A DNA stretch of 64,000 bases from Lama guanicoe (lineage: Eukaryota). The notes beneath the pieces were generated by a model. That model had not been told where the DNA came from. It worked only from the letters and a program-made list of their open reading frames with translations, and searched no databases. Position 1 is the first letter of the stretch; the number at the start of each line of letters is the position of its first letter. Positions 1 to 64,000 of the stretch are shown piece after piece. Where the stretch lies: assembly GCA_013239625.1 (NCBI GenBank), contig MU053652.1, positions 7,183,902 to 7,247,901 on the forward strand, written 5' to 3'. The translations under genes and the position numbers were made by a program.

Positions 1-59
1 ACTTTTGAATAAACTCACTTTTTTTTTTTAAACTGGAGAAATAACTGTCAGTCTACTTG

Positions 60-260
60 TTTTGGGTCAACAGGGTTGAGATCTTGGCTCTATTTAGTAA
101 TATTTCTGGGTAAACTATGCAACTACTCTATACCTTAGTTTAATCATCTGTAAATTGAATGATAATGGCATTACCTCTTAGAGCTGTGATAAAGGTTAAC
201 TGAGTTGTTGTTTCTATTCAGAACAGTGCCTGGCATATATAAATACTTGTTAAATGATCA
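60..260 (+). mobile_element. MIR/L2-like ancient repeat fragment
   Basis: Degenerate MIR core 'ccttagtttaatcatctgtaaattgaatgataatggcattacctcttagagctgtgat...agaacagtgcctggcatata'; boundaries approximate. Confidence 0.5.
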
Positions 261-799
261 ACTGAGGCATTTCTATATTTTTTGCCTTGAAATCTTCATG
301 CATGGAGGGCTTGAAACAATTTTTTAAATTTACCAAACTATTTGATTCTATAGGAAAATACTTCACCAAAGTTTTTATCTACTCCATGTTAAAATATTTC
401 GTTGGCCATCTTTGTTTTTAGCTTTTTATATTCTTTTTATGACTCTTTTCTTATATGTTTCTTTTACATTGCTACATACTTTTGAATGTGAGAAGTTCTT
501 TCTGCTTCCACTTGTTTACAGAATTTAATGTGGGAAGAGACCAGAAGATTACTTCAGGCCAACATGATGAAGATTGTGGTAAACTGCTTTGCTGCACAAA
601 TGGAATATATATATATATATAGGTTTTTTTTTTTCTCTTCAACCCCCATTCCCTTGCCACTCCATGAGGACTAAGAGGATCAAGAAGGCTGCTTCAGCCC
701 ACACACTTGGCCTTGATGTCTAACACAAGAGTCAATTTTCCACTTAATGGTTCCAGCCACTTTGGAAACCTGCTGCTCTGACAGATTTGCTCATGATCT

Positions 800-1450
800 G
801 AAGTGGTTGCTAATCTTTCCCGACTTCTCTCTTAATGTAATCATTTCAACATTTTGTCTCCAATGTGCAATGCATTTGGTATCCTTTACTAATGTTTCAG
901 AGTTTGGGTTTATTGGTGCTAATATCATCTAAAATAAAATTTCTGTTTCTACTTCTCATTTTTTTTGTTAGAAATTGGCAGAGATTTTGTTTCTTCTCCA
1001 GATTAAAAGTGAATGTCTTTGTTGTGTATTTTTTAAGAGTAAATCTTTTACTATCTATTTAATTTTATCTATAATTATTCATTGATTAATGGTCTCTTTA
1101 TCATGCTAGAACCAATGTGAGCAATTTATATTTCCCTAGAATTATTCATTTCATTTAGCCTTTGAATTTTATTGGTGTAAATTTTTGCAAAGCATTATTT
1201 TATACTCATTTAATATTCTACATCTATAATAGGTCACATTAGTTCTGATGTTTTTATAACATCTTGACTAACTCTAAAGATGTTAATTGTATGCCTTTTA
1301 AAGGATTCTGTTTGGTCTCTAAAATATTCAGATTAATTTCTTGAAAAAGTAGGCTTGGTGACATGTTAATAAAGCATATTTTCCTCGAAATTGTGGTGAT
1401 ATTTTTGCTAGTTCCTCATAATTTTGTTTGATAACTTGTTTGCCTGGCTG
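800..1450 (-). mobile_element. Old L1 fragments (antisense)
   Basis: T-rich degenerate antisense L1-like text ('tttatattttccctagaattattcatttcattt...ttattggtgtaaattttt'); approximate. Confidence 0.35.
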
Positions 1451-3739
1451 TGGATGTGTATTCTAACATCAGAGCTGGCCTCAGGAGACCGTGGGAGTAA
1501 AATGCTGGTAGACTTTGCCTGAAATTTCTGTCTGATTATGTCTGGTTTCAATGATGCAGGCACTCATCCTCGCCACTCTGCTCTGTGGGCAAATGCAGCT
1601 GATGCCCAGGGAAGGAGAGGACTCCGTGCAGCCATTCCACACGCAGTCCCCCAAATAATCCTTTCTCTGCAGGCCTCCCCAACTGCTTTAATGTGTTGCT
1701 CTGGACTTGAATCATCCTTTGCTTCCATTTCACGTGTGCCCCGCAATCCTCCTCCTAATGTCTTTTGAGCTGTGGTTTACCTGAGTCTCTTTTCTCTGTT
1801 CTCTGTATTTAACAAATTCTTCAACTTACATGACTAATTGATAAAGATATTCTAGTTTTCCATCACCGCTTTGTATTTGTTATGTTGTGAAATGTATGTG
1901 GCCATTTAAAGGTGACTTGGCTTGGAGAGGGTTCTTATGTTTACTTAGCCATCTTCCTCCAGTGTCCTTGCTCAGCATTTCCTATGATTACTGACTTGAA
2001 GCCTGATTTTTCTCTCTGACTTTTCTAAAAAGGTAATGTAGTATTTGTGTGGATTTATTTCTTCTAGAAATTTGGTTTTGGTTTTTTTTTGTTTTTTTTT
2101 TTTAGTAGTTTAGTAGTACTTTTAGTGAAGGAATTTGTCACTTGCAGAATGTTTCTTCCATATGTGTTTAAGACATGAGGCAGCTTACAAAGACCATATT
2201 GGTAGGTAGAATGGTCTAATTATACCTAACACATTAAAATGTATTAATTTGTAGTGTGAAGATTTGAAGAATATCATTAGATAGTTGCTTATCTGGTGGC
2301 CCTAATTAAAAGAAGCCCTTTAAAACTTGTAATTTGGGGGATTTTCGATATTTAATAGTGTCCATGTTTTTCACCTCCATGGGAGTCATCACCACAGAAT
2401 GCAGCTATTACGGCACAGGCACAGAGTAGATGAATCTATGCAAAAAATGTGGATATTTGCACTCTCACTTCACTGGCTGTTGTTTTTATATTTGCTTTCA
2501 TTAAAAAATGGGGGATATGTCAAACATAGCTCCAAAGGTCTTATATTAAAAGTTGGAGGTACCTGAATATAATTGAACTATGCAATTATAATTAGAATAT
2601 GCTTAAACCGTCAATCTACAAATATGGCTCTAATTGTAGTGTGTATTTTATTATTGGATTCTGGGAAAAAAATGGAAAATTTCAAAGTTTATATAGGTCT
2701 GTAGAAGTTGCCCCATATAAAATTTCCAGAAAGTTTTATAATTTTAGTGTTTTATCTTTATATTAATATTTTATATGATTTTTTCCCCACAGGCCTCCAG
2801 GATTTACAGTAGTATGAAATTATTGGGGTAATAGATAGTTGTATTTACCAAAGGGCCTCTAAGACTTAAACTGGAATTAGATTATCAATTTATTATATAT
2901 CCCAGTCTGTCCTGAAAAGTGTCTTTGTTATTTTTTCCTCCCAGATTGTTGATTCATCCTCAAAAACAAATAGTTTAAATGAGGTTTGCTTCGCCTTGAG
3001 GCATTCACTGTCTGGACTTCCTCTTTTTGTTCAATACTCCTTAAAGGGTAAGTGTTTTACCTCCTAAATCTGTGTCCTGGAAATAGTTATAAATTAGTTA
3101 TAAAACAGTTAAAATTTGTCTTCAAAAAGTGAGATAAATATACCTAGAAGGATATGCCATATATTCTCTTTGCCCTCCTAGACCTTCTCGCCATTCTTTG
3201 ATGTGCTCTCTGCCAGAGGAGGCTGATGTGTGCAGACCATATCATTTCTACCCCATACTCACACGGATCTGTGAGTTGGCTTGAAGCTGGCCACATCACT
3301 ACACTACACAGGTTACATCTCTGTTCAAGGCAGTCTTCTCTGTACAACTTTCTCCTTCTAAGATACAGGAACTGCTCCCTCTCCTTACTGTTGACATAGG
3401 TGGTCTACAGCCTTAGAAGACATGTCGACACAGATGGTGTCAGGTTTCACAAAGGAAGAAAATAGTGGCACTACTAAAGAAAAGGAGATGACAATAGTTC
3501 TAATAGTGAGGCTTACATAGTGTAGCCAAGCTCAGTTTTTGGCTCATGGAGACTAAAAACTTGTATTAATTATTTTGTTGCAAATGAAATAAAACCCGTA
3601 CCCAAATGTCATAAGCAAAAATGGATTAGCACTTAAACTGAAAAGTCTAAAAACAGATGATCAGTTATCAACAGATCTGGAGCTCAAACATTGTCATTTG
3701 GATTGGTAATATATAGTCACCTAGTTGCTTTAAAACAGA

Positions 3740-4500
3740 TATAAGATAGTAAAGGAATGGTGAACAAGGGGTTAAGAAAGTAGTCTCTGATAAGGTAACC
3801 TTTCAGTAGAGACCTGAAGGAAGAGAGTGAGTTTCGTGGATATTTGGAGAAGAGAATTTCAATGTGTTTACAGTGTTTCAGTATCAGCAAGAGAGTCAGT
3901 ACTGTTTAGCAGAGTGACTGAGGGGCATATTTGAATGTAAAGTTGGAAGTGGTGAGAGGCCAGATTTTTTTTTTCCTGAGTGTGATGAAAAATCATTGAA
4001 AGGTATTGCATGGGGGAGTGACATTTTCTAAATATATTTTAAAAGCATCACTCTGGGTCCTATGTGGAGAATTGGATGTAAGAGTATATAAGAATGGTAG
4101 TTAGGAAACCACTTTAGAAGGCTGTTGCTTTGAAACTGTGCAAGATAATTGGCTTGATGAAGGTGGTGGCAAGTGCCTAGATCCAGGATAGGATATTATC
4201 TGAAGACAGAGACAACAGGACTTCCTTACAGATTGGTTGTGGGGTGTTAGAAGAAGAATTAAGGGCATCTTCAAGGTGGCTTAGCCTGAGTAATTAATTG
4301 CATGGTGTTGGTGCCATTCATTGAGTAGGGGAATATCAAAGAGGAGCAATTTGGGGCTCACAAAATCCTGAGATCTCTCTTGGGCCTGCTATGGTTTGAA
4401 AGTTGAAGATACCTTCTAGACATCTGCATGAAGATACCTAGCATGCAAATGAAAATACAGGTCTGGAATTCATGGGAAATATAAATTTTGGAAATATACA
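3740..4500 (-). mobile_element. L2 LINE fragment
   Basis: Purine-rich text typical of antisense L2 ('gagacctgaaggaagag', 'attttaaaagcatcactctgggtcctatgtggagaattggat', 'ttagcctgagtaattaattgcatggtg'). Confidence 0.55.
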
Positions 4501-4599
4501 TCTTAGAGGCTACTTTTTTAAAAATCTCCTATCGAGTATCACATTTTGCTAAGTGAAGATTATTAGTGATGTTAGAAGTCTTGTACCTATGAGTTCCCT

Positions 4600-5020
4600 T
4601 GTACTTGCCTGAAACAAGGCAGCTTTTGACCGCCAGTCATATAAAACTGGAAATGAGCTCATAGAACTAGAAATTCAGAGGCATGTGAATTTCAGAGTTA
4701 GTTGATTCAAGGGCGTAAGGCCACCATCAAATTTGCGGGATTTTTTTTTAATCTAACATTCTGCCCAGTTATCACAGACTGGCTCAATTTAAATCTGGCT
4801 CCTTTTTGGTCATGGAATGGCATCTAGGAGTAATTGGTCTACACGTCTTCTCACTTTGTATCAGGAGAATGGGAGTCTAATTTGTCATATTATCTCTACA
4901 GAGAGGAAAAAATCTCTCCCAGAAGTCCCCAGCAAATAGCTTTTCATCTTTCCTTGACTTGCATTGGATCACATGCTCATTCCTGAATCTGTGATTGTGG
5001 CAAAGAGGTTAGGATTTTTC
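4600..5020 (-). mobile_element. MaLR (MLT1J/K-like) LTR fragment
   Basis: 'tctcccagaagtccccagcaaatagcttttcatc...ttggatcacatgctcattcctgaatc' resembles old MLT1 LTRs; a possible further piece lies at ~3560-3700. Confidence 0.4.
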
Positions 5021-7601
5021 TGATGGAGTAATAAGTGGTTTGATATAAAGGATAATGGACAGAAATTGAAAGAATCGAAGAATGTTTAATGTAAGGAAAA
5101 ATTAAGAAGGAGATTGATCAAGATTACTATTATTAGTATTTGGAAGTGTAATATGAATAGAATTAGCAGATTACTTGCAGTACATAAAAATTTTTCTCAT
5201 AGCCAGATATAAATGATAAGGCAAGAAGAATAAATTTCCTTTTCATCATTTTCTTTCATTCTAATAGACTTGCAAGACGCTGTTAAGCAAACATGCCTCT
5301 AGACTTTGGATTCATTTATACCATCTTATTATGAAAATAAGTAGGAATGGCAAAGTATTTGTTTTTCTCCATCTGTTCTATTTCTTTGGCTGTGTCAGAC
5401 TTTGACACTGTATTCTGGGTTGAATATACCCTAATTAAACTGAAAATTTTCACATATGATTATATGGTAATCATTTCTATTCTGATCTAATCATAGGACA
5501 GATATCTTGCACTAATTTTTTGCTATTGAGAACTAGATAAAAGTAGGGCCAACACAAATGATATTTTATCCTCTCATTAATACAGTAGCTATAACCTATC
5601 ATTGTAGGGAGAAAAGATAAACTGTCATTTAGCCACAGAAACTTTCACTGTTGTACACAGGAGAAAAATGGATAAAATACCCTCAGTTTTCATCAAGGAG
5701 ACTCTGTGATGTTGAATTTTCCATTTCCTGAAAAAACATATGAACATAATGAATAAATGCAGATTCTATTTAAACTAATAGAAGAAAGATCTGACAAAGG
5801 TACAAAATGTCTTTTTGTGTTAAAAATTCATTTTGAATCTAAAACAAATTAGTTCTCAATTATTCTAAATAACCATGATAATTTTAAAAACATGCAATCT
5901 CCCAACCAATTTTCCATTATTTAAAACTATTCATTAGAAAGATTTTAAAAGTGTACCTATTTTTGATCACTCAAAAAATATAGGAAAAAAAGAGAAAAAT
6001 ATCAGATTAACAAATTGCTACCTACCACCATGCTCTCCAACTTTCAGAACTGCACCATGGTCTTTTTAAAATGAACAAATTATCAACACAATTTTTTAGT
6101 CTAAGAGTACATAAAGTTTTATATGTGAGTGTTACTTGCAGGATTTTCCAGGACATATCCTCATGGTATAAAAGGTAGGGCATTCCGAAAATAGAGACTC
6201 TCAACTCAAGACATAAATCCAAACATCTACAGTGTTAAGAAGGTGGAAGTTCCTCTTTGACTAATCTGTCTTTGTCTGTTGATTTCTAGCAGGTCTTTTT
6301 CTCTTACTTTTCTTTATCCCTCTTCTGTGTGTGCTGCCTCAGTTACACTTGTACCAATCTGAACATAGACCAAGTTCCTTACTTCTTTACTGAAAGTTCA
6401 ACAACTTTATTAAAATTTTTATTTTTTGAATGGGCAGGACAGCACAGGCATCAAAGAGTGACATCTCTTTAAAGGAATTATCCACACCCTCTGGCTTTTT
6501 CCCAGTTCCTCCTCAGTTTTGTCCCTTCTCTCCTTTTGTAGAGAAACTTGAAGAACAAACCATTTTCTCAGGGAACATGATTATTCCCACATATTGGTGC
6601 TTGTGGGTTTTGGTTTTTTTCTATAAGCAAGTTTGTCAGAGCATCTTTTTCTGAATTAACACTCACATTGCAGGGTTTTTTCTTTTTTGTCTCAATATGT
6701 ATCTTTGGTGTAACTTAAATAAAGGTCATCTCTGTTGAAACAGCCTGTCTCAACCCTGTGCCTCTTAAGATGAGCTATTCAAGTGCCATATGGCATGGTC
6801 CAAAACAGGAGAAAGCTGCAGTCTACTTTGTGATTAAATCACGACCCTTTTTGCTTAGTCCAGTCTTGCTTCACACATTTGAATCCCTGTTATGCTGACT
6901 TGGCTTTAGATTATTATTTTCTGTTTCTAGCCATTCACTTTTTCCTTAGTGTGTGGTTTGTGCCTTAGTATTTCTCTCAGACATAGATTTTCACTGAATT
7001 TGATTTGGAGAAAACTGGAAGTTATGCATGCAAATTTTTAAAAATTTATCCAAAAATACAAAAGTTGTGAGGGGAGCTCTTCCATAGACACTGGTATTTT
7101 TCTCAATTCATGGTACCCATTATTATGTCTAAAAATGTCTTTATTATCTTCCTAATATGCAATGAATGATTATATATCTTATCATTATATACTTTAAACA
7201 TAAATTTGCTATAAAGTTATATTTGAAATATCTTGTTTCAATTATATAACAATATAGAAATGTGATGCTTTAGAAATGGGATTTTATACATTCATCTAGA
7301 TGTTCAGTAGGATTGGACAGAAATGCTGTGAGAACACAAGGAAATGAACTCTGAACAATGTAGCCTAAATATTACTGTTCAGAAATCTCAGGAATAAGTA
7401 AAACATGATATTGTCAAGTTGTAGGGCTGCAACATGATAACAAGTGTTTGCAGGAAGATGGTAGATTGCAACAGGAAGGGGTTGATGACCCCGAAAGTAC
7501 AACAAAGGAAATAAATATGAAATATTGGGTGACTAGAAAATTCAATTCAAAATTTCAACTTTAAAAAGTAAATAGTAAAGAGCAACTTAAAAATGCTATT
7601 G

Positions 7602-7765
7602 ATACGTATTTGGCAGGGGAGATACCATGATCACGAAGGTAGTTTTCCCAGGGCAAGGCTCATCCATTGCACTCTGGATGTGCTGACCCCTGTGATTTCC
7701 CCAAATGTGGGAAACTTGACTGCATAATTTGTGGTAGTGGGGGACTGCGTTCACACTTTCTCCTA
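7602..7765 (+). pseudogene. RNU1: U1 snRNA processed (retro)pseudogene, full length
   Basis: 164 nt colinear with U1 (…TGGCAGGGGAGATACCATGATCACGAAGG…GCATAATTTGTGGTAGTGGGGGACTGCGTTC…), ~13 substitutions by hand count, 6 of them CpG decay. A-rich tail 7766-7795; TSD AAAATGCTATTG at 7590-7601 and 7796-7807; TT/AAAA L1-endonuclease site. Confidence 0.95.
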
Positions 7766-8549
7766 AAGAAAAAAAATTAATTAATTAAAAAAATTAAAAT
7801 GCTATTGAGAGGGAAGAATTATCAGAAATTTGTAAATTAATTTCTTTCATTTTGGTCAATTACTTAGAATAACAGCACTGATGTTTCTACTTTTCTTAAT
7901 TAAAAAAAAACCCATTCTACTTTTAGTGCTCATTACTTATTAGTGAGATCTTGTTTTAACTTTTCTTAAAAATTGGACATTTTTACAGTGTAGATTTTAT
8001 ACCAAAACTTTCTTCTTTGTACCTTTAAAGATTGTTACTTGTAATAGCTATTACATTGTTTTCTTGTGTAGCTTTTTATGCTGCTTCAATAGCTGTAAAA
8101 AACAGTAACAGATTGTTTTGGCATATGTGAGTTCATTGCCGTATCTATTTGATTCAATTTCTTTTTTTTTCTCTTTTATTATCTTAAATTACACTGTATT
8201 TCACGTTCAATTTTCTTCATTCATAGTACAAACTAATTGCCGATGTAAGGGAAAGAAGTATAGGATCCGGAACCAGGTGCATACCTAGCTCAGCCACTAA
8301 TTGGGAGACTGAGGAAGAAACAGGATTGGAAGTCACTTGGATGTGTAGGGATTATCTAGGTCCTAGAGCAATTGAGAACAATCATACACGCACACACAAA
8401 AGTGATACAGACTTCTCTTAGATATCTGCACCACAGTAGAATGTGGACATTTATAGGCTAAATGGTGGTGGTTGGGGTGGGGGGAGACAACTAAAGTTTT
8501 AAAGGTTCAGTTGTTAGAGGATAAGAGAAAAACTAAGAACACAGGGTAG

Positions 8550-9178
8550 TGTTACTGAACTCAAGTTTGGCTGCTAATCGCTCAAGAATCCAATACTAAG
8601 AGACAAGTGTTGGGTAAAAGGAAAGATAGCTTTATTAAGGAAGCTGACAGTCTTGCGGAGAAGGTGGATTTATGTCTCAACAAACCAACTCCGAACTCTT
8701 CAGGTTTTGCTCAGAGATTATATGGGGAAGAGAGGCAAAGAGCTGTGTCCTGAGGTGTAGTTTTCAAGCTATATGTGATCAGCTCATGGATATTCTTCTG
8801 ATTGGTTGCTGGCGAGGTAATCAGGAGTCAGCATCAACCTTCTGGTTCCAACAGGTCTGGGGTCTATGTGCTTGTGGGCAGCATACAATTAACTTCTTTC
8901 ATCTAGTGGGCATTTCAGTATGTGCAAAATGGCTCAAAGTATATGGCATAGAATATTATCTATAGCCCTTGAGGAGGAATGAAGGGTCTTTGACTTTATT
9001 TAATGGCTGAACTATTATTATTTTGTCCTATTTTACTATTTTCCTTTGTTTCTGCATTTCTCATTTCTCTGATTAAATTTATTATTTGGCTGAAGTTCTT
9101 CTGCAGACAAGAGGACATGGGGTGGGGGTGGGGGTTGTTCTGTCCCAGGAAGGCCTTATAGGATCCTGCTCAGTTACA
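8550..9178 (-). mobile_element. Solo ERV1-type LTR (629 bp)
   Basis: Termini TGTTACTGA...TCAGTTACA (inverted); 4-bp TSD GTAG (8546-8549, 9179-9182); TTTATT near 8631 is a minus-strand polyA signal. Confidence 0.85.
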
Positions 9179-9492
9179 GTAGCAAAATGAAAATGCTTTT
9201 TCAAAAGATGAGTAAAAGATGTGTTCTTTTGGCTTAACAACAAAGAGGTCTTCAGTGATCTTGGAAAGGCAGCTTCAGTGTAATAGGATGGAGTTGGGAG
9301 TGAAATGGAATGATGGAAGCCAGAGGTGAGGAAAGAGAAAACTTTTTCCTAAACATTTATTCTTTCAACAAATATTTAGCCCCTATAATATCCCAAACAC
9401 TGCACACGCTTTATGCATATGATGGTAAACAATTCTCCCTACCCTTTGTAAGCTTAGGGTGTGAAACAATGTGTTTAAATGCCAATGGCAAA

Positions 9493-9817
9493 TGTAAAAA
9501 ATTAATAAACAGAAACCTCAGTTAAACAGAATTGGGAGATCAGAAGGAAGGGCTCTCACACCTTGCTGACCACAACAGGAAGAAGAAAGACTCCTTTCCT
9601 ACAAAGATTCAGACAATGAAAAGCCACAGACACTTTGTTTACTAAAGCCCTCCCAGCTTCCTTTTCCCCTCTGTAATGGTTTTCTTTCTCCCTTGCTGGA
9701 TGGAGACTTGCATGTCTCCTCATAGTTGCAGACCTTGAGTTGCAATGTTCCTCTGATCCCCAGTAAACCCATCTTTGCTGGAGAAATACCTGACAGTTTA
9801 TTTGTTTCAGGTCAACA
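9493..9817 (+). mobile_element. Solo ERV1-type LTR (325 bp, MER34/39-like 3' end)
   Basis: TGTAAA...TCAACA termini; 4-bp TSD CAAA (9489-9492, 9818-9821); AGTAAA polyA variant followed by 'cccatctttgctggagaaatacc...tttcaggtcaaca'. Confidence 0.75.
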
Positions 9818-10429
9818 CAAAGAAAAAGAAAGAAAAGTTAAAAGCAGGTAGAGAGAAGAGAAATAATTGAGGACAGAGGTGAATTTAACATGGCCAGGAT
9901 CCAGAGCCAAGATGGAGAGCTTCACTTAGGCAAGAAGAACAGTATTTCTGAGTTGGGAGAGATCAGGGTAGGAACAAGTAGAGGATCTAAGCCTTACATA
10001 GAATAGTTTTCCTCAAGTGGACAGCTGCTGAGGCTGTTATCACCGCTGGTTTATGTATGGTATACGAATACAGTAGTGGGAAAGGAAGGGAAAATGGACT
10101 AACACCAAGTGCTTCCTGCCTAAAATATAGTTTAACTATAGTTAGCCATTTCTTCCTGCAAATATTTATGTGCAGCAGATGAATCAGTTCAAAATAGCTC
10201 TGGAGATACGTAAATCTTTATTACATTACAGTTTTGCACTGAGGTGGTTTCACTTTAACGGTTAGAGGCATAAATCAAAAATTAGCAGAGGATTCATATT
10301 TAACATGTCTCATCAATTACAGCATAAAATCATAGCCATATAAACCAGTGAAGAGGTTAATCAAATCTGTCTGAAAGTAGCATTACTCATTGGTGGAATT
10401 ATTTCATTGTTAACACTATATTTGAGCGC

Positions 10430-10960
10430 TTGCACTTAACGGGGAGAGAACTGGCGGGTAAAACAAGAGCCCTGCCGGTAGGAGCGTCCAAACTACTGAA
10501 CGTAATCTCAAATCCCGCCCTGGTTTTGGAAAGGCTTCTCATTGGTTACAGGATTTAGGTATCGCTCAGCGCACCGCACCCGCCTCCCCAGCCTGAGCCT
10601 CCCGCCAGGCTGCCGAAACTGACGGGGGCGGGGCTAAGAGGAGCGGCGGGAACTCCGTGGGTGGTGAAGTTTTGCTGCCCCACGCTCCCCCTGGCGCCGC
10701 ACCCTCTAAGTATTCCGTCAAATTTCGGTGGCATTTTAGCCCTAGAAAGCATCGTGCAATTGTTCTCTGGGGATGCGGAAGGGAGGGGGCATAGCCTAGT
10801 GAGCCTCTGCGCATGCGTGGGGCGGGGGTGGGTTCGCTGGCTGCTGGCGTGCGTGTGACGTCACGGGCGCGACGGTCTCAACTCTTCCTTGTTTCTCTTT
10901 AGACGGCGGTTGAGTCAATTTCCAAGTAGGTTTGGAAGTCTTTCCATAGGTACAAGGTGA
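10430..10960. promoter_or_regulatory. POT1: CpG-island promoter of POT1 (TATA-less)
   Basis: Only CpG-dense, GC-rich stretch in the window. Inverted CCAAT (ATTGG 10541-10545); GC boxes GGGGCGGGG (10625-10633, 10819-10827); NRF1 TGCGCATGCG (10808-10817); palindromic CRE GTGACGTCAC (10855-10864); E2F-like TGGCGGG (10452) and TCCCGCC (10513). Confidence 0.9.
10860..10956 (+). other. POT1: POT1 exon 1 (5' UTR); TSS approximate
   Basis: Perfect donor AAG|GTGAGT at 10956/10957 at the 3' edge of the CpG island. Confidence 0.8.
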
Positions 10961-11717
10961 GTAGGGGCCTGAATCAGTGTTATGAGGAGACTGATTTAGC
11001 TTAGATCAAAATTTGGAGGAGTTATTGCAGAGAAACCCTTCATCCTTGTCTTTCTCGTGAGTCTGCTGTGTTGAGCATCTTTTTTTGGCGTTTTATGAGC
11101 AGCTGAGTTGAATTAATCCAGGTCCCCGCCTTAACGCCGCTCAGCTGGCTTGGAGAGGTTTGATGCGCACACACTAAAATTAATTAGCGACACTAGTGCG
11201 TGTCCCAGTCGAAAAGTTTTAGGAAAAAGATTGAATCTGCAATGCATAAGTTAAATAGGCGTTTCGGTTGCATAGGAGCTGGAGGGAGGAGACAGCAGAT
11301 ATATTTTGGAGCAATAAGCGTTCGATGAATAATTTGCGTACACAGTGTTAAAACTGCCAAAGGGATTAAAAAACAAAACCAAAACTTTTCAGCCCCCATT
11401 CCTTTCCCTACAATAGCTTGTACGTTTTAAAGCACAGTGATATAGGAAGTTGTTAGTGCAGTTTTCACAGATCCTTAAAGTAACTTTTAGAGATACTTCT
11501 TTAAATGCAAAACGACATAGAAAAGGGTTGGGTTTCAGTGTCTTAGGACAATGCTATACTGATCCTTGTTACAAAGTTATGGAATAATCCACCCTTCCTC
11601 CCTCTCCCCCAACAATGATGAGTAACTAACTTAAAGGAAAAGCAAAACTAAATCAAAGAAGTTTAAAGCAAATGATTGATTACAATTTGGATAAAACACT
11701 GGTATTTTTGTTTTCAG

Positions 11718-11856
11718 CAGTAAGCTATCTGATATGCCACTTGAATTAATAAAAGAAGTCAGTGGAGTGCCTGAAGTTGATCTTTTAAGTAAATTTCACA
11801 GAGTAGATTTCAGATCCCTACAACCAGGTTGTGATTATAGCAAGACATATATCCAG
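11718..11856 (+). other. POT1: POT1 exon 2 (5' leader), NAGNAG acceptor (11718 or 11721)
   Basis: tttttgttttCAG|CAG acceptor; CAG|GTAAGA donor at 11856/11857; contains the first ATG (11734). Confidence 0.65.
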
Positions 11857-11869
11857 GTAAGAATTCTCA

Positions 11870-13870
11870 TAACTCAGAATTGTTGTCTTTTGTTTTTAGT
11901 AGTTGGATTATCATGTGCCTTGATGTGGTTTTTCTTTGAATTTCTCTTGCTTGTGGGTACTTGAGCTTCTTGGTGCCACAAGTCAATGTTTTTCATCAAA
12001 TTAGAGAAGTTATTGGCTGATGTTTCTCGGATTTTTTTTCTTACTGTATTATTACTCTTCTTCTGAATGTCAGTTACATGTGTATTGGACTATTTGATAC
12101 TGTCCTTCTGGTCTCTGAGGTACTGTTTCTTTTTCATTTCTTTTTTTTTCCCCCTGGCTCAGAGGGATTTTCAAATTGTGGAATTTCTATTGAGCCAGCT
12201 TTAAGTTCACTGAACCTTTTTTTGGTCATATCCAATATTCTGTTATTCATATTTAGTTAATTTTTAATTCTATATATCTAAGTTTGAGACTAAATTAAGA
12301 ATGATGCAAAGGAGGTAGAGGGCTTATAGGTAAAACGGGTCTGATAGTTTACTTTCAAAACTCCCTACAGTTTGTAAGAGCAGCCCCACTGCATTCTCCT
12401 TTGGGGTGAGGGTAAGGCTTCTGGAATGGTTATGAAAGACAAACTTTATTAATGCCTTCCTCCCACTATGCCTCCTGATGTCTAAGGAGTTCCTTTCCTC
12501 AGGTACTGGGGGGGGTCTCTCCCTAGGTACCTGAGGTTTTTTTCTCTCTTTCCATTGTTGTGAAATCAGCATGTCCTATTCCAGTAACTAATTTCTCTTT
12601 TTTCAGTCATCCCAAAGTCTTACCCATATCGTTCTTCCAGTTGGATCAGGTGCTTTGAGTTTAGTTTGATTAATCTAATTTAATTGGGTTGCAGTTCTTT
12701 TGACGGCTTTGCATCTTGGTAGTGTGTAATTCTTTCTTGCTTTTTTGTATGCTCCACAGTTTGTGGATGTAAACAGTGCATCCTGTGAAGGGCAGTGGAA
12801 ACTGAGGTCAATAAGTTTTTATTCCTGGAAATATGCAGGCCTTTATGTTAGGCCTTTAAGCGTAGTGTTTTGAGTTAAGCCGGTCAGGAGTTGAGCTAGG
12901 CTGGGGATTTGTTATTGCTATGGTTACTTCAATGTGGTACAGGTATTAAATTCCTTTGGAGTTAGTTTGTATTTAGGTTGGACAGAGGATTTTTCCCATT
13001 GTGTCCCCCACCTTTAGTTTTAGGTCTTTCCTTTGTGCTTCATCTCAGGTAAGGTTTCTTTCCCAGCTCTCGTGCTTCTGTCCCACTGTAGCCAAGGTTA
13101 CTTTTTGCTAGACACTTGTTGGCCTTGTGATAAGTGGATGTTCTCTGTTGTGATTAAGCCTAAGTCTTGTCAGGTAGTGTGTCCCTGGGTCTTGAGGGGG
13201 AGGCCTTCCCACTGATCACGCCCCGTCCCTCACTGTAGGTCTGGTCCTTGCACCTGTGTACCTATTCTGCCTGTCCTTAGAAGGGGTAGAAGGTATTGTT
13301 TCTGTCTTCCCCTTTCAGCTGTAATGGGCTTTCACCAAAGTGCTAGGATTCAGAAGTTTCTTGCCCTTCTCCCAGCAGTTGAAGGACTGTTCTGAAAGAA
13401 AGATGGGGAGGAAAGCTCGAGGCGAGGTTTCCCACCTTTCGTGTAGTAACTGCCACCACCGTTGCCCCTCCTGGCCTGGAGTTGCAGGTTTGTGGAGGAG
13501 AGCTTGCAAGTGGGTGTGAATTCCCCTTGTGTTTGCAGCTCCCAGATACTCTGTTATCTTTTAGCCCATACTTGGCCTTTAATAACTCATTAAGGATGTT
13601 AGATGAATTTTTCTTACTGATATCAAGCAGCATTTGCCCTTTACCACAGGTAAGCAGGTGCTTACTGCCCTTCTCTAGTTAGTGATCTCTTCTTTCCTTA
13701 GATTTCTGGTTAATTGGTTGCTCTGTGAACTCAACTCACTTGCCTCCCATCTCTCATTGGAGGTACTGATTTCTGGTTAGTTGGATGCCTTCTGACTTCA
13801 ACTCTCTGGTGGGTCAAGAAAAATTTTGAAATGTGCACATTCTACAACTTTTTGTTCTCTCCAGTTTACT
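11870..13870 (-). mobile_element. Old L1M fragments (antisense, 5'/ORF1-region like)
   Basis: 'ttggattatcatgtgccttgatgtggttttctttgaatttctcttgcttgtgggtacttgagcttcttgg...tttcatcaaattagagaagt' is characteristic of antisense L1M; boundaries approximate. Confidence 0.55.
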
Positions 13871-14700
13871 GCCTCCTAGTTGAAACTATTTACCTTTATT
13901 TTTGGCTGAGTCATTATGCACTGCTGATAATCAATTTTTTTTTCCTCTGATTCCTTTCTTATAAATAAAATTGATACATGAACATAGCTGTTGTATTTTT
14001 GTTGGCTATATCAAAGTTATTGGTGTGGAGATACGTGTTATAGGATCTATTTTTAAACTTTATTGAATAAAGAAATTATGTTTCTATGTGGAAGTTTTCA
14101 GAGTCCCATAATGTATTTATTCATAGAATTTAAACTTTAAAGCCAGAAGAAATTGTAGAATGTATCCAGACTGAATACTTAGTTTTATCTGAGACTCTGA
14201 TTAAATAACTTTTTTAAGCTGACGGAGCTGAGTTACAGAAGCATAACAAGGGCTCAACTATACATGTGCCTTAGTCCATTGATTAGTCCACAGTCCTTAT
14301 TTATGAGATTATTGTTTTGTACTTTTAAACTTTTAATACGTTTTAATTTCTTCTTGGCAAACTCTTCATTTTTTTTCTTTAGTAGAGAACAGTATTACAG
14401 GTTAAAATGAACCAGAAGTTGAGCTAGTTTTTCTCTATCTGTAAAATGAAGAGTTGATAATATTTAATAAGATAGTTTAAAAAATTAAATTATGAACCTG
14501 AAATATTAGGTCCTCTGATTTTTCTCTAGAAATATCACTTTCATCATGTCTTAAAAATAATGACTTGGACACTTAGACATCGTACTTTGATTTCTTGAAA
14601 GATAAAAGTCTTGCTTTAAAAATTGTTCTAATTTTTACTTATATCTTGGTGTTACGCTCTCTTTTGGCTTTTCTGTGTACCTATTTTTCTATTATTTCAG

Positions 14701-14773
14701 GGAAAACTTTCATATATCTCTTCTTTAACTTATGGTGGAAACAGAGCAGCTGCTTTGAAGATTGGACTGCAAG
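14701..14773 (+). other. POT1: POT1 exon 3 (5' leader, 73 nt)
   Basis: Long polypyrimidine tract, tttCAG|G acceptor, AAG|GTATAT donor; 73 nt matches my recollection of a human POT1 5' UTR exon size. Confidence 0.7.
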
Positions 14774-15479
14774 GTATATGAGAGAACCATTTCTGCTTAA
14801 CTTTTTGCTTGTAATCTAGAAATGAGTAACTTTATGTATACATATACACATAAGCACAAAAATGATTTCTAATGAATAATACATGCACACTAGTATAAAA
14901 ATCTATAGAATGAAAAGTTACTCTTTTCCTCTCAAAAATTTTTCTCCAAAGTCCATCCTTCCCCCTCTCATTGCCTCTGTTTTACTTCAGATTCCTTTGA
15001 CATCCTATCTAGATTATTACAATAGCTAACTCATCCCATTACTTCTAGTTTCACTAATGTGACTCAAATGGTTTAGCAGACTTTAAAAATGCTACTTTCA
15101 GCATGTTATTTATTACCTAGGTGTAGGTGCATGAGATAATTCCTTCTCCCTAGTAACCCTAAAGTAATCTTAAGCTGGGAAGAGCAACCATGGAATACTT
15201 GGGGGGCAAAGTAGATCTCATCAGAAGCCTGAAATTGGTTGAACGAATGAAGAGTGGTCTATGGCAGTGAATGGGAAACAAACTGAACTACAACATTTCT
15301 ACAACGATTGAAAATCAGCTATATATCAGACACAGTTCTAACAGCAGCAACCAAAACAGAGTTCTTACCTTCCTGGAGTTCACATTGTACGGGAGTAAAT
15401 AAATTCAAATAATCACAAAAAGTAATAATGGATCAAAATGTGATTTGAAGAAAAAATAGAGCAGGATAAGGTGGTATGC

Positions 15480-17090
15480 TTGGTATATTATCCTTTTTAT
15501 ATATTCATAGGTTTGACTTGCTAATATTTTGTTAAGGATTTTTTCATCTAAATCTATGAAAAATATGATCAGAATCTGTCTTATAGTGATTTTGACTGGT
15601 TTTGATATGAGGGTAATGCTGTCCTCAGAGGAGAGTTGTTTATAATTCCTCTTCTGTTTTCTGGAAGAATTTATCTAGAATTGTTGTTTCTTCCTTAGAT
15701 GTTTGTAGAATTCACTAGTGAAACCAGCTGTGCCTGGAGTTTTCTTTATGGGAAAGCTCTAACTCTAAGTTCAATGCCTTTAATTGATAAAGGGCTATTC
15801 AGATTATCTTTTTTTTCTTGAGTAAGCATTGGTAGTTTGTGTTTCTAAGGGAATTTATGTGTTTCATCTTGGTTGTCAAATATATTGGCATAAAGTCATT
15901 CATAATATACTTTCTATATGCTTCTGATGTTAATAGGATCTGTAGTGATATCCCATTTAGTGGATTAGATAATTTGGTAACCTCTCTCTCTCTCTTACTT
16001 TTTCCTGATCATTTTGGCTAGAGATGTATTTTATTGATCTTTAAGGTCAGATTTTCTTTTCATTAATTTTTCTGTATTTTTCAGTTTTCAATAACATTTT
16101 CTTCTCTGTTAATCTGCTATTAAGTCCAGTCAGAGTACAGTTAACTTCTAATATATTTTTCAACTCTGAAAGTTCATCTTAAATTTTTTCATATCTACCA
16201 GTTCTCTTCATCTGTTTTCTTCCTTCTTGAACATGTACTTTCAATAACTCTTTTAAAAGCCTCTCTGGTAATCCTATTATCTCTGACATTTCTGGGTTCT
16301 TTCCTATAGATTCCCTGCTGCTGTCACCCACACACATGTTTTTTCTTTCTACATGGTTTACAATTTTTTACTGTGTGCTAGACATTTAGAATTTTATATT
16401 ATCAAATGTTGGATTTGTCTTTCTTTAAATATTATTTGTCTTTATCTTGGGATACTATCAATTTTCTTGGAATCAGTTTGATTAGCTTTGTTAGTGTGGG
16501 TCTAGAGCAGCCTTTATTTTGGGGCTGATTTGGCCTCATCACCAAGGAAATACCTTTATGACATTTTGACTATGGGCTTAGTGTATGAGGATTCCACTCT
16601 GGCTGATTGGAACCAGAATAATTCCCAGCCCCACGTGAGTCTCCAAATTGTGCTATCTTATCCTTTCAAATGGTTCTTCCCCTTCCTGGGCTACTTTTCT
16701 CCCATGCATTTGGAGATCAGTGCTCAACCAAAGACCCGAAGGCACCCATCTCCAGAGCACCCTGTCTGTGCTGCTCCCTTCCCTTTCAGCGCTCTGTCCT
16801 GCAAGCTCTCGCCACCTGGCTGTCCTCAAACCTGAACTCTTCTGAGTTCAGTGAGGCAACTGGGCTTCCTTTGGAGTTCACCTCCACTTTCTGCAGTCTG
16901 GAAACCCCCCAGGAAGTGAGCTAGGGCTGTTGCTTGGTTTTCCTTCTCCAAGAGATCACTTTCTTGCACTTCCTGTTGTCTAATGTTTGAAAACAATTGT
17001 TTCCTATATTTTTTTCTTCATTTTCTAGTTGCTTTTAGGCTGGAGAGTAAAATCCACTCCCTGTTACTCTCTATCATGGCCAGAAATAGA
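15480..17090 (-). mobile_element. Old L1M fragments (antisense)
   Basis: 'gtttgacttgctaatattttgttaaggattttttcatct', 'ggttttgatatgagggtaatgctgtcctc', 'gaattcactagtgaaaccagctgtgcctggag' are antisense ORF2-like; the 5'-region-like text follows. Confidence 0.65.
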
Positions 17091-18559
17091 CATCTGATAG
17101 GTCATTTAAAATATTAAAGAAGTATGTTATATTTTAATTCGAAGCCACTGTATTTTTGTTTGTTTTTGAGAAACATTAATGTTTCAGTTTTTTTAATATA
17201 CTTGTTTTGAGGAGTTGGATGAAAGAGGTAAGTGAAAAGAGGCAGTAGGCAGATGTGTGGTAGTTGTTTCTTTGCTGGTGATAGAAGAGCAGATTCGAGA
17301 GTTGTAAGTTACACAAAGAAGACTGCAAGTTTTGGAAAGATTTTTCATGTACTTCACAGATGCATGAAAAATCTGATGTGATGGCAGTTTCTTAGAGTAG
17401 CTGAATGTTTGAAAGCTGGTAAGAATAAAACCTCCCTCAGATGATACAATAATTGATGGCCTTAGTTCAGCATTTGATTCTAGGAGGTGACCTCTGGGAA
17501 ATGAAGATAGTGGAGATTCTCTGCCAAAGCTTAGACTATCCAAATTAGCTTCCTTGTAGGATATTCATTTCTCATTTTCCAAGTAATTTTCAACATTAAA
17601 ATCACAGATCACTCAGTCTTTACACACACACTGCTCTTTTACTCTTCAGTATAGGGATGTTGGAGGAAAAGAACACACTGGTCTGGATTAAAAGTTAATA
17701 TACTGATAATTGTATGTTACTAGAAGTTCAGTAAAAATGAAATATTTGCAGAGCGATACACTATAAAAATCGAGTAAGTGTATCTTACTCAATTTCTTTT
17801 GATTATAAACATGTGAAAATAAATAGAAAGTGATCATCATGTGGTGTTAATGTGGTATTTATAGAAATTTATAAAAGATATTCTGTTTGAAACTTGTTAT
17901 AATTTTGGTTTTAATGCCTAGTAGCATTCTGTATATTGTTGTTTGCAATACTTAAGATATTAGCGTGAATTATAAGCATTTTAATTACTCTTCATAATTA
18001 CATTTTGAAGTAACTGTAGTTTTTAGAATTTAGTTGTCATCAGGTTTCTTTTTGTATCTAAAGCATTTTTCTCTGTGTGTGTGTTTCTCTGTAGAACAAG
18101 AAAATTCAAATTCAGAGGTCAACACCATCAATGTATTATTTTTTGGAAAATTAGCAAAGGACTGTGCTAAAGTTTTCTATAAAGGGGTAAAATGTTTTTA
18201 TATTACTTTATTGTCTTAGAAATAGATTTAGACTTATCAGTGTTATTATATCTATCCTGTAGACCAATTTTTAGAGATTCTTTATATATTTGCAGGTGTA
18301 TGAAAAATGATACTTAAAAAAGCAACATCTTTAAAATTGCGACACTCCTAAAAGGTCAATAAAACTTATACTGACATAAAAAGGAACAATTTTTCCTATC
18401 ACTTAATTTTAATTATCAGTATTCAATAGAATGTCTTAAAGATGTGTACATTTTCTCCTCAATTAAAAAATAATTCTTGTAACTAAAAAATAATGTGAAC
18501 TATAACTCTATAGGTTTATGATATTTTCTATAATTATTTTAAAAATAAATGTCCGCTAA

Positions 18560-20265
18560 ATCCTCAACAAATAAATGCCTGCCAAATCCTCAACCAAACC
18601 AAACCAGCAGCATATAAAAAGGAGTAAACACCATGACCAAAGGGGATCTATCCCAGAAATGAACTGGGTTCAACAGAAGAAAATCAATTATTGTAATACA
18701 TCACATTAATAGAACAAAGGGAAAAAAAAACCACAAATGATCTCATCTTAATTGATGCAGAAAAGGCATTTGAAAAATCCTACACACTTTCATAATCAAA
18801 ACAATCAGAAAACTAGGAATGCAAGGGAACATCCTCAATATAATAAAGATCACTTATGAAAAACCCACAGCTAACGTCATACTCAGTGGTGAAAAACTGA
18901 AAGTTTTCCTCCTAAGATTAGGGACAGGCAAGGATGCTTGCTTTCACCCCTGCTGTTCAACATTGTACTGGAACTTCTAGCCAGAGCATTTAAGTAAAAA
19001 AGAAATAAAAGACATCTAAATTGTAAAAGAAGGAGTGAAACTATCTCTTTTCTCAGATGACATGATCCTATATATAGAAAATCTTGAAAGAATCTGAAAG
19101 AGAGCTACTAGCGCTAATATGTGAATTTAGTAATGTTGCAGGGTGCAAGATCAACACACCAAAATCAGTTGTGTTTATATATGCCTACAATGAACAGTCT
19201 GGAAAAGAAATCATGTGAACAGTTCCACGTAGGCTAGCATCTAAAGGAAGAACGTACCTGGGAATAAATTTAACCAATGAAGTGAAAGACTGTACATCAA
19301 AAGCCAAAAAATATTGCTTAAAGAAATTACATGACACCTAAATAAATGGAAAACATACGTGTTCTAGGAAGCTAAGTATTTTTAAGCTGTCAGTGCTACT
19401 CAAAGTAACCTACAGAGTCAGTGGCATCCCAGTCAAAATTCCAACAACTTTTTTTGCATAAATAGGTATATCCTCAAACTCATGGAGTTTTGAGGGCCCT
19501 CTATAGCAAAACAATCTAGAAAAAGAATACCAAGGTTATGCTTCATGATTTCAAAACTTACTACAGAGATATTGTAGTGAACAGTGTGGAAATGGCATAA
19601 GGATAGACATACATATGCGCCAGTGGAATAGAATAAAAGGTCAAGAAATAAGCCCGTACGTCTATGGGTAATTGATTTTTGGCAAGGGTGCTAAGTCCAC
19701 TCAGTGTAAAATGATACTGCCACTGTTGAAAACAGTATGGCAGTTCTTCAGAAAGCTCAGCATAGGTATACAGTGTGATCCAGCAATTACACTACTAGGT
19801 ATGTACCCAAAAGAATTGAAAATACGGACTTAAACAGATATTTGTATGCTGGTGTTCACTGCAGCATTATTCAGAATGCCCAAAAGCTGGAAACAACCCA
19901 AGAGCATCAGTAGATGAATGGATAAACAGTGTAGTGTGTATGTACAATGAAATATTATTAGGCCATAAAAAGGAAAGAAGTTCTGATACGTGCTACATCA
20001 TGGATAAACCTTGAAAATATTAATGCTAAGTGAAATAAACCAAACACAAAAGGACAACCATTGTATGATTCCGCTTACATGAATATGTGTAATCGGCAAA
20101 TTCACAGAGACAGACAGGTTAGAGTGTACTAGGGGCTGTGTTTGGAAATGGTGGTGATGGATGTATAGCATTGTGATTGTAATTAGTGCCAGTGAGATGT
20201 ACACTTTAAAATAGTTAAAACAGCAGGTTTTACGTTACTGATATTTTGTCTCATTAAAAAAAAAA
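18560..20265 (+). mobile_element. L1 (L1MA/MB-like) ORF2 RT-to-3' end remnant with internal deletion
   Basis: RT-region motifs 'ttgatgcagaaaaggcatttgaaaaatcc' (DAEKAF) and 'tttctcagatgacatgatcctatat' (F.DD); jump at ~19706 to the C-terminal region; 3' UTR and A-tail ~20256-20265; frameshifted and stop-riddled. Confidence 0.9.
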
Positions 20266-20344
20266 GTCTTCTGTGTGAGACTAAGGCAACACAGTTACGT
20301 AACAGAAAATGAGACTCCTTTTTGATCCAAATCCTCTAGAGTTT

Positions 20345-20540
20345 CACTGTCCAGTAGAGCTATGGAAACATTCTGTATCTGTGTTGTCAGTATAGTAGCC
20401 ATTAGTTATATTTAGCCAGTAATCACTTAAAATGTGGCTAGTACAACTGAGGAACTGAATTTTAAACTTTATGATGTTTTAATTGATTTAAATTTAAATA
20501 GCCACATGTGGCTAATTGATACTGTATTGGGCTAACACAT
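20345..20540. mobile_element. MER3-like hAT MITE
   Basis: 'cactgtccagtagag...tagtagccattagtta...cacttaaaatgtggctagtacaactgaggaactgaattttaa...aaatagccacatgtggcta...tattgg'. Confidence 0.75.
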
Positions 20541-21959
20541 CTCCAGAAGAATTAACCACTGTTTGGTGTAAAATCTTACAGATTTTTTTCTACATGTGTA
20601 GTAAAATGATTTAGAATTAATTTTCTTTAAGAACCACATGATATCTTTGATGTTAACTGTAGATCCTCTAGATATGTGCAAAACCAGATATGGCAATTAA
20701 ACTAAATATCGAACCATATAGCTATTAAACATACTGTTGAGTCATTGATAAGTCTCCGAATAAATTGTTTAAAGTTAGACCGTGTTTTGAAAATGATACC
20801 GTGGGAGTATGATATATGGTTTCAATCTTTTTTGATTTATGGTTGTTACTAAGAAGTAAATGACATGGGAAAATACAATGGTTTCTGCAAAACCATGCCA
20901 TCAAATGAGATTGTACTGTGTCTCTTTTTTCATTTACATTCATTTAGGTTCAGTGAACATTTATTAAGGGCTGACATTTTGCTTGACACTGTGGTAGGCT
21001 CTGGAGAAGCGAAAACGAATAGGACACAGTACTTGACGTTATGGAGCCCACTGTCTCTAGTCCAATGGAAGATCATTCAATGGCAGTGACTGTAATAGAA
21101 CTGGAATAGCACTCTCAGTAAACTGACTCTGCCTGGAGGATTTAGGGCAAAACATCGAACAGTAGGTACTTGGTTTTGTAGTGGAACATTTTGTTTGTTA
21201 GGCTTCAAACTTTTTATTATGAAAAACTTCAAACATAATATGTATATCAAGTGGTGAGAATTACATAGTGAATGTCCATATACCCATCATCTAACTTGAG
21301 CAGTTATCAATACATAGGCTCTTATTTCATTTCTTTCATCCAATAATTTTACTGCTGTAAATTATAGGGAAATATGAGGAATTTTGTAATTTAAACCATA
21401 AAAATTTAAGTATTTGAAAAAAGGATCCTAAAATTATATACATACATGTATATGTATATACACAAATGAATACATACAATGGTACCATTATACTATTGAA
21501 GTATTAGCATCAGTTTTTATAAATCATGAAATATCAATTTATTCATGTATATATACACACGTCTGTGTATATATCTGTCTTGCTGTCTGTTTATATATAC
21601 ATAAACACAATTTCATTATTATGCCTAAAATAATTTAACAGTAATTCCTTCATATAACCAAATATCAAGCCAGTGTTTCAGTTTTCCTGATTACCTCATA
21701 AATTATTTTTCAGTTATTTTCTTCTGTTGGGAAGAGACTAAGGTGGGGAAATCAGTGTGGAGAACTTAACAGTAACTCAGAAGCTATCCTGGATGTTCAA
21801 AGACCAGAACTAAAGCATTGATTGAACTAACAAAGAATTGATAAGTTGTGTGTTTGTAGGTTGCAGGAAAGTAGGTTTCAGTGTTTGAGACGGTACTTAC
21901 CATGTAAGTCTGTAAGAACATTTGCTCCTTGAGTTCTGAAGTTGAATTTTAAAAATTCC

Positions 21960-22290
21960 TATTCTGAGCCAGGGCCTGTTTCTAGGCATAGGTGATCCAA
22001 ATAGGCAAAGTTCTTGTCTTAAAACACTTTACTTTCTAGTGGCAAAAATCAGACAATAAACAGATAAATAAATACCTACTTTTTCGAGTGGCAAACAGTG
22101 CTGTGGAGAAAGTAAAACAGTGGAAGAGAGAGAAGGTGTGAGGAGAAAAGGGGAGGAAAGATGTTTTTCTCTGGAGGTGAAGGAGCAGAGACTTGAGAGA
22201 AATGAAAAGTGATCCTTCAGATACTTGGAGGAAGAGTGTTCTAGGACAGTGTTCTAGCAGTTACAAAGGCTCTGAAATATGAGGTCATGT
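21960..22290 (-). mobile_element. L2 fragment
   Basis: 'gagccagggcctgtttctaggcataggtgat...ctttctagtggc...gacaataaacagataaataa...tgctgtggagaaagtaaaacag'. Confidence 0.5.
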
Positions 22291-24019
22291 TCCAGACACA
22301 GCAGTGTCTAAATCCCAGCAGGGATGACCTGGAGCAAAAACCCTTGACTCCATTCAACCTTTAAAATAAAAAAATCTTTAAAGATTAAAGAAAAATTTCT
22401 TTAATCTGAAGATTAAAAGAGTAACTAATTTAAGTTAATTATTTAAAAAAATCTTAAGATGGGAATAATAATACCTACCTTTCTGGATTGTTGTCAGGAT
22501 TAGAGATAAAATATATTTGCCGCTGGCACTTACCGGGAACTCTGTACATGGCAACTATTATTGTTGTTACTTCTATTATCATCTCACTGTAACTAGAGAT
22601 AGCCCCAGTCGGGGAGAGCAGGGGAGAGGAAGGACTTCTGCACCTGAGCTCAGGAATTTGGCTTCTGGTTCCTGCTTTTCCACTAGATGACTATTAGATT
22701 TTGAGTAACCATTGACTATCTGCAGATCTGAATTGAACCAAGTGTAAAGTGAGGGCATTGGATTAGCTGAGAATTCTGAATAGTTCTGGCATAGTATATT
22801 TTCAGAAGTTGTGATCATTTATAAATAATTCAGTGGAGAATTATTGAGAAATGGTGCTAATTTTTGCAGAACCTGTGTCTGTGGAGACTAAAGACCCATT
22901 CCAAGGAAACTATCAGAGCAGCTACTTCTTTTTTTCTTGTATAGGAATTTGGGGACTACATTGCCAAACTCAGGTTTTGTCTCTTTTGCTAAAGTTTCTG
23001 TGAAGAGGTGATAAATCGGTTAATTTTTTTCTAATTTATATTTTGAACAAATTAATTAGTGTAGTGATTTTTTTTTCTCTCTGAAAAATTATTAAATCAG
23101 CATTACATCTTAAAATCTTACTGTAGAATTTGAGGAAATACGAGAACTGCCGTGCAATTCATGTCCTAAAACTCCTAGGACAGTTCATTAGACTGTTTCT
23201 CTCAGAATGATAACTAGAGTGATTTTCGATGCAATTTAAAATTTTTGATTGAGGTATAGTTTGCGTATGGTTGGTATGACGCTGTGGAATTCTAGAGGCA
23301 AATATACTAAACAAGTATTATCTGACAGAAAAGAGACTAGGAAATAAAGTATATAAAGCATGTATACACACACATATACAATCATACCTTTAATTAGATA
23401 TTCATTAAAATAGAATAGAACTATACATCTAATGACTACTTGTCAGATAACAGGATGTTAATAATGGCAAGTCAAGGGGTTTCTCCTTTAAAAATGGTGA
23501 GAAGACTGAAGTCACAGTTTACTGTAAATTCTTTCTGGGTTTAAATCCACAAATGTTGATCATTGGGGAGGTCTAATATCATCAGGCTATTTATTTTAGA
23601 ATTCATAGTATTAAGTTTAAAGATTGTTACAAGTCAAAGGTAAAATTTTTTGCATAAGAGTGAATTTTCTAATCTAGTTCTTACATGTTCTTCTTTATCA
23701 CTTGTTCCCTTAAGATTAGATCTGTATTTGAATACAACAAAAAACCCCAAACAGTTTTGCTTTGGTAAATTAATGATACATTTTTCAGGAATACAAATGC
23801 TTTAACTGAAACTCACTCCATATGAGGCATTTTTTTCAGTTTTACCTTTCATTTAGAAAGAGTTTTAACATTTAATATGTGGATATAAAATAAGAAATAC
23901 TTTCCCAAAGAATTTTGGAAGTTTTTTTTTTTAATTTTATCATAAAACTGTCAAAAGTATAGACTTTTCTAAATACATTTTTTTCCCCATCCCTGTAAGA
24001 TTTAGTTCTGAAAAAGAAG

Positions 24020-24210
24020 ATAGAGCAGTAGCTGTCGTGGAAGTCAGGAGATCCGATTCTGGTCTTGGTCTACAACTAATTAGCTGTATGTGACCTTAGG
24101 CTGTTCATTTAGCCTCACTGGCCCTTATTTTCTTACCTGAAAAATGAAGGTGTTAGATTTCATGATCTCTCAGGTCCTTTTCAGTTATAAAATGCTAAGA
24201 TTCTATGAAG
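24020..24210 (+). mobile_element. MIR SINE
   Basis: 'ggaagtcaggagatccgattctggtcttggtct...tagctgtatgtgaccttaggc...ttagcctcactggcccttattttcttacctgaaaaatgaagg'. Confidence 0.7.
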
Positions 24211-25604
24211 TAAGTTTTGTAGTAGTTGTGCAGTTTAAGATTTAATGAAGATACATTTTATATATGTGTGTGTGTGTGTATATTTCGTATATTTAGTTAT
24301 TCTTTGAGTTGTCCAAACACTTGCTGAATATTTTTTGTCTTCTGTGCTCGATGTCAGACATCTTAACTGATTAAGACAGGTATGCACCTTGCCATCATGG
24401 ACTAGTGTGGACTGGAGAAGAATGGAATTAAACAACTGTTATTTAATTAATTATTTTATCCAGTTGTAGTATGTACTAAGATTGAGTAGCAGAGTGAGAG
24501 AAGTAGCAGAAAGAACGAGCACAGGCGTCCTGGGAGAGCAGATCAGTGAGAGAGAACAGTATTTACAGAGGTCCTGAGAGAGGATCCTGGAAAGCTGAAG
24601 AATTAAGGGAAGGCAGAATTCCAGAGTGAGTCACACAAAATATGGCTGGTAAGCTGGGTAGGCATCAGATCGTAAAATGATTTGTTGACCATTTAAAGAT
24701 TTTGGTTTTTATGCTAATATTATGTAATTACATCCTTGGTGTTAACATGGTCCAAGAGATGCTAATACCTATGAAATACATTTTTTGTATTAGAAATGCA
24801 TTTTCTGTCAATCACTGCACTATCATGACATCAGGTCCATAGCTTTTCCCTGTACCCTTTCACTCTGTAACAGTGTTTTAAGATATGATAACGTAATGGT
24901 ATTTTCAAGGTCAATGTAATAAAAACTACTTAATGTTTGTTAAAGCCAGAGAAGTTTTTCTTTTTGGATTATCAGTTTCATATTTTCTTTGCCCTTTTCC
25001 TGCTTATTAAGTGTAATGACTGGAGAATTTTTAATAGTTTATCCATTAAAAATTAGCAAATGAATATACTAATTTTGTGGTTTACATTTTTGTTACCTGT
25101 TGATTTACATTTTGTTACCTGTTGATTATATCACCACTGGTTGTGTTAGCATGTAAAAACCATTTGTTTAAATGCAAGTAAGTTGTTGGATTTTTTTTTT
25201 CCTTGTAATTGTTCGTTTTTAAAGAACACTTATGTTAAAAAGACCTGTACTGATTTCATTCATTTTCTCTGAGTCTGATTTGCAGTAGAAATATTCCTAT
25301 TGGCTAAATTAATTGTTTAATGATGAGGATTCACTCTTTCTGAGGCACTGTGACACGAAAGGGAAGTGACCCCTTTACTGGTATGTGAGAATCCTGAGTT
25401 AGTTCAAAGATTTCAGTCATACCAAGTGTGTTTTAACTCAAGACATTCATGCGAAGATAGTGATTAAAACCTTATCATTTTTAGTAACATGGCTATGATT
25501 CTCGGGCTGGTTCCTTAATACTATTTTCGTCCAATTGAGAGATGCCTACTCTGGTATGTCAGAATGCTGCACTCTTCCCACTGACCTGTGTCATTCCCAT
25601 TCTT

Positions 25605-26203
25605 TTTTTTTTTAACATTTTTTATTGATTTATAATCATTTTACAATGTTTTGTCAAATTCCAGTGTTCAGACCAATTTTTCAGTCATTCATGGACATAT
25701 ACACACTCATTGTCACATTTTTTTCTCTGTGATTTATCATAACATTTTGTGTATATTTCCCTGTGCTATACAGTGTAATCTTGTTTATCTATTCTCCAAT
25801 TTTGAAATCCCAGTCTATCCCTTCCCACCCTCCACCCCCCTGGCAACCACAAGTCTGTATTCTCTGTCTGTGAGTCTAAATTTCTGTCCTGTATTTACGC
25901 TTTGTTTTTGTTTGTTTGTTTGTTTTTGTTTTTGTTTTTGTTTTTGTTTTTTAGATTCCACATATGAGCGATCTCATATGGTATTTTTCTCTCTCTTTCT
26001 GGCTTACTTCACTTAGAATGACATTCTCCAGGAGCATCCATGTTGCTGCAAATGGCATTATGTTGTCGGTTTTTATGGCATGGCTGAGTTCCATTGTATA
26101 AATATACCACATCTTCTTTATCCAGTCACCTGTTGATGGACATTTAGGCTGTTCCCATGTTTTGGCTATTGTAAATAGTGCTGCTATGAACATTGGGGTG
26201 CAG
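25605..26203 (-). mobile_element. Young 5'-truncated L1 (lineage-specific), antisense in POT1 intron 3
   Basis: Poly-T at 25603-25613; intact ORF2 C-terminus (MFIAALFTIAKTWEQPKCPS...WIKKMWYIYTME..., 25951-26193); TSD TCCCATTCTT (25595-25604, 26210-26219), extendable by GTGTCAT with a 1-nt indel. Confidence 0.92.
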
Positions 26204-28741
26204 GTGTCATCCCATTCTTGTTTGAATGGCTTCAGTATGCTCTTCTCAGAAACTTAGAACAATGCATATTAAATCTCATTCTCAACTCAATCTAATGAAT
26301 GTTTATACAAACTAATACAGCCTATTGTATATTTATCTTTCTTATTCTCTGTATTTGAATTAATTTTAAAGCCAGTATGATTAACAAATTCATGGGAATG
26401 AGTCTAAGAGCCATTTAGTTTTTCCTCTCTTTTATTTAGATCTGTACTTCAGTTTTTACCAGTGTTAATTAATTTATTCAACATATGTTTGTTGATCTCT
26501 GGTTATGAACAGAAGCCTCCACCAGTCACTTGTAGGGGTTTTTCAGGTAGATAAGACATTCTTAGTCCCAATAATTTTATAGAGTTTTCAGGGCAGTAAA
26601 AAGACTAAGAAAAGTTTACAAGTATACATACAACATGAAAAATATTAAAATGCTGACTAGGAAAGTTCAGCAGAAGGAAGAATTATTTTTCCTTCTTCCT
26701 TCTTTGGGGTACAATCTAATGGAGACCTCACAGGGAAGAAGCATATACAGCCCACATTTTAAAAGATAGATAGGATCAGATAGGTGCAGAAGAGAAAAAT
26801 GCTATTTATAATTAGTGGGGGCTCAGAATACGCAAAAAATATAGGTGGAAAAGTGCTGGGCATACAAGAATCTGATTTGTATAATATTGAATGGAAGTAT
26901 ATGGAGATAAAACAGGCAAGGTCACATGAGATCACTGAGGGCCTTCAGTGCAATTTATATGTGTATATTCAAATGTAAATTCATGTTTATAAATAAATGT
27001 TATTTTTCTTTTCTTAAAATGTGTTTTTGGTTGTTATTTCCGTGTTTTCGAATGTATGCTAGAGGAAGAGTTGTAACTTTTTAACTGAGTTGTGTTGCTA
27101 ATGTTAAAATAGAATAGTTTTTTTTTATTTTGATGTAAGTACTGATATCCTGCTTCTAATGATTTATTCTTTCTCCATCATGAAAGAAATACTATTCTTT
27201 AAAAGTTCTGATTATACAGAAAAATAGAAAAATGTGCATCCCTACCACTGACACTTGCATTTAGTGTATTTATTTCTGTATAATACTTATGTTTAAGACA
27301 TTTTTAAGTGAAATAGAAAATAACATGAGATAGGTTATTTTCTGTGCTTTGAAGAGACTTTGGAACTGACAAACCAATGACTTCTCTACTTCTGTTTATC
27401 TTCCTATGTTAGTTTGACTAAACTTTAAATCTTTGACTAAGATCATAAATTTTCGTTTAAATCAGAATATACTGGTCTAAAGTAAATTGACAAAAATTGC
27501 GTATTTTTCAGTTTTTAAAAGTAATTATTCCAGAAAAAATTTACTGTTTGTTTTATTCCCCTTTAAAACTGCCTAAAACATGGTAGAAACAAAATCTTCA
27601 GTGAGAAGGAAAATTTTATCCATTTAACTTCGAAGAATTGTGGTTATTTAGCATTAACAGCACATATACTATTGTGTTTGCAGTCTCACTTGCAGAAAAT
27701 AAATGCAGAAATTAGCGGAGTTAAAGTGTCTGGATAGGGCCAGAGATTTTAGAAAGGCATTTTATGATCCTTCCTTTGATTCATAGACAGTTTATGGAGA
27801 GCCTACTTTGTGCCAGGCCCTGTAAATGCAAAGCAGAATAAGACATGACCCTTGTCTTCAGGATTCTCACAGCCTAGTTAATGGACCTAAATAGAGAATC
27901 CTAGGGATTGACACCACACCCTTGTGTGTGCAAAGCAAAAATCACTAATGGAGAAGACTTCCATTTGGTAGAGATTAAGATTATTGAAGGAAGCTGCCTA
28001 AAGCCCAGGAATCTCAGTGTATCTTAAGGTTTTGGTGTTATAATTAGAGGATATTTTATATAACACGTATATAATGCAGCAAGACAAAACTCATTGAGTG
28101 TGGTTGTTCCAGTATTTGAAAAAGAAGGAAAGGGAGATTTAAATAATGAGAGAGGCAGGAATAAATGGAGATTGGCTTCTTATTTCTGTTACAAATCTAA
28201 GTAGAAAGAAAATACCTTTGTTCTTTTTCGTATGCAAATGAAAATTTCCCATTTATGTCTCATACCCTGGATCTTTATGCACATGTATTAGCTTTGTAAT
28301 GAGGAATTTTTGCACTAGTGATATGTCTTTCTCAATGTAGTCTTTCTGAGATTTAGTTTCGCTTAATTTCCATCCTGTTGAATCATCACTGCCTTTTCAT
28401 TGTGTTTATCCATGCAGACTTACTCACATAAATTGAGATAAACATTGATTTTTGAAGTCCCACTAAAGAAATAAAAATTTCTAAGTGGTTTAGTCAGTGC
28501 GCTCCTGGTTCGCAACGTGGGGCAGCGTACTTAACTATGGTTACATTGCTGAGACCCTTTTACATGAGGCGGTAGTTTCAATCTTATATTCAAAAAGCAT
28601 TAAATAAGTTTAGGCTAACCAGTTTTTCATTTTATAGAAATGATATTTTCCTATTTTTAAATAGTAATAAAAATAAGGATCTATATGGCATTCAGACTTA
28701 CAGGTATTTTGATGATTTTAAAATTATTTTTTCCTATGTAG

Positions 28742-28855
28742 GACACCATTGCAGTGGCTGGATTTGTTGTTTTGACAGCATCTGCATCTACAAGCAGAGA
28801 TAGTAAACATTGCTTATTTTTGAAAGCATCTGAAGACTTCAGATCAACTGTTTAT
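28742..28855 (+). other. POT1: POT1 exon 4 (5' leader, 114 nt)
   Basis: tttttcctatgTAG|G acceptor; TAT|GTAAGT donor; 114 nt matches the recalled human exon size. Confidence 0.8.
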
Positions 28856-29633
28856 GTAAGTATGTAACTTTTAGTCTCTAACTATATTGTGGTTTTAATG
28901 AGCTAAAGTGATGGAATCAAAGTAGTAGTTCTGTAAATCAGCAGATAAACTCTTGAGTCTGACTGAATTATTTTAATTGAATATTTTAAGTTTAAAAAAA
29001 TAGAAATCCTTTCCTTGCCTTTGTATTTAAAATGAATCCAAGTAGAAGAGAAAGATCCTCTAAAGACAGTTGTTTGTTAAATTTTTAAACTTTACGGACA
29101 CTCTTGATCTTACTCTTTGCAGTTATACCATCAGCCTCTTTTGATGGTCTGCTTGATTTTACCTTAAATTGATCAAAGGCCCCTCTTTAGATAAAACTGA
29201 TTTCCTCCTATTTCATTCTTATGAAGGTGTCCATCCTGTTCCTCTCTTCACCACCCTCTCCCTCAGTACATCTTTAGAGACTACCTGTTTGGTCAAGGCT
29301 GTCAGGTAGAGAAGTAGAGTTGCCCACAGACCAGCATCTGCCTGGTTTTTGGTTTTTTTCTTTGTTTTGGGTGTTTTTTTTTTTTTTCAGTCTATACAGG
29401 GTATTATATTGGCCAGAAGTGATCCTATGATATTAAAATTAATGATTTAAACTGAAGCTTAGCCTAGACAACTTTGTATGTGTTACTCTTAATTTAATTT
29501 GTAAGCCATAACTTTATACTATTCTGGTGAATTTGATTATTATACAGTTAAGTGTATAGTTTTATACAATTAAAGCTCTATCATCACATTGGACATTATT
29601 TATATACAAATAAACCCTCTCTTTTTTTTTCAG

Positions 29634-29672
29634 GTTTATGTTAAATGCGTCAGAGATTTTTCTACTGAATCA
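29634..29672 (+). other. POT1: POT1 exon 5, 5' UTR part (exon 29634-29681, 48 nt)
   Basis: ctctcttttttttttCAG|G strong acceptor directly upstream of the ATG. Confidence 0.88.
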
Positions 29673-29681
29673 ATGTCTTTG
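29673..29681 (+). CDS. POT1: POT1 first coding exon part: MSL (aa 1-3)
   Basis: ATG TCT TTG followed by donor GTAAGA; joins in frame to the next exon to give MSLV..., the known POT1 N-terminus. Confidence 0.9.
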
Positions 29682-30451
29682 GTAAGAAGATAGTCATTTT
29701 AATTTAGAAATGTACACTCCCCCACACACATACACACATATATATGCATGTATATATTTGATCCACTTTGTAAGATTTCTGAGCAAGCCCTGCCTCTATT
29801 GTGTTTGACCTGAGGGATCAGCTGCCTTGGAAAAAAATCAGTGAATTCATTCTAATGTGGTTTTTAAATTTTTAACTCTTAGTATGATAGGTAACTTTAT
29901 TTCCAATTGGGAGTGAAATGGGTGGGTGATGGGACCAGATGTCTGAACCCTTTTCAGAATTGTTTGACTAATATGCAGACATATCCTTGTAAATCACTTC
30001 CCCTCTGTTTTCCAAACATATGTACAGTTATTTCAGAATTTTTTTCTTTTATTACCATTTTTAATGTCTTTATATCATTTATAATCAAAACCTAAGTTTA
30101 TTTAGGTCTTAGTAAAAATCTTCATAGCAAAATAGAAAAAAAATATATATATATGCCACAAGTTTTGAAGTGATATTAGTTAAGGTTAAAAACCAGGGTG
30201 AAAATCTCTTAAACTGTATTTTTAGAGTTGTTTACAAATTACACCATTTATAATCAAAGTTACTTATAAGAAAAGCTAGTTGGTTTATATAGTAACCTTT
30301 GTAAGCTGTGCATTTCCTTTTTTTCAGACAAGCTCTTTTTAGACACTTAAAAGGAAAAGCTGCAGGTGGACTTTCTAACTTACATGTTTGATCATAACAT
30401 GATTCTAAAGTCTAAATACTTAATAGTGATATATTCACTGTCTTTCTCTAG

Positions 30452-30566
30452 GTTCAAGCAACACATTATGTATATACACCCCTGAATCAACTCAAGAGTG
30501 GCATGATTGTCAATGTCTATGGTGTTGTGAAGTTCTTTAAGCCTCCATATCTAAGCAAAGGAACTG
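30452..30566 (+). CDS. POT1: POT1 exon 6 (115 nt; [38 protein letters not shown]), OB1
   Basis: tctttctcTAG|G acceptor; CTG|GTAAGT donor; translation matches POT1 OB1 ([26 protein letters not shown]). Confidence 0.97.
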
Positions 30567-30669
30567 GTAAGTATTAAAATTGGTCAGGATTTTAATGGAC
30601 TGGAACTGCTGTATTGGTTTCAGGAACACAGCTCCTTCAGTACCGTCTTAGAAGCTCAATTCTGGTTTA

Positions 30670-31330
30670 TAATTGCCAAACAATATTGATACAAATTTTT
30701 TTGCCATTTTTATTTACAAAATAAATATGAACATGGTTTTTAGATTCTAAAGAAAAAATAAAGAAAAGAATGCTAAATAGCAACATGACAGCATGTGAAA
30801 GTATAAAATAAGCTAGAAAAGGTAAATTTATAGACAAGTACGGAATACTGTAATAGCACAATGACATTATGTAGGTCATTGTAATTCTGGTATAGAAATT
30901 AAAAGACAAAGGTATAAAGCTATCTATAAACATACGTTAGTGGGTACATAATATAGAAAGATATAAATTGTGGCGTCAGTAACAAAGTATGTGTAGGGGG
31001 CAGCAAAAATGTAGAGCTTTGGTATGTGATAGATGTTTATTTTTTATCAGCTTAAGAAAGTTACAACTGTAAGGTGTTTTATGTAAACTTTGTGGTAATC
31101 AAAAAGAAAGTACCTACGGGTGATACACAAAAGAAAATGAGAAAGGAGTCAGAATATGTCATGACAGAAAAAAAAAATCAGTGAAACACAATGGAGGACT
31201 GTAAGGAAACATGGGACAAAAGAGCTACAAGACAGACAGGAAACAATTAAGAAAATGTCAATAATAAGTTCTTCCCTATTGGTAATTACTTTAAATGTAA
31301 AATGCTTAAACACCCCGGTCAAAAGACATA
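30670..31330 (+). mobile_element. L1 fragment (inter-ORF region and ORF2 endonuclease start)
   Basis: 'taattactttaaatgtaaaatgcttaaacaccccggtcaaaagacatag' corresponds to the ITLNVNGLN.P.KR motif of L1 EN. Confidence 0.7.
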
Positions 31331-34300
31331 GTACTTGGGTTTTTTTAAAGATAATTAAGAAGGTATAACCTATATAATAATGTAAGCTTTTAAACAGACT
31401 AATGTGTAAAAGAGTGAATCAGAAAACATGAATTTCAGTTTTCTGAGCGTTAATATAGTTAACAGACAACACACTTTGACCTTGGTTTAATTCAGTCCGT
31501 TTAGATTTAACATGTATTACTCTTCTAATTTGAAACAACATCGTTTGTAAAAGGCATCATTGTTTTATCTGTCATTAAGAAAAGAAAAGCGATGCTTCAC
31601 TGTTAATTGTAAGGTGTGAAAAATCTGAAACAGTGGTGTTGTTGATGAAATAGTCTTTACTACATGCCAGCTGCTGTGGCTCATGCTGGGAAAACAAAAA
31701 TATTCTCCTTGAGTTAATATTTTTTCAAGATTTTATTTATTGAACTATACATATGCAATTTCATTGTGGCATAAGCTCAAAGTGTACTCTTTGGTGGGAT
31801 GGTTAGAGGAAAAATCTTATTTTTATGTGGTCAGAAGACTTTGTTAATGTGCAAAGTCAAGACTTAGTTTATGTGAAAATGACCATGTGAAGACTGTTAA
31901 ATCTAGAGATGAGAATAGTTTGAAACAGGTGGCACCTAAGTCAGAAGACGACAAAGGGATGTTTTATTGAAAAGCCCTGATTTCTGTTATTTTAGCAGGA
32001 ATGGAAAAATTAAACAGTAAGTTTGAAGCAGAGAAATTTTTGTTTACATATGAATTTCTCAAATATTTTCATTCAACTTTACTTTGTTCCAAAGTCTACA
32101 TTCCATACCACAGCATACCATTCAGCATACATTTGCATATTTTCACCTTAATAGTTTCTTCTCAAGGTCATATTTTTTCCCCCTAAATCTTTCATTGCCC
32201 ATTCTGAGAATTGGCTATAAAGGTCTAATCACTGTGATCCTCTTCAAGTTCAAGTGTTATCTGTCCTTTCATTGGCTTGCCACATTCAGGAATAAGCTAC
32301 ATTATTGATAATAATGTCCATCTAACTTGGTGGAATATATAATTTTAAAGCTTTTTTGCACTTGATATGTTGCAAATTCTTACTGTTGAAAGTTTTCAGT
32401 AAATTAATCAGCAAATACACAATTTTCAAAAATAACGTGGAATGATAGTATTATAACATAAAATGATAGCTGTGTTTAAAACATTGATGACTCAATATTA
32501 GTTTTAAGTTGACATTAGACAGTGTAATCATTTTCTTCTGACAGTGTTATTAAATCATATATATGATGAAAGCATGGGGGAACTATAATAGTTATTATAT
32601 ATTCATATGCATCTATCAGATATGTTCAGTTAGATCCAGTTTCTTAATAAAAAATTCATGAGTTGTAATAAGCCAACTTTTATTACAAAGATAATATGTT
32701 TCTCTATTTCTTCTGAGATACTAAATTAAAATGAATGTCATCAATTTCATCTGAGCATATTCATTGAAACTCTAAAATATGTCTTAAGATAGAGCAAGAT
32801 CTCTTTACTGCTAGCAAGATGGTAACATTTTAAAGCTATCTGTCTTATAATTTTAGTTACATTTAACGTTTTTATTTCTGTTGATAGAGCTCATCGTTTA
32901 GCATGCTGCAGGAGAGTCAGGCAAATAGCACTGATTTTTGTGTTCAGGAAAAGATCAATTTCATTAGTATTACCTCTAAGAAGCACTGGAATAAATGTAC
33001 AGGAGCAATCCACAGCTGTGCCTTTACATAAAGCAACATTATTTCAGAAATACAGACCACAACCTAAATGTTACATCTTGATGTACATAATAGTCATGTG
33101 GAGGAAAATTACCTTTATGCAACTCAAATTTAGGTAGATGGAAAAGAAATTTCTTCTGCTATATATCATTAGCTAGAATTTTTCATTAAAATTCATTTTA
33201 TAAATGTTAAATTCAGTGCAATAGAGGCAGTTTGGTGCAATTTAGTATCTTTACTTCTTGACTAAAATTTCTCTTGAAGACTGCTTCTCATCCTCAGTAA
33301 CAGTGATTACACATGACCTGAGCATACTGCTGTCTTATTTCTGTAGCAAATGCTTTATTTCCCAAGCTTTATAGTTAATTTTGGAGGAATTGTAGCTTTT
33401 ATTCTTGGAGAAGTCTGTTAGTCCTGTTATTAAAAGGACTAAAGATACTCACATTCTTGTTTATTTGTGATGAGATTCATCATGAAAACAGCCATTCTCA
33501 AAGGTTAGGGAGAGAACGTATATTAAAAGATCATTGTATATCAAAATTGATTTTGTTAATGACTCATCAGGGTACATAATATAGCATCTTTCATATAGGA
33601 AGGAAAGCTTATTGCCAGTTTCTTCAGATTTTGAGATTTTATTGCTATTATCTTTGAAAGCTTCACATTTACTTTTGCTTTGGAGAGCTGGCTAGATACA
33701 GCTAGGTTTTCTGCCTTGCATAGTTAACATTGGGCAGATTTTTTTAGATCACACTTATAAAGGTTTAGATCACACATAGTTTTAACTTTGCCTCAGATTT
33801 TAAGAAATAGCTTAGTGTATTTTTAGACTTCTACTCTGTTCTTGCTAAATAAGGTAGATGGAGGCAGGCCATAAAACATTTCCATCCAGACTTGTTAATA
33901 GCATAGGGTCATGCTTACTTGTTTAATATCATAATGCCTGCTCACTCTAAGCAAGTGGGACGAGTGCGGGGAACCTGGCTTGTGCCTACTCTCCTAATAT
34001 TTGAGTCCAGAGGAAGGGAGAGAGAATAGTCAAAGTATCTGCATCTTCAGTTTTTACTACTCACCTCTCCTTTTGTTGTTGTTGTTGTTCTTTCCCCAGA
34101 TTTTGAGGCCCTAGAAGTCCCAGCCTTTTGTGCCACATAATATGGCACATGACTGGTTCCTTCCCCAACTTTCCTCCGGAATGCATTACCATGCTAGATT
34201 ATTTTCGTACTTCACCTCCCTTCAGAATTTCTCCATTTTAGAAAAAGCAGCTTGGTTAAACTGAGCAGTTTTTTGTATGTTGCAGTGTTTCTAGAAGCAG

Positions 34301-35164
34301 GCTTTTTCTCTTGCTCTTCAGTTTCTTAGAAAAAGGACACCTGTTTTAGCTATTTACTGAGCATTATAATCAAATTACTAACATTTTGTCTGAAACATTA
34401 GACTTCTAAGAGCTCCTGTCTGTTTTACTTTTAGTTCTTAGGATAGAGTGCTATGAGATAGAGCCGTAGGATTCCTGTCTTTCCTTGTTCTGTAAAACAT
34501 CCCACCTAACTCTGGATTGCTGATTTTGGCTGTGTGAAAATACTGTTTTCACTTATGAGACTGACTTGCCATTTATGTATTGATGTTGTACAGCTAAACT
34601 GTTTGAATATTTTTGTTTGAGTGAGTCATATTGGTTGCCTATTAATGATTATGTAGTTACTGTCTTTTAATTTCTTAAAGCATAGTAATAAACTCGCACA
34701 TATTCCACATTTAAATGGTTGAAAAAATTTTATTAATTACTGAGTAATTAATGACTCACTGGTGCTCCATAAGATCCAGGAGTCTTTGATTCATCAGAGA
34801 GAGAGATTAAAGCATCTAGTACAACATAAAATTGTATCTAATATTTAATAATAATTTTTATTTTTCAAAATTGATAATGTGTCTTTAGAAGTTTTAACCC
34901 TTTTGCAGTCCTACACCTTTATGAAAAAATGACTACAGCTAGAGAGCCTGCCTTAGAAAAATGCACATGCATGCATAAGGACTTAGACATACAGTATCAA
35001 AGGTTTGGTCCCCACTGCCTTTGAGTCTCAGATTGCAAACTCCTGATCCGTGGCATGTTAATATTCAGTTATTTGAATATTTAGTTAATATCAAAACCAC
35101 AACATACATTTTGGCTTAATGTATGGCATTTGAAGCAAAATAAATAAATATGTAGTTCTGCTTT

Positions 35165-35310
35165 TCAGTTCACTCATTTGTTCATTTATTTAACAAACAT
35201 TTATTGAGTACTTTCTATAAGCCAGGTGTTAGACATGGGGACATTCAAAGATTCATGTCATTGTGTCTACCCTCAAGAAATTTACATTTATAGTTAAGAC
35301 AGATAATCCT
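35165..35310 (-). mobile_element. L2 3' end
   Basis: 'ttcatttatttaacaaacatttattgagtactttctataagccaggtg...taccctcaagaaatttacattta'. Confidence 0.65.
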
Positions 35311-37752
35311 TACAATACAATGATTATAATTATTCGTGATTTCGCTTTGGTTTTAGTCTTCCCCCCAATTTACAAGACTCTATTTGTCCGTTTTATTATT
35401 GACTGTGTAAGATAGAATCTTCATTGTATAACATACCATGCTTTTCAAATCTGTATTTTAAAGTTGAATGATGGACTTACCTTTTATGTAAGATGTAGGT
35501 TGTGGTTTGGGCAGGCATGGAGTTTTCCATTTCCCAAGAGCTAAAAATTTGCATTGTCTAGTTGAGTGAGGTGAGACTCTTCTCCAGTGCTTAGCTATCT
35601 GACTTGCAGGAATTGAGGACATCCCGGGCACAGCTAATCATCATTTACCCGTTTAAGGATTTGGAAAGGTGAACTAAGCCTCTTTCAACACTATTTTCCA
35701 GTTATTCTGTCCAAGCCATTAGGAAGTAGGTTTCCACTTGGAGAATGAAGGTGGAGAAAAATCTTTATTCCCCCGTCACTGAACCTTTGTATTGTTTGCT
35801 TTCTTATATCAGGAATTACTTCTTTAACGAACCCTGAGGCTTCCATCTGGCTTACTGTCCATATCCCAGGATTTTCATAACCTTTTCCTCTAATGAATTA
35901 TTAGCTTGTTTATTTAGGATGTTACCCTTAATGTTTTATGAGTTTATAATTTGAATTATTTTAATGAATCATAAATTCAGTAGTTTTCTCATTCTTTTCT
36001 TGAAACTTGTGGTACATTCTTTTATTCATTCAATCAAAGAATGTCTTTGCTAGCCTTGTGTAGCTTCGTTTTTGTTGTCTGTAGACTCATAGATTATTGT
36101 GCATAGGTAAAATGACTCTCAGAGAGTTTACAAGTGAGGGAGACCTAAATGTAATCAGCTAGCTAATAGAAGGCACAGTTTTATGCCGTGGCTAAAGGAA
36201 TAAGCAGAGTGGCAATGGAGAGATTAATGCTAACAGGGGAAAGGTTCTAAGAGACATAGCATTAAAGCTGAACTTTAAAGGATAAATTGGATTTTGATAG
36301 ATGAGGAAGAAGAGACTAATATGCCAGACTTTGAAAAAAGCAACAAAAGTTGTCAGATTTATAATGAAAATGTGAACTTCTCAAAAGCTAATGGCTGAAG
36401 AAGTTGACTAAATATAATTATAATCAGTAGAATGTCAGCAGTTTATTGATGCATAATTTTCTGCTCTTGTAGCAGTCTTTTTCAGGGATCATTACGAAGG
36501 ACTATGATACTTTGGTGGTGCACGCTTTGTTTATATTCTAGAAGAATTTTTGTTTAAATTATGTATTTAACTTATGGTTTCTGTATGTGGTAAAACTGAC
36601 TCATTTGGATTGTATTGGTTATATATGCATTTAGCAGCTTTATTTATATGGTAGAACTGTCACATAGTTGGCAATTGGTCTTTGAAAGATTTTGTATTCA
36701 GAATTATTACAAATAAGATGTCTTAAGTGGTATTCAGTGGAACGCTTTGTTACATCATGTAAATGGATTCTAGTAATACTAGGTTCACAAAAATTAGTTT
36801 CAAGTTACAAATTGTTTTGATTTCCTTCTATATTTTTAAGATTTTCTTCTGCTTCAGTATATTACTTTCCCTCCCAACTTTACATATCTTAAATTAAGAA
36901 AATAAAAATATATTCTCTTCCTTACTTTTTAGTTTGGTTGTCTTTTTTCAGTGATTTCTGGCAACTTCTTATATAATAATGATAATCTCTTTTTTGTCAC
37001 ATATGTTACAGATGCTTTTCCCAGCATTTTGATTTTGTACTGGTAGTTTTGAAATACAAATGTTTAAAATGCTTGTGGAGTCATAATTTATTTGTTTGCT
37101 TAAAGACTTACCCATTAGAAGATGTGAAAAATATTAGCCTGTATTTCCTTGAAATTATTTTAAGTGTTTTAGAACAGATAGTGCATGTACTGCATGGAAT
37201 TTTGTTTTGTATGTAGTGTGCGGTGATATAACTTTTTGTTGGTAACTACCTTGTTTCAAAATCATTTATTAAATTATATGATGTGTAAATCATACATAAT
37301 ATCTATACCTCTGTATAGTGATTTGTGGAACAATACCTAACAGAGCCTGGGGTGAATTTTCTTCTTCCAGTATGTGACTTGTGATAGGTCTCCTCAAAAA
37401 AGAGGAGAGCTATTCAGATATTGCCCAGTGTTTAATCATTAGGCAGTGTATTTACTGTACTCTCTACATGAGTGTTTGGAGGTATTTGGATTGGTAGGAT
37501 TCTTTATCTCAATTCTGATTTATTATTTAACGTTATAGTCTGCTTGTTAATCTGGTTTTTTGTTTCTTCGTTCATAATTTTAATGTATTTTTAAGCCTTA
37601 CAGGAATATATTGGGTGTATTTGCCATATAGATACTGGTATCTGGATTTAAGAATATTTGAAACCGGATTAGGGCTTATATGAAACTCATACCATAAGTT
37701 GTGATTTTTTTTCATATAGCTAGAATAAATGGTGTCATGTTCTCAAAGGGGG

Positions 37753-37792
<40 letters not shown>
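37753..37792. repeat. (GT)n microsatellite, interrupted
   Basis: Direct reading. Confidence 0.9.
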
Positions 37793-37799
<7 letters not shown>

Positions 37800-38973
37800 C
37801 CCTAGTGCATTTTGTCAGATGAATGTTAAAACATGATATGTGTTATTAATAACCTATTAATACTTAATAGAATGAATATAAAATTCATGAAATTAATTAA
37901 ATTCATGAAGTAGCATACTGTTCACTAGGACAACTAGCCATTTGTCCTAGTGTTTGGATTTTAATGAAGAAGTATAATGAGTTTTAGCGTATAAAGGAAT
38001 ATGTTAGAAGTCAAAGTATTTAGCCTCTCATTTTAAGTTTTATTATTAATACCTTTAATTATTCTCCTTATGTATACAATAATCATAGTGTTTTTATTTC
38101 TAGAAATTTCAGTTTTCTTTTGGAAGTGTAGTGTAATGAATACTTGAGATAGCTTTTATATTTGTCTTTAAATGAAGCTGGAGTTTAGTAGACTTGAATA
38201 AAATGAAGTTATATTAAGTTTAGGGATAAATATTTTGACACAGAATGACTCAACTCTTGGGCATCCTGTGGTCTTTAAGATACCCACATGACAGAGAATT
38301 TGATGGTGGTGAGGTCATGTTACTCCATTGAGAGCAGCCTACCCGTGCCCACAACCTGTCCCAGGCTAAAGAAAGTTTTAAACGTCCTCCAACTTTGTTT
38401 CAATCTAAATCATGGGAGTACAAACTTGCTATTAGTAACCCACAGCTTTTCAAGTTGGTGAAGATACAAGAAAGTCATAGAAATGTATTTAGGTATACTG
38501 CCAACTCACTGATGGAGAAAAAGAGAAAAAAAACTTACCAAAAAAGTGTCCTTTTTAAATTTACTATTTCATAGCCAGTAAGCAAAACTCTTCAAAATTA
38601 ATGGAATATGACCAAGTCTGCCAGTTGCTTTATGCAAGGCCATGTCACTGGGGCTGCCTCTACACATACCAATTTTTTCTGGAGGAAAGGCCGGCAGGGA
38701 GACTACATTCAGCAGATACCTATTTCTGCCTTCCTTACAGGTTACAGATTTAGAAAGTCCAATTTGTAACTCTCCTTTCTTTTTTTTAAACCTCTTGCCT
38801 TTCCCCTGTCCAGTAGCCCTAGTGAAATACTTGTAGCTCCACAGACACCTTGCGTAACTTTTGGTTTCTTGACTAGGTCTGGTTCTTGGTGTTCTCTTTT
38901 TCTAGAATGTTATTTCTTCATCTTTACCAGGCTACACGGTGATTCAGAATTTAGGATATATATTTCTCTAAAG

Positions 38974-39194
38974 CGGTGGTTTTCAACCCCAGGGTGATTT
39001 TGCCCCCAGGAGATAGTTGGCAATGTCTGGAGAAATTGCCATTGTCACAGCTGGAGCGGCACAACTATATTCTAGTGAGCAGACACCAGATATGCCCCTT
39101 AGTATTGCACAGTGCATAGGTTCGCCACCCTCCCCGCCCAAACAATGTATTATCTTGCTCAATATGTAAACAAGGCTAAGGTTAAGAAACCTTG
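38974..39194 (+). mobile_element. MER20 hAT MITE
   Basis: 'cggtggttttcaaccccagggtgattttgcccccaggagatagttggcaatgtctggaga...aggttaagaaaccttg'; near-perfect 8-bp TSD ctctaaag/ccctaaag. Confidence 0.85.
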
Positions 39195-39847
39195 CCCTAA
39201 AGCATATTTTACTCACCTTACCTGCATCCCAACATGCTTCTGGGTTAGATGTTGCCCTGTATTTGCACTGTGCCTATCATTGCTCTGATCACAGTGTGAT
39301 TTTACTAGTTTGACTCTAGTTTCTATCCCTTTTGTAGCAGCTAGCACAATCCTTAGTATAAATCAGACCTTCAGTATTTAACATGTGAATAACATTTAAC
39401 TCACATACATTTATCTGTTTTTATTGTTATTTGGATAATTATGGAAAAATCTTAAAGACTTTTAACATAATGTTGCACTTGAAATTACAGATTTATTTTC
39501 TATTGCCTTATTTCTTCCTAAGATTCTGGTAAGGGAGTCTGTGCTTTGGGGCTCATTCATTCCATCTTTCTTAGAGGCACAAGTGTAGTTAATTAGAACA
39601 ATCTTCTGGTTGAATCACTGTAGTCTTTACAAAATTGTCTTCAATTTGCTGTGAATTCTGGGTCAAAACAAAGCTACCATCTGAACTTTGAATGTATCAG
39701 TATAATTTTTTTACTTGCATATTTCAAAGAAATAGGGTACACTGACACTTGGGTGGTATCATCTGCAGGTGATTAATTAAGGGAGAGAGATGTATTTTGT
39801 GTGTATTTACACTCTATGTTCAAGTTATATTAAAAAATTAAACTTTA

Positions 39848-40070
39848 TGGGAGGGGATGGACTGGGATTTCAAGGTTGTAGAGTGGATAGACAGGATTGC
39901 GCTGTGTGGCACAGGGAGGTATGCACAGAATGTTGTGATGAATCACGGGGAAGAGAGTGTGGCGGTGGGTGTGTGTATGTCCGTGAGTGGCTGAGAGATT
40001 GTGCTGAGCGCTGGAGTTTGACACAGCATTGTGGAATGATTGTAAGTCAATAAAAAATGTTAAAAAAAAA
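39848..40070 (+). mobile_element. Young 5'-truncated L1 3' UTR tail, A>G hypermutated
   Basis: Colinear with the reverse complement of 25614-25827; AATAAA (40049-40054) and A-tail; 15-bp TSD AAAAAATTAAACTTT (39832-39846, 40065-40079) at a TT/AAAA site. Confidence 0.92.
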
Positions 40071-40199
40071 TTAAACTTTTAAACAATGCACAGGGTAGAA
40101 AGTTGTGAGAGAAGATTAAGTGTGAAAGGGGATTCAAAAGGGGTAGATCACTTCTAGTTCTGGGAATCTTGAGAAGGTGTTTTTAGAGAAGGGCCCTCC

Positions 40200-40400
40200 T
40201 GATGTACAGTGCCTTGAAGATTACATGCAATTGCACCAAAGTCGTAAGAGCATTTTTTTATGTATTATCTCACTTGATCCTCAAAAGTCTCTGTGTATTA
40301 GATTCTTGTTACTCCATTTTGCGGATGAAAATCCTGAGACAGAGTTTAAGAAGCTTGCATAAGGTCACAAAGGTGATAGAATTAGGATCTGACTTAAAGA
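40200..40400 (-). mobile_element. MIR SINE
   Basis: 'tgtattatctcacttgatcctcaaaa...ccattttgcggatgaaaatcctgagacagagtttaagaagcttgcataaggtcaca'. Confidence 0.7.
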
Positions 40401-41489
40401 AATGCAGGCAACGTGATGTATGAAGACAGCCATACATATGTGGGGGCACTGCACAACTTATACAAGGAATATTTAAGTTTAGTTTGTTTGAAATATAAAG
40501 TGCTTGAAGAATAATGGTGGAGAATATATTTGGGGACATTAGTGGCAAATAGTGTTCAATCTCATTCCTGGGCTTTATTCTGTGTGCAACAGAGAATACC
40601 TAGAGCTGTTTTAGGAGAAGGGTGACAAGACGAGAGAGAAAAAAAATGGTGGTGATATGATGGTATTGTAGAGAGGAAGAGATGGAGATGCAGGGACACT
40701 ATTAAGAAATTATTATTAAAAAAAGAAATTATTACAATAACCTGATTATGAAAGGAAAAGGACGTGAGCTTAGATTGTGACACTGAGAAGGAAGAAAAAG
40801 ATGTGATTGTAAAATAAGATACAGAAGTAGGATCAGTGGAGGTTAGCGACCGGTTGGACTTGCCTGTGTAGTAAGATATACCTTTATTTATGTTTATGAA
40901 TTTATTGTGATTTTTTGAAAGCCTGAATGCATATAAATGCTAAACATTATATCTAATCCAATCAAAATATATTTAAGCTCTGCTGAGTATGTTATTAATT
41001 GTCCTTTTCCACAGTCGATTTGATCTTTGGATGATTTAACCTGTTGCCACTTCTAAACCATACAAGGCTCTAAAGTCATGAAGAAGACTTTCTTTCCACT
41101 GAGAGTCCAATTTCACTCCCTTCTCCAGCTAGTGATATTTTTAATATAAAATTAAGAATATAAAGAGTTTAGAAGCATTAGCATGTAGCACACTAAAGTT
41201 GTTTGTGAACCACGGAGACTGACCCTCTGGTTCTGTGAAGTGTTGTGTGTGGCCTGCATTCTTCAGGGGCATGACCCTCTAAATAACGGCCATGTGATCA
41301 TCGTTTATGCTTTACAGAGCACCCTAAGTGTAATGGAGGTGGAAACTTGTGTCAGAAGTGGCACGTTATTCTTTCCCCTGTTCCACAGGCTTTTAAACAA
41401 ATCACGTATTTGGCCAGTTACCAGTCTGCAGTGTCACACCCTCTTCAGGAAAGCCGCTTCTTTTTGTAGACCCACCATCAATCTAGTTT

Positions 41490-41687
41490 AAGAGTTGAAT
41501 TTTTTCTGAAAGCACTGGATAGTATATACTTTAGGCTTTGCAGGACAGGTAATCTCTGTCACAACTACTCAGTTGTGCCTTATAGCATGAAAACAGCCAT
41601 AGACAATATGTAAATGAATGTGTGGCAGTAAAACTTGATTTTACAGCCCGGCAGCTGGCCCCCAGGCCATAGTTTGCTGACCTTTGA
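41490..41687 (+). mobile_element. MER58A-like hAT MITE
   Basis: 'tttaggctttgcaggac...tctctgtcacaactactcagttgtgcc...aaaacagccatagacaatatgtaaatgaatg...ggccatagtttgctgaccttt'. Confidence 0.8.
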
Positions 41688-41929
41688 TCTTGCTCATGGT
41701 TATGATTTTCATAAAATTTTAAGAAGAATTCAGACAACCGAGCACATGTGTTTATATTAGCTCCCTCTCAAGTTAAAATTAAAATTACAGTTTAAAATAG
41801 GTATAATTTTCAGTGCCAAATAGAATGGGAGGTCATAGTTAACAAAAGAGCTCATAGTTAACAAAACTTCAGATATTTGGATGGTTGTTATTAACTGATT
41901 TAACCAAGAAGAGTGAATTTTATTTTTAT

Positions 41930-42180
41930 AGGCATGAACAAGCAATGCCATTCAAAAAGATCTCCATCCTGTTTGCAGTCAGTCCTCATTGCCATCCTCA
42001 GTCCTAAGCAGCCACTAATTTCCTTTCTGTCTCGATACCTTTCTGGACATTTCATATAGATAGAGTCAAACAACGTGTGATCTTTGCTTCTGGCTCCTTT
42101 CACTCAGCATAAAGATTTTGAGGTTCCATGTTGTAGCATGTATCAATAGTTTGTTCCTTTTTATTACTGAATATCAATAT
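41930..42180 (-). mobile_element. Old L1 3' end fragment
   Basis: 'gcagccactaatttcctttctgtctc...ttctggacatttcatataga...ttcactcagcataaagattttgaggttcc'. Confidence 0.7.
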
Positions 42181-43589
42181 ATTTTTATGGTTATTTTTTT
42201 AAACTTTTTGAATTTTTTAAAATTGTTAGTTTTGCGTCCCTTATTTTAAATACAAACTCTGTAAAGATAAAGACCATTGTTAGTCTTCGTATAAATCCTT
42301 ACACCTAGGTTTACTGTCTGTGACCTGTGGTTGCTCACTGCATAGAGTAAATCATAGGAGGAAAATGCCTCCAGCTATATAATTCCAGAATAACATTTAT
42401 GAACTCATGGAACATCTAGGTACCTATCTACTTACCTAATTTACCTGTCTGTCTATCTATGTATTTATCTATCTAGCTAATCTAACCTACTTATCTAATC
42501 ACACACACACACACGTATCTATATTATAGAATCTATATCACAGTTTATCATGCTTTCTTTTCTTTCCTGCCTCCCATGATCTTTTGCAATATTATAAAAA
42601 ACATGAGTACAAATTATGTTAATCACACACCAGCATAATAAAGGGAGTGCTATTATATGTGTATTGTATAGAAAGTGTCCTTGTAAATAATAAGATTATA
42701 ACATATAATATTGCCTTTATTCAGTGATTTGTCTTCATAGCTTTTACTTTAGTGTTTCAATAATAAAGTTTTATACAAATGGAAAATTTGCGAAAATACT
42801 GGTTGATTTAAAAACAGCAGTGCTGTAGTAGATAAAAAGGAGGTAAAGCAACTTTCATTAAGGATTTTTTTTTGTGGATAATATGATTTATGCATGCATG
42901 CTTTGATTAAAGACCTTGGTTAGATGAACTACCAGCTTACCCTTATAATAAAACTCCAAGGCAATTTACACTTAATCATACTGAGGAAATTAGGTGAATT
43001 GCTTAAGATTGCAGAATACGGGGCTTAATTTGTCATTTATCTTTTCTCAATTTATATCAAGTTACATGAAGTATTACCTAAGTGTTAAAGTAGTTAAAAT
43101 ACTTTGTCAACAGCTTAAACATGAAGTCTTAATGAAGCATTAAAATAATTAAAGTCAATCCTTTATTAAAAGTTTAAATATGTATTTTTAAATATTATAC
43201 ACTAGTTAGATAAAACAAGAAAGAATACTGGTTTATTAAATGTCTTTCTACTCTCCCTACCTTCCCTGCCGATGTTAGCTATCAAGAAAATAAACTTAAA
43301 TTACCTTTTATTTTTGTAACTTTATTATTAAAATATGAAGTTGTAAGTTGACTATAGTTTTGCATGTTTATTTTTCCTTCATTTGGGAATGAGTAAAAAA
43401 TTAGGCATGGGAAAAATAAATATTTTTGTTATTTTATGTAGTCATTATTGAAGGATTATTTGTTTATTTGGTGGAACACTTTACTTTTTTGGGGCAGTTA
43501 AATAAAACCTATTTATTATAGCAGTTTGCCTTATTAGGATTTATTAAAATGAGTAGCTTGGTTATTTATTTGCTGATTTTTCCTTTTTA

Positions 43590-44300
43590 TTTAAGTAAAC
43601 TTTTAATTGAGGGGTAGCATCACAGAAAAATGGTACAAATCATGGATATATGTCTTGATGAATCTTCACAAAATGAACACACCCATCCAGATCAAGAACT
43701 AGAACCTTACTAGCACACCGGAAACCTGCTTGTGTCCCCTTCCAATAACAACCCCCTTCAGGATAACCACTATCTTATCTTCTATCATAGTTTAGTTTTG
43801 TGCTTTCTTGAACCTCATGTAGAGTCATACAGTACGTATTCCTTTGGGTCTTCTTTTGCTCAGTATTACTTTTGTGAAATTGATGGTATATATGGCAGTA
43901 ATCTTTCTGTCCCATTTCTTTGAATGAATACACTGCAGTTTGTCTATCCATTCTCTTGACTGATTGACATTTGGGTGTTTCCAATTTCTAGTTATTATGA
44001 ATGCTACTTCTATGATGAACATTCTTGTTATCTTTGTATCTTTTTTTCCTGAAAAATGTATGCATTTCTGTTCTGCATATTTGTGGGAGTGGATTGATCG
44101 CAGGGTCATAGGGTGAACATACGTTCAGCTTTAGTAGATAACTACCAAAAAGTTTTCAAAAGAGGTTGTACCGGTTTAAACTCTCATGGAAAATGTGGCT
44201 TTACACTCTTGCTGACATTTGGTACTCTCAGTATTTTTTATTTAGCCATTCTGGTGGGTGCAGGTGGTATCTTTATTGTATTTTTTGATTTGCATCTCTG
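43590..44300 (-). mobile_element. Old L1 (L1MB/ME-like) 3' end
   Basis: 'catccagatcaagaactagaacc...ataaccactatc...tgacatttgggtgtttccaatttctagttattatgaat...ttagccattctggtgggtg'. Confidence 0.75.
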
Positions 44301-46531
44301 AAAGCTATTTAATATTTCATTTAGATTGCTGCTTGTCTTTATTATTCTTAAAAGCAATTTACTGGACACTTTTTTAATGCCACTTATTTCTTGAATCTGA
44401 ATTTTTGTTTCCTTTTATAAATAGGTAAATACAAAATATGTGTATAAAATGGTGTTTTATTTTGAAACTCCTCGTTATTTTATAGACAACCTTAGGATAG
44501 TCTACAGTCATCCTCATGTTATACTATTCTAAACAGCTTGCTTTGTAAGGAGGTGATATTTTGAAGAATATTACTATGTAAGACTCTCTGGGCCTGCAGC
44601 TCAGTAATTGAATTGATTGCGTGTGTGGGCGTTCCTGTGAAGAAGTTAGATTTAAAACACTAAGACATAAACTTCGAATGAGATATTTTTAAATTCTGTT
44701 TTTATGATCCTTGGTGTTGAGAAAGTACTTTTTTATTTGATAGTTCTCTAATTAACTATATACACATCTGTGTATCTGTATATATTTACATGTTAGTGTT
44801 TTTTTTAAGCAACTCAGAAATGTCCACAGATAACGTGGTAATACGAGAAGTTCTTTGGTAAGGGTAGTGATGTATTTCAAGAATGCTGTTTTAATTGTTT
44901 GTAATTTGACAGGAGGAGAAGAAAATATGAAGGTAGGAAAAATAATTCCGGATTATAACAGTAGTCCAAAATTAAAGCTGTAGAAATGGAGAACTAAAAC
45001 AAATCTGAGAAATAGCATAAATACAGGGAGATTTTAGAATTTCTCAGTTTATCTTTCCAGTGGGCAGTACTTCGTTTTGAGTGTAATTTATGTGCCCTTT
45101 TCCTTAGTCACTACACCAGGTGTTTATAAAATACATTCCTGTAATTATCTGAATAAGGCAAAACAGTTTACTTCATTGAGGTGGAGTCCTAAACTTTGTT
45201 GTAAATACTTTTGAAATGCTCATTGGAAAAGTTACATAACAGAAAATTACAATGGGTATGGATATATTAATGTTATCTTTTGAATTTATAGTATGAGTTG
45301 AGGGCAAAGTTGTTTTAAATCAAGAGACTACTTTTCCACTGAAAATACAGTATAATCTCTAGACAATGTAACTATCAATAACTAGACTTCAGTATTTAGT
45401 TACAGTTCTCTTTTTTTTTAAGGAAAATAGTACATACAATGAAATGTATGGAGTTTATGAATATCTATTTTTGTCTATCCATAATAATATAAAGCCAAAT
45501 ACCATAATACTTTAGGATCCTCTTTAAAAGAAATAGAAAGCTTTGATTATCATTTTATTGCTTAAAATTATTCATTTGTGTAGGAAATAGTAAAAACCAG
45601 TGTATAAACTTTAAAGAAGATAGAAACTTTATTAGACTTTTCTGATTGCCTTTGGACTTTTGCTGTAAAAGTTGCCAGTTACTTGCATGATTAAGGACAG
45701 GTTATTTGACTGGGTTTTATGTCACCCAGTTGCTTCATAGTTTATTTTGGTTACTTGATACAGTTTATGTAAACTGGGAAACATTCTTCAAGATGACAGT
45801 TGCTCCCTACTCATTTTCCAAGCAAATAAGGATGCCATCGCTTTCAAGTTTCCTGCAGGTTGGGTGGGAGAAGTCAGGGTAGCAATTGGTTTGGTATCAG
45901 GAAGCATCAAATGGAATTTTACTGTTTTGATTTTTTTTTTTTGCAGTCTTGTAAGTAACAACAAAGAGTGAGATAAGAATGTAAAAAAGAGACAAAAATC
46001 TGTAACTGAGTTGCCAGGAGACAGGGTAGATAATGGGGAGGCAAGAACTGGTGAAGAGTGTCCCAAGATAACAGGAAAATGTAGTCATGAAGAGCTGTCT
46101 GCCTCTTCATTAAGTGAGGCTGTAAGTGCTCCAGTTTTCTCAGTAATACTCTAAAATAACTTGCAGATCTAATTGACATAAGCTTAAATCTGCAAGTTAT
46201 TTTAAAAGTATTATTTAGCAAAGCATTCTCAGTGAGAGAAACACCAGTTCTGTGAAACATTCTGTGAAAAAGTGGGAAATTCTGCATACTGTATCTGGCT
46301 CTTGAGATTCACGATGCATTATTAGCACGTTATCACCTCTGAAAAGTTTTAATAAAGGAACCCGTTTAACTTTATTTTTAACTATTTTTTACTTGGAATT
46401 ACTTGAACATGGAACCCTTTTAATGTACTCTGATTCTTACTTAAACTGTTGTTCCATAGAATCAAGTTTAGGGATTACTGACTTAGATTAAGGTTGATGG
46501 AGCTTCACTTTCAAGTAATTCATTGTACGTA

Positions 46532-46533
<2 letters not shown>

Positions 46534-46573
<40 letters not shown>
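46534..46573. repeat. (TG)20 perfect microsatellite
   Basis: Direct reading. Confidence 0.95.
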
Positions 46574-46580
<7 letters not shown>

Positions 46581-46743
46581 TTAACTTTCATTTATTTATT
46601 GCGAACTGGGAAGGGGTAGTGCCAATTCTTACTTGTTTGCAATTTGATAGTATTGCAAGGGACCTGTCTCTGTAGTGATCTGTATAAAATGTAGCGCTTT
46701 ATGAATTTTCCCTTTCAGAAAGTATAATATTGATGCTCTAGAT

Positions 46744-48175
46744 CAGTGCTTCTTAAGCACTCTTAAAAATTAAAATTAAAAATATTTTAAAAATTAAACT
46801 TACTGTTAAAAATTATGAGGATCCCTAGGAGCATTTATTTATATGGGTCATAGATATAGATACTTAAACATACTAGAAATCAAAAGTGAAGAACTAACAT
46901 TTAATAACATTTAATAATTCATTTAAACCAAAAACAGTCTATTATATGTAAACATAAGTAACATTTTTAATGAAAAAATACTTTCCAAAAATATGAAATG
47001 TGGTATTATTTCGCACTTTTTAAGGTATTTTAATCTTTAAAATAGTAAAAGCAGACTTCTCTCTTCAGCACTCAGTTAGTTATGACATGTTACTTCAGTT
47101 GAGATATATAAAAATTTCTGGTTTCACAACTTTGTAGCTGGAAAAGGAAAGAGGATTTTTAGTCTTCAGATAAATTTGGATATTCTTTGATATTACACCA
47201 AAAATCAGCAAGTGGTAGCTTTTTAAAAATTAATTGCAATGAGGAATCTGAAACCATAGCAATGAGCTTTCATATTTTATTGAATTAAAATCCAGTGATC
47301 CATCTTGCACTTTGAATGGATCTTTAAATCATCCATAATTTGTAATGCATAAGTCATTTAAAAAAATTTCCTGCGTTATGCTGATCTTCTAAATGTTAAC
47401 ACATTTCATTGTACAATATCACACAATACTGAAACGTACCAGTACCCACAACTCAGTTATTTCTGTCAGCCTTCAGTTTTATCACAAAAGTCTTTGACTT
47501 TTGGGAGGCTATCAGTATCATGGTAGAAGATTGAAATTTTCCAATATTCTAATTTTTGCGTAAAAACTTTGGTTTTATCATTGGCAAAATAATGTTGCCA
47601 GTTTTCATTGACCAGATTCATTCCATTCGTTTTTGTAAAAACATCTGTCAAATACCAAAGCCTGAATAACTAAAGTTTGTTAGTCATGATTTTAAATAAA
47701 AATGTTGTTCCATGAAGAAAAATGGCAAGTGTAACTCACAACTCAGTCCCACAAGTGCTTTTCCTCAAAATGACTATCATACTTTGATAAGCAAATGAAA
47801 TATTTTACTTCCCATGCCATCATGTAGAATATTAAAAAGACATATACTCATAGGTCACATATAATAAATTTTTAATGTTTCGTCAAGAACGTCCTTATTC
47901 TTTAATAAAATTATCGTGGGTTTTTATTTTAATGTAGTGTGTTTTGGTGAAGGATACAATGACCACCACTACAGTTTGATGCTACTGCCTTGATTCTTGC
48001 CAAGACACAAACAGTTTTACTCACCATTGCTTTTATATTATCAGTCCCAAAGGTCATCACAGTAAAAAGCCAAATAACATTGTAGTGTTACTATGAAAAT
48101 AAGTTTGACTTTATCACCCCATAAGAATGTCTAGGAGCCCCCCAGTGTTTTGCAGACCAAACTTTAAGAATTGTT
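46744..48175. mobile_element. Charlie1-family hAT DNA transposon remnant (~1.4 kb)
   Basis: Starts CAGTGCTTCTTAAG after CTCTAGAT; internal 'aaaattatgaggatccctaggagc' and 'gatattacaccaaaaatcagcaagtggtag'; ends '...gcagaccaaactttaagaattg'. Confidence 0.7.
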
Positions 48176-48677
48176 AACCCTACTGGAAGGTGAACATTTC
48201 TTCAAACTGACACAGTCTATCATCAGGTGAATTTTTTTATCCTAATTTTTTAAGTAAGGTATTAAATCTTCTTGGCCCTTGATTACCATTTAGCTCCATT
48301 AAAATTGTTCTGTATTATTTTTAACCTTTCATTTTTTGAATAAGATAAATGGTTAATGCTGCTTTCTACCTTGTAGCTTTTCAGAAACTCTTTGTGTTCC
48401 AAGTGAAATTTCTCTTGAGGACGAATGCTCTTGTTAACTACAAGATGGTTCTCTGAGAGCACCATATCTAAAAGCAACTAAGTAAGATTCCGATGGAAAC
48501 TGAAATTGAAATTCCTTTGCAATCACTTACCTCTGTACGTTTCATTTCATGTGCCAACTGTGATCAGTTTGGCACTGTATCTTGCCAGGGTATCTTCAGA
48601 TACTTTGTTAAGACAGAGTCTAAGATCATACCTGGGTTCATTAGAAAATTATGCTGATTAATTAGCAGTAAGAGAAA

Positions 48678-48761
48678 TGCTGCTGCTGCTGGCACTACCA
48701 CCACTGCTGCTGCCACCACCACCGCCACCACCACCACCACCACCACCATCACCACCACCAT
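48678..48761. repeat. Compound (GCT)n/(CAC)n trinucleotide repeat next to an antisense MIR (48770-48920)
   Basis: tgctgctgctgctggcactaccaccactgctgctgccaccaccaccgccaccaccaccaccacc... Confidence 0.85.
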
Positions 48762-50179
48762 TGGCCAGCTCTCATATATAGCATTTAACCATCTTCTAGG
48801 TGCTGTTTTAAGCACTTTACATGTAATTACTTGTTTAATTCTAACAATCATATTAGGTGAATTCTATTATTTTCTCCATTTTTCAGATAAGGAAATAGAG
48901 GCACAAAGAGACTAAATGATTTTCAGTGTCTGCAGTAGGCCTCAGAAAGGAATTTTTACAAGTATATATTTGCTGTAGGTAATGACATGCATTAATTTAG
49001 TAAAGATAGGTACTCAACTACTATGTGTTATAGATGCTGTGAATAGTGAAGACTTAATCCTAAATCTGGAAGGCTATCTGTGTTTTCTGATTAAAGTGTC
49101 TACTTTCCTTCTGACATTCTTTAGAAATCTTCTGTATACAGTCACTGTTCTGAAAAATATTTGCTATGTACAAATACATCATTTGTTACCCAATAAATAT
49201 ATATAATTTATTTCATGACAATTGATGCCTTCCCACAATAGGTTATTATTTAAATTAGAAACTTTCTTAACCAACCTGTTCTTATCTAATTTGGCACTGA
49301 ACAAATGTTCTCCACTCTGTCTGTAAAACCTTGTTACTGATGCTTTTGTCATCCTGAGCTCTCCCAACTAGGAATTGGTGACTGGGAGACTGGCCCTAAA
49401 GCCCCTGCTCATTCCTGCTCCCACTAGTGGGACTGTATGCCTGCAAGAATTGTTTTCTTAGGATTTTGTTCCCAAATTTGTTCATACTTCCTTTACTTTT
49501 ATTCTAATTAAGTAATTTCATAAAATCTTATATAAATGGATGAATATGAACGTGAAGACTTTTTTTTTTTTAAATGTAAGTTGAATGCTTTGAAAAGATA
49601 ATAAACAGGCACTGTGCTGGATTTGAGCTGTGGGCCATAGTCTGGCAACTCCTGATTTATAACACCATGCTCTCTCCTTTTCCCTCCTACCACTCACGAT
49701 GCGGTTAACTCCTCTTTAGCCTCATACTTAAACATACATCTTCTTTTATTGCCTTTGTCTTGCCACTGGGATTTAACTCTTGTTCAGATACCTTAGGAGA
49801 CACTCTTTTGCCTCCTTTTCTTCTTTTCTTCTTTCAGTTGTATGAGTCAAAATATAGTTATTACAAAGAATATAAAAATACATACAAGCATCATAAGAAT
49901 GCATTATTGTAGAATCTTCCTCTGATGATGTTTGTAGGATCTGTTTCTGGAGTAAATTTATATGTGAAGTTTCATTATGATGATATGTTAATTCTTCAGC
50001 AATGAACTTTTCTTTAGTATGTTTCAAGACAAATGCATAAAATAGTAAATAGTATAGAGTTAAGATACAGTGTAATTTCACCTACTTAGAAAATCTCTGA
50101 AGCCTCCATCCGTCAGTTTTAAGCATATTTTACTTTCTTTGGGATTATTGTTTATGTTTTAAAAAACATGCAATATGGA

Positions 50180-50410
50180 GATACTGCAGTGTTTTGGTTA
50201 AATGTAGAAACATAGGAATCAGATATGCTGAGTTATATGTGACTTACAGGACGTTCACACATGAATATCTTACCTAGCCTTGTTAAGAAACCACCTTCTC
50301 TTGTTTGTAAACTGCTACATACAACTGTCTAAGAATTCAGGGAGGTAGTATGTATAAATTGCTTGGTACACTACCTGGAATATAGTAAGACCTAAGTAAT
50401 TGTTGACCAC
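50180..50410 (+). mobile_element. MIR SINE fragment
   Basis: 'ggaatcagatatgctgagtt...gtatgtataaattgcttggtacactacctggaatatagtaaga'. Confidence 0.5.
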
Positions 50411-53257
50411 TAGATCTTGTAATTTTCCCCCCAGTTATAGGCCTGGGAACAGGATACTTTGCTTAACACTGTATTTTTGTTTTATTTTCTGTCTGAGAAG
50501 TAAAGTGCATTTCTCCATTCCTACAAATTAATTAGAAATATTGGCATTTTATTTTGCACATTATTAATTATTATTTGATAACCCCAAACTACATTTAGGA
50601 CTATAAATATCTTTTATCAGAATCTAATATTCTTTAACATTAAACATAATTTCAGACTCTGGTGAAACTTCAGTCATGTTTTGAAATTTAATTTAAGGTC
50701 TGTTGTGTTTTGAACTACAAGGTTGAGTATGAAATTTATTAACCTTTATTTTTACCACTTTTCTTAAATGTGAATGCTTACTGTAATGCTCACCAAGAAT
50801 CCAGGATTGTCTTAAGGCTTTCTGTTTATCCAGTGTCAAGCTTAAATGTCAATTTCCAGTTATTCTAGAAAATGTCGTGTGCATCATTAATTCTGCCTTT
50901 ATAGTGATGAATCATTACATATACAGGGGGTATAAACTATGTACTAGAAAATGTTGACATATAAAATAATACACAAGCTGAGATTATAGCATTACTTTTT
51001 TAGAATGCAAATCAGTATAAGGAAAATGTAAACTTCATAAGAGAAGGTGTCATGCCTTGTTTGTTTAATATTCTCACTGAGTAGCAGTACATCTAGCACT
51101 AAGTAGACACTTGATAAATTTTAGATTAATTTATATACTAATTTTTTAAAAATTGGATTGGAAAACAGTAAAGCAAAGACTTAGTAGGGTTTGTTGCTGC
51201 TAAAAAACGAAATGCCAGTGCTGAGGTATTCAGCATGCTCAGGTGGTGGTGGGGATTTCGAAGGTTTAAATTCTAGAGTGGTTTACCCAAGCTGTGTGAG
51301 CTTGGTCATCACCTGTAGTTAGTGTCTGTGGTGATTCTGCTGCTGTATAACATCCACCCGCCCGCCCCACCACTGTCAAGATCCTTATGGTAGTAAGTCT
51401 TGCATGCCTACAAATTCTCATTTATCACTTTATGTATGTATGCAGTATAGATGTTTTTTGCTTTCAAGGAAGCTCTTGCTCTATGGAAAGGTCCTCTTTT
51501 TTCCTTCTTTGTTAATAAAATCTTAACTTCATTAAAGATTTTGAGCACCAGGTGAGTCTCTTTGGCTTACATTTGCTAAAGTCACAGGTAGTACTTCCAA
51601 AAGAGAAAATACAAGCCATGAATGAGAAAGAAGGGAAGAAAACAGGGACTTCAGCATATGATAGTTCAGATGTGCAGTGCACAAGTGTGCACCATTAAGG
51701 AGATGCCATTTTCATTCATATGGAGTCACTTAGATGAAAACACAAATACGCAGAGTTTCAGGCTATCGTGATGCAGCTGGAGGGTGCCCTCTTCTCCATA
51801 ATCTACACCAGCACGTAGAGCCATTCCTTCAGCCCGTCCAGAATTTTGAGCACAGACACACACACACACCCTGGCACACACCTGTTGTCTTGCTCTTTGG
51901 GCAATTCTCTCTCTCTTCCCCCCCTCCCCTTCTCTCCTCCTCCTCTCCCCACCACCTCCCGACTCTCTCCCTCTCTTTGTCATTTTTTGGAAGGCTGGCA
52001 TTTTCCAGGAAAAACAAAACAGTGAGACAGTTTTCAGTATTTTGAAATTGAGGTTAAACCTGATTTTTTTTTAACCAAAACCCCATGTTTTCAGTTGTTC
52101 CATTCTTTAATATCATGTATGTGCTACAAAGACTGGCCTCTGTCAATTCAACTGTTATTATTTATGCCTGCTAAATGTGCTGTTCTGTAGTTTTGTATTA
52201 TATCCCCAGTTTACAAAAGAGGCTCATTGTGAAGCATTCAGAGTGAGAGGAGTAATCAAGAGTTACTGCAACTTAAGCTATAAATATAAGTACTAAATAG
52301 CTCTCTGATATAAATATGAAATGTGCATTTGTGTATTCTATTACAAATAAATCTGTGATACGTGATTTTGCAGAAGCTGTCAGGAAACAAAACATGTAAA
52401 AACACCAAGTTTGATGGTGTATACCTGAATTGGATTTCATTAGACTAATGTTTTGTCTGTCATGAAATTATATGAAACGTAAAACTTTCAGAGCATTTGT
52501 GTTTTGTTCAAAGTACACTCATCGTTAGCCTTAGAATCTAACGTGCTGCTACCTGTCTTTGCATTCAGCTTCTGATTCATCTAATAATGCTTAAAGGACT
52601 TCCTCTCTCAATTTTCTTCTCTGTGAATATTGGCAAAAATTTTTCAGCTCTGAATTCTTAACTAAATTCTTAAAGCTGAAGAAGAAACTCCAAAAATAGT
52701 TTCCAAACTCTGTATCTTCTTAAAAGGTGATGTAACACATTAAGCAATGCAGTGCAACTGGGATGATTCATTTCACTCTTGTATCATTCTTCTAGGCAAA
52801 TCATTCGATTTCCTGTTTAAAAAATAATTTAGTCTTTTTTAGCGTAGATAGGAATAATGATGAAAGAATTAATAGGATAAGGAAATAGAATATTTCAAGA
52901 TAGGAAAATAGATGACTGAGATTCCATGATGTGTCTTAGATGTATAAAAGGGGATGCAATAGAGCCATATGATAATCACAAACAAAAATGTGTTTTATTC
53001 CATTAAAAAATAAGTACAATTTATCTTTAATCTTGGGAAGCCTGCTAAGAAAGAAAAAATTATCATGAAATCACACTCCTTACAAATAGAACTACTGAGA
53101 AAGGAAACTCAAAAACTAAAATTGGGTCCAGTAGATCCTGTATATCAAGAGACAAGGATGTAGTATCTTTTTACTCTTTTTGAAGATGCTTATGAACGTT
53201 TTGTTTTTCAAGTTTTTTATGCTCTCTGAATTATTGTCCCCTCCTCACAGAATCAGG

Positions 53258-53382
53258 TTTCTCTTCCTCTTGCCCTCCATTCTTCTCCCCCCCCAATTCC
53301 TTCCCCCATCCCTCCACTTTTCCTCTCTTCCCCTCCACCTCCTCCCCTCCCCTTCCCAGTATCCCTCCTTCCCTCCCTGCTT
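53258..53382. repeat. Polypyrimidine (CT/CCCT-rich) low-complexity tract
   Basis: ~125 nt almost entirely C/T. Confidence 0.85.
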
Positions 53383-54789
53383 CCATTTTTGTTCTGTGTC
53401 TGGTAATGGTTTACTGTCTTTACATTTACAAATGTAGATATGGTTTATTTTAGATTGCAGACATTTGTTTCCTTTGCTTTGTATATAAGTAGTTTGTTTT
53501 TTCAACTTGCTCTCTTTTTTGAAATGGGAAATCTGACAGAGACAAATAGTACTTATTTAGGGCACCATGACTGAAAATGTCAGTCTAGGGTAGGTGGGAA
53601 GAGAGTCTCTTATCTAGCTGTAGACCTCCTGATGTGATAATGTAGAGGGATTTATTCTGGATGCTAACACCCACATCAGAAGCTTTACCACTTTCTGGTC
53701 TGTCAGTGAAACTTCCTTGGAAAACAGCCTGTGTTCTAGGGAGGGGTGGGTTTATAGACTAAGATACCCTGCCTGCCTACCTGAAGTCATTTTCACGGGG
53801 AGTAGGGATTAGGATGGGTGGTCATTGAAACAGTTGTTCTCTGTTGTAAACTTTTGATTAGCCCTGATTTTCGCTCTGTTTTTCACTTCCACCTTTAATC
53901 CCAGTGGCCCCCATCTTTGCTGTAGCCACTTTATGGTATCTTCTAGATGCAGCCTCCTCTGCTCATTTTGTCCCTTAACCATTTACTTTCCCAGCTTCCT
54001 GAACTACATTAATATCTTCTCACCCTCTCCTTCACTCCCCTCTTCTGTCTTCTGCCTTCACTGTTCTGGGTTTATCCTTTTCTATCTCTAAATTGTCATT
54101 GTTATGGTCCTAGGAAGGAAGGAAGTCAACAAATTTTCTCAAGTCTGCAGTTTTCTGAAACATGTATATTAAAAGGTAGCATCTATTATAGTTTTTGCTG
54201 CTACCACTGTTTGAAGTTACTGTTTTCATGGCAACCCAACTATCATTAAATTTGGTGGTGGGTTTTTTTTTTAACCAGTTTAAGTTGTATAAAATACTTC
54301 TTTTGTTCTAATGTGTAACCTTTATAGACAACTAGCAAATCATCATTTTCCCTTTTAGTTTGTTATTATTATATAGTTTTCTATGAATTGTTTTTTTGAA
54401 TTTTATATTTACTGTAAAATCCTGGGTTTTATAACCAATTTTCATAGGCTCTTTTTGCAATGTATTAACTCTTTATCACATTTGCTGCAAATGTCTTCTA
54501 GTCTTTTGTTGTCATTCTCAAGTTAATTATGTTTATTTTGTAAATTGTTATTGAATATGTTTCTCTGCCTTATGATTCCTCAACTTTGAGTAATAAGTTA
54601 TTACACCTCCAGACAATTTATATTAAGTAACATTTTTATTTTTGTTTGATTAAACTTTCTAAAATTAATTTCTTTAGAACACCTGTGCAAAATAATTTGA
54701 CAGTGATTTTTGAGAAATAAAATTTCTTTGTTTTGATCCTATTCTTAGATTTCATTAGAGGGAAGAATAGAGTTTGTTTGATGTTTTGA

Positions 54790-54996
<207 letters not shown>

Positions 54997-55668
54997 TAAT
55001 TCATACTGTCTAGAATTTATGTTTGTATGAAGAGAGCTCTGTATTGTTCACTAAAACTAGTTATCACTAATTCTGTGGTTGCTTTGTTAGAACACGACAT
55101 CAGGCATTTCAAGAGATAAGAGGAAATGTAAGCAGTATCAGACTTCAAATGATTCATATTAGAACAAACTACCTTACCTTCTTCCACAGAAATGTGTTAG
55201 ATGCCATGACTTAGGCTATTTGCATTCTGCAAGAAAACATTTAATAGGAAGGTGGAACATATAAGATAGTATGTGATTTTTTAAAAATCAGTTTTTCTAT
55301 ACTGTAGTGTTTTCAGTCTTGATTTTAAACATTTCGGTCCCTTCATATTTTGCTCTTGTTACATAGGTTTCCATGCAACCTCGTCACTATCTTTTCTGTC
55401 TTTTCTTCTGTTGCTTTAGTTCATCTGTGGCCCTCACAGTCACTGATGCTCATAATTGAGTGTGGTGTCCAGGTGTGCTCTAGTCTTAGATATGGTGGGA
55501 ATTACCTCGCTCGCTCTATTAGTGCCTTTTCCCTTAGAGTTAAAGAATGGTGGAGAACATTTTCTGAAAAGAGAAATAGAAATATTATCATTGTGGCACT
55601 ATATTACAGGCTTATCCAAACTTAAAAAAAAATAGTTTATTTCTCACACACTGCTGTTTCCTATAGTA

Positions 55669-55883
55669 CAGTTGACCCTTGAACAACATGGGTTTGAACT
55701 GCACGGGGCCACTTACATGCAAATTCTTCTCAATAGCAAACACTACAGTATTGCAGGATCCCACAGTTAGGTGAATCCAAAGATGTGACACTGAGGATAC
55801 AGAGGGCCCACCATAAGTTTTAAGGGGATTTTCAGCTGTGTGGATGGTGGTTGCTCCCAATCCCAGTGTTCAAGGGCCAGCTG
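55669..55883. mobile_element. Tigger2-family MITE (215 bp)
   Basis: TIRs CAGTTGACCCTTGAACA / TGTTCAAGGGCCAGCTG, flanked by TA on both sides. Confidence 0.9.
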
Positions 55884-56089
55884 TATTTGTAGTAGTCATT
55901 CTTGCTGTTGTTTATTTTAAGTAGAATATACATCTCTCTTCTCACAGTATTAGCATGTTCATGTAACTAGAACTCTAGAAACTCCCTTTGTATCCCGACT
56001 CGGAATTGTCAGTACTTTTTATGTCCTGAAACTCTTTGTCTACTCCAGTTTATGAATATAGCTAAGTTTTCCTTTAAGCCATTTATTAT

Positions 56090-56860
56090 TTTCCTGTTTT
56101 ATATTTAGAGCTGTAATTTTCTTTTCTTGTAATGTCCTTGACAGATTTTGAAATTAAAACTATGCTGCCTCATAAAAACTGGAAGGGTGCCCTCTTTTTT
56201 GATTCTGGAAGAGTTTATGCAAGCTTAGTGGTTTTTTCTTACTTAAATGCTTGGGGCATTGCACTGATAAAGCTATCTGAGCCTGGTGGTTTCTTTATTG
56301 TAGGTTTTATTAATGAATTTACATTTCTTTAAGAGGAATGAGATTACTCAAATTTTCTCTTATGTTTAATTTACGATATATTTAATTTTTAGAAAAGTTT
56401 GCCTGTTACATCCAAATTGTCAAATTTATTGATATAAAGTTGGTCATAATGTTACTTATCTTTTAGATGTTTGTGGGATTTGTATTGGTAAGTCCTTTTT
56501 TTCAGGCTTGATACTATACTTTATGTTTCTTCTCATTTTTTCCAGATTGATCTTTCTAGGCTTATTATTTTTATTAGTCTCCTCAAAGAATCAGCTTCTC
56601 ACTTTGATTTTCTCTATTGTATGTTTCTGTTTTTCTTACCTTGATTATGTTTTACTTCTGCTTTCCTGGGGTTTGAGATAATATTCCTTGTGCAGCTTCT
56701 TGTGATAGAAGCCTAAATTTCTGATTTCCAACCTTTCTTCTTTTGTAAGATGCTCAGTTATGCCTAGAAAGTTTTCTCTTTGTGATACTTTAGTTACGTC
56801 CAATACGTTTAAACACATCGCAACTTAAGTATCCTTCAGTTCAATATATTTTCTAATTTC
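56090..56860 (-). mobile_element. Old L1M ORF2 fragment (antisense), followed by a short sense EN-like piece (~56890-57005)
   Basis: 'tgattctggaagagtttat...gcactgataaagctatctgagcctggtgg...tcaaagaatcagctt...tagaaagttttctctttgtgatactttag'. Confidence 0.6.
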
Positions 56861-57475
56861 TAATAAATACATAAATACAGTTATTAATGAGACAGTATTA
56901 CAAGAGATTAAAAAGGACATTTTGTAAGTCCAAAGGGTTGCTTTATGAAGATGTATCAGTCATAAATGCACGTGAATCTAATAACTGAGCCTCAAAATTC
57001 AGAAAGCCAGTATCTTTAGGGCACGTCTTAGCTCTGTCGGACTGATGAAACTTTAGTCTCAGCAGCATTTTATTCACTTAAAACTCTTGTATTTATGTGT
57101 ACTAGTTTTCCCTATAACATTCACAAGTAACTTACTTATTATCCTGTTTCCTTGTGTAAATTATACCTTAATAGTAAAACTAAAAAATGTTTTGTTAGTA
57201 AAAGTACAAGCTTGATAGTATTAGGGAGTCTACCGCATACCTCTTTAAAAAATAAGAATAAATTTTGCATAGTGTTTTACAGTTTACATGATGCTTGTGG
57301 ATCTTCATGTGTCCAGTAGATTTTATAATTTCATATACTTATTAAATCAAATATTTAAATAATTATGTCCTCTATTAACTATGCTGGCAAGATTTTATAA
57401 TCTCTCAAGTATCTCCAGTTCCTAGATTCTGTTCTGTTTGTTTCTGTTTTGTTTTGTACTTTGCCACTTTCTTAG

Positions 57476-57787
<312 letters not shown>

Positions 57788-59347
57788 TAATTGTATATGT
57801 TAGTACCACCTACTTGTCTTTAAAGAGCTTGTATTTCACCATTCTAATGGAATAAATATGCCTACTGTGTGTTAGGAACTTAAAAAGTAACAGACCATTT
57901 TTGATGAGCCTGTATCTTCATGCAGCTTTACTCCTGAACTTCTCTTTTTTATTGTATGCTTCCAGAGAAAAATAGTATTACCAGATCTGTGTTTTAAATA
58001 CAGTATAATTTATGCTGTATTTATTTATGTATTTATTTTAGTACTAATAAAATATGGAGTTCTTTTCTGTTGCTCTTTTTTAGTTGCAGTTCTACCCATG
58101 CATATTTCTGTTTCCCTGTCAAGGTATAGCCTTTTCACTCATTTGTACTTTTTGGCTCATTGGTGTTAGGTTCTCTTCCCATGTCTTTCCATTGCTTCAT
58201 GGGCAGATCATGGGTCGTTTGAAGTGTTTATTGTTTTTAATATTTTGTTTTGTTTTTAAGTCTACAGGATTAAGAAAAAAAAGGTAACATAAGACCCATC
58301 TAATCTTCGTTTACACCTATCCCAATTTACTCATGAGTGGCTTCTGGAGAAGACAGTTGTCTAATGCTGTCCTCACCCACCCAGCCTAGGCAGGATCCGT
58401 TTAAACAAACACTGCTTCAGCCCTGCCCCTGCAGTTATTTCTTTAGCTTTTGACTCTTTGAAACAATAAAACAGGGAATGAAGGACAGTGGCCCTTGGTT
58501 TACAGTTTAGCATTACCAGTTTCACCTTGCCCATATTAAGGAATATTGAAGATAGAAATCATTGAATATGAAGCTTTTGACGTTGAAAATAGCACATGTT
58601 TATTTACAGGTGAAATACTCTCAAAAAGTAAATGCATGCTGTAAAGAAAGTTAAATAAGTCAGGTATGACAAAGCTGAAGCTACAGCATAAAATCATCCA
58701 AACAAAATAAGAAGGAATCTCAGGTCAGCCAGTCATACTTTATGCCCAGAGTGACATCAAGCAAATAAGCATTTGGTAATCATTGAACACATCCAGTGAC
58801 AAGGAATCTGCTGTGCAGAGGAGTATTCTCCATCTTTTGGCTGCTGTGTTGTTAGAGCATTCTTAAATTCTGAGTTTAAAGCCTGCCATCTTTTAGCTGA
58901 CATGACTGAATCTACATTTTCTCTCTAAAGCAACAAAACATGCCTTCATTCTATTTTTATAGATAGCCTTTTTCGGTTAAATAAAAACAGCTTTCATGTA
59001 GATGTTATTTTTAAAATACTGCATTTAGAAATGAATGTAAGAAATTACGTTAGTAAGATATTCTTGAGGACAATTTGAAATAAATCTGACCTGAGATTCC
59101 TTCTTCGTTTGGATGATTTTATGCTTTAGCTTCAGCTTTGTCCTACCTGACTTACCTAACTTTTTTTATAGCATGCATTTACTTTTTCAGAATATTTCAC
59201 CTGTAAATAAACATGTGCTGTTTTCAACTTTTTAACTCAATAATTCTATTTTCATGAATTTATTTTACAGTAACTTAAAATGTGGGAAAATGCCTTTAAA
59301 AGACTATTTATCCTTCTATTTCTTACAGTAACAATAATCAGACAAGT

Positions 59348-59439
59348 GGGGTGGGTATAGCTCAGTGGTAGAACACATGCCTAGCATAGACAAGTGCCCT
59401 GGGTTCAATCCCCAGTACCTCCATTAAAAAAAAAAAAAA
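59348..59439 (+). mobile_element. tRNA-derived SINE (camelid Vic-1-like)
   Basis: A box TAGCTCAGTGG (59358-59368); B box GGTTCAATCC (59402-59411); ends CCA-TT-polyA; imperfect TSD AATCAGACAA / AATCAGGCAA. Confidence 0.85.
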
Positions 59440-61042
59440 TCAGGCAAAACTCAGGTACTAACAATAGAAAAATTTGTGAAGTATTTATGTATTATAGATA
59501 CTATGTGACTATAGAATGACATTGTAGACACGTACTTCCTGATATAGAAATTTGTGTTCTTCTGTTTCGTAATTAATGCAGCTTCATTTATATATTAAAA
59601 ATGTATTATATGCATAGCAAAAAATATATTGAGAGGAATATATAGCAGTGCTTTAGCCATATATTCTCTGGAAAGTCAAGTTGTCAACAGATACTGGCAA
59701 TAGGAATCTAACTGGCTGATTTGTAAAACAAATTCCAAAATTGTTTATTTGCTTGTAAACAGGTGGAAATCTTTGGCAGCCAGAGCTGGTAGAAAGTTTG
59801 TATACCTAGTCTGTAAGATGGTTTGGAGATCAAAAAAAAACAAAACATAAACTAGAAAATCACCATATTTTTAACAGACTGTTCTGATTTTTACAACTTA
59901 ATTATTTGTATAGAAATAGCAGAGGAATGCTATATAATTAATCTAACAATAAGGCTTAATCTCATAAAAAATCCAATTAATGCCCAAGAAATACATCACT
60001 ATTATCTTAATTTTTTAAAATATCCATAATATTACTATGCCTATTTATATACAAAAGACCCTATTTTAAAGTGTAGGAGTTTTTGTCAAGACCTTTTTTT
60101 TTTTATTGTTTATAACAGTTGACTCAAGAGTTAGAAATCAGTTTAAAACACTTTTACAAATCAGCCAGTTAGATTCCTTTTGCCAGTATTGTTAACACAT
60201 TATGATATAACTGTTGGTTTAAAATTTAAAACTTATTTTATTGGTAATTGTGTATTTTTCAAACTCAAATGTAATAGAACTCACTATGAGGATATTTGTA
60301 ATTCAACAACAACAAAAAATTTGACTCTTAAAATAATAATTTTACCATAACAAAATTACTGCAAATATTTATTCTCAAAAAAGAGACGTTAAAGAACACA
60401 TTGTTTTGATTAGAATCAGTAAAAGTATGTAAATTCAAACATCGGTTACAAACCCAAACCAAATATTCAGGTGTTAAAAAAGACACTATCTCACCAGAAA
60501 CTGTTCTTTCAAAGAGAAATTAATTATAATTATAGGTTATTGAGAATATAATGTTAGTAAGGGTAAAGAGATATATTCAAAAACAAAATTCAGAGCCTTA
60601 ATGTAAGTATTCATGAACAAAGAAAGAAAAAAAAACATAGCATATCAGAATGAGCTCTCCACTCAAGAAGTTGAAAAAGTAACAAACAAAACTATAGAAA
60701 GTAGGAGGTAATATTTAATAAGGTATTTAATTTTTGGATAGGTAATCTTAACATTGTCCAAAAATTTAAAAGATACTTTGAAATGCTATGTAGTGAAAAG
60801 TTTCTCACCTCAACTTCCTGTCTTGTCCCCATCTTGTTGGTCTCTCCATCTCAACATCTCTCACTGAAGCAAATTTCTTGAGTATCTTGTCAGACCTATT
60901 TTAGTTCATATACAGTACATATTCTTTTGTCTCTTCTTGTGTACACATGATAGCATATTACATACATTACTCTGCAGTTGCTTGTTTTTACTTAATTTTA
61001 TCATAGAGATTTTTCTACAACACCACCTAAAAAGTTCCTCAC

Positions 61043-61465
61043 ATGTTTCCTAGGGCTGCCATCACAAATTACCACAAACTGGGTGGCTTCAAATAACATA
61101 AATGTATTCTTCTCACTTCTGAAAGCTCACAGTTAATCAAGGTGTTGTCAGGACCATGCTCCCTCCAAAGCTTCTCAGGAAGAATCCTTCCTTCCCTCCT
61201 CCTAGCTTCTGGTGGTTGTTGGCAATCCTTGGCATTCTTTGGCTTACCCGGTGCATCACTTCAGTCCCTGTTGTCAAATGACCTTCTTCTCTTTGTGTCT
61301 TTAAGTCCAAATTTTCCTCTTGTGAGGACACCAGTTGTGTTGGATTCAGGGCGCATCATAATCCACTGTAACCCCATCTTAACTAATAACATCTGCAGAG
61401 ACACTGTTTCCAATGCATTCACAAGTTCCAGATGGTCTTGAATTAGGAGGGGAACACTGCTCAGC
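61043..61465 (-). mobile_element. MLT1 (MaLR) solo LTR inserted in old L1 sequence
   Basis: 'tttcctagggctgccatcacaaattaccacaaactgggtggcttc...ctagcttctggtggttgttggcaatccttggc...tgaggacaccagtt...atctgcagagacactgtttccaa'. Confidence 0.85.
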
Positions 61466-62639
61466 TGTTTTTTTTTTTTTTGTCATATGGAGGTGTAGCA
61501 TAGTTTACTGTATCTTGCATCTTGTTCTTGCATTTAGAAGATTGACTTAAACATTCGTCATTTCACATATGTGCTCATAGAGCTGTGAAGATAAATTGCT
61601 ACAAATAGAGTTGCTGATTCGAGTATGTGCATTTGAAATTTTGATAGCTCTTGCTAAATTACCCTCCATGGAGGTTAATGCTTCTTTAAACAGCTCCTAG
61701 CCATGTATGAAAGTATCTGTTTCCTAACAGTAAGGTATGTAGGAATTTATATACTTAATGGTTTTTTTAAAAAGTAGAAAAAGATAGACTTGATAAATAA
61801 GTTCAAAGGTTTAAAAAACAAAGTTTTATTCTGATTTTTAAAAAGACAAGAAAAATTTTTCTGAATTAGGAATGATACAGAGATATATTTACATATGTGG
61901 GGGATATATATATTATAACCCAGCACAGTTTGATTTTACAAATAGCTTAATTTCAGGAAAATTCAGAATAGCTTAATTTCAGGAAAATTCTAGTCATCTC
62001 CACTAATATTAAAAATTATGTAGTCATTTCCATGGATGTTAAAAATATTTATGAAAATGTTTAGCAAAACAAAATTAGAAGTATGCCTCCTTAACATAGT
62101 AAACAATTTCTATTGTAAGGTACACAAACAAATATTTAGTGTTGGAATTCTGGAGTCAGTAATGCCAGGAACAAGAAAAAAATATTTCTACTATTTTCTC
62201 TGTTATATAATGTTGTTCAGGAAATTCACTAAAATAAGGAAAAGAAGTGAGAGATTTAACTCTTTTAAAAGAAAGATAAACATCAGTACTCATCACATAC
62301 AAAAGCCCCAACGATTAACTAAAAAGCCATTTGGATTAATAAAATTATTCAATGAGTGATATAACTGGTTTAAAATGTTAGTTAAATACAGCTTTTTTAC
62401 ATGTCATGAATAAATAGAATATATAATTGAACAAAAGATCTTTCAAAGTCTTGATGAATGTAAAACAAGATTTCATGTGAGAAATACCTGAACTTCCTTT
62501 TCCAGCACCTGTGATTGTCATTCATGTTCATAACATCTAACATAAACAAAGTACCGATATCTGTACTTTCAAAGGCCTTTTCCAAATCAGAACAAAGTAG
62601 AAGAATATGCAAAGGTTAGATTAGTTCCCTAAAAGCTAG

Positions 62640-63060
62640 GAATTTGTATTTAAGAAAATTAGCAAAGGTACTTATAAAGGTTTATATACAAGATGGTAAT
62701 TACTAAGTTATTTAAAATAGCAAAAAATTTGAAACAACTTAAATGGCCAATAAAGGGATTGGTTTAATAAATTTGTGTGCATCTATGCCATAAAATAATG
62801 TGAAGCCATTGAAAATTCTATTTTAGAAGAATATTTAAATTGCCTGAAAAAGTGTCCAAAAATGAGAAATTCAAAGCACAATATAATGCCAGTTTGGTGA
62901 AAAAAAAAAAGACATGTATTATACACACACAGAAGAAAAAAGATAAAAGTAAATTCAACAATATGTTAATATTTTTCTAAACTCATAGCAGTTTGAATTT
63001 TTTTCCTTATAATTTTATTCATTACCTATACATACATAGTCCTTTTGTAATCAGGAAAGA
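62640..63060 (+). mobile_element. Old L1ME-like 3' end
   Basis: 'atagcaaaaaatttgaaacaacttaaatggccaataaagggattggtttaataaatttgtg...ttttgtaatcaggaaag'. Confidence 0.6.
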
Positions 63061-63199
63061 ATATACATCATATTTAAAGGTTACCAGATATTTGGGGAAT
63101 ACATTTAAGTACTTTTAAGTTACATTACCAGCAAATAAAACTCTTTTAGCCTCCCTGGTTTCACAAAAAGATCCTAAACTTTGCTCTACCCTCTTGCAG

Positions 63200-63355
63200 G
63201 TATGGGATGGCACCAGGACCCCATTCCCATCTTGGAGAGTCTTAATACAAGACTTTGTTCTTGAAGGTGATTTAAGTCACATCCAACGGCTGCAGAATCT
63301 GACAATAGACATTTTAGTCTATGATAACCATGTTCCAGTGGCCAAATCTCTGAAG
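63200..63355 (+). CDS. POT1: POT1 exon 9 (156 nt; [52 protein letters not shown]; aa 183-234), OB2; gene continues past the window
   Basis: ccctcttgCAG|G acceptor; AAG|GTAATG donor; hallmark KVWDGT and IDILVYDNH motifs. Confidence 0.98.
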
Positions 63356-64000
63356 GTAATGTTGAGTAGCAAGCATGTTTGCTTTCTTGTATTTTATAAA
63401 TTTTAGAGTAAATCACATGTGAGATAATATTTGAGATCTAGAAATTAAATCCAAATTTATTTTGTCTTTAACTTTTAATTTGTAAAGTGTGTATTTAAAA
63501 TAAATTATTAGAAGATATATTAGATTATAATGGCTTGAACAGCTTTTTTAAATTAAAGAATATCTTCTCCTGAATATCTTAAAAGCTGTGCCCAATTTTA
63601 TTATGGAAGTAAGGAAGAAAAATTTGATTCTATAAGATACACTTTTTTAAAATGACATAGGATGCATACAATATTTGTAAACTTAAATGATAAGTTTTGT
63701 TAATTGGGTTTGATAAAATCCAGTCTGTAACTTTGTACTGATTAGTTTAAGAAATTGTTAATCCACTTCTGAAATACCTTACAAATTATGTGTCTGTGTG
63801 TGTAACCATACAGTTTATTAGAATTTGCCCACTCTTTTTTGAGATAGTGTTCTAGCTAAAAGCACACTGTTTAGTCACAGCATTTCTTGCTTATTAATAA
63901 CATTTTAAGCAATTTTTTTCATTTTCCTATATCTTATATTAGCAAGTGTTTTTCTAGCAAAGAATGGTATCATTAATCATAATGATGATAATAATAACAT

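Follow-up and report, generated by a model that had tools for sequence, protein, structure and literature searches.

The window analysed here is a 64,000-nt stretch of the Lama guanicoe genome (GCA_013239625.1, contig MU053652.1, positions 7,183,902 to 7,247,901 of the forward strand). It holds four coding exons of POT1, which cover the first OB fold and the start of the second. All are on the + strand. The first (30452..30565) encodes residues 4-41 in human numbering. Its ORF, 30452-30574(+), is nearly identical to human POT1 over these residues, and the exon matches PDB 3kjo_A (E=1.9e-17) and positions 1-32 of Pfam PF02765 (E=2.2e-5). The next exon has approximate limits of 54862..54996 (within 54790-54996) and matches PF02765 positions 33-82 (E=1.8e-12). 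Two more lie within 57476-57787 (Pfam POT1 positions 82-140, and POT1PC) and within 63119-63403 (POT1PC). The Pfam scan covered 415 of the 683 ORFs of at least 38 aa, that is those outside 12.5-25.9 kb and, on the minus strand, those up to 41.3 kb. The insertion studied here falls between 30452-30565 and 54862-54996, so it is inside a POT1 intron of about 24 kb and is in sense orientation to POT1. This agrees with the initial annotation, which had put it in a POT1 intron. A second L1 copy, used only for comparison, lies upstream of the exon at 30452-30565 (25602-26212, minus strand). Nothing suggests an effect of the insertion on POT1; the copy is a 214-nt intronic fragment.

The insertion runs from 39832 to 40079. 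These limits, taken from the initial annotation, are exactly the first and last base of a target site duplication (TSD). The 5' copy of the TSD (39832..39846, 15 bp) is identical at 15/15 positions to the 3' copy (40065..40079), and all 9 As in each are unchanged. The target begins directly after TT, so the cleavage site was TT|AAAA, the usual L1 endonuclease site. Between the two copies of the TSD is a 5'-truncated L1 3' tail of 214 nt in sense orientation (39848..40061, + strand). It carries 41 A>G changes and otherwise has the majority state of its family. The L1 polyadenylation signal AATAAA (40049..40054, +) is unedited. The remnant of the A-tail (40062..40064, +) is 3 As long if the TSD is counted in full, and the 9-nt A-run at 40062-40070 that merges into the 3' TSD is unchanged as well. 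It was right, then, that the TSD, AATAAA and A-tail had been called untouched. With a TSD, a TT|AAAA site, AATAAA plus an A-tail, and 5' truncation all present, the insertion is an L1 product of target-primed reverse transcription. Between the 5' TSD and the first L1 base there is a single A (39847). It is not part of the TSD, and the family has G at this position, so the base may have been added without a template at the 5' junction.

Over 214 nt, the tail at 39848-40061(+) gives a gap-free alignment with the reverse complement of 25614-25827 that has 45 mismatches. These are 41 A>G, 0 G>A, 2 G>T, 1 T>G and 1 A>C. The hand count given before (41 A>G, 0 G>A, 4 other, gap-free) is thus reproduced exactly, and the example strings quoted with it are present in the sequence. 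The comparison copy has 95 As; the G-rich copy has 53 As and 83 Gs. In other words, 41/95 As (43%) are changed. The comparison copy had been called a sibling of the insertion. It does belong to the same family, a young one of which it is an unedited 611-nt copy, but it represents a minority sub-lineage (tail positions 32, 155, 156 and 177) and is no close relative.

A pairwise alignment gives no direction. It is conceivable that the G-rich form is ancestral, and that the comparison copy and its relatives are G>A derivatives of the APOBEC3 type. Nothing beyond the pairwise alignment speaks for this. The rest of the family was examined in the 2.05-Gb assembly that contains the window. The 40 best-scored genome matches to the comparison copy are all 95-100% identical to it (the 100% match in the top row being the copy itself), and the 3'-terminal 19-mer of the L1 tail has 7104 exact matches. 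This L1 family is young and abundant in the genome, and the POT1 insertion derives from its majority type. Its sub-lineages include ones marked by T>C at tail position 182, by A>C at 95 and by C at 37 (519 exact pattern matches). When 29 young copies were aligned (L010-L038), an A was carried by 27-29 of the 29 at each of the 41 changed sites, and the random sample described below carries A as well. A family consensus with G at these sites was the result that the initial annotation had named as fatal to its reading; the consensus has A, and the comparison copy as a G>A derivative is ruled out. The reversed scenario would also need identical hypermutation of thousands of copies, and we give it practically no chance of being correct. 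At the four mismatch sites that are not A>G, it is the comparison copy that has a minority variant, while the G-rich copy agrees with most of the family. Against the column majority of the family the insertion therefore has 41 A>G and no other difference. We consider it settled that the direction of change is A->G in the G-rich copy. Sense G>A changes of the APOBEC3 type number 0 in this copy and 2 among the 345 differences of the 18 A>G-rich copies described below.

The Gs are real. Sampled words of 39650-40250 are present at a share of 0.95-0.98 in 14 public runs, which come from 12 samples, five studies and three organism labels. The sequences of the runs were available as Logan contigs, which are assembled, rather than as raw reads. 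Contigs of four runs were aligned to the locus. Three of these runs (X1, X4 and X7) each have one contig across 39650-40064 with 0 differences from the assembly, 0 gaps and a depth of 10-30, as expected for a single-copy sequence. These three represent three studies and two organism labels, and one of them may be the source of the assembly itself. The fourth run, X8 (organism C), has a word share of 0.95 and no contig over the unique flank, and such a gap proves nothing. In the RNA-labelled runs X15-X20 the word share is only about 0.1, which makes them uninformative on expression. An assembly or sequencing artefact has no point in its favour, and identical contigs from three runs together with a high word share in 12 samples put it next to impossible. 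The initial annotation called the insertion germline-fixed. This holds in the sense that it is present in all 14 high-share runs from 12 samples, and in that sense only.

A G-rich sequence could also arise without editing if it belonged to an old G-rich subfamily, or if it was altered after insertion by mutation or gene conversion. The genome does hold old copies at 79-88% identity. To sample the family at random, we took the exact matches of the 3' 19-mer (7104 in all) and used the first 100 of them in the genome listing. Two of the 100 were too close to a contig start; 98 were retrieved and 97 aligned. There is no A>G-only cluster in any of the 97, and the highest A>G count in a single copy is 9/29 differences. 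Pooled, the 97 copies have 1028 differences: 189 A>G, 226 G>A, 90 T>C, 134 C>T and 389 transversions. The background share of A>G is therefore 189/1028 (18.4%), and the probability of 41/41 at this share is about 7e-31. Among the 45 random copies with at least 8 differences, the A>G share reaches 0.5 in none. The spectra of old copies are balanced and rich in transversions, which that of the G-rich copy is not, and an ordinary old subfamily with balanced substitutions, which the initial annotation had also listed against itself, is not what lies here. The pattern of the G-rich copy is common to no other copy. As for mutation after insertion, the G-rich copy has 0 differences that are not A>G, and its TSD is perfect with all As intact. 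At the rate seen in the tail, the probability that the 18 As of the two identical TSD copies would all be unchanged is about 4e-5. The intact TSD and the absence of any other difference mean that the changes were made before integration and that the insertion is young. Old subfamily membership, post-insertion mutation and gene conversion are together very unlikely. Two copies that matched the A/G pattern through chance point differences only (L210 and L211, G000:C1724, 850 kb apart) are a useful contrast to the edited class: they belong to an L1 subfamily that is older, have an identity of 91.7% with one another, and show balanced spectra.

The initial annotation proposed that the family be scanned for further A>G-only clusters. 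We called a copy A>G-rich if it has at least 7 A>G changes that make up at least 65% of its differences. Among the best 40 scored matches to the G-rich copy, 14 qualify; L060 is weaker, with 5/6 differences A>G. The search was repeated with two other edited copies as queries (best 40 matches each, from which the 20 best new places per query were taken, each query also returning several copies already known). Of the 40 new places retrieved, 4 are A>G-rich. This gives 18 copies, so the insertion in POT1 has at least 17 companions. In the 18 copies, the POT1 insertion included, the A>G changes out of all differences are 41/41, 32/35, 29/31, 25/26, 21/23, 19/23, 18/18, 18/20, 15/16, 14/15, 14/15, 12/14, 11/13, 11/12, 11/13, 8/12, 8/9 and 7/9. 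Pooled, A>G accounts for 314/345 differences; T>C accounts for 12, C>T for 5 and G>A for 2. The A>G changes are always on the L1 sense strand, though the copies lie on both genomic strands. Of the 31 differences that are not A>G, 17 occur at five recurring positions: 182 T>C in 7 copies, 95 A>C in 4 copies, and three others in 2 copies each. We read positions 182 and 95 as sub-lineage markers. With the majority type added, these markers would mean that no fewer than three source lineages gave rise to the edited RNAs.

These copies are separate insertions, as their TSD targets, edit patterns and sub-lineages differ. Exact-match TSDs of 11-16 bp, each with a different target sequence, were found at 6 of the 15 loci scanned, one of the 6 being the weaker L060. 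The other 9 gave only 7 nt or no TSD in this crude exact-match search, which is no evidence that a TSD is absent. The edit patterns vary, with a largest pairwise Jaccard index of 0.46 among the 18 copies. Even so, 38 of the 41 sites of the POT1 copy are also G in some other edited copy, which means that there are editing hot spots, such as tail positions 43, 150, 38 and 149. It must be noted that the other copies were found by their similarity to edited queries, and the sharing of hot spots and the pooled figures carry an ascertainment bias as a result. The POT1 copy is the most heavily edited one found. The best other match to it in the genome is 86% identical, so no other copy has its pattern; it was a private event and did not found a subfamily. 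By this identity and the largest Jaccard index of 0.46, the copy is not the source of the whole edited subfamily that had been suggested as possible. Editing events are rare, as 0/97 random copies show. With at least 18 edited copies among about 7000 family tails the rate is roughly 0.3%, a rough ratio that is a lower bound, and the upper bound is 3% (0/97).

Two side observations deserve mention. L069 (G000:C4142, tail at 1501-1710 of the locus) and L209 (G000:C4153:9292200-9293300, 532-677 of the locus) are on different contigs and have five A>G changes in common, at tail positions 42, 43, 47, 52 and 106. They are 97.9% identical over 146 nt, and L209 ends at tail position 110. Either a local duplication or the copying of an element that had been edited before could explain the pair, which is the only hint of a propagated edited pattern. 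L002 (G000:C5752) has about 28 extra nt and then a second A-run after tail position 214, before its 15-bp TSD. Either a short 3' transduction or a downstream polyadenylation site would explain it.

The bases next to the changed As point to the enzyme. In the G-rich copy the changed As, sorted by their 5' base, are 11/16 after T, 21/35 after A, 5/15 after C and 4/20 after G (chi-square p=0.006), or fractions of 0.69, 0.60, 0.33 and 0.20. These are the counts given before (A 21, T 11, C 5, G 4), along with the statement that about 2/3 of TA and 1/5 of GA sites are changed. Of the As with a 3' G, 8/10 are changed. When the 18 copies are pooled the fractions are 0.33 after T, 0.27 after A, 0.09 after C and 0.08 after G (p about 1e-21), and a 3' G again gives the highest fraction, 0.27. 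The pooled figures carry the ascertainment bias described above, but the test on the single copy does not. A portion of Porath 2014 (PMC4365171) describes G as depleted upstream and enriched downstream of ADAR sites. The order U>A>C>G on the 5' side and the preference for a 3' G seen here are those of ADAR. A dense cluster of A>G changes only, on one strand, at roughly half of the As is likewise what ADAR hyper-editing is expected to leave.

The edited domain has sharp limits. Its extent was mapped by aligning the loci to L011, a copy with 1.5 kb of upstream L1. The A>G changes are confined to tail positions of about -16 to +199, the same ~215 nt of the L1 3' tail in each case. L004 spans the whole 1.5 kb and has 13 A>G in the tail bin and 0-2 in each upstream bin of 150 nt. 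Five other copies that reach 150-400 nt upstream have few or no A>G beyond about -70. At the other end, from tail position 202 on (AATAAA and the A-tail), As are almost never changed in 15 A>G-rich copies. Limits of this kind fit a duplex of defined extent, while an error-prone polymerase on the same template would not be expected to respect them. The tail does not seem to form that duplex with itself. We rejected self-folding of the tail RNA as the editing substrate since it is not significant (z=-1.31; 21/200 shuffles fold as well). Without a significant fold of its own, the tail was probably paired with a different segment of RNA. This may have been an antisense L1 tail, either in trans or within the same transcript.

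The length of the edited copies is a separate matter. The edited domain starts with a G-rich tract, and 9 of 14 A>G-rich copies have their 5' end no more than about 70 nt from it (L011 1458-1528). An extension of at least 215 nt upstream of the tail is found in 2/14 edited copies, compared to 11/25 unedited matches of the same query (p=0.08) and 28/54 when all unedited copies are taken (p=0.015). Reverse transcription may be stopped by the RNA being edited or duplexed, or by the G-rich tract. However, the alignment breaks at a microsatellite, which makes this weak trend towards short copies uncertain, and we keep it out of the evidence.

If adenosines were deaminated in the DNA rather than in the RNA, the strand would reveal it. 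Deamination of dA in the first-strand cDNA reads as T>C in the sense strand. We searched the genome with IUPAC patterns on two 34-nt segments of the tail, with one hot base forced to the changed state and the others left free. With A->G forced, segment 1 has 35 matches, 23 with no extra G, 3 with one, none with two and 9 with three to seven; the distribution is bimodal. Segment 2 (10 As, 11 Ts) has 63 matches: 58 with none, 3 with one, 1 with three and 1 with seven, the last being the POT1 copy. In total, 9/35 and 2/63 matches have at least three extra A>G. The mirror search for T>C on segment 1 gave 519 matches, and among the 100 listed, 96 have no extra C, 4 have one and 0 have two or more. 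The C forced in this control is a common sub-lineage marker, which leaves it little power, so the control was repeated on the segment with 10 As and 11 Ts. It gave 31 matches, 29 with no extra change, 2 with one and 0 with two or more. Thus no T>C hypermutated class was seen: 0/131 examined matches have two or more extra T>C. The power of these tests is limited, as they have fewer variable sites than the A>G tests and as the first of them covers 100 of 519 matches. This argues against deamination of first-strand cDNA and fits editing of the sense RNA template.

We argue that the insertion is very probably an L1 RNA that was hyper-edited by ADAR and then retrotransposed in the germline. That is a reading of sequence, and the enzyme, the duplex with its partner strand and the cell type are the parts of it that we infer. 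The sense transcript of a young active L1 family would have been part of a dsRNA in its final ~215 nt, a stretch that opens with the G-rich tract in the 3' UTR and ends some 15 nt short of AAUAAA. Within this duplex, about 43% of the adenosines would have been deaminated to inosine by an ADAR enzyme. In a germline or early-embryo cell, the L1 machinery would then have used the edited RNA for target-primed reverse transcription at the TT|AAAA site in the POT1 intron. The reverse transcriptase would have taken each inosine for a G and halted prematurely on reaching the G-rich tract. The outcome would be what is seen at this locus, a heritable, dead-on-arrival copy of 214 nt with 41 A>G. The initial annotation reached the same reading, of a hyper-edited L1 RNA inserted by target-primed reverse transcription that left a heritable record. 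It stands up here, and each of its own counter-scenarios failed when tested.

Two other routes to the same sequence should be weighed against RNA editing in a duplex. One is misincorporation with no RNA editing at all, either during reverse transcription (rA:dC) or during second-strand synthesis (dT:dG), as might happen when nucleotide pools are out of balance. Such errors would also be specific to one strand, would precede integration and would spare the TSD, and T:G is a common mispair. This route has trouble with where the changes are. They end abruptly about 215 nt from the 3' end, also in copies whose cDNA went on for up to 1500 nt, and the first ~25 nt to be copied are spared. It also has to produce the neighbour bias of ADAR, with 5' G and C depleted and 3' G enriched. 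We find polymerase error improbable.

The other route keeps a deaminase and changes the substrate or the enzyme: for example, ADAR would act on the insertion intermediate as an RNA:DNA hybrid, or single-stranded L1 RNA would be the target of some other adenosine deaminase. A portion of PMC12925331 cites Zheng 2017 for deamination of dA in DNA:RNA hybrids by ADARs in vitro. That no dsRNA partner was found here is also in its favour. However, RNA that is edited after being copied leaves no trace, and the deamination of dA in first-strand cDNA should have produced the sense T>C class that 0/131 examined matches belong to. Deamination of 43% of As by ADAR's neighbour rules is typical of long dsRNA. 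We rate this second route unlikely too, only slightly less so than polymerase error. ADAR editing of a duplexed L1 RNA accounts for the direction, the strand, the domain and the neighbours of the changes.

On this reading, inherited DNA keeps a record of an RNA-editing event. An inherited edited copy means that hyper-editing can reach L1 RNA in cells from which the germline draws, and that RNA rich in inosine can still be retrotransposed. At least 17 further copies with the same domain and hot spots make it possible to study this genome-wide and across species from assemblies alone. A wider claim can be made only tentatively, and we hold it to be possible but rather doubtful: hyper-editing of the L1 3' tail may be a recurrent germline event in this lineage, with the edited RNA a usable template that yields mostly very short copies. 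If so, genomes would be a fossil record of germline dsRNA and of ADAR acting on L1, one that gives the duplexed segment, the hot sites and a rate, about 0.3% of copies. In that case L1 could be held back by ADAR editing, which could also make new repeat copies diverge by about 20% in a single step. The topic is of clear interest to the mobile-DNA and RNA-editing fields.

The mechanism we propose combines known parts. A full-text literature search found no report of ADAR-edited L1 retrocopies in any genome, and an earlier description may nevertheless exist. Carmi et al. reportedly described retroelements hypermutated G>A by APOBEC3 and fixed in genomes in 2011. Part of Knisbacher & Levanon 2016 (PMC4866542) covers such APOBEC3 G>A hypermutated retroelements fixed in vertebrate genomes. 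The likeness is close: a host deaminase leaves a strand-specific cluster of one type of change, the copy is integrated and inherited, and it is detected against its subfamily. The difference is that those elements, mostly LTR elements, were deaminated C>U in first-strand cDNA and read as sense G>A, while the copies here are sense A>G. First-strand C>U deamination does not produce sense A>G, and this again points to editing of the RNA template.

A>G hypermutation is also known from avian retroviruses. Portions of PMC12925331 and PMC8586724, which summarise Felder 1994 and Hajjar & Linial 1995, describe it in Rous-associated virus as well as in avian leukosis virus, and the former mentions a conversion of nearly 50% of As to G in an inverted-repeat region that is attributed to ADAR. 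As is proposed here, a duplex region of retroelement RNA underwent ADAR-type editing that was kept in DNA after reverse transcription. However, those viruses are exogenous and were studied in infected cells, whereas the POT1 copy is from a non-LTR L1, was made by target-primed reverse transcription and is inherited through the germline. It also has at least 17 further A>G-rich copies beside it, 4 of them with a clear TSD of their own. The hyper-editing of inverted repeats by ADAR1 in transcriptomes, as given in part of Porath et al. 2014 (PMC4365171), is alike in its dense A>G changes, in the depletion of G at -1 and its enrichment at +1, and in being confined to one segment of a repeat, which forms a duplex there and would do so here. 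There the changes are differences between RNA and DNA and are not inherited; here they are in the genomic DNA of several samples.

The roles of ADAR editing in how retroelements evolve have "not yet been determined" according to a portion of a 2016 review (PMC4982230). Excerpts from Orecchini et al. (PMC5224506, PMC8677026) report cell culture work in which no A-to-I was seen in L1 RNA and the restriction of LINE-1 by ADAR1 and ADAR2 was independent of editing. Recurrent editing of L1 in the germline would contrast with this. The two systems agree in that ADARs meet L1 RNA and its ribonucleoprotein. They differ in that, going by the copies described here, hyper-editing of L1 RNA does at times occur in vivo and does not keep the RNA from being retrotransposed.
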